The notes under the pieces: generated by a model
Told to the model about the DNA's origin: nothing
Seen by the model: only the letters and a program-made list of their open reading frames with translations
Database searches by the model: none
From: Neoechinorhynchus agilis
Taxonomy: Eukaryota; Animalia; Acanthocephala
Length of the DNA: 64,000 nt
Assembly (NCBI GenBank): GCA_051530055.1
Contig: CM121341.1
Span: 5,992,784-6,056,783, forward strand
Reading direction: 5' to 3'
Program-made: the position numbers and the translations under genes
Part shown: one piece after another, positions 1 to 64,000 of the stretch
Layout: every line of letters starts with the position of its first letter
How positions within the stretch are numbered: position 1 is the first letter of the stretch

Positions 1-29
1 GACTCATAGTCTTACCTTGTCTTCGTTAT

Positions 30-539
30 ATGTTCGCCAAGCATCAAGGCGACGTGGAATCCATTCTTTATGAGTTGAACGTTGTAGATCCGCTCGTTAT
101 AAGGCGCCTTCATCGGGATCTAAAAAAGATATCTAAGGGCAAACAGGATGTTTCATTAACCTCAAAGCTTAATTTAGCAGAAGCACGACTTCCCAGTTAT
201 GTGCGACCGTCCTCGCAATTAGTTTCTATGGGAGAACTCATTGAAATGTACTATCTCGTGACCAACGATGCGATTTGGGACTTCGCATACAAACAAACTA
301 ATATTGATTTTGTCAGTAAGGATAGTCTCGACAGCGAAAAATCGACTGCTTTCAATTCTCGATTAGGATCTCCGCGATCAAAAAAGGGGCTATATCCTGG
401 TCGTTGCATAATGAAGTGCTGTATACCGATTGTAAAAACAATCAAGGGGAAACGAAAGTTTAATATAGCAACTTTCAAGTCAGGACGCCGACGGAGACAT
501 TATTTGCACAATCATTCACAATCATCATCTAAGAGATAA
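30..539 (+). CDS. Unidentified ORF, frame open back to the window start; possibly the end of an upstream gene
   Basis: At least 178 stop-free codons in AT-rich DNA; no motif recognised. A competing minus-strand exon (TTTTTTAG ... GTAAG, about 17-119) also fits. Confidence 0.3.
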   Translation: MFAKHQGDVESILYELNVVDPLVIRRLHRDLKKISKGKQDVSLTSKLNLAEARLPSYVRPSSQLVSMGELIEMYYLVTNDAIWDFAYKQTNIDFVSKDSLDSEKSTAFNSRLGSPRSKKGLYPGRCIMKCCIPIVKTIKGKRKFNIATFKSGRRRRHYLHNHSQSSSKR

Positions 540-1631
540 TACGAATGTCAACATAAGCTATCCAATAAACCATTCCTCCTAATCTTATCGATTAATCCAC
601 ATTACGCTTAAAACGTTGCTGCTCGCCACTAATATTAGTCTCTCGAAAGTTTTCTAAGCTTAAAGTAGCCAAATTAAGGCTACTTGGAAACTTATACTGG
701 TGAACCCATTGTAATTTATCTTGTGATTTGAAAGCATGAACTTTTTTTAGTTAGAAGCATTCTCTTTTGTGCAAAAAAAACATACTTCAATTACCCAAAG
801 GTACAAAGGATCCAAAGAAGGTACATTTGTTAAACAATAAACATGTTATTATTATTCATTCCATGTAATTGAACGAAAACTACCTTAAAACGTTAAATTT
901 GAACGATATTTTGTTCTCTTTGTTTCTAATTTTATTAGTCATCAGCCAATTATGTTTCTCGAATCTTTATTCGTCCAAAATGAACTAACTACAAATTCTA
1001 CACACAAAGTCAAATAAGCTAGATGGTTTTTTTTGTAAACTTGACCAATGCGTTTGACAGGATAATGCACGATTTATTCGGAAAAGGAAACACGAATATG
1101 GTAGACAAGAGCACTCATTCGCAAAGGATCAATTGAAATTCAGCGAGAATCTGAAGTATCGATCCATTTTTCTCACATTGCTGCAGCCAATGCTCAAGAA
1201 TAAGGAAGAGAATGGAAAGCACCCCTGGGAGCTTTGAAGCCGATACCGAATTTTAGGAATCCAGAGTGTTGATTTTATTTATATTGTTCTAAAGAGTATT
1301 AATTCCAAGGTGCCATTTTTTTATCTGAATCTATATATTTTTTTTATTTGGACAAACATTACTATTGCGTGATAGGATTATTTATTAAGCATTTACATTT
1401 AGACTACTTTCATGTACTGATTGGTTGTTCCTTGAGAATAGCTCTTGAAAACGAAATTTATGCCACTTTTAAGTCTCATTAGAATTTTTCAAACGTATCT
1501 TGTGGCCCTTTAAGGCTCGTAAAATTGAAAAAATCACAAAAGACAACATTTTATTATCCAAGTCAAAGAGTTTATTTGGACAACTGAAACTTGGACTTTA
1601 AATGACTTAAAATTAGATCCCAAGCTTTGTC

Positions 1632-4600
1632 CTAAAATCCAACATCCTTAAGAAGATAAATCTTAATCATCAACACTAACCGGAATTTGGTAAAGGAATG
1701 ATAGCAATAATCCCGTTACCAAGGTGATCACAAATGACAGGATCAATTGCTTCTTGTGATGGCGGAGGACGACATACCGAAATGTTCTAATTGGCGTTGA
1801 GAACCAAGAAAACGACGTCATTGGTCGACTAAAGACGGGCATAATTAAGCGCTGAAAACGAGATTTTATTAACTTTGGTTGATGGAGAACAGGATTGATG
1901 TTTGGATCTTCACGGCCTTTTCCTACAGGCCTACTTTTTATTTCGTTCTCACCGACGATGGAAAACTCAGCCTCTATAGTACCCTATAAGTTGAGAAAAG
2001 GTATCAATGCAAACGATCAAACAGTTGAATACAATTTGAATCAATTTGCCAGTATCCATTCTGACAAGTGGCCACCAACCACGAATCCTCTGTTGATCAA
2101 AAATCGAAATGGTTTCCAATTTCAAATGCTCTTTAAGAGAACACGATCGTGACCACTTTGCCGGCCTTGAAATGGCATTAATATTAAACTTTGTGTTTCC
2201 TTCGTTAAAATTCTTTGTTTAAACACAAAAAAGAAACAAGCAATTACAAACCTAGAAATTCGTTCGCACTAAATTTATCATTGTCCCACAATTGTAAATC
2301 CAACTCAGGCACGACATTCTCTTCGATTGTGCTAGAATTCCAATTTAACAACTGCATATAAATATAGGATTTATTCTAAATTCGCGAACAAATTGTAGAC
2401 TTACGGATTTTTTTACGAGAGCTCTTTCCTCTGTCTCTATGTACTCAAAATCGAACACGAGTCTGTAATTAAAGTTTCCACAGCCATCGACGGAACTATA
2501 ACAAGAAATATGCGAAATTTCTAATATGAAAGAGTATCAGAAAAGTGCAAGGGAATTGCCACGAATATACAACGACAAAAAACCTCAAACCAAAATAAGC
2601 TTACCGGTAGTGAACATCGGTTTTCTGAGCTCCAGAAGAGCCGCAGTTCATCTGTCCTTCAACGTACAGGTCTGGGTAATCTTCTCGGGCGTAAGACTGA
2701 ATAATTTTCAAAAAGGTATTCACATTCCACACAACTACACGCAATTGATACCTACATTTTAGGTCAGAGAATTCAACAGCTATCAATAGCTCACAGTGCA
2801 GGCCTTCTAGGAGTAATCTCAACTATTGTTGTCGGAACAGATTCTTTGAGGGGGAATATATGTGGTTAATTCATTATTTGGCCGCGAGATTCGATGCAGA
2901 TAACGATTATTTTTTGGAATTACTTGATACTTTTCAAAATTGTAATATCTTATTAATCGGCACTTGAATTCTCAAATCATAAAAGCACACATTGAAATGT
3001 AGTTGAAAACTGAAAAACGCCAAAACGTTCCAAAGATTTTAAAATGGTCGTAGTGAAGAATCACGTGGGAACCAGATTTACTGAAATTAAGATCCTACTT
3101 ATTAATAACGAACGAGCTGTGATCTGAATGAATATTTGCGGTACTCGCGTTAAAAACAACAAAATAATGCTCTTTAACGAATTAACCATTTATCTATCCA
3201 CATTTGCAATCTGCCCTATTTCAAAAAAATTTGAATGAACTATTATCGTAAAGGAAATATCTATACCGTCGCTATTTGCGGCTTAGCTGGATTATAAAGT
3301 GTTCGGGTCTCAACATGTTCTCGTGTTAATCGCAATTTTCTTAGAATCTGTAGCGCTATGTTTTGTATTTTGTCGTCGTTTTTCCAATCACATTCTTCTT
3401 AGAAGGTTCAACCATTATCGATAGCACAGTTACCTTACTATTGTCAATCTTAAATGTGCACTTGTTAACGATAAGTTCAGTCTTAGGTGAGATTTGAGGT
3501 TTTTTCCAATTTTGTAATGCACACAAATTCTCGAGGATTGCCATTGGCTTTCGTTGCATTCGCCATCTATTGGGTCCACTCCTTAAAGTAAACGAATCAT
3601 TATATGCCAATGGATTGCAACTGACGTTTCATATATCTCGGGTAACCCGCAGTGAGCATGATAAAATGTTCTGATTCTGTTTTCGATATCAATGCAAGTC
3701 TGACCAATGAGATCGTCCCTAGTTAGTGGATTATAATCGTATACCATCACTGTCAATAGTCGCTCTTCAGGCAATGTAACAGTCATTTCATGTAGCCTTA
3801 AGAATTAAAATCTCGCATATTCTTTAATTTTTTGTTTGGTACTTACAGTCCGAATAGTGGAGATCGGGAGTTACTTTTTCGACCACTAGAATCTCCAATC
3901 GCCTGGATGCTAGTTGACAAACGGACATAGGGATCAGGCTGTAATGCAGTGGTGTCCGGTGCTTATTAGGAGTTCAACAAATCGAAACTAACATTTCCAT
4001 CAAAATCTGTAGTGTAGAGGTCGAACGCCCTAACGATATAAACGCGAACAATGCATTTGTAGCTGTTCAATGGAAGAGAGTCCAGGCTAAGTTGATTCGA
4101 AACCTGATCTGTGTACTTGCTCGCCTCACATAGAAATATTCGTGCCTATAAAGAACCATAAACGTTATTATAAAAACTAATGATTTGATCAATATTCAAC
4201 GGATAAAAAAATTCGGTCAAGGTCAGTGTTATTTTGTATACCTTCATATTAATTACAGTGGCATCATTTTTAGTTTCATCTTTAAAACGATATGTTTGGC
4301 ACATATCCTCGAATTTATTGTTCTTCATGTCATCCTCAAGGGATCCGTTAAGAACCTTTTTTTATGAAAAAATTCGAGTGCTGATTGGTTTTACCTCCAG
4401 TGTTGCATGCCGGCGAGTCTTGTATTGTCCACACTTTTCTATTTCACCGCTTGAAGCATAAAACTTGGACCACCAATCAAATTTTGTCACTGATTCCTGA
4501 TTAAAGAAACAATAATTACTACAAAAAGTAGATTAATTTCGTAATTGAGGCCTCGTATTTTGCTAAAAATGCTTTTGAATTGTCCAAATGGATCTGTTGT

Positions 4601-7600
4601 CTTAGTTTACATCGCTTGCTGAAGCAGCGAATGGAGAAGACGGCAAGATATAACAAAGGGATTCTTAAGCATGCAAAAGCGTAACTCACGTGTGGAATTG
4701 GAACAGAATTAATCGCAAGAAGGTTATCTTATATAAATTGATTAAAGGTTTATGTAGGAAACTCAAGAGATACCTTTAGCTTTAAACAAACCATTACTGT
4801 AGTCCTGAATTTGACATACTTCCAGTTGACTTCTAATTACACCAACGATTGATTTTCGGCCGAACGATTTATTATCAATTAAGGAGATGATCACCTCCGG
4901 GGCATATTGCTTATCCAGAGGAATATTCTTTTAGCCATTTAATTGATTTAAGAACAAAATGAAGAACCGATCTCACCAAATCAAAGTGAGCAGCGGGCAC
5001 TTGAAAGTTTAAGCCTTCTAAAGAACTCAGTTCCTGTATCTTCCCTGAAACCTGAATTATCAACTTTGGTTTTGTCAGATCTTTTACTCTTATTCCTTTT
5101 AAACTTTCACGGAGTCCCCAACAGAAAACCTTAAAAGTTTTCTGTTTGAGACTATCACGGATTGCTCATACCATCAAGTGAGCATGAGTTGTTTGCGGCC
5201 TTATATGTTCTGGTATTTCGAAACGAGTTTTAAAGTCACGTTGAATGTTAAGGTCATATTCTTCATTCTAAAATGTATGTGGGTCATTTTATCCATAAAT
5301 TCAGCCGTATCTACAACTTGTAACAACCGAAGACCCATAAGTATTTCCCCAGTGATTGATACGCCTTTGAAAGATATCCACGACAATTTGAATTTTTCTT
5401 TACTTGAACCTTCGAGATCTACTGTTGATGGTTTCAAAAACTTTTGACTGATCTAAGAACAAGCACTTCTAAAAAAAGCGTACAATACTTAACTTACTAT
5501 TGTGGAATTATTATTATCAATCAATTCAACGAGAGCATATGGAGGTTCGGATTTTATGTCGCTCAATGAACCATATAAAACCAACTTATCAAAAATAAGC
5601 ATCTCATTCCAAATCATCGAGCTATCCTTATCTAACTGTGCCGTTGATTGACTGAGTCCCATATACGTTATTGACAACGACAGTCCTGATACAATCATAA
5701 TAAGGATTTTAAATTTTACATCTATACCATCAGTTAATTTATGATCGATCGATAATCGTTTGCACTGGAAAATGTATGCATGAAGCCGGTAAGTATTTGA
5801 ATCTATTTTTTGTCAATTTTATTTTCAGAAAAATCATCCGGGAACTTGCTTTTATAGTACATTTCAGTGAGAGATGACATTCGCTTATGAGAAAATTCAT
5901 CATGCCCCTAAAAACCAATTTATTGCCATGTAGTTTTATTCGAAAAGATTACCTCTATTTTGAAAATAACCGGTAGTTTGTCATTCAATTTAGCGTTCGT
6001 TACTTCGTCTTCCTCATTTACAGTTATCCGCCTGCGCCATCGAATCCTTCTTACGGTATCCGAGTTTTTTTCCTTTTCATGCACAGAACCTTCAACGCCA
6101 GCCGAATATCGCCAAAAATCATTTGCAATGCAATGAGCACTTTCCGTGTCCTTACACAGAACAAATAGTCGATAAATTATCTGAATATGCTTACCTTCTT
6201 TTCAATTGATTTCATAGCTCGTTCGCGTAACCAGCAACGCCGCCTTGAGATATGGAATAGCCTTGAGCTTGCAGAATATGTGCCCTCTGGACTGCGGTAT
6301 TCCCAACCTGCAATAATGAAGATGATAATCGGACTCAGGCCGGCGATACAGAACTAAAAGCTACAAAAATGCGTTCATTTGACCGAAGCACACAATTTGG
6401 AACTACATAGCCAAACAAAAACTATTCGTTATCGATTCTCAGTGTATATTTCTTTTAAAATCTCGTGATCTGTTGCTGCTTTTTCATAGAAAACTTATAT
6501 TCCAGAAATGAAAGTACGATTTTTCAATTCGATCTTTTCGATAACTCTATTATTAGTTTACAGATATTACAAATACTAACCGTCCTTATCAACTGCTCTT
6601 TGGAAATCAATGTACCAATCCGTCAGCCACGTCCATCCAGCCGGTGGCTTATTTTGTCTCACCGATTCAAAACATTCCATTTCAACCTGTATAATGGTTT
6701 GCGGATTCCATTTAAGTAAAAGCTGTCTTATACCTCATCATGTTGTTTTCCAGTATCAGTGGTCGCCTTCCACTCTCCTGTTTTTGACTCCCGATTTTGA
6801 AATTCGAAAATCGTTGATTTATGCACCAATTTTCCGTCGCTGACGGCTCCGCTGATTCCAGAAAAGACTTAAGATCACATTTTTGCAACCCTAACACCTA
6901 CGTGGTAACTGGTTCACAATACCAATCACCGAGCCACTTCAGCGACGCCGGCAAGAGAAATGCATCTTTTAGCGTTTGATTCTAAACATTTTCTCACAAA
7001 TATTATTGACGATACGTTCACTAGTTTTGTAGTACACATTCAGAAACTCACCTTCCCATAAAAATCTGACCATTCGAATATTCCATCTCTTTTGTAATTG
7101 GCTGTCGACCATTTGTCGTGGCACTTTACCTGCAAAGTTTTTAGATGAACGTTCGGATGTTTGCTTCCAAAATATTTAAGTTAATAATGAAAAACGAGTC
7201 AAATATATGAAATAAAGATTTTGGTTTACAAGAAGAAAACCTCGTTTCCACTTTGCTCTTTCAGGATGTTTCAAAAAAAAGAGAACGTTCAAAGCAAGAA
7301 ATCTTACCTGATTCTCATAAACTTCCACAAAAGCCCTAAGCTCTATTGACGCGTTATCATATGTATAAGTATTGTGGGAATCCAAGGATCCAAACCAAAG
7401 CCTCATCCTCATGATTGCATCAACTTCGTTTGAGCTGATTGAATGGAACTTATAGGTTACCGTTTTTCCAGCACATGAACCATTCGTCATTGAGTCTTGG
7501 CTAAAATATACTTTTTCAACTGGTATCCTAGCGTAGGACAATCTGGTTGTACCGGACATCATCCACACGACAATATCTGGGAAACTTTGCTGAGCCTAAA

Positions 7601-9835
7601 ACTGGTTTTTAAATGCGATTAAATATGAGTGAATCAAACCTCTGTACAGATTTCCTTTAACATTGTTTCAATTCTTTGCAAAAGTTCCAATCGTGATTCG
7701 TGGCTTTTGGTTGCGTGTATTTTCGAGCAAAGCTCAATACAGTGATCTAATACACGTCCTCGACATATTTGGGTTGTACGGTCAAGATCATTTTGAATAT
7801 TTTTTCTCCGTTTAACTAATTCATTTTGTTTCCTATGTAACGGAACATCAAGGGAGATCCATCCTTTCCTCGAAGACTTACTTCATCATGTTCATAAATG
7901 CCTCAAGATCACCAATGTTACTCGCACTTTCCTCTTTCAATACATTCTTTAAAACTCGTGCTTCAAAGACTAAGCGAGCGCAATAAATACAAACCACTGC
8001 TTCGACTAAATTTGTTAGTCGATTGACTTCCTGAATTCTAAATTCTGTGTTTTCCCATTGAGACAAAACTTGAACGAAAGGTTTGTTACAATGCCATGAC
8101 AATCTCCTTATCGATTTCCCATCAAACTGTGGTTGAATGGGCGATGTCATCGAACAACCAATTTCACCGGTTTGTGTCTCAGAGCTGTCACCGAAATTTC
8201 CTATAAACGCTGTAAAATGACAAAATCTGCCATTGATTCATACATGAACCTTGACTGAACTCAAGTTGAATTGAGGTATTCATTTCCTTTAACAATGTTC
8301 CGCCAAACACAATTGCACATAATTTGTATTTGTTGGAAGCCTCGTAGGTTTGTGATTCTTTAGTCAAACACTTCGCTATCACTGACTTTTTTGCATCAGG
8401 ATGCGATGGCAAAGTGCCGATTGCAACCAGAATTCGTCCATTGTACGTTTGTCGCTTTACCTCAAGATATAATTAAAATTGTACGCATCCAAAAAAAACA
8501 ATTGTACCACTGGAATTGTCGAGATGCTGTCATTATCATTTTCCATCAAAGACTCCATTATATCACCACCAATCATATTTACCCAACATGGACCAAAAGT
8601 AGGCAAATAGCCATCATCACTTGGGTCAAAAAGCCACTCAAATGGAATGTTGCAGCTACCAATATTATTGTGTATTCCACAGGGATCTCTAAAAAAACAG
8701 TGTTCTATTATAATCCATTTATGAAAACCTTGAAAACAAACTCGTCTTCTACTCTAATAGAGATCACTTCGTGAATACAAGGAAACTGTTTAGGTCATGT
8801 AAGTGCGAAAATCAAAAAAATTTAACGAAATACTTCAACTTTGAACAACAATTCCTCATTGAACACTGGATTTGAGCATTTGTTTATCGTTTTTGTTCTT
8901 AACTAAAGCAAAAGACTGTCAATGTAATGAAAAGAATGCTTCAAAGAACCTCTTCTTTTCCAAACTTTACAATTACATAAGGATCAACCAAATCCTTAGT
9001 CTTCGTAGTTTTCTTTGAAAATAGTGCAGCTAAGCGTGAAAGCGTTTCGCCGTCCACTGATTGATGGAAAGTGAACAAAAAGGTGTAACAGATACAAACT
9101 TCGCGGGAGGTCTTCAGCTTTAAAAATCCTAATAAACATAACCATCGAAGTCAAATCGACGCCCAGTTGGCGTATTATTTGACTATGATCAATAGGATAA
9201 GAGCGAATCAAAAGCATTAACAACTAACTATTCAGTTGATTCAGAATGCACCTTCGGAACCTAGTTTGAAAGCTAAAATTGGTTTTAACGAATCACGTAA
9301 ACAACCTCAATGTATTCTCCTTGTTTGGTGATTTGAGCTTCGATATGTAGGAACCCGGCTGGGGAACAGGTCGATTTTCGTGTCAATAAAAGCATAAAAT
9401 TTTTAAGAGTATGATTGTGCTGCTCATATATGACACTTAATTGCAACTTTAAATAAGCTTTTAGCATTTAATGCGTTCACAACTATTACTTTCCACTTAC
9501 ATTAAAGTACGCAATGCACATTTGTGCATTGGTCGATTCACTATCGATTATCTCGATCTTTATACTTTCCGTCAGAAGTTCATCTTTCGCCATTTTGCAC
9601 TCGAAACTCGTAGTTTCGTCCCAGACGTGATGCAGCCAAGATTTCGATTTGCGAGTAATGAATACTCGATCACGGAAATGGATTTGAACTTGAGCACCAT
9701 AGGCGTGTCGAATGAGCTGACGAGCCGACTTTATATGGATTTTAAGCTAAAGTGCGAATCATTCGTTTAACTAAACGTATTATAAAACGGTGTACGAACG
9801 TTGAAAAACTCCGTGTTTGAGCACTTTGGTTCCAT
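1632..9835 (-). CDS. Ferlin family protein with nested DysF domain (dysferlin/myoferlin/FER-1 type), multi-exon
   Basis: Spliced exons give C2 domains (LKIHIKSARQL; FIRIFKAEDLP; RVYIVRAFDL; YNPLTRDDLIGQTCIDIENR; KTDVHYR), FerB-like WMMSGTTRLSYARIP and DysF motifs (LKWLGDWYCEP; PPAGWTWLTDWYIDFQRAVDKDGWEY; RRRCWLRER). C-terminal FSWFSTPIRTF is followed by one TM helix. Start (9835) and last exon are tentative. Confidence 0.9.
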
Positions 9836-11047
9836 AAACAAAAAAAGTAGTGCGACTTGTTCGTAAAGTTCCCTATTTAATTGAGAACTTTGTCAGTTAC
9901 AGCTGCTCCATTCTTCAACTAGAGACGAGCGGAAATTAAGATTTATAGGTGCCATGTAAACGAGGATTCATGTGACTTTGTATATCTAAGAAACGATAGC
10001 GACCTAACAAGACCAGGATATTGCAAATCAAACAATTTAAATAAAGATCTCTGTTGTGTCGGTAGGTAACGGGCTATATGATTAGAAGCATTATTTAGAA
10101 GTCTTCATTCGGGTTTTATTTGCGAACCTCATAGGCTCTTCATCATCAGTTAGTCAGTGGACAAACAGAATTTGAAAAATATAATCCACATATGAATTAT
10201 GGCCTGAACCCTTTATCGTTTGAAAATATAAATAATAGTCAAAAATAATGTAAGTAGCAATCCCTACGGTTCACAATATTTTGAATGAAACTTACAGAAA
10301 GCAGAATCAACTTCATAATAAGATGATGAATTAAAATTAGTAAGATATTGATGGAAGGGCGCTAAGTGCCATTGGTTGGATAAGCAATGCCCAGAGAAAT
10401 AGCGAGATATGAAGGAGCTCCGTCGGTCAGTGTTTGGCCAACGGCGAATCAAACGATGGAAGTGATTTGTTGGTCAAAGTTATGTATTGTCGCTCAATTA
10501 GCCAGAATAAGGATATACGATTCGACGTATTTTAATCGAAATGCCAAGTCGGCTCAAACCGGAAGCGAGCCCGTGTTTACTTTGTACGGAGTTTTTTGTT
10601 TTAATATCAACTAATTAGTGGTTTCAATGATCACAGTCTGGGAACTTGCAGAATTTTACCGTTTTGTGTCAACCAAACATTTGATTTTTTTATAAAATTG
10701 ATTCTATACTTCCCTTTAACGAATTATTGACGCAATGAAGTAGTCAATGATTGCCGGTAGTCACAGAACTGCTTTTTGCAAGTCCGAAATTCAATGCTCG
10801 GTGAGAAATCAACCAAATTCTTAAAATATTTTTTGACTTACACACACCGAAATATTTTTCGTATTATTTTAAATGCGATTATCGAAATCGGCTTAAGATA
10901 GTGTGCGAGTGAATTGTTCAGTCTACTTTGTCTTCGGATTATTCAGCACACTCATCCAAAAATGAGTAAGAGATTTGCTTGTACACGACAAATCTTTTAC
11001 CACGCAAACTACTCTGAACTCTTCGATAATCTTTTAGTCGACACCAA

Positions 11048-11704
11048 ATGAGTTTAATTCAATTCAGTGTCTTGATGTGCATTTTACTTAGCGTTCTTGC
11101 AATGGTTCCGATAGCGGAAATAACTGAGGAGGTAACAGATCAGATTATAGATTCACCGATCACATTCAGTGTCCTAAGGGAAAATATTATTGATGAAAGT
11201 TCAAATGTACACCATCGGTCGCGGAATAGGAGTTTCATTTAGAGAGACTATTCGCGATCAACGGTAAAGACAGATGCGGGCGGAAGCTTCGATTGCATCG
11301 ATTTAAACGAGTAAACCTAAGATCGCGAATATTTTGGATCTCGGATTTGGCTATCGTGGAGAATTACGTTTATAATAAAAACGAAGTATTCTCAGTCCTT
11401 TTTTTGTACAACGCGAGAAAGTAATGAGAATATTCGTTCGAGAGGGTTCCTAAATGTTGTTGAGTACATTCGAGACCAAACTGTGCCATTTGTTATAAAA
11501 CAAATAAATGGTAATCCTCCTTTCACTGAACTCAGATCTATTGCAAAGATGACTGGAAAAGACGATTATGTAGGGTTTATTGAAGAAGCTTTTGAAGTAA
11601 TTTTAATGGAATTAAAGGAACATTTCGGTCAGAACAATGAGCTCATTTATGAATATTTTGAACCATATTGTTCAGACCTTCCACTGATTCAATTTACACG
11701 ATAA
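11048..11704 (+). CDS. Candidate small secreted orphan protein (spliced model tentative)
   Basis: ORF 11048-11242 starts with a signal-peptide-like MSLIQFSVLMCILLSVLA. An in-frame 36-bp GT..AG intron (11207-11242) would remove its stop, and ORF 11483-11704 is in the same frame. Confidence 0.3.
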
Positions 11705-12868
11705 ACTATAAATTATTGGCGATTTATGACGCTATCAATTAAAAATAAAGGTCGTTGCTTTTTCTACACATTCCTTTTCCGCTTTTTGTCGTTTGCTGAT
11801 ATAATATTACAATTGCCTAGCAGATCAAAGAATTACTACATTGAATCAAAAGAGTGAAATGTCCTTTCATTTGAGTTATTTAAGAAATAATGCGCTGATT
11901 AGATTTATTAATACGAAAAGGTTTAATCGCAAAATAAAATATATACATATGAAGTCTTGAACCCAACCGCACCCCTAAAAAGTTTAGATGTATATGTTTA
12001 TTTAAAATAACACCATATACAAAAGAGTGTATTAATCTTAATTAATTTTGGAAAATTATGCATTGAAAAAATAAGGAGATGAAAATAACCGCCTCGTAGT
12101 TAACAAATAATTTAAATATCCACCAATAAAGTCCAGATTTCAATGCAATATCAAGGAGATATAATTTTGATAAAATGCGATACATTCTTTGGATCGATAT
12201 AAAGCACAGAATGAGATTTGGGAAACTCCTTTAAAACACGAATAAAAATTGTTTTTAATAGATACAATTTGTATAGAGAAAAATATATGTTTTGATGATA
12301 AAGAAAATATTTTAGGGGCAAAGTGCTTCTAGAAAACATTTTAAGTGCGCCAGAAAACTCAATAATTGAGTTATTTGAGGGCCGTGAAGGGTACAATTTG
12401 ATAAGAAGAAGTATATCAGTGTATCGGAAACATAAAAAGTTGTGTGGTGGTAATCGAAATGCTCTAAAAGCACTAGAGAATCCGAAATCGTATCGCATAT
12501 TAGAATTATTACTCGTAATGGGCACCCGGATGTTTTTTAGTTTTATTTTAAAATTCTCCAGTCACTAGAGATTAAGGGATAAGTCCCGAAGATTCGTTCT
12601 CTTTTTGTATTTCTCGCTTTCCTCTATTAAATGAAGTAAATGTTCTTTGATTCCGTGAAATAATCATTGGCCCTGGTTAATAACTCATGTAAGTATGTTA
12701 TTAAGGAAATTCACCTCATTATATCGTAGTATGTTTCGACTCATTTTTGTTGTATCCGAATGGAAGATATTGCTCCATTGATTGTATCCATCTACCTTGG
12801 AAAGATTGAGAACTAAGTTTTTAAGAACGATCGTTCTTAGAGGACCTTTCGGAGTAATCCTTGGTAAA

Positions 12869-14130
12869 TTTTTTTTGATAAACGATAAATGTATTCAATC
12901 AATCTTCATCTCTCGACAATTAATACACTCACCACCTCCCGCCAAATTCCAGCTTTTGTCCTTCCTCGACCGTCGCCATCACGCTGGCAGCATTGCTTCG
13001 TTGTGCTGCCAGCGAGATATTTTGTCGAAGGAATACGCCTGCTCTTGAGTCTCCGGTTGCCTCTCTCAATTTCTTCGAGAGATCCTGGAGCAGAGTGCCG
13101 AGCTGCCGAGCGCTCCATACGTCTCTACCCCAAAAGGAACAAAATAGTGAGCCCTCGATAACTGAATATATTTCCGTATTTTCCTCCCTTCCGCTGCACT
13201 GGCGGCACCACCGGCGATTTCGAGGGAGTAGCGGATGTTGCTGGCTGCGATGGTATCCACACACGTGGCGTCCCAGAGAAGGCATTTGCCCTCCCGCCAC
13301 GGGAAAACCGAAATTCCATCGGGCCTACGGCCGTCTAGTCGACAAAGGTGGGCGGGTTCCAGGATGTTCGGGAAGTTCGCCGTTCTCAGCGCCCGAGAAA
13401 TTGATCTCAGAATGGCGTGAGAACCTTCCTCCTGACTTTCGACAAACGAGACCGTGTCGCCCGAGAGCATCAACCAAAGACCCACATCGACGATGGGGCG
13501 TGCATATCGGGAGACCAAGTCTTAAGGATACTGCGATCCTCGTTGCCTCGTCAGTAAGAAGAGTTCCCACTGATGCCAGAGGAACAGCCTCCAACCACGC
13601 CCCAGATTCTCGTGTTGAAACTGCCAACAGTCTAGCTCGGACGACCCCATCGCGAGAACCGGAAAGTAGAGAGCTGTGAGCTCTCGCGACAAGAGGTCCG
13701 TCCCAGATCGACTGTTTGAGGCCATTCACGGGAACATTGTTAAAGCCTGCCTGCTGGCACCATTCCTCAACCGCCACCACGAAATCCCGGTCAAGACAGA
13801 ACTTTTCCTTCAAAATGTTCTTCGAGACAGTTCTAGAAAATACTAAGCGATTATGGTCACAATTTAAGTGTTTTATAGATTCTTTGCTTAAACGATCGTT
13901 TTCCAATAGGTTCTGCACATAGAAGGCAACGTACCCCGGCCATTCGGAGAATGGTGCCCACATCTTGAACGTTCCCGACAAATGAATAAATTAAAATCGT
14001 ATAGTGTCTCTAAATCTAACGCAGCAGAGAATTGCATAAGCCAAAGAAAATTCCTTCTGGAATAAGTATTTGATGGAGTTGAAGCACATTTCCTGTTCTG
14101 CTCGTAGAAAATCGTCATTGACAAATTTTT
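12869..14130 (-). mobile_element. 5'-truncated, frameshifted CRE-like non-LTR retrotransposon 3' end (Zn knuckle plus restriction-like endonuclease)
   Basis: Overlapping ORFs give SGAWLEAVPLASVGTLL, CG..VDALGRHGLVC...RH (CCHC-type knuckle), EPAHLCRLDGRRPDGISVFPWREGKCLLWDATCVDT (PD..D nuclease) and SLAAQRSNAASV; short 3' UTR, then an A8 tail (T-run 12869-12876). Confidence 0.85.
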
Positions 14131-14347
14131 AATTAGGATTGAACATAATTGAAGTATACTTTCTGGATAAATAAAAAGTCATCATTTTGGGTAACGATTT
14201 GAACTTAAAGTGTCGTTGGATAGCCAACGAGCATAACAAAATTATGATATTCTGAGGTTGTATAAAAAGCACCTTTGGGTCATTTTAAGAACGTCAAAAC
14301 TTCATAATGATTTAGAAGTTTCTTCTCTCGATTAAATTTAAACCGAA

Positions 14348-16753
14348 TCAAGCCAGCGGTCTTATTTTCATGTACTCCTTCACGACATCATCGGTGACTT
14401 TTGCACGACGCTCTTGATGTTCAGCTAGAAGTTTTGTGACCACATCAATTGTAATCTTCTTCAATTCTCCAGTTAACATTCGTCCAGATGAATAATCCTA
14501 AATATAAATAAAGCATCATACAACAGTTCCCATAAACCTCTCTTATTCGCTCCAATTCGGTGTCGTCGTCCATGAACAGTTTGAGATATTGAAAAGAAAC
14601 GTCAATATCGCAATTACCCCCTAACGCTCGATGTTCATCAATATTTGCCTGACCGCCACTGAAAGCGTATTTATTAATCTACAGTTTAGTTTAAAGACAA
14701 AGGGTCTAAAAAATAGGCAAAACCTTAGTTTTAATCTGCTTTGGAGTATCAGACAGAAAAATTGAATGAGTCGGATCAGAAGAACTCATTTTGCCTTGTG
14801 CTCCTTGAAGACCAGGAATGAATGTGGTATAAAGTGAACATGGTTTTGGTGTCCCCAGTTTTGGAGCAACGTCTCGAAACATTCGAAAATATGGATCCTG
14901 TTAAAAAAAGAACAATAAAAATATGTAAAGCAAAGAGTTAACGTCTACCTGATCAACGGCACATGGAATTAAAGCAGGAATGTTGTTGGCTTTACCAAAA
15001 ATAAATGGGAATGAGGTGCACATCGCAGGGGCCGCTTCCACTGCGGGAAATGCGATTTTTCCGATACAGTCACTGTCGCCTAATCCAAAGATTCCTGCCA
15101 ATAGAATTCCGACTGGTGCAGATGACCAAAAATTGAAAATCTTCAAACCTTTAACTTGATTAAAAGTAACACACCGTTGAACGCGTACGATATTCTTATA
15201 GAAGTCAGGGCATTGCCTTGAACGCAAAATAAAAGCAAGTGATCATTGAGTACACCCAAAAACACTCAAATACACACTCACGTATACTCATACAAACTCA
15301 TGTACACTAGCGTGCACTCACATACACTCACACGCGCTTACACGCACGTAAACTCACATACACTCACGTACACTCGTACACTCAAATAACCCACGTACAC
15401 TAACGTACACTCACATACACTTACATACACTCACATAACTCACGTACACTCACGTACACTCACATAACTCACGTACACTCACGTACACTCACGTACACTC
15501 AAATAACAATCGTACACTCACGTACACTAACGTACACCACCATACACGCACGTACACTAACGTACACTCACATAACTAACATAACTCACGAACACTAACG
15601 TACACTCGCGAACACTCGTACACTCAAATAACTATCATACACTCACGTACACTCGCATAACTCACATAACTCACGAACACTGCCGTACACTCAAATAACT
15701 ATCACACATTCACGTACACTTACATAACTCACCTACACTCATGTACACTACCAAACACGATCGTACACTCACGTACACTCACATAACTCACGAACACTCA
15801 CGTACATTTACGTACACTAACGTACACTCACATAACTCACGTACACTCACGTACAATCACGTGCACTCACGAACACTCACGAACACTCGCGAACACTCAC
15901 GAACACTCACGTACACTCACGAACACTCGCGTACACTATCATACAATCACGAACACTCACGTACACTACCATACACTCACGTACACTACCATACACTCAC
16001 GTACACTACCATACACTCACGTACACTCACACGATCGTACACTCCCACTCACAGGTTCTAATATAAACTCACGTACACTCACGTACGCCACATACACCTT
16101 ACCCGATGAAACTAAAATCAGCAAAGACAAATGTCTTTTGTGGACAAAAGCCGCAAGCAATAATATCCTTAGCATTTTCCAATGCCATGCGTTCGACATC
16201 ATCAACGGAATAATTTTTCCAAAGAAACTTCTCGTCATCGGTTAGCTGGATTATCAGTGGACACTGAAATACGTCCTGTAGCCACCTACACTTCGACTTG
16301 ATAATATTTCAAAATTAGAGAATAGAACTTATTGATTATGAATGGAATGAGGTGTCCAAGGTGCATTGATCCGGTAGAAGGTCCCCGACCTGTGTAGAGG
16401 TAGAAAGGCTTCTTGCACTTGAATCTCTCGATTATAAAGTTCATATCACTGCGCGCATTCGTGAATGAAATGTGGTGCAATATATACACTAGAGACTTCT
16501 TACCGATGGGCAAATATAATACCACGTAGAAAAAGATGATGAAGTTTAGTCGGAAATATCGTACTTTGAAAAGACTCAAGAAGCTCATGGGTAACAAGTG
16601 AGCAACCAAATCTCTCTAAAATCAAAAAAGACGAGCACGGTGCAATGAGTTTGTGAACGTAGGCTTACCAGTTAGCTTTTTATAGTCAACTCCAGCATTG
16701 GATGTGGCATGGACGTTCCAGGGATCGACAATATCTTCTCCAGTTTCAGTCAT
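14348..16753 (-). CDS. WARS1: Cytoplasmic tryptophanyl-tRNA synthetase, multi-exon
   Basis: Exons: [14 protein letters not shown]; [10 protein letters not shown]; [24 protein letters not shown] (HIGH-like); [10 protein letters not shown]; [17 protein letters not shown]; [13 protein letters not shown]; GKMSSSD (KMSKS-like); INKYAFSGG; [10 protein letters not shown]; stop TGA at 14348-14350. Confidence 0.96.
15250..16098. repeat. Degenerate 9-10-bp minisatellite (CACGTACACT / CACATAACT / CACGAACACT) filling an 886-bp WARS1 intron (15217-16102)
   Basis: Directly visible tandem units; intron bounded on the minus strand by GTAAGG at 16102 and AG at 15217. Confidence 0.95.
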
Positions 16754-17298
16754 TTTGTTCAGTAGTTTCGAGTGGTGATCTTTAATAAATTTCAAGGAGA
16801 TTGGTTTCCGATATTATTGAAAGCGATTATCTTTACACGCAAAATCTTGTTCTTCCTCGAGATGTAAAAGACATGTTCGGCATTTTCATGAATGTAACTG
16901 AGAGTAGTTGTTTCCCCCCAAAAAAACTGTAGACAATGGAGGATTCTTATGGTCTAATCTCAAAACATCCACTTTGATAATCACTTTCCACAACTAAGAA
17001 ACCGTATTTTGGATAGGTTCATTGGATGGACAATACATACGTTTTGTGGAGCACAAGTTGAGAATGAAGGCGGTGGTGGCCGCAAATACAAAAGAATTCG
17101 ATTTATTACTCTTGGAGTTGCAATAAAGGGTTATTTGAAGCCTTAGTAATATTTTTACAAACAAATAAATTATGGAATTTTCCCTTTTTTATTTTTAGAA
17201 AAAGAGACGCGGGAAAAACGTTACCAAATCAGGAATTATTGTTTAGAAGTCTTCACCCGCGGTAAATGATTATTGGGAACCTCGTGTGGGATTCATCA

Positions 17299-17441
17299 AC
17301 AACTTTCTTCATGCTTTTCCCTTCTAATTTTTGGTTTTATTGGTTCAAGGTCTTAACAGTCGGATGCCCTTTCTGACACCAACCCTCCCCATTAATCCGG
17401 GCTTGGGACCGGCACCGAGTTTACTCGGGGCTGGGTTTGCC
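17299..17441 (-). mobile_element. 143-bp non-autonomous retroelement-like insertion carrying a twister ribozyme, with 10-bp TSD
   Basis: Perfect direct repeat GGATTCATCA at 17289-17298 and 17442-17451. The insert reads twister core, GTCAGAAAGGGCATCC, AATAAA, then GGGAAAAGCATGAAGAAAG (RTE-like ends, recognised from memory). Confidence 0.75.
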
Positions 17442-17443
17442 GG
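17379..17443 (-). ncRNA. Twister self-cleaving ribozyme (type P1 with P3 hairpin)
   Basis: Minus strand reads CCGG-CAAA-CCCA-GCC-CCGAGtaaaCTCGG-TG-CCGG-TCCCAAGC-CCGG-ATTAA-TGGG-GAGGG-TTGG. P2 CCCA/TGGG, P3 CCGAG/CTCGG, P4 CCGG/CCGG, loop TCCCAAGC and GAGGG match the twister consensus. P1 is weak (CCGG/TTGG, two G-U pairs). Confidence 0.88.
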
Positions 17444-18152
17444 ATTCATCATCCTCATCATCAGTTCTGGAATACAAGTGATTAAGTAATTATTCTTTGC
17501 TTTCGCATGCGCGCTTATCTCTGATTGTGTTGTTTTCTTTTTCGGTTAGCTATGACGACAGAGTTTGTAAGCTCGTTGGTCATTCACCTTCGGTTTCTGT
17601 TCTTTTATTAAGGTTTTTTAATTAAGAACGTCGAAGGATATTGCGCGTTCACTAAAACCATTGTTTTGTCGAAATTGAATACCGTGGCAAGTTTGCACCT
17701 CGTTCAACGCGATATTCGACGAAGCCATCTTCCGAAAATCTCGTCTTCAGATTCCGGCCCGTATTCCGTTCAATGTAATTGCTGTTGCGTTTTTTTACAA
17801 GAAACCAACTTTATAGACAAGAACCCTTTTTTTTCTACTTGCAATTGTGTTTCCGTTAAATGAGGCTTCCTTATCGGCAGACCGCTGCTGTTCACTATCC
17901 GTGAAATTTGGTTATGCCAAAACTTGGTTTCCGGCACTCCAATGCGCCCTCATACTTTCCACTTGCTCTCTCGCTGAAGTAAGAACATCTTTTGGGTCCC
18001 CTAACTTGCTGAAAATTCGTTTCAACTGTTGGTTTTCGTCAATGAGGCATAGGCACGATGCAGAAAGCGTTTGACCAACTTTGTGCTCTTGTTGTAATCA
18101 CTGTTTCCCAGTATTTATAGTTATTTGTTTCAGTTGGCTTTCTGTAGACAGG

Positions 18153-18690
18153 TGTAGTAATTCGTATGGCAACCTCTGATTTTCATCGGACCTATTGACT
18201 ATTTTGACGGTTGAAATGTTCCTTGAAATCGTTAGCATTCTGTTCATAGCCGGACTAAATCACCAGTATATCATCTACGTATCTTTTGTAGAAAACCGGT
18301 TTAATCGCATAAGATTCCATTGCGTTTTTCACAAAAGTACTCATGTCATTTGGCGACGAGGAACTGCAGAAATGACTGAGTACGATTTAGGAGGTTCTGG
18401 TCAACCAGCAGCAACTGATGAAGATGTTACTGGAAGATTGACAAGGAAATAATGCTGATAACAGGATGAAAATCACAGGATTCCGGAGCTATGTGCCAGC
18501 AAAAGAAGAATGGACGGGGTACGAAACTCAGTTGGAAAAGCATTTCGAATATTGTGGAGTCACTGGCGAGGCTGTCAAACAATTGTGCCTGCTTGCGTGG
18601 ATGAAGGAAGCATTTAGGAGTCAAAAAGCCAGCCGAGTGCAAATTCTCGGAGTTGAAGAATGCGCTTCGAGGTGAAATCGCAGCTCCCGC
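18153..18690 (+). mobile_element. Gypsy (Mag-like) LTR retrotransposon 5' relic: putative LTR, PBS and broken gag start
   Basis: TGTAGT (18153) ... TGTCA (18348), 2-nt spacer, PBS TGGCGACGAGGA (18351-18362). Then FRSYVPAKEEWTGYETQLEKHFEYCGVTGEAVKQLCLLAW and, in another frame, KKPAECKFSELKNALR, typical of Mag-type gag N-termini. LTR left edge tentative. Confidence 0.7.
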
Positions 18691-18798
18691 GGTAAAATGC
18701 GGAAAAAACATCGCGATAATTCGATCTTTAAAAATTTGCGTGGCTGACCGACGATGTCGGTTGCCCGCGACCTGAATATCGCTTTGATTTATCCCGGA

Positions 18799-18870
18799 TG
18801 CCTCGGCCAGGATTCGAACCTGGGTTTTCACGGCCACAACGTGAAGTACTAACCACTATACTACCGAAGC
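18799..18870 (-). tRNA. tRNA-His (GUG)
   Basis: GCTTCGGTAGTATAGTGGTTAGTACTTCACGTTGTGGCCGTGAAAACCCAGGTTCGAATCCTGGCCGAGGCA: 72 nt, acceptor GCTTCGG/CCGAGGC, anticodon stem TCACG/CGTGA around TTGTGGC, intact T-loop, discriminator A. Confidence 0.95.
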
Positions 18871-18979
18871 CGATCGCTGAAATGCAATCGGCTAATGCAC
18901 TATCGAAATACTGATCTAACTATTTCACCTCTTGCTAGAAATCACGTGAAACAGGCAAAAGTTCTCTCAAATATACATT

Positions 18980-19515
18980 GCGCTATTGGATTTACTGTTA
19001 GGGAGAATGCGATTGGACCGAGAGGATCTCCTTGCTGCACTCCTCTTTTAGACCAAATGAGGCGGTCTTCAAAATGCAAAGGAGTCGCGGTCCCGTAGGC
19101 ATTGAGAAAATACTGGAAGGGTTTCTGGGACATGATCAATAATTGCGCGGAACAAGCTTTCTCTATTGAGAGAGTTAAAGGCGTTCCGAAAATCACACTT
19201 AAGAATCACGCACGGGTCTGAACTCCTCGTAGCAAAGTTTCGGAGCGCGTGGACAATAGCTTCCGCCCCGCAGGATGTGCAGCAGTCCAGTTGGACTGGG
19301 CGAAGTTGCTGCCCGGTTTTCTCTGTGATACGTTTACAGAGAATTTTTCCTGCGAGCCGGCGTATCGTCGAAGATACGGCGATGGGACGGATCCCACTTT
19401 TTTGTGAGGGCACATAATGATGCTCCGAAAAATAGGTCTTTTCCAACGAACCGAAAAAGCGCACTTTCTAAGGAGAAAGCCGATTCAAAAGTTGAAAAAC
19501 TGATGTGAATTTCCA
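18980..19515 (-). mobile_element. Frameshifted reverse-transcriptase fragment of a CRE-like non-LTR retrotransposon
   Basis: KSGIRPIAVSSTIRRLAGK, CGAEAIVHALR, ILKCDFRNAFNSLNR and GVQQGDPLGPIAFSL (RT motifs); ends before YxDD. Confidence 0.85.
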
Positions 19516-19666
19516 TGTTTCGAACAAACTACTGACTTTATCTCTAGAGTGCATGTGAGAATGTTCGGGAAACTCATTATTGATTTAAACTGAACTGCAC
19601 CGATAATAAGAACCAAATCACGTGTTTATCAAGCCGCTCTGGAGGTTGAACACCCACACAAAATGT

Positions 19667-22483
19667 TCATGTTCTTCTCATTGTCCTATTTGTCCCGAAC
19701 GATGTTCCATCGTACCGGCGTCTTGGACGTCGTTCACTATTTTGCCTCAATATTCGTGGAAAAAAATCAATCTCATATCCTTGTGGATCCTGATGATGAT
19801 AAGATGATCGATTAAAGTAGCATGGATTACGTGTGTATGTAGAACGATTTATATTGAAAGATCTTTGATCATACCTTTGTTGTTGTTGCACTCTAGTTAA
19901 TAAAGGCGCTCGTTGTTGGATTGGAAAACGAACACTGGAACGACGGACGCATGCAATCGGAGGTCGTGGAGTCCGTGGACTTGATGCATATGACCGATAA
20001 GATCGATCTGAGCCACGATTTTCTCTTCTGAAGACATCTTCATTTGGCAAATTGAAGTTTCTGTTATCATAAGTAGAATGATCGTAGTACTGATTACCAC
20101 TTCTGATATTCATCATGCTGAACCTAAGGTCAAGGTCTGGTAGGATTACACCGGGAAGGAGTTTGCCAATTTGGTTCTCCTGTGTCATTTGAGGGTCCTT
20201 GAATCTTAGACAGAAAGACGATACGTTTTGAATAGAGGGCAAATTTGAAAGTGGTGATTGAATGCTTTCACCGTAGCCTGGATATAATTCATCAATTGTA
20301 CAGTAGCCAAATAGGTTCTTCAGGACTTTCCCAATATCGACTTCAGTTTTTTCCTTCAATGCAGCCATCAATAATTCGAGGGCGTTTTTATCGACAAAGT
20401 TTCTCTCGTTATTCCTAAAGAACAACCTATCGTATCCAACCACATTCCTTCTCTTCTCGTCGTTACTCAAAAGATCTCTTTCAATTGGCACCACGTACTT
20501 CCGAAGGCGAACAGCATCGATGAAGGAAAGCAGTACAACCGATTGCCACTTATATCTCTTTCCATTTTGATCCAACTGAAAAGTAGTCGGGTAGAAATCG
20601 ATTATTGGGGATTCGGGATTGGTCATGAGATCCCGGAGCGGCTGAGGCACAACAGAAGCACTGGACGAAGGAAAAACGGCCATTAGCTGTTGCATCGGTG
20701 TAAATGGTTCACCTGTATTACGGTCAAATCCTGTGAAAGTTTTAGCCAACGTTTGCCCTTTTAAAAGATCGGCAGCAAATGGCGCGTAGTGGTACGGATA
20801 ATACCACTCCCATGCTGAACAGCCTCTGAAATAGTATTGGCAGACCCAACAAAGTCCACGAGCGTAGTGCTTAGCGACTTCTAGACTAAAACGCTTCACT
20901 TGTTCGGCTTCCACTTTGAATTTTTTATTGTAGTATCGAATTTTGTATCCTTCGTCGCCAAGTCGGATCGTATCCGCAGGAATAGTTTCTGGATTCTTGC
21001 CATCTTTAATCAATCGCGCATTTCTGTTATGCATAAATCTATATAATTTTTCGCGATTTTCTCGCATGATACTATCTTCGGAATTAGATAATTTCATTAA
21101 CAGTTTCCTTACTATTTTCATATCCGGTACTCCTCGAGAATCAGTACACAGGTAATCCAGTCCTCGACTTTCATTGATTATTTCTCCGTACATATGTACG
21201 AGACTATCAATCGCACTCTCACGGATCTCAAGGCACGGAATGTTCGGGAAAAAGTCGTTTCCAACAAAAAAGCAAAGGAACACCCAGTCGTCGATCGAAC
21301 GTTCCAATTCTCTTGTATAGTGGAATTTATTTACACGATAACCACCATCGATTGGAAATGAAGATCGATAAGTTATCACCAAGATTGGGGGATTAAAAAT
21401 ATCAATTTCATTCAGATGTGCATTATGTGGCTTCTTTTATAGATGGAATTCGACGAAAATCTAATGTAACCCCGGAGAAAAACTTTAATAAAATTGAGCC
21501 AATGACTATGATGGTCATCGAAACACAAGTTCGTCTTTCAAATATTCGCGCAAGATGTCTAGTCGGATCAAAAAAAGGTTGACTTCATCCTCTACTTGAA
21601 ACGAAGATTCCTCATATTCAACACCAAGTTCAGTAAGAGTGCCTTCACAAACCTCAAAAGCATGTCCTTTCCGTCCACACAGATCGCAAACTGGAGCTTC
21701 ATTTGTTACAAATTCTTCTCTAATGATTGTAAAGTGAGGTTCATGAGAAATGAGACCGAGCATTATCAGGTCAGCGTCAGCGCCACACAAACAGTGCTTT
21801 GTATTGGGATCGTATCCGGCTTGGCACCTTTGCCTCCTAATAAAATCCATTATTTTATGCTCACCTTCACCCGGAACACTGGAATCAGACAGAATAACTT
21901 TTAGACGAGCCCAACCAGGATTACTCTCCAATCGATTGATAATATAAAATCGTAGATATTCTGAAAGGCGCCACATGAACTCCGTTCCAGGTGTAATGCA
22001 ATTACTATCCAAAATACCCAATGATTCGGACTCGGGTACCAATTTGCCATCCTCTTCCAGTCGACGCCTCTTTTCTGCAAGCTTCTTTTCTCGCGACAAA
22101 CGCTCTTCTCCTGCTACAAAGCGCCGAGCTCGCTGTTGATTGAGTTTGGCCCTAGGCGCTACTCCGTCGACAGCCATGTATAGGAGACGTCTTGGTCTAA
22201 TCACAGCCATCAACCGATCGATATACTTGTAGATCGCGAGAATGATTTCCTCTTCTGATTTTGGAGCAGGTTTATTCGTTGGATGAAAGCACGGGTGAAT
22301 GATACCGTTCATATCGAGATAGAGATTATCGAATTCAATGTTATTTGGATTTGGCAAAGTTAAATCAACATCACGGTTGTAGTCAAAATCACTGGGTTGA
22401 TTATGTTTGTACCGTTCGTCTGCTCGGGCGAGAATCAATTGATACTTACCGGAAAGCCACCGGAAAAAAGCGGGAACGCCCAT
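19667..22483 (-). CDS. XRN2: 5'-3' exoribonuclease 2 (Rat1/XRN2)
   Basis: MGVPAFFRWL, EFDNLYLDMNGIIHPC, MAVDGVAPRAKLNQQRARRF, DSNCITPGTEFM, PGEGEHKIM, GADADLIMLGL, ERSIDDWVFLCFFVGNDF, WYYPYHYAPF. Two in-frame ORFs separated by a probable intron near 21390-21520. Confidence 0.95.
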
Positions 22484-24257
22484 ATCTCTAGAAATAGGAG
22501 AATGGATTGTACGGTAAAACGAGGATGATTTCATGGTCACTCTTTAGTTATTGATGAGACAGGTTTATAGATTCAAGTGAAGATTCGTAGACAATTGTTT
22601 TAATGACCAATGTATATTTTCCAAAGGGTTCTTTATTCTTGGTGAAAACTGATGAAACGATGCTTTGCTTTTATAAACGGACAACTAGACTAAAACCATC
22701 TTTGTAGTACCTTTGATAAAGTTGAATACGAAACCCTTACAAAATTTAGAGATCTAAGCGAGAGGTTGGACCACCGAAATAGGGAATTTTGGAGTTAGCC
22801 ATTTGCGATATAAGCAACTCGGATCATGATCACAACGCATATGCATTAAAATCTCAAATGGTACAAGTGAGCTCGTTAGTATGTCATTAAAAACGAACTT
22901 GCTTATTCCGTCAACCACAATGAGAGTGTGAAGAAAAGAATATCGCCAAATAAAAGCAATTCAATGTTGTAAAGGAAGAAATACTTCAATTATTGACTTG
23001 TTCATCCAAATTTTCCAATACCGCTTTTGTAGCGATGTGGTCTAAGAATATAATGTGTGACCTTTTAACTGAGCATCCCCTTAATACGATCAAGATGAGG
23101 CTTGTTTGACTCAAAATAGTAATAACCGCAAAATCGGGATTCTTTGAGCTATCGCTCTTCTTTTAACCTTCCATCATCTCCCTTCACGAATGTAAATAAT
23201 CCGATAAACAACTAACAAAAAAAGGGGAAACTTAGTGCGGCTCTGAAAATAAAAATAGGTACATAAATTGATTTGAAGCTGGAGAAAAAGATAATTTGAA
23301 GAGGATTACGTTTTTGAAAGATAATGGATCTTTCTATGCGAAACGATGAGACATTTCGTCGAAGTGAGCAGTAAAAAAATTCCATTCAAATATAAAAGTT
23401 TGATTTGACAATTATGAAAAAAAGAGGAAACTAAAGGAATCGTCGTCGGTAGCCGCCTCGGATTCGTCTAGGTTTTCTTCTATGTATTCCTGAGTGGGAT
23501 ATCAATCCAATTTGATTCATTATTTTGTTTGGCATCATAAAAGAACAGCGGGTATTGAGGATTCTAAGCCCGTCCCGCGAATCCGATTTCTTGGTATTGG
23601 AAATCAGAATGGTTCATGACAAAACTAGAAGTTGAGACGATCATGAGAATTGACGGTTGGTTGGAAAAAAGAGAACTTAATCACATGGCAGGTAAAAAAG
23701 GTGATTATGTATTCAAACCTTAAAAAGTTCATTTCTGAGAATGTCTAATTGAACAAAAATCCGAAAGCTTGGAGAATATAAAATTATGATCGACTCTTTT
23801 TAGGCTTTATTTACAAAAGATAGCACAGTGACCGTTAGTAGTGTGATAAAAAATAATCGTTACAACAAAATGACGATATAGTTGTGTACTGTGAATCACT
23901 GAACATCATCAAAATTACTTCGATTTTATTCAATGAACGAAATTATCTATGTTCTTTATAGAAAACACATTAGTTTTTAAAAATGAGATAAAACGTATTA
24001 AAGAGCGCAACTTTCTACCAAATTTGTACTTTTCATTTATGGATTGTACGGCGCAATGATTTTCTAAAGTTCACAAAGTTTTGGGCTTCAAATTTTATAA
24101 GCACAAGAAACTACTGCCAAGATCAAGATGAGAAAGCGGCATAAAATTGCTACGAAAATTTATCTGAGACTTAACAAGGAAATTAGGATGGAATTTAGTG
24201 TTTATAAGTTTAGAAAAAGTGCAAGTCAGAATCGCATGTTTGTTTTTCGTCAAAGAT

Positions 24258-25340
24258 TTACACGGTAAACGGAGATTCCACTTCGCTCTTCCCAGTAAAT
24301 TTGGCTGCTTCTTCGATGGACAGGATTGAAGGCCAGATCACGATTCTAAACATGTGATACTTGTTCCTTGCGAATAAGAAGTAAAGCCAATTTTTCGTAA
24401 AGCCAAGATCGAATCGATTAAATCCGAATGGCACAGTGTTTGGAATGGAGAACTCCAGCGTAGTGACGTTCCTCGAGATGAGGTAAGCATGAAAAATTGT
24501 GAATAGGATAAGTGCGAACGATGCAACGAAGCATATGAGAAAGCAAAGAAAAGTGGCGAACGGCATAAATTTTGATCCACTTCCTGGAGCGTAAGTTGGG
24601 TTTGTCAAGAAAGGGAGAGTGTATACTGCCCATCCAGAATAAAGTCCATCGGAGATGTAGGGTTTATAGACGAGAGGAAAGTATAAAAAGAAGCCAACGA
24701 CGTACACGTACGTAGCCCCGATTGCCATATAGAAAGTGAATAAAAAGAAATATCGGTGATTTAGAAAGCCAACGCAGTTGTTGATCCAAGGACAGTGATG
24801 ATCCATTCGAAGAATACATCGGTCGCACATTGAGCAATGATGAGTTCGAGCAGGCTTAAAGTAACCGACAGGGACGCACGATGTGTTATTCGAAGGAACT
24901 TTACACTTTACAAGTCACCGTTAACCTCTTCTAGATTCCCCCATGAGGTAAACGAGCGAGTCTATGCAAATACTTGGATCTTTGAATGCTGGATCAAATG
25001 GACGTAAGCATTTTCGTGGGTACCCTGGGTCAGTTTGAATCGCCATGTAGTAGTTAAACGCGATATTCACAAGTAGCCAATGACCCATGACGATTATAGT
25101 TGCGAATTTGAAAATATGGATTTGTTGATATAAGAAAGGAAGGACTTCTGCGTAGAAAACGTAGACGGTGAGTCCAATGAGACCAACAGCGATGACCACT
25201 AGAAGTGGACCAATCAATGTTACTGCGCGAATTCCAAGGCTACTCAATATTTCGATCACGACTTCCGTAAAAATGTTCAGGAATGGGGACACCTTATTAC
25301 GTTTGAATTGATTTAATTTAAATGTGAACTGTCTATACAT
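24258..25340 (-). CDS. ZDHHC16: DHHC palmitoyltransferase, ZDHHC16-like (one intron)
   Basis: [50 protein letters not shown]; N-terminal TM pair and [22 protein letters not shown] resemble ZDHHC16. Orthology is inferred. Confidence 0.85.
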
Positions 25341-25628
25341 CCTTTGCTGCTCGTTGAGTAAAACGAAGGAGGCGTGTCTTGAAAAGTAGTCAGTCGACGC
25401 GAAACTTTGTACTCATTCCTTCACTACATAAAAGTTCATGCGTTCGTTTAGAAAACTAAAAGAAATCTTAGTTGTTTGAATGATTACCATTTTCATAGTG
25501 CACCGCGGGACCCCCCACACACACATCTATAAAAACTATTAAATCACTAATCGATGAATATTAAGATGTTTTCCTTTAGCAATCCTAACAATCATGAGAT
25601 TTAAGGGATATTTCATGATGATTTTAAA

Positions 25629-27894
25629 ATTAACGCTAAAAATGGCCAACCCAACCTAAAAAACAGGTCTGTCGACGTTTCGATCACTCATCTACAATTT
25701 CAAATCACCAGGAAACTATGCAACATCCTTTTAGATTTTGATGGGACGCATTTTGTTGAGAAGGAGCAAATGTTCTTGAGACCTGGCACACATCTCTGTG
25801 GCCAACACAATGAAAAGCAATAAAGCGACACCGTAAAATTGCCTGCCAGCGATGTAGTTGAAATCAATAGAAAAAAACGATGGATTAACGCTAAAAATGG
25901 CCAACCCAACCTAAAAAACAGGTCTGTCGACGTTTCGATCACTCATCTACAATTTCAAATCACCAGGAAACTATGCAACATCCTTTTAGATTTTGATGGG
26001 ACGCATTTTGTTGAGAAGGAGCCAAATCTTGGAAGGCGTTTTGTTCTTGAGGCCTGGCACACATCTCTGTGGCCAACACAATGAAAAGCAATAAAGCGAC
26101 ACCGTAAAATTGCCTGCCAGCGATGTAGTTGAAATCAATAGAAAAAACGATGGATTAACGCTAAAAATGGCCAACCCAACCTAAAAAACAGGTCTGTCGA
26201 CGTTTCGATCACTCATCTACAATTTCAAATCACCAGGAAACTATGCAACATCCTTTTAGATTTTGATGGGACGCATTTTGTTGAGAAGGAGCCAAATCTT
26301 GGAAGGCGTTTTGTTCTTGAGGCCTGGCACACATCTCTGTGGCCAACACAATGAAAAGCAATAAAGCGACACCGTAAAATTGCCTGCCAGCGATGTAGTT
26401 GAAATCAATAGAAAAAACGATGGATTAACGCTAAAAATGGCCAACCCAACCTAAAAAACAGGTCTGTCGACGTTTCGATCACTCATCTACAATTTCAAAT
26501 CACCAGGAAACTATGCAACATCCTTTTAGATTTTGATGGGACGCATTTTGTTGAGAAGGAGCCAAATCTTGGAAGGCGTTTTGTTCTTGAGGCCTGGCAC
26601 ACATCTCTGTGGCCAACACAATGAAAAGCAATAAAGCGACACCGTAAAATTGCCTGCCAGCGATGTAGTTGAAATCAATAGAAAAAACGATGGATTAACG
26701 CTAAAAATGGCCAACCCAACCTAAAAAACAGGTCTGTCGACGTTTCGATCACTCATCTACAATTTCAAATCACCAGGAAACTATGCAACATCCTTTTAGA
26801 TTTTGATGGGACGCATTTTGTTGAGAAGGAGCCAAATCTTGGAAGGCGTTTTGTTCTTGAGGCCTGGCACACATCTCTGTGGCCAATACAATGAAAAGCA
26901 ATAAAGCGACACCGTAAAATTGCCTGCCAGCGATGTAGTTGAAATCAATAGAAAAAACGATGGATTAACGCTAAAAATGGCCAACCCAACCTAAAAAACA
27001 GGTCTGTCGACGTTTCGATCACTCATCTACAATTTCAAATCACCAGGAAACTATGCAACATCCTTTTAGATTTTGATGGGACGCATTTTGTTGAGAAGGA
27101 GCCAAATCTTGGAAGGCGTTTTGTTCTTGAGGCCTGGCACACATCTCTGTGGCCAACACAATGAAAAGCAATAAAGCGACACCGTAAAATTGCCTGCCAG
27201 CGATGTAGTTGAAATCAATAGAAAAAACGATGGATTAACGCTAAAAATGGCCAACCCAACCTAAAAAACAGGTCTGTCGACGTTTCGATCACTCATCTAC
27301 AATTTCAAATCACCAGGAAACTATGCAACATCCTTTTAGATTTTGATGGGACGCATTTTGTTGAGAAGGAGCCAAATCTTGGAAGGCGTTTTGTTCTTGA
27401 GGCCTGGCACACATCTCTGTGGCCAACACAATGAAAAGCAATAAAGCGACACCGTAAAATTGCCTGCCAGCGATGTAGTTGAAATCAATAGAAAAAACGA
27501 TGGATTAACGCTAAAAATGGCCAACCCAACCTAAAAAACAGGTCTGTCGACGTTTCGATCACTCATCTACAATTTCAAATCACCAGGAAACTATGCAACA
27601 TCCTTTTAGATTTTGATGGGACGCATTTTGTTGAGAAGGAGCCAAATCTTGGAAGGCGTTTTGTTCTTGAGGCCTGGCGCACATCTCTGTGGCCAATACA
27701 ATGAAAAGCAATAAAGCGACACCGTAAAATTGCCTGCCAGCGATGTAGTTGAAATCAATAGAAAAAACGATGGATTAACGCTAAAAATGGCCAACCCAAC
27801 CTAAAAAACAGGTCTGTCGACGTTTCGATCACTCATCTACAATTTCAAATCACCAGGAAACTATGCAACATCCTCACAATGAAAAGCAATAAAG
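25629..27894. repeat. Tandem array of a 270-bp unit: one 255-bp copy, seven nearly identical 270-bp copies, and a partial copy
   Basis: Unit start ATTAACGCTAAAAATGG at 25629, 25884, 26154, 26424, 26694, 26964, 27234, 27504 and 27774. Confidence 0.98.
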
Positions 27895-28394
27895 TGAATT
27901 TCTTTTTTTTTCAAAGCGCTCAAAATCTAATGTTCTTGCGATTTTTGAAAAGTTGTAAGTACAGGATTCTTAAAAAAAGAACCATTTGAGTATTGGACAT
28001 GATGAATGGATATTTACTACCGAGTATTCTGGCACAGATTCGATGCAATTATTTGTGAATAACAAATTTTGGTGGCAAGAGCCAATAAATTGTGCATTCG
28101 ATTTCAACATTGCTGGTTTGTTCTTTTAAAATATGAGAATTATAGAAATATTGAAGAGACGAACTCGTTCGGACCCTCATTAAAAGTGATACAAAAGCGT
28201 CAAAATAAGACAGGAAGAATTAATCTTCGGATTGTTTGATTAAATCGGTCTGAGACCTGAATTTATGTTTAAGAGCTGCCCGAATTTGTCTTCAATTTTA
28301 GGATGTGTTTTGGGCTCCAAAAAGGATCAGCTAAAAGCTCCGCCGTTGATTCATGGCATTTTGTATACAATGACACTCGATGTGTACGACGTTT

Positions 28395-29780
28395 TTAGGC
28401 TTGTGGTGTTTTAGATTCCTCCTCCTCGTTGTTGGCCATTGATCTTTGAATGACCTCTGATGATTCAGCGTTTGTAGAACCGTTATTAACGTCACAGCAA
28501 CTCTGTTGAGCGCACTGTTGGTCTTGACAAGACAAGAGACAAGTCAAATCTTCACATTCGCCGTTTTCCCATTCGATTTGAATAGTGGTCGAATGAATCC
28601 CTCGTTTGTGAAAAAACTGTTTCATTGCACTCGCTACGGACATGTAATTGGCCAAATTAGTCCGTTTTACATGAGCTGAGGTGATTATCTTGTCGTCGTT
28701 GAGCTGCCACACATGAAATTCATGGATACTTTGTATTTCTGGAATCTCAGTCAAGAGTTCTTTTTGCAGTTCAGTCGTACTAAGATGTGCCGGAACCGTC
28801 TGAAGTAAAATTAGTGCAGACCGTTTCAACAAACCGACAGTTGTTGAGGTTATTATGAGTCCAATAACAATACTGAGACTAGGATCAATGTATCGGACCC
28901 AATGAGGTTTAGTGACCTCTCCGTTTACATCAACAACCGGCACGTACTTTGTCAATAAGGCACTTGCAATAACAACCAGTGAACCGAGAGCATCTCCAAG
29001 CACGTGAAGAAATACTCCTTTTATATTCATATTTCCTCTCTTTGAACGTCGATTACTCTCTTGTTGATCGGATGACGATATCTCTACAGTAGGAGGCATT
29101 TGAATCTGTACATCGTGAGGCTCTGTGGTCTTTTTTTGATTACTACCTTCACCATTAGCTACGAGATCGTCTATCGCTCTATTGATTGTCTGATCGACAA
29201 AATAATGCCTTCCTGTTCCATGATCTCCTCCAATCACCTCATTAAGAGTAGCCTGCATTAATGGGTCATTTCTGAAATTGACATCGCTCTCTTTTGCTCG
29301 ATCTTCGGCGACTAAATGAGCAGTGGTTTCCGTTCGCGGTCTCCGGTTAAGTTTCCCATGAGAATGATTGTGGCCAGAAGCTCCTGATGCAAACATCACC
29401 ATACCTATCACATTGATGACAAGCCCGATTCCACCGACAATGAGTACTTTGTCGGCATCAGTAATCTCCTCCGGCTCGATGAATCGTCTTAGAGCGTCGG
29501 TAAATATAGTGAAACACAACGTTAACAAGATGACTGCGTTCACGAGAGCTCCCACGATTTCCGTTCGAATCCATCCAAACGTGTTCTTGGACGAGCGTTT
29601 CCGTTTTGCGATCCGAATTGCACTCAAGGCTACTATGAGTGCGATCAAGTCCGAAAGCATGTGAAACGAGTCCGCAACTAATGCCAATGAATCTGTTATG
29701 TGGCCAGTTATGAACTCAACCAAGAAGTATCCGGTCACCATCACAATCATCACCACAAGACGGACCGTGTGAGAAAACAT
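28395..29780 (-). CDS. SLC30A1: CDF-family zinc exporter, ZnT1/SLC30A1-like, single exon
   Basis: SLALVADSFHMLSD, TFGWIRTEIVGALVN, His loop GHNHSHG, NIKGVFLHVLGDALGS, YIDPSLS, IHEFHVWQL, FFHKRGIHSTTIQIE, Cys-rich tail. Confidence 0.93.
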   Translation of the reverse strand: MFSHTVRLVVMIVMVTGYFLVEFITGHITDSLALVADSFHMLSDLIALIVALSAIRIAKRKRSSKNTFGWIRTEIVGALVNAVILLTLCFTIFTDALRRFIEPEEITDADKVLIVGGIGLVINVIGMVMFASGASGHNHSHGKLNRRPRTETTAHLVAEDRAKESDVNFRNDPLMQATLNEVIGGDHGTGRHYFVDQTINRAIDDLVANGEGSNQKKTTEPHDVQIQMPPTVEISSSDQQESNRRSKRGNMNIKGVFLHVLGDALGSLVVIASALLTKYVPVVDVNGEVTKPHWVRYIDPSLSIVIGLIITSTTVGLLKRSALILLQTVPAHLSTTELQKELLTEIPEIQSIHEFHVWQLNDDKIITSAHVKRTNLANYMSVASAMKQFFHKRGIHSTTIQIEWENGECEDLTCLLSCQDQQCAQQSCCDVNNGSTNAESSEVIQRSMANNEEEESKTPQA

Positions 29781-30049
29781 TGCGGCTTTTTTCGGCGTCT
29801 AAAACAAGTGTTCATTTTTGGATGAGTCCTAGTGAACGATAGAGAGAGAGAGAATGTCTTCTTCTAGTAAAATAGTTGCATTCGGGAGGAGACACGCGGC
29901 GCTCCTCAGAAATGACTCATTCGCTTCTAAGAAAAAGATGATTGTGTGTGAGAGGTTTCATCTAATTGCGATACCAGTGTCGAAGAATCGAACTCATTAT
30001 TGATCGATAATGCAATAACATGTGAGAGAAAATCCTTCAAAAGAGTTAG

Positions 30050-30256
30050 TGTTTCCAAAAACGAGAGAGAGAGAAGGGACCGGTCGTTGTATTCGACATA
30101 AAAGCAAATTCCTCTTTTTCGACTTAGTTATCCGGAGAACATCTCCAACTCTGAAACACTCTGATCATCATAATCCCTCACCGAGCTCACCGAAAAAACT
30201 ATTTTGTTGAGATGTTTCCAAAAACGAGAGAGAGAGAGAAGGGACCGGTCGTTGTA
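30050..30256. repeat. Dispersed pair of about 43-bp direct repeats with (GA)n core, upstream of the ZnT1 start
   Basis: TGTTTCCAAAAAC(GA)nAGGGACCGGTCGTTGTA at 30050-30091 and 30213-30256. Confidence 0.85.
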
Positions 30257-30769
30257 AATTGTTTCGAACCGTTTTCGAAAAGAGTTGCTCCTATTTTCCC
30301 CTTTTGAAATATCTCATACAATTTTTTGTGAACTCGCGAAAATTTCACATTGTGTCAGAAGATGGAAGGTTAAAAGTTCTTCTTTTTTTCTGAAGTTGAA
30401 TGGAAAGTCTGCTACAACAGGAAGAAGTATTTCTCAGATCTACTGGTATTTATTCTCGAAAAACAAGCATTCCTTCTGGTCATTGAACTGTTAAATATTA
30501 TTGTAGCCTTGACCTGTTGTTTACTTCAAGGGTGCTCTTACGGATTCCCACGTCTTCCTTCTGGTATCTAACGATCACCGCGGATTTTTATATTTGAAAA
30601 AGGTTCAAGAAACACTGCAAAAAGGCTTTCAACCGTTATCCGCCATCACATTGGTGCGTTTCTCTAATTACGTCACTGTGAGCATTCTTCCGTGTAGCAA
30701 ACGATGACCATTATTTTTGAACGGGAAAAATCGTGATAAAATGGCGTGATGTTGAAAAATCCAATGTGC

Positions 30770-31048
30770 AAATTTTGGAAGAACGCGTTTACAAGAGCGG
30801 CTGAGTGCTGCTGTCGAGCCGGTGCAGGAAGTGATAGCCAAAAGAAGAATGCGATGGTTCCATTATGTCGAGCAACGAGCGGAAGACGATTGGATAAAGA
30901 GCGTCTGAAGCCAAGGAGAAGCGGGGAAGGCCGAAAAAATCATGGAAAGTGTGATGGAGAATGTAAGACGATCGGATGAAGTTTGATTTTTGAGGACAAG
31001 CTGACAAAGCGACCTCTCTCTCTACTATGAGAGAGAGAGAAAGTGAAG
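30770..31048 (+). mobile_element. Degenerate 3' end of an RTE-clade non-LTR retrotransposon
   Basis: Across frameshifts: QERLSAAVEPVQEVIAKRRMRWFHYVEQRAEDDWIKSV then KRGRPKKSW, matching the RTE C-terminal RRLRWFGHV..R..GRPKK.W pattern; terminal hairpin CTCTCTCTCT-ACTATG-AGAGAGAGAG at 31014-31039. Confidence 0.7.
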
Positions 31049-31393
31049 ATTGGATGAAAAAAGAAGACAAAATTTTGATTTGCGCCAAATCGATTGGTTT
31101 CGCTAGTTTTAGAGTGGGAACTATAGATTTGTACGGTCCATTAGTGAAAAAACTCAATTTTTTCGCACTCGCTCGTCGAGGCCAACTCCCATACCTGATT
31201 TCGTTTTCGCGCAATGCTTTGTTTCGGCAACAGTCCCTTAAAAAAAGCGTTCGATGTCAAAGTGCCCAATTTTGATCCAGTCGACTGATAGAAATAAAAA
31301 AAAATTAGAGTCAATTACGACGAAGGAGATTTTTTATTTAAGAACGAATCTAATCGACCGTATCGTCTTCGTCCATTTGATCATCATCGCTTT

Positions 31394-31978
31394 CTATAGA
31401 AAATGATGGAGTTTAGAGTGAGTGCTGCGCAAATGAGACAACTCACGGCTATCTTCGACGTCTGCCGTCCAAAGAGCATGTCTTATAATGCGATCAGCGA
31501 CAGCGGCATTCACTCGAGGCTGTACTCGACCGCCACTGTTCATCACATTGGCCACTTCCGTTATGCGAGCGAATTGACCTTTGACCCTTTGCTAATGGCG
31601 ATGTCGACCACTGTGACAAATTTATCACTTACGATTTCTCCGGGCATTTGAGTTTCCTTCACATCGATCCCAGTACACATCATGTAAGCTAACGGCAATT
31701 CACATTTAAAAAGAAAAATAGAGCAAACTGACCCCAAAATCCGCAGTTCATAGCGAACATAACCGTTGCTTCCATCTTCACCCGATCAACCGAACTCAAA
31801 GACTGCGTCAGACTCTCATATGAGACGCTGAGAATTGTTTCAACTAATACAAGGATTTTTCGCCCCCCCTCCCACAACGAAATTCCTTGCCGTCTAAATT
31901 CTCAAATTTCCTGACGGTGTCGCGAAAAGACGTCAAATCGTCCATTGTCTTATCGTCATCAAACGTTTTTTTATCCAT
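31394..31978 (-). CDS. C1D: C1D/Rrp47 nuclear exosome cofactor (about 4 exons)
   Basis: Spliced product LTSFRDTVRKFENL..ETILSVSYESLTQSLSSVDRVKMEATVMFAMNCGFWAYMMCTGIDVKETQMPGEIQRVK...VNAAVADRIIRHALW fits the Sas10/C1D pattern. An upstream ATG at 32059 is also possible. Confidence 0.8.
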
Positions 31979-32121
31979 TCGGACAAGCACGCCAATGAAG
32001 AACAGTTCAAAGGTTCTTGCACGGACACTTGAAACCCGGAAGAATCGTGGTGACGACATGAGTTAATCTCGTTGTGTGCGTTAGGCAAGGTGGTGTTTTA
32101 GTTTAAACCGTCCAGTCGTGA

Positions 32122-33887
32122 ATGTTCAAACGGAAAGGATCGACGAGTTTGAACATGAGTTCATATGGTTCAATGGTTGACACTTTTGGGCGTTTATTGT
32201 ATCCTGATCGCTTTTATAAAATAATCGCCGAAGGTACCATCTCCAAGTGTTTTAGAGAACTTCAGTATAAATCTTTAGTTAAAAGGTGGCGTTGATGGAA
32301 GTGTAAGAAGAGACGTTTGGAAATTATTATTTGGATACTTTCACCACGAACTTACCAGTGGGTACGTTGGGTCGGCCACTTGTTCGATCTCAAACTGCGT
32401 TCAATATCTTTGATTGATTTTCCCTTTTTTTTTGGTGACCGTAGGGAGAAATTGGAGGCGTCTGTTATATACGAACAAAGCTATGAGAAACTTAAGAATG
32501 AGTGGATGCAGGAACTAAAGAACAATGGTGAGCATTAAGAGCGAAAAAGAGCAATTTTTAATTTCAAGAATTAAAGTTGAACTACTTGGAACAATCAAGG
32601 AATTGTCTACTTGTCGAACAGAGCTATTTATCGAAAAAGATATTCTCGAAGCAACACCAAGCGACAATAAGGCATCAATGATATCATCAAAGGTTTTACA
32701 ATTGATCATTAAAGACGTTCCACGCACTCACATGTATGATTCAAATGATTTGAGTGCTCCGTTTAAACTATTTAATGTCCTTATGACTTTTGCTTACCAG
32801 CGAACGAGTGTTCGGTAATCCGAGAAAAGGGATTTTTCGTTCAGAACCTTTCGAGACCTTCGACTTGTCGATTATTTAGTAATCTGGACCTTTTTTTTAA
32901 TTAGCCCTCTTTTTGATGAACAATTACATAGTTAACAGTCAGATTTCTTTTTTTTTGAAATGGACACTTGGACAAGCTCGACGCCGGCGGCGGCGGCGGA
33001 AATAAAGCCTGGTTCTTTTTAACACCAGTTTGCCAAAGTGTTCCTATTCGAAATCAAGTCGTGTTTATGATAAGATGATCTCAAATGAACGGTGTGGCCC
33101 GATTTCCTTCAGCGGAATCGACTGTATTAAAAAAGAAGATGTCAATTCACAAAATGAAAGGTCTTATAAAATCCCACATAACCTGGACTCCGCCTCTTAA
33201 ATTGAGAATTTAACGATAATTTTAGAAAATAATATTGGGTTCTTTTACTCTCGGAATACTGATTTATTGGCTACATCCAAGGAATGGGCGACGTTGTAAG
33301 TGCATTTATAAGCGTCCTCCACAAGGAATGCGAGTGTTTTCGATGCTTTGATTATTTCGTAAAGGAATTCGGCACAATGTACACCGAGGAAGGTCTCGTT
33401 CAAAAGCTCGCAGGATTGAGGAATATAATTCGGATAGTAGCTCATGGATACTGATACACCGTGATTGCCCGATGAGCACTTCTAAGGACAGTATCCATGG
33501 TTAGACAAAGATTTATTGGATAAAATGTGTGCCAATCATCTCAATGACATGAGTCCATTTTATCCGTTCCTAATGCCGTTCTTTTTACGCGAATTCTCCA
33601 ACAACGAAAGTTCAATTAGTTTCTTGGAAATGGTTTGCGCTCGTTTACACATCAACAAATACTATGCTAAGGTGGGGGAAAACAAGGACCGGTACCTGAC
33701 CTATGACCTATTCGTCTGCGTGGCACTACTTTCCTCAAAAACAAACAAAAGAAAACCAACATTATCTAGTGAATCAGACGACGGTATTAGTTACCTTTTT
33801 AGAAGCAACACCAAGAAACCAAATGCAATGACGGTTCTTAAAATGACCGATCAAGTGATTAAAAGGTTTGAACGTTTACAAACCTAG
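32122..33887 (+). CDS. TBC-domain Rab GTPase-activating protein (Gyp7/TBC1D15-like), multi-exon
   Basis: Exons give DTFGRLLYPDRFYKIIAEGGVDGSVRRDVWKLLFGYF, IIKDVPRT (R finger), IGYIQGMGDVVS (Q finger), FLMPFFLREF and DLFVCVALL. Confidence 0.8.
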
Positions 33888-35016
33888 TCGCCTGTACAAA
33901 TAAACTATTTTCATGTAAAATGGGGCCTTTTTGGCCATACCAAATTTTTGATTCTTGAGTTTAAGAAATTAGACCCATGTACCTTTGGGTTTCGTAGTTG
34001 TTGATATATGAATGGCACATAACCTTTTAGTAAATCTTTGGCTCAGGCAAAAGAAATCAACTGAAAAACAAGCTTTAAAGACTCTTCTTCTATGAGATAC
34101 TTCAAGGAGAGGGATTGGCAAAGGTTGTAAAAGACAACAGAAAACCTGGGTAAAATAAAGCTAAAGACAAAATTTGCAGAGAAAAGGGGATTGGTTGATC
34201 GCGGCACGTTTGTGGTCATCGGAAGCCGTATAGTAATCCATAAAATCTTTTGAGAAAGTTAGAAATTAGAGCTGGCAGCAGCCCCATGCGGCGGCGATGA
34301 CCAAGCGCTTGGCTACAACTTCGTGGCAAACTATATCGAAAAAGCGAGTTGATTTTGGGTGCACTTAGTAGAGCGATCCTTTCTCGCGTAAAGCACACGC
34401 CTGAACAAGTGAACACTCAAGTCAGGATGACGGATCTGGAGTTGCAGATTTTATAGAAGCATTCGGTGAGCAGACAAAAGAAATCAACTGACAACCAGTT
34501 TGACACTTCAAGGAGAGGGATTTTTGATTGACAAAAAGACGTGGGGGAGGGATAACAGCACTTCCCTAATGGCTCATTTCAACCTGACACAATTTTATAA
34601 AATAAGATGTACGTGATTGTATCGCAATTTGTCGCAGATTTAAGAACGTTTCGAGGTGTATTAATGGGATTAAATACTATGCAAACCGACTGAATACGTC
34701 TTTGTCGTTTAATCTTTGTCTTCGACTGTTCTTTTTGCAGATTATGTGTAAATGGCCCCTTTTTTGAGCATTTTCCCCCTAATCGTCCGACAACGGCACA
34801 ATTTAGCTTGTTTTCTGTACATTAAAACCGATGGTTTCGATAGGTCTTAGATTGCTGAACGGTAACAATGCAGTTTAGGAGATGATTTTAAAGAAGTGGC
34901 ATACAAAAATGTGTCGCCAGCCCTCATTTGATTTAAAATATATTTTCTAGAACATAGACGTGCGCGCCGCACAAACTGTGTTCAATTAAGCCACTATTGA
35001 ACGAGTCAGTAGTGGT

Positions 35017-35946
35017 CTAGACATAGAAATCCGATCTTCGAACAAAAGAATAGTTAGCTAAAGATGCAACGATGCAGATAACTTGAACTGCAGCGACTCC
35101 GACAGCGACGATTCCCGATTTCATCAATATCCTTGAGAACTGGCTGGATACTGGGTATCTACAACCCACTTTGTAATACAGTTGGCTCACATTGGCATTA
35201 AAAGTACTTGTCTCGAGTGTTACACACGAAGTAGGAACCCGGCCGTAAGTCGAATTCGTCCAATCGAAGAATCCATCGTATCCACAACACTTGAATTCAT
35301 AGTTAAGATTGTCCCATTCGTTTAAGAGATCCAAGTTGATTGTACTTGTCTCATTCTTTTGCACGGAAAGAGTCGCGTTCACACTTTGGCGCAGATTATA
35401 AGGCAAAGTAGTTCTCAAACCCTCCATTGCATTTAGAACTAATTTGATTAAAGGACACTCCTGGCTAATCCTCGATGACCCGCAAATGAAGAGACGACAC
35501 TTAAGATGATAAATAGAAATATTGTGAGCATGGATACGAAATACTAGGAAAAAGGCGTTAAAAATGATGAATTCGTCGAGGAAAAACTTACAGTAAGAAG
35601 GAACTTTCGGCGCTCCAAGAAAGTTCCGAAGGCTCCGATCACGCATAGAACTAGAACTGATAACGCTAAAAGTGTTCATTGAGCGAGAAAGAGTAAACAA
35701 AAAAAGGTCGTCGTACATGAAATAAGGACAGTGAGAGGTGGGAATAAAGCCTGGAATCCCAGCAAAGATCGAAACTCTAGACCGAATGCGATAAGTTTGC
35801 TTCCCGCAATTGTTGCTCCAATTGAAAGTAACTGCGATTTTCAACGACGGAAAAAATGATTATGGTTTTCTAAGCAACTAACAAACCAGCAGAATCAGGT
35901 TTCCGACTGTAAATGCGAATGTAGTCAACATGTAATAGGATGTCAT
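35017..35946 (-). CDS. Tetraspanin (about 4 short introns)
   Basis: Four hydrophobic segments after splicing, GAFGTFLERRKFLLTYF after TM2, large loop with CCG, VPTSC and GC, final TM GIVAVGVAAVQVICIVASL. Confidence 0.88.
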
Positions 35947-37257
35947 TACCTGAAATAGTTTGGGTGAAACGGGAGACGAGGATGGAAGTATAGCTGTGCG
36001 GCACAACCCTCAAACCAGGTTATTTCGACCGTTGACGATAACTACGAGGCTACGCACCACTGCGGATCGTGAGAAGAGCTATCAGCGGGAGACGGCGTTA
36101 GAAGCTTTCGATTGATTGCTAAGCGATAACAACAAGATTCATTCGCCTGTTCAATGATGCTTATCAAGAGAATTTGGGAGGCATTGGGTGTGGCTGCTTG
36201 TGAAACATAATTTTTGCTGTCAGCAGAAAAGCACTCGTGGATTATACTCTCACCTGGCCATCATTTCTAGACTATTTACCCTTAATATTCCGTCCAAAAA
36301 AAACACCACGCACCACCAATAATATGCTGAGTTTAAAATTCGTTGTCTTTATAACTTGCTCGTGCCGTGTGTTGTCTATTTTCGATCAATGTCGCTTGGG
36401 TCCTTTCCAATGTTAGCTCATGAGCTCTCCATATGTTGATCAGATTATAATGCGGCGTTCGTCCAAAACCAATAGCACAACGTGTGGTCCGAATGTATAA
36501 GAACAAATCAGATAAAAAACTATTTAAAGCAAACAGAGAAATCTATGTTTTAAACTATGAGGATTTTACCGGATCACAAAAAAGAACCCTCACTAATTCG
36601 CCAAGACTAAAAAATTCCTTTTGAGGTCGTTCAAATTGACTTTATCGAATTAACAAATTTAAGTTGCAGTGTCCACAATACACTTCACGGTATCCTATTT
36701 AATAGCTCGAGAAGAGTTTTATTGAAGACGTCGGGGATTTTACTTTTAAAACGAAATACCATGCGAAAAGCACTAATAATACCAGTTTTTTCCATGAATT
36801 CTGGAATTGAAACTACTAATTTAAGAAAAAACCACGCCATTCCGAATTTCTTCTTAAAGAAAACTGTTTTAATCGCTGAGACATTAAATATACTTATGAT
36901 AATATTAACATCACCTTAATGTCGACTACAATGGTTTTTATATGTGCTAAAGATTTTAACCGTATTCTCGATAGTGTGTAGAAACTTTCATCAAAAGAGT
37001 ACTTCACAAATATCCATAATGTATAGATATATCCGCATCTTGCCCCAATGTTAGATGAATTGCCTAAAAAAACCCATTTCTATTCAATCCTAGGGAGAGA
37101 TGTCTTCGATTTATTGAAAATTGTCGTCATTTAATTCGTAAAAACGTCGAAAAACTTTATATTATTAAATGGCGGCAACAACAATAATAATAAATTTCAC
37201 ATTCTAAATATGTTACAACGTTGTTGAACGATTACATGCTTGCCGCAAATTTGAACA

Positions 37258-37553
37258 GGGGCCCAGTGGCCGAGTGGCATAAGCGCGTTCATAATGCACT
37301 TGATATGTCGCTGGTTCAACACCACCGGTCGCTGGGTTCCCCCGAATGTGCGAGGCTGCTGGAAAGGGTGGGGGTCAGGTTTTGAGATCGCCCATCGGCC
37401 CCAAAGGGGGTTGGCCCTGTTCCTTCGAGTGCGGCTGAGCGCCTCCGTTGTGTGCAAGTTAGCCGAAAGGCTCAAAAAGGAATATAGCCGAAGCTATCAA
37501 AGAAGATGTCGCAAGACCAATGATTATATGTGGCCTTTGATAATAAATAAAAT
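37258..37553 (+). mobile_element. Full-length tRNA-headed SINE (296 bp) with 11-bp TSD
   Basis: TSD AAATTTGAACA at 37247-37257 and 37554-37564; A box TGGCCGAGTGG (37267-37277); B box GGTTCAACACC (37313-37323); GC-rich hairpin body; TAATAAATAAAAT tail. Confidence 0.85.
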
Positions 37554-38900
37554 AAATTTGAACACTTTTCAACACAAGGAAGTTTGCTTCTCGCAGCGAT
37601 CAATATTCTGAGGACGGAGTGGAATGAATTTCATTTACGCCTGAGATAATTGCCCATCACTAGACGCGCAATGGAACGAGTGAAAATGGATTACGTTTTA
37701 TCCATAATCGTTCAATTAAGACCTGAATACATAGCACAACAACAACAACTGTTCAATGGCAATATTTTTGAACCCATTACGGTGTCCTATTTTGTAAAAA
37801 AAAGAGACAGTGCTGGCAATAATTGACAATCTCCCAGGAGTCTTTATCCGTTGCTTCGTGGTGCATAGAAGGAGCGCGATTAATCTTTTACCTTGTCAAT
37901 CTTAATGAGATTTCCCAGTCGAATTCTCGAAGAAATTAAAATGGGTAAAAGTCAGAGGAACTTTCAATTGAGACCTTTACGAAACCAGATTATTGCTTTT
38001 GTTCTTCGTAATAGCATCTAGAGGGACCGTGATTAAGTCAGCACTTCGTATCGTGGTGCTACTGTGCTTCTTAAGACTCTTCTAAAGCGTTTCAGAGGAC
38101 GTGTCGAACAAAAATAACGCCGGGCTAAAATTGTGGACAAAAAAAGAGCTCCATTCTAGGAGAACTATTTTAATATTCTTACAAAAACAAATAAGCAAGA
38201 TGTCAATGTGTGAGCACTTAAGTATCGGAAAAAAAGAAATCAAATACGACTTTACTGTGTACTAAATCAATCGTTTTGTTCGCAAACGCCTTTTTTATCA
38301 CAATGCTACGCAGACTGAGCGAAAATGCTCCGTATTCAAACAGAATTCTCCAACGTTTTTTAATGTCATGTAAAAATTAAAAGAATTTCGTTAGCTTTTA
38401 TCACAAGGTTATGATGCCTCGTCAAAAACAATTGGAATCAATAAATTCTTTTAATTATTTAGGCCATAAACACTGGAGGATTCTGTACTGAAACATAGAA
38501 TATTCTCAATTGCGATTCGTAATATTTTTAGAATTGTTTACAATATCTTAAAGACCACTAACTATTTCTGAATTTACTGATCATCCTTCCAGAAATTACA
38601 AGCAAGCACGGCCCGATATCTGAAAATAAATTGAGCCATCTCATGGCGATACGTTTCTTTACATAGAGAAGTTTAATCTATTAATCTTATATGAAGATTC
38701 TAGCCCTGAGATTGGAATATTTATCTTGACTGCAGTCTCAATTTTTTTATTCACACAAAACTCTAATGGGTTTTCAATCGCAACTTACAGATGATTGCTT
38801 TGAATGTATAACGAACTGCAATACGGATCAACTCATTAGCCCGGAAAATGATTGAGCACTTACCGAAAGCTCTCATTTCACCAATCGTACAAAATCACAT

Positions 38901-39515
38901 TTAATCGATGCATTTAAGCGTAAGCGATTCTAGTAATAATCGAAAGCACCAGTAGATTTCTGAGCACTTCATAATTCGTGAATTTTCCTTCTGTGTCGTG
39001 GAAACACTCGCCTTGATCCCCTGTGTAATCAGTGAATGAATTTCATTTGCATTAATGCCATTTTCGTTTCCTGGTCCTGGTTTTGTAACGCATTCAAACG
39101 CCTTTAAGCAGAAACAAAGAGTGGCCCCCACGAGTTTTTTATTTGTCGAATAATTTTGTGCTAAGTAAAAAGCACGGCGTTTTCCCAGTTGCTTTCCTGG
39201 ATAAATAGAGCAAATGTCAAGCTTAATTAATTTAAGGATAGTAGATAATCGGAATGTCAGCGTATCCTTCACATGTCTTTTCTGCGTCTGAATTTTACTT
39301 ATTTCGCTAATTAATCGTTTTATTATAAATCCTTTCAGAAGATTATAGTGCTGTGAAGTGGTCAAAAGTCGATTTGAATAAATGTTTAAATTACTAATTT
39401 TCTTTCCATACTTTTCACATCCTTTTCTACATGCATAACATCGTCCAGGATGATCGATATCTTCAATGGTGTTGACTTGCTTGTGATTTTTTAACGAATG
39501 ATCGTCTTGGGTCAT
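38901..39515 (-). CDS. Unidentified 204-aa basic ORF
   Basis: Long stop-free frame in AT-rich DNA; no recognised motif. Confidence 0.3.
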   Translation of the reverse strand: MTQDDHSLKNHKQVNTIEDIDHPGRCYACRKGCEKYGKKISNLNIYSNRLLTTSQHYNLLKGFIIKRLISEISKIQTQKRHVKDTLTFRLSTILKLIKLDICSIYPGKQLGKRRAFYLAQNYSTNKKLVGATLCFCLKAFECVTKPGPGNENGINANEIHSLITQGIKASVSTTQKENSRIMKCSEIYWCFRLLLESLTLKCID

Positions 39516-40149
39516 TTATCATCTTTCATTTATATAGCCTTAAAGTTTTCGTTGCTTAGCAACACGTCTAAAGAACACTTTGTGCAGATAAAAGGGACGG
39601 TTCATTATTTCTTTCAAATGGACAAGTTTAGTTTTTTCGAGACACTTCAATACCATAAGTCGTTTGAAATGCTGTGCTTAAATTTTAATATTTTTTTCAG
39701 ATCATTTAGTTTTTTGATAAAATTTACAAGTCTTAGAAGATAATGTTCTGTGGAGCTGCGGTTTCGCCATCGACCTCTTTGCTATATCTGAAATCAAAAA
39801 AAATTTGGAAATTCTCCGAGATCCACGAACGTTTCCATCCCGAAGTCTTCGATTTATAGGCAAAGATTAGATGTTAGGTCCTAAAAAAATCAAACGAGCT
39901 TCTTTTATTTGTTCTTTGAAAATATTAAAGCATCACGAAACCAAATTTAAAGACTCTTAATTGAAAATGTTCTTACTGCCATCAAAAAACGTCTTAATAA
40001 TAAATTTAAAAAAAACAGTGTAAACGACTTTCGAAACTGCAGACAGTGGGCTAATATTTGGTGTAAGCTTGGAAAAATTAGACAAATTTTTTAAAAAGTT
40101 TAATTTGAAGCAATACTTGCATTAATCTTGACATTGAAGTTAAACTTTA

Positions 40150-40260
40150 ATTCTGGTTATTACATCCCGAGCCCTCGGTTTTCGGCATGAATCCACACAT
40201 CGATCTCTATGCCGTTGCTTCATGCCAAAAACCGAGGACTCGAGATGTAATAACTAGAAT
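40150..40260. repeat. Fold-back (MITE-like) element with about 42-bp inverted arms and a 27-nt spacer
   Basis: TTCTGGTTATTACATCCCGAGCCCTCGGTTTTCGGCATGAA (40151-40191) versus the reverse complement of 40219-40259: 4 differences. Confidence 0.9.
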
Positions 40261-43200
40261 CGAAATAATCCGGCTTACCAGTAACATTTAAGAATTAAAC
40301 TTTAATTGCTTTATTCGGTTCAAAAGATTTTTAATTTTCATATTACGAAAATTGCTGATGGCAACTTTCTAGGCAATTTACGAAACCACAATCGTGAATG
40401 GTCCACTCACGTTAGAAACGTTGATTGCTGGTATGGCGAGCAACTTGTGCAAATGAAAAACTCTGAAAATTGTCTTAATCTTCTCTGATCGAGTCACTCA
40501 TCATCCTTGGCTTAATCAATTAAATGATGAACTCTGCATCTTTAGCGGTTTCGAGGGCCCGTTCAATTTCATTTAGCTGTAGTTTTTGTACGTGTATCGA
40601 GTAATAACCGACGAACGAAGCTACGAATATATCAATCCTTTATCTTCTAAGATCGCTGAGTGATCAATATTTTCTGATGTACATTTGTGTGCGACTTTTA
40701 AGTGACAAGGGAAGATTGACAAATGCTTGTAGCAAGACGTCTGCATGGATCCCAACAAAATTATTATTAAGTAATCCTACATTCATCTTCGTGTTTGACA
40801 ATACAGCTTTTATATTTATACGCATAATATGGCCAATACCAATGAAGAATGGGATGAGAACTTTGGTATAAGATTAATAGCAATACTGTTCGTAATGAAG
40901 AGTTGATTCTCTTATTTTTCAAAAATAAAGGTAGTATTGGCGAACAAGATGTGTTCGTTCAAGCTTAAGTTTGTTATTTTAAAACAAAAAAAGATCCGTA
41001 TAAACCCACAAGCCAAGAAAAATCCTTCACAAACGCATTCTTAATCACGGAAACCATCATTCAATTTCAAAACAGACAATCTATAGCAGATCGACATTTA
41101 TGTCCGATATTCCCTACCTTTTCGAGGTGTTCTAATTAAAGACTGGTCTACATCACTTGGATCTCCCATATTTTGGTACTTTGTTCGAAGCTTCAGCTGA
41201 GAAACAATTTTATCCTAACCTAAATAACCGTTTAAACATTCTCGATGAAAAGATTCCATATCTACCTAGTTACGAATTATTTAAAATTCAAAAGGCTTTA
41301 ATAATTGCATTCCTGTAAGCAATTACGCACCAATCATTGTTCCGTTTCAATGAAACTACATTACCAATAACTTATAATTGCCATCATATTCACTTTCTGC
41401 TTTACCTTCCGACGACGACTAACGAATTTATTCGATCTGTTCGCTTTGTACTTTTTAATACCATGGGAATTTCTTAGATTAGTTTTTGTAAAGATGGCGG
41501 TTTTCAATTGCAACTTCGACCTTTTCAAATGAAAAACGTTGAGCGATTCGGTTTGATTTATTAGGAAATAAACGTACGAAAATGTACAAATAATGCGACG
41601 CACCAAATCTCAAATGAGGCCACTTCCTGGTGGGTTCAAGTTTGAGCCCTTTAGCATGCCGATTCAAACTAGAAATTAAAACTCTTTTCAGAATGCCCAT
41701 CACTTTGAGAGTTTCTAATTGTCTACTCCATTTTCCTTTTAATGACTGACAACGACAGCATAGACTTCCGATATAATCTTTGAGTGCAATAGATAGCAAA
41801 CCACAAAAAAGTTGCGTTTAGGACACTGATGCAAATAAAAAAAGTATCAGTCATACTCATCAATCACAGGTGAATATTAGCGTAACTTTTAGATCCGACA
41901 CCCGGTTAAGAAAACTTTAATCCCATTGGCCACACCTGCACTGATCCGTCACCACTAGCCGAATTTATGCTTTAATCAAATGTGTATTATAGCCCCCGTC
42001 AAATCGATATCTTTATCAAAAGTTCGTTGTTTATCGTCATTTTTACACCGAAGATCAAACAAGTCAACTACGGATATTCTAAGCAATTCTCGAAAAACAA
42101 ACTAGGAAAGCATCAGTGTTAGGCACATTTATTTCATTTGTCTGATTTTTGGCGCCGTCAAAATAACCGGCATGAACAATTAGAAGTAAAAAACCAATTT
42201 GTTTTAGTGATTTTGTCGATGTTTGTGTGCATCAAAAAATTAGAATTATGAAAATGCTACAAAACCCTACACAAATCAAAAGAATTGATAGAAATTCTCT
42301 ACATGAATGAAAATCGGAATGTGTGGAATATCTCTGCACTTGTGGTTTAGGAGTGCACTTTGCGCTTCAAACCTATTTTAATGAATGCATCCTGTTGCCA
42401 ATCCAGTTTTTAAACTATACGCTTCAAATCACCATATCACATCGTCTAAACCGCCTCTCGTTGTAGATAGCTTCGTCCGGCAGCTGTATTTAATTTGTCG
42501 GTCTGTCAACCTACTAAAACGCTGGACTCTGATCTAAACTCGATTATGGACGACCTTCAAAGTTGATTTTAGCTGCCCATCTGTAAATTGTTCAAACCAA
42601 TCTTAGTTAAAATTAAGCAGTCCGTGGTGGCGTTTTATGTTTTGACAATCTTTAGTCGCTTTGTGTACTGAAACCTAACTCATCATCGTTATAACAAGCA
42701 ATCAAATTGTCACGGTATGCGATTCTTAAGGACGGATGAAAGGACACTCTTTTTTGTTGTTGCCAATTTAGTGTGCTCCGTGAAAACTCAATTTTCCCAT
42801 CTAAGTCTTCAGTTTTAATCCAAAAAACGTTTCATGCCTTCTTTAATTTGGTAAATATTTCTCATGTCGGACAATGTTCAACTTTTCCCGTTCGTACTTC
42901 CAGTTCCGCGAATTTACTCTTCTCAAAACTAATTATTGGTCACCATCAGAACTTTTTTTAAATCTAGTAAACCTATCCGCAGATTTTCTTCGCATTTTAT
43001 CCAACGATTCCCATCTCAAATTGTTTTATTCTAGAAAAATGAAAACTTATTTTCCTTTTTGTTTGGTTTGAGATACCACTTACAGAAATGTTCCTTCGAT
43101 TTTACCGATAGCAACTAATTGTCCCTGCGAGCAATCAGGCGCGCGACAACTTCTGGTATGTAGCTGATTTCGAAAATTTTCTATCGTCCGCTCTCAACGA

Positions 43201-46200
43201 ATTAAATTACCATTAAATGTTGTGGTCATATGTTCTGAAGGCCTTTATAGAATGTCTATCCAAATGCTTTAGATCTATAAATTCCAAAAGTTTACTCAAA
43301 ATCCTATTAGCTAAATTGGTCATCTTCAGGTCCACTTTTTGGAATCCTAGTTATCTATGTGAAAGTACAAACGCTGCCAACTCTCCTTTAAATTGTTCAT
43401 TTTATCATATACATATAAGAAAGGTCTGAATATTTCGGGTTTCTGTATACGCCTTTGGCCTCTAGAGCCTTCCAATATCATGTAATCACTATTATCTCCC
43501 TGTTACGGAATGACATTTTGAAGGGATCGAATACCGTGTTGGGAAGTGTTTTAGCATTACAAGACTGTATTCTTGACAATTAATGTCAGGAAATGGGCTG
43601 ATTTTAGCAAAAGACATATTAAACGTACGTGAATACATCAACCGTGTTTTAGTCTTTTGGCGAATGCTTTATTGAAACCCCAGTTTTTTTACGAATCAAC
43701 TCTTATCCTTTTCATTACAACTGATAAATTTTGTAGTCAATTTATAGATTATTTCATAATCGAACCGAATACGAATGGTTTGATATAATTTATTAGATCG
43801 TTGCGCAAGCTCCATATTTATAGCATCAAATAATAGTAGAGTAGTTGCGACTGCAAAACAGAAAAGTTTGTATGGAATCTGATATTTTATGCTGATTTAG
43901 TTAATGACTTTACCAGTTAATTTTTAAGACAACTTGTCATTTTCGCTTCAGAACTCAAGCGAATTATCTTTTAATTGTGGACGGGTAAGTACTGCTGTGG
44001 AATGGAGTATGCCAAGTCTGGAAAGAGTAAGCAGCGGGTAGTCAGAAATCTAAAGCGTTGCGTGTTTTGGCACAATGAAGAAGGAACTTTTAGGTTTTTT
44101 ATAGTTTTAGTGAAATCAAAGATATTTTCAGAATCTTTGTCCGAGAATCGAGTGCGTTATTCTTAGTGCCCACAACATATGCACCGAATAAATGTAGCAG
44201 CGATCATAGAAACAATTTTTCTAGTAGTCGGGCTATGACCAGTCTTTAACAAATCAACATTTATAAAATGTGCCTCTGAGAAAGCTTAGTTTGATAGAAG
44301 AACGTTTTCGTCTTGAAGACTAGATAAAATTTGAAGTGCGATTGAACCACAATAGTCACAAATGAAGCTTCTAGAAAGAGAGCTCAATCCAAAATGGATA
44401 TTGTGTTTGAGATACTAGAAGGCGTTTATTGTGTGGATTTCTATTTTTTTCGTCTGGTAATAGATAACCACGATATCTAAGGATTACTCAATATTCCGAA
44501 GAGTGCATTAACGTCCTGTCTTATATTCAATTTTGATATCATGACCGTCTGTCCTTGCGTCGCATTGGTTCTCTTCAATAATTGTATTAAATTCAGGCAC
44601 CTTGGCAACATCGATCTGTAAGTACACTGCCACTGTCAAGGACCGTCTGACACAGTTGTCAGAGATGGAAGCGAATCGCTCTTCCAAACAAATTCATTAA
44701 CACTTCACCTCATCTATGCAATGGCGTGGAGAGTTTACAAATTTATCGCCTCTGGGGTTTTTAAAGGTTTCCTTTTTCTAATTCAGATCTAAAGGATAGG
44801 CTTTTTCTGCTTACATTTAGAGCTTTACGATTATCTAAACGTACGATATTATGATGCTCGTGTTTGATTAATCGGTTATCCAAGCAATTTAGAGCTTATG
44901 GCTTAAGCTGCCCGGTACAACAACGATTAAGTTACCCACCTGTAGGTCACATATTCCGCGGTGACTGGAATTGAGGTCTCTTATATCTAAATCGAGTATT
45001 AAAATCCCACAGGATGCATAATGGCTGATATTTAGTGTTATCCTGATATCCAAAATTGTAATATTTGGAGTCCAAGTTGAAGGTTTGCAATTAGGTTCGC
45101 GGAAACTTCATCAGATTGGCCGATTGTAGGATGAGGTGGTCTCCAGATTTGTTTACCTTCTTGTTGGCAACAAGGAACACTCTAATCAATTGTTATTATT
45201 GACCATGTAATCCGACTTTCAACACCAGACATTTTCACAAATGGACGGATAGACTACACAGGCAAGTTGAGATTGTAACACCTCGGCGACTCTGTTTCAG
45301 ACTTTATAGGAATTGTGCATTGGGATCACCTTGGTTGCCCATCATCATCATCGGTGAGCTGTAACAAATAGATAAAATTGATTAAACTCCCCTGTATACA
45401 GTCGCTTATTTCCGCACTTAACCTTCTTTTAAGAATACTGCTTTATAGAAATTTTTGGACGTAGTGAATTCAGTTATATACAATACAATAAACCACTTAC
45501 TTCAAATCAAGTAATTTCGTTTCGAGGTAAGCTTTTTGGTCACCTTCACGGGATAAATGATCAAAAAGTGTTCAATTGCTTTTATTGATATTAGAGAATA
45601 TTATTGCCGATATAAATATATCTATCAACGTTAATTAAAGGTGCTCACGTGCTTTATACTTTGAGCGAATGGCCCTACAAAAACATTTTCGATCATGAAA
45701 TTTAAATGTTTTAGAAATTAGTCGTCATTTTATGTTGCCTATAACCACACGAATGTTCATTTTTGATCGAAACGATAGCTAGTTCTAAACAATTTGTTCA
45801 ATTGTACCTATGCAATTGATACTTCACATTAACCGTAAATTAAGCTATTTCATAGTTCGCTTATTACGACAAAGTTTACGTATCCCTATATTTTCTCAAT
45901 CATCTTAAATTCTTTTACAAATGGAACAGTTGGAAACCCTTAGGGAATACTCGAAAATATTTTAATTAGATGCAAACGGTAGATAACTTCAAGTTGGCGT
46001 TAGCTTTTGAAATGCATTTCATTAATTAGTTGCGCAATCCAATCTCTTTGATTACCTCAATTCGATTATCAATCAGGTTGAATTTTGAGCAGGGTGTTAT
46101 ATTTTTCTTTAACTCAACTGCTCTGAAATTGCGCTTAATTTTAAAAATGCGAAAATGAGCTGTTTATAATTATAGGCTCATATAGCCGACACTTTGATCA

Positions 46201-46389
46201 TATTTCCTTAATTGACAATATAGATTATTTAATTATGCATGCCGTGTTTTGAACTTGCCAGGATATCTAATAATTAGGCCATATCGTCTATTTTACATCG
46301 ACTGGCTCTTCCAACCGTTGCAAATTTGCGTCCAGTCGCCCCTTTCTCATTATTTAATTAAACGTAAAAGATTAATCGAGTTTTTCCCT

Positions 46390-47000
46390 GTTCGCAAATA
46401 ATGTCAAAGTCCGAAACTAGCTACAGATTTTACGTAGACCGTTGTAACAAATGAAGTCTTTGTAGAAGATCTTAGACAAGTGTGCATATTGAGATATTCC
46501 AGTTGATACTGGATGGCATTTCGCTTTCTTCATATCATCAAGAACACTGTGCAGTATGAGTTGATTGATTACAGGATCCTGATTTAAGATAAGATCAAAG
46601 GTTTCCGATACTAAAAGTCATCCCTGTCTTAATATAGGATTGCAGCTGATTTGCTTTTATTGCTTAAATCGAAGATATGATAGGACTTTTGTAGAGTGCG
46701 TAATAAAGGTCTCATTCAACTGGGAAAATATTAGGAAATAGGATATCTTTCTATTTAGTATCTGATTTTTCCTTTCGCAAGATGACACCTATCCCTTTAT
46801 ACTTCATCGATGACTGTATTGTTTCTACACTTAACTCCACCATTACCGCCGCAGCAGATCTATCAAGATTGTTCTGGTGATATTGTTAAACGCATGTTCG
46901 CATATCGGTAATGACACAGTAGCTCTCACCTCTTTTCCCAAATCGATAGGACGAACCAATCCAACTCTGACGTTTATAGTTTGTTGACACCAGAATCCCC
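46390..47000 (-). pseudogene. Possible highly decayed non-LTR reverse-transcriptase relic
   Basis: Broken frames give ITDMR/HAFNNITRTILIDLLRR (D..KAFD..-like) and CHPVSTGISQYAHLSKIF (GV.QG..LSP.LF-like) in the expected order; many stops. Confidence 0.3.
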
Positions 47001-47982
47001 CACACACGCCTGAAACTATCAGACAGTCTTTGCTCTTGGCACTTTCCCTTCACATGCATAATCTTTAAATGACGCTAGCCCCGGGGTACCTTAAATTCAT
47101 GCTTCTGAAGAAAAAAAGACAATGATTGCAAACAAATTCGGATCGGCGTGCCAACCATCTGGTTCGCACCAGAAGCCTATAATTGTCATCCATAGTTTAT
47201 TGTCCCTTTGTCTTTTCTATCGAGCAAGCTTGTGCCTCCGGGCGCGGGCGAAACAGCCTCTAAATGATGTTTCAAACGCTAAGAAATCATTAATCTCGTT
47301 GTAGGACAAGTTTAAACTTCTGCAGTGAAGTTTATACACCTGGATATCCACTTGAGTACAGCTTTAAATGGGTACGAACTAGTTCCGAAATGCTGCAAAA
47401 AATAATCCCGTTTTATAGTGCATCTTCGCAACCATTTTTTGAGTCCTCGTAAAGAAACACGATTTCCATGTAGATCAATCCAATTATATTCTGCTCGCTA
47501 ATGATCACCTATCATTATTGAAGAGTGCTTTCAAAATCCCATTACACAAACAACGCCGCTCTTTTTATTGCTCCGCCGGGAACCACGTCGGACGCTGATT
47601 GGCTGAAATTCGTGCCTGTGATCTTTTTAGCGTAAAAGGTGAGAGGTGCAGGGATCAATCAATTCGTGCGGGTTGCCTAATTCCTTTATAAGATCACATT
47701 CTCATGTTTCTATAACGAAGATCATTAACTGGGTTTTTCATTGACTCCCAAATACACAGTCATCAAAATGATTAATTAATCCGTCTGCATCGCATGGAAA
47801 TTGTCAATACTACTAGCCATGCACGGACTCGTCGGCCAACACATTAGCGATAGAAAGATCACATTAAGCTCGCCACTCCTCCACATTGACGCTGTCCTCA
47901 CGTTGATCAAAATCAATCCTCACACTTGCCTTGGTGACCGCGCCAAACACTTGAAATCCTCGTAATTTTAGAACCACACATA

Positions 47983-50900
47983 ATGCTTCTTCTTCTCATC
48001 ATCACCATGATAAGTTCTAGCTCATGCTATGAACTTAATTCAACAAATCACGACATTGAAGCACCTATAAAGTCCGTCCATCTATTGTTGGATTCTCAAA
48101 TACTCGTTCACACCCACACGAACGAGTTTTTTGTCGTGAAAGGCGCAACGACTCGATTTTTACCCTCGACCAATATACAAGGATCCGTTCAACCAGTTGA
48201 TTCTGCTGGACAACAACTCCTATCTTGCACTCAACAAAAGTCAACAATGACATGCAATCTTCTAATTCGAGAATCAGATGGAATTTTCGTTGCCCAAAAA
48301 GGATCTTTTCGCGTGGATTCACCTGGTGTTTTGTACGGAATGGTGACTTTTCTTAATGCACCACATCTTTGCATTGCACAGTCTCTGCGGAATATTCATT
48401 CAACATTTAATCTGCCAATGTTCAGCTGTCGGACTCTTCAAACGGACGGAAATGCAAATGACGAGAGTTTATTTAATTTTCTTCACATCCCACGCTTTGG
48501 AAATGGCTTAAAGTTGAGCGAAAGCGCGGTTCGCCCTGCGGGAGCGCTGCCACCTTCGTGTTCGGACTATTCGCAAATTGATTTTATTGGACAATTCAGT
48601 GATCAGTTCAATATGTATTTCTTATCAGTAGAGCGCCAAACGACATCACCAAAACCTCATGCTATTTCTATTAGTCTTTATAGAATGTGTAAGGATGAAT
48701 TGTCGTTATTGCGAAAACTCATCAGAGTTCCGCTAGAATGGCATCCAATGCTCGAGGCTAAAAAGGTCACAGAGATTCGTCGCGAAAACAATGATCTTTT
48801 AGGATTCAGTATTGTCACTTCAAACTCTCAAATGTGTTTTTATTCAATGTTGGATGTAAATGAGGTGATATATCAGACGAGGAAACAATGCTTTAAGTAT
48901 GGGAATACGTCTCGTGGATTGTGCATTCTAAAAGCCGACGAACAATGTCATGCTGTTAAAGGATGGAATGAGAATTTGGAAGATTGCAATAATTGTGTTC
49001 CGGATCAATATGATCTTCCTTATCCACTTGGAGGCAAAAAACCCGTTCCTTTAAGGACGTGTATTGATTTGGAAGCTGGTGGATTCGACGATGTGATTGT
49101 TTTTTCGTTTGACGAACTTGAAATGAAGGTTATTGTAACTCTCGAGGTTTTGGATACATTGTCCCGAATTAACCTTCTCTATTTCACTTTTAACCTGGAT
49201 GAAATATTTCAGAATTCCAGTATAACAATCGACGATAAAGTGAACGCAAAAGTGCTCAAGTCGCGCAAATCGATAATTTTGGTTGGTCGTCGGAAGGTCT
49301 ACAGGATTTGGTTGTGTAAATGTGCTGATCAGCGGAACCAAGTAGAATGTAGTGGGCAATTGAAGTGTACATGGAGTTCAAAAGTTCAACGGTGCCTGAT
49401 CAGTTCTGGGTCGATTTCTGATATTATGAATAGGTCACCATCGGTTACTGCGACTACTAGTAATGCAATAACTCATTTCAAGCGTGATTCACGGTCTCGG
49501 GATAATCTAATCAAAAAAGTCCTTCCAGCTGTTATCCCAGTTAACGGCACTAGGCTGATTATTGATTTGTGGCATCCTGTTCTTTGGCCGAAACACAATC
49601 TGCCAAATGTCATGGTAGATGGCAAGCAATGTGATAAAGTGCAGTTTATTCACAGGACCAGGTAAGTTGACTCTCTCAATGTTATCAGTGTACACACCCC
49701 CCTAATACCATTTTAAGGATAAGTTGCCATTCTGGCACTATCAATATGGCCGATAATACCACATCAAACGTTGCATATGTTAACCTCACTATTAAAGATC
49801 GATCGAGTGGATCTTATCTTAAAAGTAAAGTGCACACATGGACACTATTAGCGACGGTATGAGTTGAGATTAAAACGCAAAACAAAAACCTCATTTTAGA
49901 AACCAACAGTGAACGATCTAACGCCTAAAAAGTGCATTGCGTCCGGAGGGTCGACGCTCTCAATCTTCGGAAATAATCTCGACATTGGTTGGAGAGCTTC
50001 AATTACAATTGGCACAGATACCGCCTGTAGCATTATTAGGTGAGCTCACAAGGAAAAGCACAATCCCCCGGGTATTTTAAGAATCAAGAAAATTGACCTA
50101 CCAAAATAACGTATAAAAACTGTGACATCTCTCTTCTTTTTTAGCATATCAAGCAAGCTTATCAAATGTCGAATCGAACACACGAACATGGCTATTGACC
50201 AACTTTCGATGGGGATGTTTCAAGACGTACAGATCATATTCGATAATAACACCCGTATCACAATGTCATCCGCGATTTTCGTAGTTCCTGATCCAATAAT
50301 CGACGAATTCAAACTAAGTGAAGGCAATGGCGGCTACATTGTTAGTATTCGCGGTACTTATCTCGATGCAGTTCAAAACGTGGCTATCCGGTTGGGAAAA
50401 AACAAACCATTTCTTCATTGTCCATCGATCTTGAGAATTCAAGATGGAAATAGGAACACTGACTTGACTGAGATACGATTTTCTCCGCTTATTCCATCCG
50501 AATGTCTGGCGCAAGATGCGAAAAGCTCACTTAATGTCACTGTTCATCTAGACGCACATCGAGTATTTCACCGATTTTCCTCGATGGAGCGGCAACATTC
50601 ACCAACGTTCCGCACTAGTCCCGACAAAGGTAAAAAATTCGGTCAACCTTCGTACACAATAAGTAAAGAATCCAACGGATCGAAACTTTGTCTCACAACG
50701 CCTTCTACGAATATTCGATCAATCGTATGGGATTGTGAGGAATGTAAAATCTATTCTTCTGATCCAATTTGCTGCCATAGGGGAAAAGGCCAAAGCAGAA
50801 AATGTTCTAGAACTGGCGTCTATGTGTATTTGTCGAAAATCAATCCTAACATCGATAATATATCAGTTGCATATGCAATCAGACACCTATCGCCAGCGAT

Positions 50901-52200
50901 TGTATTTGCCGGATCACTTATATTTTCGGCATTTCTCTTCCTTATGATTGCACTGTTCACATTTAACCTTTTGAAGCCTACGAAAAAAATCTACACACAA
51001 GATTGTGAATGCTGCGAATGTGGAGGTGATATAGTGATGTCTTCATCATGTTCATCTACCGTTCAACCAAACGGAAGCGACGAGTTGGTCTATTGCTGCT
51101 CTCAATGTGAAACGTATCCACAAACGACCATTATACATTTAATGGACTCACTTATAGCAAAGCAAATCAATGGATTATCATTCGAGCCACAAGCGCATCA
51201 ATTCGAATCGTTAACATTTTCAACGGATATGCTAACCACAGTATGTGATGATTTCTTAAATCCTTCAATATCACTATCCTATGCGTTAGCAATTAGAAGT
51301 GACTTCCATAAAAATTTAGAAGCAATGTTAGCATTTTTAGACAAGCGTCACAAACTCCCAGATGAGCTAATTACTCAAATAATGCTGATTGAGTGGTTGT
51401 CGAACGCTTACATATCACAAGGCGAGTGTGATTTAATGGAGCTTCTAAATGATATCTTATCTTGGGATGGACAAGGGAACACAGTTTATGTAAGGTGCGG
51501 ACGAAATCTTTTTCCCGTTCAAATCGATCAACAGACGACATTCGCTCGACTAAATCTCCATCTTCAAAACCATATTCCGAATATAACGTCCATAAAAGCG
51601 CTTAGGATTGACGGAACTCTCCAAAGTCTTGCTTCTAGTGAGCGCACTGTAATTAGTCTTCTCAATGAGCCGACAGAACTTTTCCCGATTATTATGGTCA
51701 ATCAAAAAGTTAGTAACTATTATCATACACTGGATGGTAATTCAGGATGTCGCGAAACACATCAGCCCGACCAATTTATTATTCTAGCCGTTTTACTACT
51801 GACTTTGGGAAACGACGACATACAACAAGAAGAGGTGATTGAGCGTTTAAACTCGATATTGAAATCAGTTATTGGCGCAATTTTCAATCATATGGCGAAA
51901 AGGAAATGCCGAATTCTTAACACTTATATGTTCGAAATAAGTTCTGATATGATCGATACAGTGAAAAGATACGCAGGAGAGTTTGGGAATATACCAAATG
52001 CTAGCGACCGAATTATATATTTTGTAAATGAATGCCGATGGAGCGTGTTATTCCCATTTAAATGCTTCTCCAACAGCAGTATCTTAACAAAGTTTACCCA
52101 AAAGTGGTACAATAACGCAGTTAATCAAATCTACCGACATTCTAGGACAAAAAATGGCAAAATGTGTCAAGATTTAGTCGACCGAAGAGTGAAACGGTAA
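47983..52200 (+). CDS. Divergent plexin-like receptor: signal peptide, Sema-like, PSI, IPT repeats, TM, degenerate cytoplasmic region; about 4 exons
   Basis: Signal MLLLLIITMISSSSC; IDFIGQFSDQFNMYFLSVER and IRVPLE (Sema-like); CADQRNQVECSGQLKCTW...C (PSI); PKKCIASGGSTLSIFGNNLDIG and GGYIVSIRGTYLDAVQ (IPT); TM IVFAGSLIFSAFLFLMIALF; about 400-aa tail. Confidence 0.75.
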
Positions 52201-52494
52201 AGTTTTCAAGGGCGAAATGGGCTCTGTTCAAATATTTGGTCCACACTTGAGAATTTGTACAAGATTGATATGTGTACAAACAGTCGTGTATATTAATAAA
52301 GCGTTTGTTTATTAAGTTTTAATCATCGTGGCTCTAAGGGAACTTTCTACTCATTAAATGCACTCTTTAAAGGAATTGTGGAAAAAGGACGAGAAAATGT
52401 TTCACTGGGCCCTATTATGAAATTCAACAAAACTAACCACGAAGCGCTAGCTGTGAGCCCTTTTATCTACATAGCGAATAATTCAATCTACAAA

Positions 52495-53046
52495 TTTTTT
52501 TTATTATAAATCAATTTATTTTAAAATGATTAAATCGTCCCCCGGACGCTGACCGCATTTCCTCGTTGGATTGCGAGGCTTATTCTTTGTATCAGGAAAA
52601 TCCTTTCGCGCCGCTCCCCTGTTTCTGCTGCAAGTCGTCGTCCGAGTTCGGCACAAAAGCTTCGTGCCGAAGATCCCAGCGCCCCTTGTGTCGCCACGCC
52701 GAAAGGAAGGAAAATGTAATTTTGTTTCAGCTCATTGTATTTCTCCGCTTTCCTCCTTTCGGCGGCACTCGCTGCTCCTCCCGTCTCCGCTGTCCACGCA
52801 TTTTGCGTCCCAAATTAGACTCTTCCCTTCTTTCCAAGGGAAAACGGTTATACCGTCGGGACGCTTACCATCCGAGCGACAGAGGTGATTGGGCTCCAGG
52901 ATGGTTGGAACGTGGATCGAGTTCAGAGTTCTGCTAATGATCGCGTTGAGCTCTGCGTGCCTTGGGAAACGACCGCTCGATCTCTTGCAGTAGAGTCCAT
53001 GTCTCCCGAGCACGTCAACTTTTATTCCACATCGGCACTGGTCCAA
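52495..53046 (-). mobile_element. Second, internally deleted CRE-like 3' end (Zn knuckle plus RLE) with A tail
   Basis: [66 protein letters not shown], later IQRGNAVSVRGT; T-run 52495-52502. Confidence 0.85.
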
Positions 53047-53634
53047 CGCCCGAAACTGACTTAAATTTCAGTGCAGGATTCACACTCTTCCATACAACAA
53101 CAAAGAAGATGCCTCACGTATTGCAAAGTATTTTTAAATTACAGAATCGCTAATTGTTTCAGAATGTGCGATGAAGTCGAACAACGAATTGCACCAGTTT
53201 CACAATCATCGCGTTTTACCCCTTTGAAAAACACATCAAGTGCCTTGCATTGTTCATATTGCGATCATTTTTCCTCACAAATTTTAATACTTGGGCAAAA
53301 ATTATAAGAAAATCCGGACAAAACAATTTTTGTAGACTAAATGCAACAAAGAAATGCATTTTTGCTGCAGTTGGACACATGTGACAAAAAATTTCAGGTG
53401 TTTGATCTTCGTCCGATAGAACCTCGTTGGATTCTTTATATAATTAGGACGAGTTTCTTCTTAATTTAATACACCTTCTACCGTACAATGAACTGAATTT
53501 TTTTTATCACACGACAATGCATCAATTTTTTAGGTCAGATGAAATAAAGAAAAATGGTTTAATTTTATGTGGCTTAGATCGTTTAGGTCTGATGAAATAT
53601 TAAATCATTTCGCCTCATCAAAGACAATCTCTAT

Positions 53635-54192
53635 GTGTGGGCAAAATCTTTACAACATATTAATTTTTTAACGAATCATATTTTTTCATTTACGCACCCA
53701 ACAACAAAACGTTTCAAATCTGGCATCTATGCCATGTTTGCAGTGGGAACACTCAATCCGGAATCATTATTTGAAATTAGATTCCTGCAAGAATTGGGCG
53801 TTCTTAAAAGAGTATACACTCAGGTATTTGTGTTCTTGCCTTACTCAGTCTTTCACCAAAAAAAAGAGATCCTCAAATACGTGGATTTTAATTATGTGGC
53901 CAACATTCATGGTCTAATTTCAGTTTATACTCTTTTTGTAACAACAAAACGTTTCAACACCAACGTCCACGAAGAAGAGCTTTTTTCAGTGATCGCGACC
54001 ACGCTCGTTGCGTTTCCCTGTTTTCTATCGCGACCACACGATGTTTTGGCGCAGGAAGGCACCAGCTCTTGTATTTCCTGTCTTGCCCTGGAGTCTATTC
54101 TGCAAAACTCCTTCGTAAATCTAAGTGCCGAGCTACCGAAAATTGTGTTTCGATTCTTTCTGTATTATGAAGTACACATTGAAAATCAGTGA
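53635..54192 (+). CDS. Unidentified 185-aa ORF
   Basis: Long ORF only; contains a 17-bp direct repeat ACAACAAAACGTTTCAA at 53701 and 53941. Confidence 0.25.
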   Translation: MWAKSLQHINFLTNHIFSFTHPTTKRFKSGIYAMFAVGTLNPESLFEIRFLQELGVLKRVYTQVFVFLPYSVFHQKKEILKYVDFNYVANIHGLISVYTLFVTTKRFNTNVHEEELFSVIATTLVAFPCFLSRPHDVLAQEGTSSCISCLALESILQNSFVNLSAELPKIVFRFFLYYEVHIENQ

Positions 54193-54564
54193 ATTTTTAA
54201 GCGTTCAAAATCGCTACTAGTCAGGGAGAGAATGTAAGTGGAGTCGCTTAAATGCGAAGCGCTGCTCGATGAAGACTATATTGTTTAGGTCCTTCGATAG
54301 TCATTAAAAGGTTAGAATATCATGTCCGATAGGTTCGATACGTAGTAATTATAAGCAAAACTTTGGTCGATTTCACATCTTTTAGTGTAGAGAACTCTAT
54401 CAATTTATTTGTGTCGAGAACGATAAACATCATCAAAGTTTGAAGAATAGAATATACGCCGCGGCGATTTCACACATTAAATCACTTCGAAACCAACATG
54501 AATTTGTGCCTAAAAATCAGTTTAAGAAAGAAGCACATCGATTAGCCGGTTTTTTGTTATAGAT

Positions 54565-55071
54565 ATGAGTATAAGACTCAACCACGGACTAAATGGCCGG
54601 ATGCATTTTTTCCTACAACTGCGCTCTATCAGATCCAAGTGCGGTTTTTATGAGCAACATGAAAACCCCAGATATTGGGCTATAGACGGGCGGCAGTTTC
54701 AATTCAAGGAGAAAGGAGCCCCGGCGTCTGCTCCACTCGTGAACATATCAAGAGGATGTGACCTTAAGGGATGGAGGATTCGAACGGTCAATATCGGTTG
54801 TACGGATCGACCATTTTACCTGTTAGTTGTACAGAGGCAAGCCGAGGATTTCGACGATCCTTACTCTGAACAGTTGGGTGCCTATGACCCTTTAAGAAAC
54901 AAATACGGCGAACGATTGATGGCTCTTAATGTGGATCGGTTTAGATTCTGGATAACCGAAGGAGCTGAACCTACAAAAACGGTTCGTCGTTTGTTGGGAT
55001 TAGCAGGAGTCTTGCCCATTCACCCAAAGTCTTATTTGGCTGCATGGCGAAGACGGACTTTGGGATCTTGA
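54565..55071 (+). CDS. MRPS16: Mitochondrial ribosomal protein S16 (bS16m)
   Basis: IGCTDRPFYLLVV, EQLGAYDPLRNKYGERLMALNVDRFRFWI..GA, LLGLAGVLPIHP. Confidence 0.92.
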   Translation: MSIRLNHGLNGRMHFFLQLRSIRSKCGFYEQHENPRYWAIDGRQFQFKEKGAPASAPLVNISRGCDLKGWRIRTVNIGCTDRPFYLLVVQRQAEDFDDPYSEQLGAYDPLRNKYGERLMALNVDRFRFWITEGAEPTKTVRRLLGLAGVLPIHPKSYLAAWRRRTLGS

Positions 55072-55340
55072 GGTCGCAAAAATTGTAGCAAAGAAGCGTA
55101 TTAAAAGTATTGATACTTGATCTTCAGACTCGTTTTGCACCGACCATTATTTTGTCCGACAATTATTTTTGTAAGGCAAATAAGTTGTTGTTTTTTGGCA
55201 ATCAACTCCCGCACCGCCCGAACGCACAGATATTCTACGATTATGTATTCGAGAGAGTCGGAGAAAAGCGTGTGAATGGTGTGTGTGTGTGAACATTGTG
55301 TTATGGACTTTGCTTATTTTCACATACAGTCTTTCTCGCT

Positions 55341-58300
55341 TTATTCAAAATGCACACCATAGTTCGTTGTGCATTTTCTGACCATCTCATCCGTGGCCAG
55401 AATTCTCTTGGCTTTCGTCGAAACGACGTTTCCCACTAATCCTGCCTCTTGTGCCCTTCTGAGCATGTTTCCGACTGCTTGCACACATCCGCCCTCTTGC
55501 CTGATCGGTTCATATATCTCTTCGATACTGATACCGAGGTCTTCGTGTGCTAACAGCGGCACTAAACTCGCTCCAACGTACTCGTACACTAAGGGAACGT
55601 CCAAAATGAGACTCTCGGCTGCAGCCCAAAAAAGGTGAACGCCTTCAACAAAGGACTGTCGTGGCATCGTTTTTGTCTTCACAGCATGACAAAGAATCTT
55701 CGTCCACTGTACAACGTCCGATTCCCGCTTATCGCACGCAATGTCGAACCCTTTGCACACTATAGCACTCCATATTTTTAAGAGCAAATTCGGTTGATTC
55801 GTGAGTCCAGTCGTGATATTCGACAGACTTTTAAGAGCTACATCCATGTCGGCTGACTTAAGATACATGTTTATGATCTTATCTCCAGTATTGTCCAATT
55901 GTTGCAGCCGTTGATTATATAACATTTCTGGATCGTGTACTTTAGTAGCACGACCAAAACCTTCCGGACGACGGTCGAATTGAAGATCTGCTCCACGTGG
56001 AGGCCTCATTGTCTTTGCCTCATCCATCAACTTCCCCTGTGACGAAGTCTTCGATACCCATCCATTCGCTCTTCGATTTCTAAGATCGTCAAACATCCAC
56101 CTAACACGACGATCGTCATCCAGATGATCCAATTCCTTGTCAATATTGCTTAAAAATTTCGGAAGAAGATTTTCTTTACTAGTTTTGTCCAACCGTTCTC
56201 CTATTACACCCAATAATTTGATCATCGATTCAAGCTGCCATTCCTGTACAAACTTTTCGTCTTCGGCCGGCTTAAGGAGGCGTTCTGCGCAGTTCTTAAT
56301 GATGCGTTCATTGAGGACTCCTATGAGGAATAAATGTCCTATAAATTCTGTAAGACCTAGATATTTCCGTTTTCGCATCGAAAATAGCTCATTGTACACA
56401 GATTGGCAATGGTTTCGATCTGCTTCACTTGTGGCCGAGTCTCTTTTGGCCAACATTTTCGACAGCTCCCCGTCTTCGGAGAACTTGGTTTTGAACGCGT
56501 TCTCGACTCGTTTTAAAAGAAGAACTTTGAACTTAAGAACTGAGACCTTAGGAGCTTCTTCTGCTTCGTTCACAGGGTCCGAATACCGGAAACTGACATT
56601 TGAACACAGATATTGTGCAATGCGTGCATATATGGATCGATACTGTGGTTCATATACGGCTTTGTCAAAGATTATCTCCATTGGCCCATTCATATCGTCT
56701 GGACTTCTGAACTCTAGTTTACGAATCTCCTGCATGACATTTGGTTCATTTTCAGGGGATACTTTGTTTAATAGTTCTCTAAATCGTTTCTCCATTAATT
56801 GACTTTCTGTTAGCTCTGACTTGTCTAATACCTTATAAGGATTATTGGTTCGATGGAGTTGGACTTCAGGTTGAATTGGATTGTAATATCGCTGGCTACC
56901 GCGCCTTGGACCGAAATATTGCCGCTGACCTTGGGTCCTTTGCAACCGACTACTTGCCGTGCGTCGTGCCCCGGACGCCATCGCACCAACAAACACGTCT
57001 CTCGATTTGAGTAAAACGTCTGTCAGATTGCCAGAAATCGTTGCAAGCATGGCTACAGATTTATCAAGGAAAAATTCTGGCCGTTCGCGTGTTTGTTGAT
57101 TGATATAACAATTAAGCACAAAGTCTCTAGTGTACATTCTCTGCTCTCCCTCTTTCAATTTACTGTTCACAACGACAACGTCTTCATCATCACTGCTGGT
57201 GCATGGTCCATTTTCATCCACACCTGCCATATTCGTTTCATCATCGTCACTGAGCATAGCGCCTTCAACGGCCACTTCGAACATACCGCCTTCCGTATTT
57301 GTAAAAGACTCTGGAAACCAATTTTTAGTGGTTGGTTCATTGCCGCTGCCGCTGCTGAACTGGTTTCTCAATTCGTCCTTTTCTTTAGTGTCACCATCAG
57401 ATACGGTAGTAAGGGAAGCAAGAAATTCCTCGACGGCTTCATCCAAAACTTCTTGACCAGTAGATTTCGAAATAAACGATTCGATCGCTTGATCCTGTTT
57501 AATTTCATGATGCGGAGCAACCTGGACACCATCCTCTACTTCGTACATGGCATGTTCAAAGCGTCGCTGTACGACCGCCTCTAGTAGGTTAGGTGCGATT
57601 TCTGCCCTCAATTTAGTCGCTGATTTCCTTTGAGCTACTGGTCCTCCAATTACAATCTCCTGCATTGTTTCTGGATCTACGATCTTGAGTCGATTGATCC
57701 GCCGTGGTTGTAACGGTTGAACTGGAGCTTGACTCTGCTCCACTCGTGTGAAGTCCACCACTGGTTCCCGATGGACGCGCCCTGAGTGTTGATTTGCAAA
57801 AGTGTTGTGTTGTGGATAATAGGTCATTGCCGACACGACCGGTGAAGACTGATGAGCTACCGTGCTCGCGGCATTAACGAGATGAGATTGTGGCACCATA
57901 ATTGATGCGGCGGCGGCACCCACCAATGGGCCAAACATATTGGGTGATTGTAGTCCAGGCTGGTGATTGAGCAAATACGGTTGGTACAACTGCGATTGAC
58001 TCGCAAAAAGTTCTGTATGTTTTCCGGACTATGATGATATAGAGTAGTAATGGGCGCCGCCGCCGCCGCAGCATTCGTTTGAGCCAGTTGACGGTACAAA
58101 GCTTGATTGAACGCGTTTGTCAGTTGCGCTGAAGTTATATCGGGATTCTGCTGGGCTGTTTGTGGTTGCTGAGCCAGAGGAGGCACTGCGAATGCGAACG
58201 GACTGACCAATGCTTGATTTGCAGCAGCAGCAGCAGCATGGGAAGAGTGGCCGAATGGAAACGCCGGTGGTTGCGGCACCATTGATGGACTGCCAACGGG

Positions 58301-58429
58301 AAAGCCGTGATATTGCACAAATGCCTGTCGTGTTCGGGCTTGCTGTGCTCTTCCCGTGTTGTTGGCCGCCGCCGAGTCGGATCCACTTAGAGCCGCTGTG
58401 GTTGTAATTGAAACGTTCGAGTTCTCCAT
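55341..58429 (-). CDS. EIF4G: Translation initiation factor eIF4G (4E-binding motif, MIF4G, MA3)
   Basis: YTRDFVL (YxxxxLphi-like), FRELLNKVSPEN, IFDKAVYEP.YRSIYARI, KYLGLTEFIGHLF, RVRWMFDDLRNRRANGW, MA3-like LILDVPLVYEY. The N-terminal A/Q-rich part (ATG 58429) is in a different frame from the main ORF. Confidence 0.92.
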
Positions 58430-59329
58430 AACAATCTGAAACGCACACAAAAAACCAATGAACGGCGAGAGACGATTTGTGCGGCGAATGCACACTTTGA
58501 GATCACACGATGCGCCTTTGTTGAAAATTCCACTGGTACTCTAAAGACGTTTCAACTGATTTGACGACGCACAAGAAGATTTGAGAACAAAAAATGACAC
58601 ATGGAAAAATCAAAAAGCGTTCGGACACGAAAGAAACGTGTTTTCAAATTTTGAAGTGAATCAGTTTTGGGCCTGGGCAATCGGCATATTTCAGTTAATT
58701 GCGTGCACACACACACACAAACGATCCTCCAATGAGATACGGAAATACGAAAGAACACAAATATTTTTTGGACTTTGCACCAAGTGCATATAGGCAAAGT
58801 TTCAAGAAATCAGATTGACCATCAAATTGTACAATACTTAAACTTTAAAAAACAGAGTCGACACACGCGGGAGCGAATCTTGACGATCACAAGAGAGTAC
58901 GAACGTTTTCTATCATCAAATTCAGAAGCGACAAAGTGCGTGACCGTCGGCGCCTTCCGCGGAAGAATCTCTGTCAATAGACTGTTAGAAGAAAAAAAAA
59001 CGTCATCGGTCGTGTAATAGTCAAACGTTTCGTGTGTGTGTGTGTCGACGACACTGAAGCACAGCATTCAATTGCTTCTAATCGTCTTAGAAAACGGAAG
59101 CCGCAATGGAGCCATACGAAAATCATCCAGCAAGTCGCGAATCGGACAATTCTTCCATAACTACATTCATAATATCTTAGGTTAGCAGCGCAAGAGATTT
59201 ATGTTTGGCCCTTTGATAGAAAAGCAAAACGATTGTGCGTTTGAGATTCAAAATCGTTTTGAATATGATAGTGGCCCTTAAACATTGTAGACAAGAAATC
59301 GCCATTTTGAGTTTTAGATTCATTGCACA

Positions 59330-61789
59330 ATGTTTCCTAGTGAATACTTTGGATCAATCGGGCAACTGAGTTATGAGGGAATCAGGATAATTAGAGATCA
59401 TAAGATTTTAGAGCTAATCCAACAGTACAGGGAAACGCCCGAAAGTGAACCTAGGCGTCTATTGGATTTATTGACTCTTCGCCTGGAATCTTCTGTTGGG
59501 CATTTAGTCGATGAATACATGAAACAATCGGTGGGTACTGAGCTTAAATCATCGCAAGAAGCGATTGAATGCTGCGAAGTTGCTAAGACGAAATTTCGTG
59601 CACTCAAGACAGCTAAACGCGATATGATTGAAGGCAATTGGCTTATAATATTGGATGGATTTAATGCAGCTATTCGGTTAGGTGATCCTAACGATAAGGC
59701 GTTTCTTGCAGTTCAATATGGCAACAGATGTGCAGTCTTTATGGAGATGCAACTGTACGACGAAGGGATCAATGATGCTATTCGTTCATTGACTTTAATG
59801 GACGAAGTGGACGAAGTGGACAGAAGTTCGTTGCCTTCGATGTTCCGGCAGAAAATGCAAAGAAGACTTCGAGAATGTGAGAGAAGGAAATTGGACGAGG
59901 CAAGAAATGATGATGTGACTAAACAGATCCATCGATCAATAGTTATTAGTAGCAGTTCCGCCGATAAGCAATCGCTGGCCCGTTTAGCATATGATGGGGA
60001 GGGTAGGAAGATGGTTGCAGTTCGGGATATTAGGCCAGGTGAAATAATCATCCACGAAAAACCATTTGTCTCGGTGCTAAGAAATATTGCCACAATGAGT
60101 TCGCATTGCGACTACTGTGTTCGTATACTCGAAAACAAACATTTTGTCCCGTGTAATCGGTGCAGACTATGTATTTATTGCGACGATGAATGCAAGAAAA
60201 TGGCTTGGGATGAATATCATAAAATTGACTGTCAACTTAGATCTGGTCTGATCGATCAGGAGCAGGATTTTCCTTCTAGAAGACTGGCTCTTCGGGTGGC
60301 TTTAAAGTCTTTTCACGTTGAGGGTCATGAACGGATTAGAGGGAAAAGGCAGCGAAGTCTATTCACACAATTAAAAAAGGTATTCTCCTAAAGTCGACTA
60401 TTCTTATTTTCACAAAGCGTGAAACAGTGAACCTATATTTTCTCAAAATTTTTGTATCGCTGAATATGTTGGCAATGTTTGTAGGTTACTACAACCGATG
60501 ATCAGAATTGGCCCCAGTGTACAATCTAATCTGGAGATTATTGTCTAAAAATATTCTTATTCGAGGTTTTTTATCAAAATGGCAATGATCATAATCGATT
60601 TGCCTAATCGTAGTTGTCGGGAGCTGCAAATATTTTATGTTAATAGTATTTTTCAAGAACAGAGACGACAAACATTGGCTTCTCTTAAGTTCGATTTGAA
60701 CTGTCCTTAGGATGGCCAGTTTTAAATGTAAACCTTCGAATTCCTTTACAACTGAACTTCCAAATATGGAATAAAAAGCTTAAATGCCCATTTGTCGTGA
60801 TTTAGAAATCCATACGGTAATATGTAAACATATTATTAACTCTCATGTTTGGTCGAAACAAACATTAAGAACGTTGCCTACACTGCGTTTGGCGACTGGA
60901 AAAACCAGATCAGTGCATCTATCAAGCACTTGAAATTTTGAAGCCTGTTTGATAGTCCGTCCATGAATTTCAGAAGGAGTACGAAGCGATCCGCACTCTA
61001 GTAACGAATGTTCACCTTCGCTCAGATGAGGACCTTTGCGAACGTCTAGTAATTTCCTACATATATCTACAATTCGCAACCGTCGGATTCGGCCACGAGA
61101 ATTCCATTAGAAAACGATACATTTTATTTGATCGAATCCTGAAAAGCATGTGCTCCGTACCGACAAATGCTCATCAACTCGCAGAACCTGATAGTCATCT
61201 CCGCGGAAACATAAATATAGTAGCAGCTGGTCTCTTTTACAAATTCAGTATGTTCAATCACAGTTGTTTCCCCAACATCCTCCGATGTTCATCTGAGCGA
61301 ATGCGATGCTCGAACCTCGTCATGGTGGCAAGTCGTCCGATTAAAGAGGGCGAACAACTCTACGATTGCTATAGTCAATTGTTTCTTCTCGAGGAATTTG
61401 AAAAGAGGAGGAAAAACATTAAACGTCAATACCTATTCGAGTGCCAATGCATTGCATGTATTAAACGATGGCCTATTGCTGATTTATCTCTTCTCGGCAC
61501 TGAATGCTTTGATAACGAATCTGTGATGAAACAATTAAGTGTTCTGGGCCAACAAAATAATAAGGAATTCAAACAACTGTACGAACGCTTTGCTACGATA
61601 TTTTATGCCTTGTCTGGATCCATAGAGATAATCTGGGATCAGCAATGTTTCCTCGATTTGTGCACGTTTATTGAAGTAGCTGACGGTTTTCTAATGGAAG
61701 GAAAGGTGTGGCTTCCTCTGCATGTCGCAATAGAGACCCTTAACCAACTCCTTACCTTTGTCAAATTCAAGTTTTCCTCTGAAGAATGA
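59330..61789 (+). CDS. SET and MYND domain protein with N-terminal TPR, SMYD4-like, multi-exon
   Basis: TPR LAVQYGNRCAVFMEMQLY, GRKMVAVRDIRPGEIIIHEKP, MYND CDYC...PCNRCRLCIYCDDECKKMAWDEYHKIDC, SMFNHSCFPN, EQLYDCY, post-SET YLFECQCIAC. Confidence 0.9.
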
Positions 61790-61979
61790 GACTAGTTCCG
61801 ACCGCCAAAAATGCAGTGAAAAAATTGTAAGAGTTCCAGTTTTTTGTGGTGACTGGGAGACACTTTTTAAGATTTCGTTTTTTAAGGCATTTCCATCGAT
61901 TATCAGAAGTTAATTAAATGGTCGAAAAAGCAAAACTACGCTAAAACATAAAGGTGCGACATCGAAATAGTTTTCTTTC

Positions 61980-63404
61980 AGTCCATTTTGATCCACTGAT
62001 TACGAATATAGTCTTCTTTTGCCCGTAGCTACCACGGTTCATGCGATCTATGAAATTCGCTTAAACTTCACCGTTGGTCCTCGAAGTAGTGTCTGTCCAG
62101 TCCATTTCGATCCGCGCGTTCCAAATATTGTCTTCTTTTCCCCGTAGTCACCACGGTTCATGAGATCAATGAACTTCGCTTAAACTTGACCGGTGACCCT
62201 CGAAGTAGCGTCCGTCCAGTCCATTTCGATCCGCGCGTTCTAAATATTGTCTTCTTTTCCCCGTAGCTATTGCGGTTCATGAGATCTATGAACTTCGCTT
62301 GAACTTTACCGTTGGTCCTCGAAGTAGTGTCTGTCCAGTCCATTTCGATCCACCGATTGCAAATATGGTCTTCTTTTGCCCGTTGCTACCACGGTTCATG
62401 AGATCTATCAACTTCGCTTAAATTTCACCGTTGGTCCTCGAAATAGTGTCCGTCAAGTCCATTTCGAAACGTCCATTCCAAACATAGTATTATTTTCATC
62501 GCAGCAACTACGTTTAATGAGATCTATGAACCTCGCTTAAACTTGACCGCGGGTCCTAGAAGTAATGTCCCTCTAGTCCATTTTGATAAACTGATTCCAA
62601 TTATGGTCTTCTTTTCATCCTAGCTACCACGTTTCATGAGATCTATGAACTTCGCTTATACTTGATCGCTGGTCCTTGAGGCAGTGTCCGTCTAGTTCAT
62701 TTTGATCCACTGATTCCAAATATGGTTTTCTTCTCCCCGTAGCTACAACGGTCCATGAGATATATGAACTTTCATTCAACCAGGCCGTTGGTTGTCAAAG
62801 TAGTGTCCGTCTAGTCCATTTTGATCGACTGATTCCAAATATCGTCTCGATCTATGAACTTCGCTTAAACTTGACGGTCGGTCCTCGAAGTAGTGTCCGT
62901 CTAGTCCATTGCGATCCGCTGATTCCTAATATGGTCTTCTTTTCCCGGTAGCTATTGCGGTTCATGAGATCATTGAACTTCGCTTAAACTTCACCGTTGG
63001 TCCTCAAAGTAGTGTCCGTCAAGTCCATTTTGATACGCGCATTTCAAATATAGTATTCTTTTCTCCGTAGCTACTACGTTTCATGAAATCTATGAAATTC
63101 GCTTAAACTCGACCGTTGGTCCTCGAATTAGTGTCCGTCTAATCCATTTCGATCCGCTGATTCGAAATATGGTCTTCTTTTCAAAGTAACTATCACGGTT
63201 AATGAGATCTATGAACTTCGCTTAAATTTCACCGTTGGTCCTCGAAGTTGTGTCGGTCTAGTCCATTTTAATCCGCCGTAGCTACCACGATTTATGAGAT
63301 ATATGAACTTTCCTTCAACCTTGTCGTTGGTCTTCGAAGTAGTGTCCGTCTAGTCCATTTCGATCCGCTGATTCCAAATATGGTCTTCTCTTTCCCCTAG
63401 CTAC
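61980..63404. repeat. Diverged tandem satellite, 119-bp unit, about 12 copies, two shortened units
   Basis: ATCTATGAAC-like anchors at 62046, 62165, 62284, 62403, 62522, 62641, 62760, 62850, 62969, 63088, 63207 and 63299. Confidence 0.97.
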
Positions 63405-63405
63405 C

Positions 63406-63494
63406 CGTCATCAAAAAATTTCAGTGACGTCATCGAAAAATTTTGGTGACGTCATTCAAAATTTTAGTGACGTCGTCGAAAATTTCGGTGACGT
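63406..63494. repeat. Short array of 21-22-bp units GTGACGTCATCGAAAATTTT, interrupted by an LTR
   Basis: GTGACGT starts at 63424, 63446, 63467 and 63488, with a partial copy at 63406. Confidence 0.9.
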
Positions 63495-64000
63495 TGTGGT
63501 GGCGACTGTCGCCTTGTATTCTTTTTTTAGCGACATTTTTTATTCAACACTTAATCGCACACACCTATTTTTAACCCTACATGATAAATCGATTAAGCGT
63601 GTGTTAATCGACCAGTCGACCAATCGATTAAAAACGTGTTAATCGACCTATCACATCTTCTCCCCCTCTGAGATATTGATCATATGGTCTTGTGGGTCTC
63701 CTTCGGTTTCTAGAGCTTCGTCTCAATTCCGGGATCGCTATCTTTTCCTCTGTACCTGTTTCAACTCTATCTTCGCCTTCACAGGTTCTGTCTTCTTTTT
63801 CGATAGGTCGTGGTTCCATAATGTTTTCGCTTTCTTTCTTTTTTTCGGGTTCCTCATCTACTGTCTCTTTTTTTGGTGACTCTTGGTCATGGATTCTCGT
63901 TCTTATTTGATCCGCGTGATATCGCTGTCTATCTTTCCCTGTTTTGATTCGGTACGAGTTTGGTCCAGTCTGAGCTAGGACGATGCCTTCATTCCATTCA
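63495..64000 (-). mobile_element. 3' end of a Gypsy (Mag-like) LTR retrotransposon running off the window: integrase C-terminus, PPT and 161-bp 3' LTR
   Basis: Minus-strand frame open from 64000: EWNEGIVLAQTGPNSYRIKTG..RYHADQIR ... LRRSSRNRRRPTRPY; PPT AGAGGGGGAGAAGA (63656-63669); LTR TGTGAT (63655) ... CCACA (63495) containing AATAAA. Confidence 0.88.

Follow-up and report, generated by a model that had tools for sequence, protein, structure and literature searches.

A short insertion on the minus strand of the 64-kb stretch of DNA analysed here (the window) is very probably a dead, one-off and internally deleted copy of an RTE-clade LINE headed by a twister ribozyme. The element proper occupies 17299-17437 and measures 139 bp, compared with the 143 bp proposed in an earlier note on this DNA, which described it as a twister-ribozyme mini-retroelement. 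About 95% of the element body is lost in this copy and it codes for nothing: no ORF of 40 aa or more was found on the element's strand, in line with the earlier impression that the element has none. On the minus strand the locus consists of flank, TGATGAATCC, GGCA, AACCCAGCC..., the twister, a short non-coding stretch, ...GAAGAAAGTTGT, TGATGAATCC and flank again. The motifs said to follow the ribozyme and the GGGAAAAGC..GAAGAAAG end are present in the sequence.

The element is enclosed by a 10-bp perfect direct repeat, GGATTCATCA, at 17289-17298 and 17442-17451, as had been noticed before. This motif occurs only twice in the 64-kb window (shuffle mean 0.26), both times flanking the element. 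On both sides the element is bordered by parts of a short, abundant repeat, here called X. The left part of X (17455-17612, minus strand) is present in at least 40 copies of 72-83% identity, while the right part (17232-17298, minus strand) includes a 43-bp motif (17232-17274) of which at least 50 copies exist, 88-100% identical and frequently arranged as inverted pairs 130-170 bp apart. The joined site, TGATGAAYYC..GAGGTTC, which contains a single copy of the duplicated bases, was located by pattern matching at 408 places genome-wide (control 0), and these sites often form inverted pairs 40-60 bp apart. Repeat X looks MITE-like or foldback-like. The existence of 408 paralogous empty sites identifies the 153 bp comprising the enclosed sequence and one repeat copy as an insertion and confirms the proposal of a retrotransposed insertion with a target-site duplication (TSD). 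The flank does contain GATGAT runs in which short repeats are likelier, so the direct repeat could be put down to chance in a GAT-rich tract, with no insertion between its copies. Such a coincidence is extremely improbable: apart from the empty sites and the rarity of the motif in the window, both ends of the enclosed sequence come from one LINE family.

The duplication proved to be longer than the perfect repeat. Comparison of its two copies with each other and with uninterrupted paralogues places the 5' copy at 17438-17451 (10-bp core 17442-17451) and the 3' copy at 17285-17298, both on the minus strand, with 12 out of 14 positions matching. The upstream copy ends with ...CCGGCA and the downstream one with ...CCCACA; among the uninterrupted paralogues, two have TGATGAATCCGACA and, after it, CGAGGTTC. 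As TGATGAATCCGACA differs by a single substitution from each TSD copy, the duplication is best described as a 14-bp TSD with one later substitution per copy. The TSD of the earlier note therefore stands, but its length is 14 bp with two mismatches rather than 10 bp, and the four extra bases GGCA that had been assigned to the element are target DNA. The last base of the upstream copy immediately precedes AACCC, where the twister +1 position lies; this copy therefore supplies the -1 base (A) and the entire 5' strand of P1. Dependence of P1 on the flank had been recognised correctly; only two bases of its 5' strand had been attributed to the target, however, and in fact the whole strand is target DNA.

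The rest of the family was identified through its 5' ends. The 163-bp stretch bounded by the 10-bp repeats (17289-17451) matches at least 40 other loci with 79-91% identity, but only over its positions 15-131. When the copies are lined up, homology begins at AACCCAGCC (AACCC) and the upstream flanks are unrelated. Downstream of the twister heads, many copies have an APE domain (PF03372, 46.6 bits) followed by RVT_1 pieces. The reading frames are broken in all the family copies that were read. The database proteins that come closest (42-52% identity) bear the name craniofacial development protein 2-like, which we take to be the usual label of BovB/RTE-type endonuclease ORFs. A tail pattern built from the last 26 nt of the window element was found at 35 places in the genome, the reversed control at none; tails beyond the retrieved loci (about 30) were counted as pattern matches. 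Several tails follow a twister head of the same orientation at a distance of 2.5-3.0 kb, and in L068, a copy with both ends, the head-tail distance is 2.93 kb. The 3' tail of the family has the form (GTT)n G. The family is a LINE of about 3 kb with APE and RT, a twister head, a (GTT)n tail and RTE-like architecture. From this architecture and the nearest relatives we infer that it probably belongs to the RTE clade.

Two long reading frames were considered as the family ORF and rejected. The 643-aa RVT_1 ORF (77 bits) in L061 (G000:C1:11036500-11041700), a twister-headed copy interrupted by a different retroelement, has no counterpart in other copies and belongs to the inserted element. The 413-aa ORF in L070 matched nothing in Pfam.

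The genome also contains a second, shorter twister type, with about nine matches of 51-55 nt (34-43 bits) sharing a GACGGTCCCAAGCCCG core, among them G000:C2:7368298-7368352, C2:11595050-11595104, L053 and L055. Its surroundings are unrelated to the family described here. An endonuclease-like ORF lies downstream of the shorter twister in L055, which may therefore head another LINE family.

Both ends of the window element align to the full-length copies. By alignment to L068, L067 and L010, window positions 17437-17324 are equivalent to nt 1-114 of the full-length element, i.e., the twister and the start of the 5' UTR, and positions 17325-17299 to its last ~27 nt. The 5' segment (17324-17437, minus strand) resembles at least 40 copies at their 5' ends (83-90% identity); the 3' segment (17299-17325, minus strand) is the RTE tail ending with GTTGT(TG), whose pattern was counted above. 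The earlier suggestion that an RTE 5' end had been fused to an RTE 3' end is thus borne out. The two alignments share AG at the junction, or GAG in comparison with most copies (17323-17325, minus strand), so about 2.78 kb is missing at a microhomology of 2-3 nt. This junction occurs once in the 46-Mb genome, with up to 3 mismatches allowed. Pairwise identity of the window copy to other copies is 79-91%, indicating that it is old.

Directly 3' of the ribozyme there is a block of about 40 nt, GTCAGGAAGGGCATCCGGCCGTAAAACC..., with 80-99% column identity among 31 copies of subfamilies A, B and C. In the window it corresponds to GTCAG.AAGGGCATCCG... at 17342-17378 (minus strand), the start of the RTE 5' UTR. 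Conservation of this block equals that of the ribozyme itself and falls off beyond about +105. The block could be a 5' UTR, translation or promoter element.

The complete twister core that had been recognised by eye on the minus strand was found again with the Rfam twister-P1 model. Scanning of 17150-17600 with cmscan gave an RF03160 match at 17379-17442 (minus strand) over the full model (1-68), with a score of 48.0 bits and E-value of 9.9e-10. The match is below the Rfam gathering score of 67.2 bits, which explains why the gathering-threshold Rfam scan of the window missed the twister and reported a tRNA alone. Genome-wide (46.2 Mb, 102 contigs), RF03160 has 44 matches in the range of 32-60 bits, the best scoring 60.4 and none reaching 67.2, while 14 control genomes gave zero matches. 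The shortfall from the gathering score lies largely in P1, that is, in flank DNA. The match, the family boundary and the pair counts together define a twister-P1 type ribozyme, in which 17379-17437 is derived from the element; cleavage is predicted to fall between 17438 and 17437.

In the window copy P2 (CCCA/UGGG), the P3 hairpin, P4 (CCGG/CCGG) and both partners of the pseudoknots T1 and T2 are all able to pair. Over 35 copies the paired share is 85% for P2, 92.5% for P3, 93.6% for P4, 90.5% for T1 and 90% for T2. P1 formed with the flank is paired at 43.6% across the same 35 copies, which is the chance level expected if its strand comes from random target DNA. In the window copy two of four P1 pairs form in the canonical register and all four in the shifted register of the earlier note, which placed a 4-nt CAAA at the cleavage loop. 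The canonical register, with A at -1 and cleavage before AACCC, is nevertheless preferable since it agrees with the 5' boundary of the family and with the 0-7A variants described previously (PMC8501958). Covariation gave no additional evidence for the fold: the score of 0.153 over 35 copies was equalled or beaten by 97 of 500 shuffles, and the changes are mostly one-sided. The fold therefore rests on conservation and on the covariance-model score. The minimum free energy structure of the 73-nt RNA did not recover the twister fold (z-score -0.43) and is uninformative for a double pseudoknot.

The exhaustive mutational scan of the Osa-1-4 twister has shown G13, G30, A46 and G48 to be the sole positions at which any change is harmful and loop L2 to be largely tolerant (PMC5113685). 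P1 is reported to be non-essential (PMC5113685, PMC8501958). Equivalents of the four intolerant positions (Osa-1-4 numbering) are all intact in the window copy, so it may still cleave if transcribed. Several deviations had been listed as potentially harmful to cleavage. One of them concerns the AUAAA linker, which reads AUUAA in the window, the replaced A being shared by at least 90% of copies. None of those listed touches the four intolerant positions (PMC5113685).

The boundary of the duplications carries information about the parent RNA. The family homology and three TSDs (those of the window element, L068 and L014) all start at the predicted +1 base. The TSD of L068 is a perfect 14 bp, or 16/17 when extended to the base before AACCC, and that of L014 (10/13) likewise reaches this base. 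TSDs of the family are 13-17 bp long and differ in sequence. A TSD abutting the twister cleavage site suggests that the parent RNA had been self-cleaved. Such starts are expected if the reverse-transcribed RNA was released from a longer co-transcript by its own twister, which would imply cleavage in vivo.

Type-P1 twisters cut near their own 5' end, so that almost the whole ribozyme remains on the downstream product. The window element could accordingly have arisen as follows. The parent element would have been co-transcribed from an upstream promoter, and its 5' twister would have cut the transcript just before AACCC. The cleaved RNA would then have been copied into a nick in repeat X by target-primed reverse transcription, with priming on the (GTT)n tail beside ATG in the target, the outcome being a 14-bp TSD abutting the cleavage site. 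The loss of about 2.78 kb (from nt 114 to the last ~27 nt) at the 2-3 nt microhomology could date from the insertion itself, if the reverse transcriptase switched position on its template, or from a deletion in the genome afterwards.

Repeat X has probably been hit more than once. L010 (G000:C2:13625140-13628240) is an RTE derivative inserted at the same position of another X copy. A single origin of both insertions, through duplication of a repeat already carrying the RTE, is less likely than independent hits: the X copies hosting the window element and L010 are different variants, each with its own empty copies, and their flanks are 74% identical, compared with 85-95% for the RTE parts. Each of the four copies whose TSD could be read has ATG immediately 5' to the duplication, in X as part of GATGATG, which resembles the GTTGTTG tail. 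These four cases suggest that microhomology between tail and target may play a role in priming or target preference. In L010 the tail and about 110 bp of X flank, located approximately 960-1240 nt downstream of the twister, are tandemly duplicated with a period of ~144 bp.

The description of the element as a mini-retroelement and a twister analogue of retrozymes was not supported. A tail within 1.5 kb of the twister head was found for only three of 38 unique heads, namely the window copy, L014 (207 bp) and L010 (~1010 bp), and each of the three has a different internal junction. No second ribozyme or internal direct repeat was detected in 17150-17600 besides the TSD, the region giving one twister match. 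With a single ribozyme and without an LTR-like repeat, there is no two-cut route to a circle. The proposed genome-wide search for copies thus succeeded in part: TSD-bearing relatives and a copy sharing both ends (L068) were found, but the same short structure was not found elsewhere. A SINE-like family would consist of several copies of one short structure, and the window junction was found once in the genome.

The window copy and L014 could still be two insertions derived from one deleted non-coding master mobilised in trans by the RTE machinery, which would amount to a twister-headed 'SINE'. Each has precise 5' and 3' ends and a TSD of its own, they share a T in AAAAATTAG that is absent from the other subfamily-A copies read, their tails match identically over 32 of 32 nt, and their twisters are 90% identical, among the highest pairs. 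The shared T and the identical 32-nt tail match do leave room for a common deleted source. We nevertheless consider it unlikely. The internal junctions of the two elements differ, that of L014 being unique in the genome at up to 3 mismatches just as that of the window copy is, and each lacks a segment kept by the other. L011, a copy of about 3 kb, is equally close to the window element (91%), and nearby tails are confined to the three heads mentioned above. The differing private junctions favour the one-off deletion derivative. Even less probable, in our opinion, is that the neighbouring tryptophanyl-tRNA synthetase (TrpRS) gene has kept or recruited the ribozyme in its upstream region, its 5' UTR or an intron, where the ribozyme would cut read-through transcripts. 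The same-strand gene downstream of the element codes for a cytoplasmic-type TrpRS; its first recognisable coding exon lies at about 16750-16795 (minus strand), 500-550 bp from the element, and the next exon matches PDB TrpRS chains (E-value 6e-14). The position reported earlier, about 550 bp upstream of WARS1 on the same strand, is therefore correct. This location would suit co-option, as would the integrity of the four intolerant positions and of all P2, P4, T1 and T2 pairs (PMC5113685). On the other hand, the element has diverged as much as other dead copies (79-91% identity), carries the linker substitution at the strongly conserved A and is situated inside another repeat; nothing sets it apart from neutral decay. 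Decay of a one-off insertion remains the preferred reading.

Three further features were recorded in the neighbourhood. A tRNA-His (GTG) gene (18799-18870, minus strand, 64.4 bits), of the same orientation as the element, precedes it by 1.35 kb. Beside this gene, an ORF fragment at 19069-19464 (minus strand) has an RVT_1 score of 27.3 bits, just under the cut-off, suggesting a retroelement remnant. A low-complexity CA/TA-rich tract at about 15246-16061, which gives mechanical plus-strand ORFs rich in H, T and Y, lies between TrpRS exons and is presumably intronic.

The closest described system is Perere-3, an RTE-clade element of Schistosoma mansoni with T-variant twisters at its 5' end, for which cleavage was demonstrated in vitro and in reporter constructs (Liu et al. 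2021, PMC8501958). The TSD of Perere-3 adjoins the AA of the cleavage site and forms the 5' strand of P1 (PMC8501958). The family described here shares with it the position of the twister at the extreme 5' end of an APE+RT LINE (PMC8501958), the TSD directly beside the cleavage-site AA with a P1 strand supplied by the target and hence varying between copies, and a short tandem repeat at the 3' end (GTAA in Perere-3, GTT here). The differences are that the host is another one and that the window copy has lost ~95% of its body and is noncoding. Ribozyme-based 5' processing in such LINEs is thus already published for Schistosoma Perere-3, and the window copy is an ordinary example of it.

In Trypanosoma cruzi, L1Tc and the truncated NARTc have a common 77-nt 5' end with an HDV-like ribozyme (PMC3185411, PMC3383444, PMC5814959). 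As in the L1Tc/NARTc pair, the LINE is headed by a ribozyme cutting its own 5' edge and a short noncoding derivative keeps the head. NARTc, however, is HDV-like and forms a mobilised multi-copy family, while the window element has a twister, a single copy and a private junction. Retrozymes are non-autonomous LTR-type elements with a hammerhead in each of two direct repeats and a circular RNA (PMC7761336). The window element resembles them as a small, noncoding, ribozyme-bearing piece of retroelement-derived DNA flanked by a TSD, but it has one twister, a LINE tail and no internal repeat, and retrozymes need two cuts and are tied to LTRs. NARTc is therefore the nearer parallel. HDV-like ribozymes are also reported to reside at the 5' ends of R2 and RTE elements, in work credited to Eickbush and Eickbush (2010) and Ruminski et al. 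(2011). The likeness consists in the 5' processing of co-transcribed LINE RNA with the ribozyme staying on the downstream product; the ribozyme class differs, being a twister here.

Overall, the window element is a single dead deletion derivative and no new class of ribozyme retroelement. On its own it is of little consequence, as one decayed copy of a published element type. Its modest value is that of clean natural evidence: the insertion is documented by 408 empty sites and its TSD ends at the predicted scissile bond. If the deletion preceded the insertion, ~114 nt of head and 27 nt of tail within a full TSD would set bounds on the cis requirements of these elements. A deleted master common to the window copy and L014, if real, would be a twister counterpart of NARTc-type elements, made up of hardly anything beyond a twister head and an RTE tail and dependent for its propagation on self-cleavage and a tail of 27-85 nt. 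A mobilised family of such mini-elements, if found, would show that ribozyme-headed non-autonomous retroposons exist with twisters as well as with HDV-like ribozymes.
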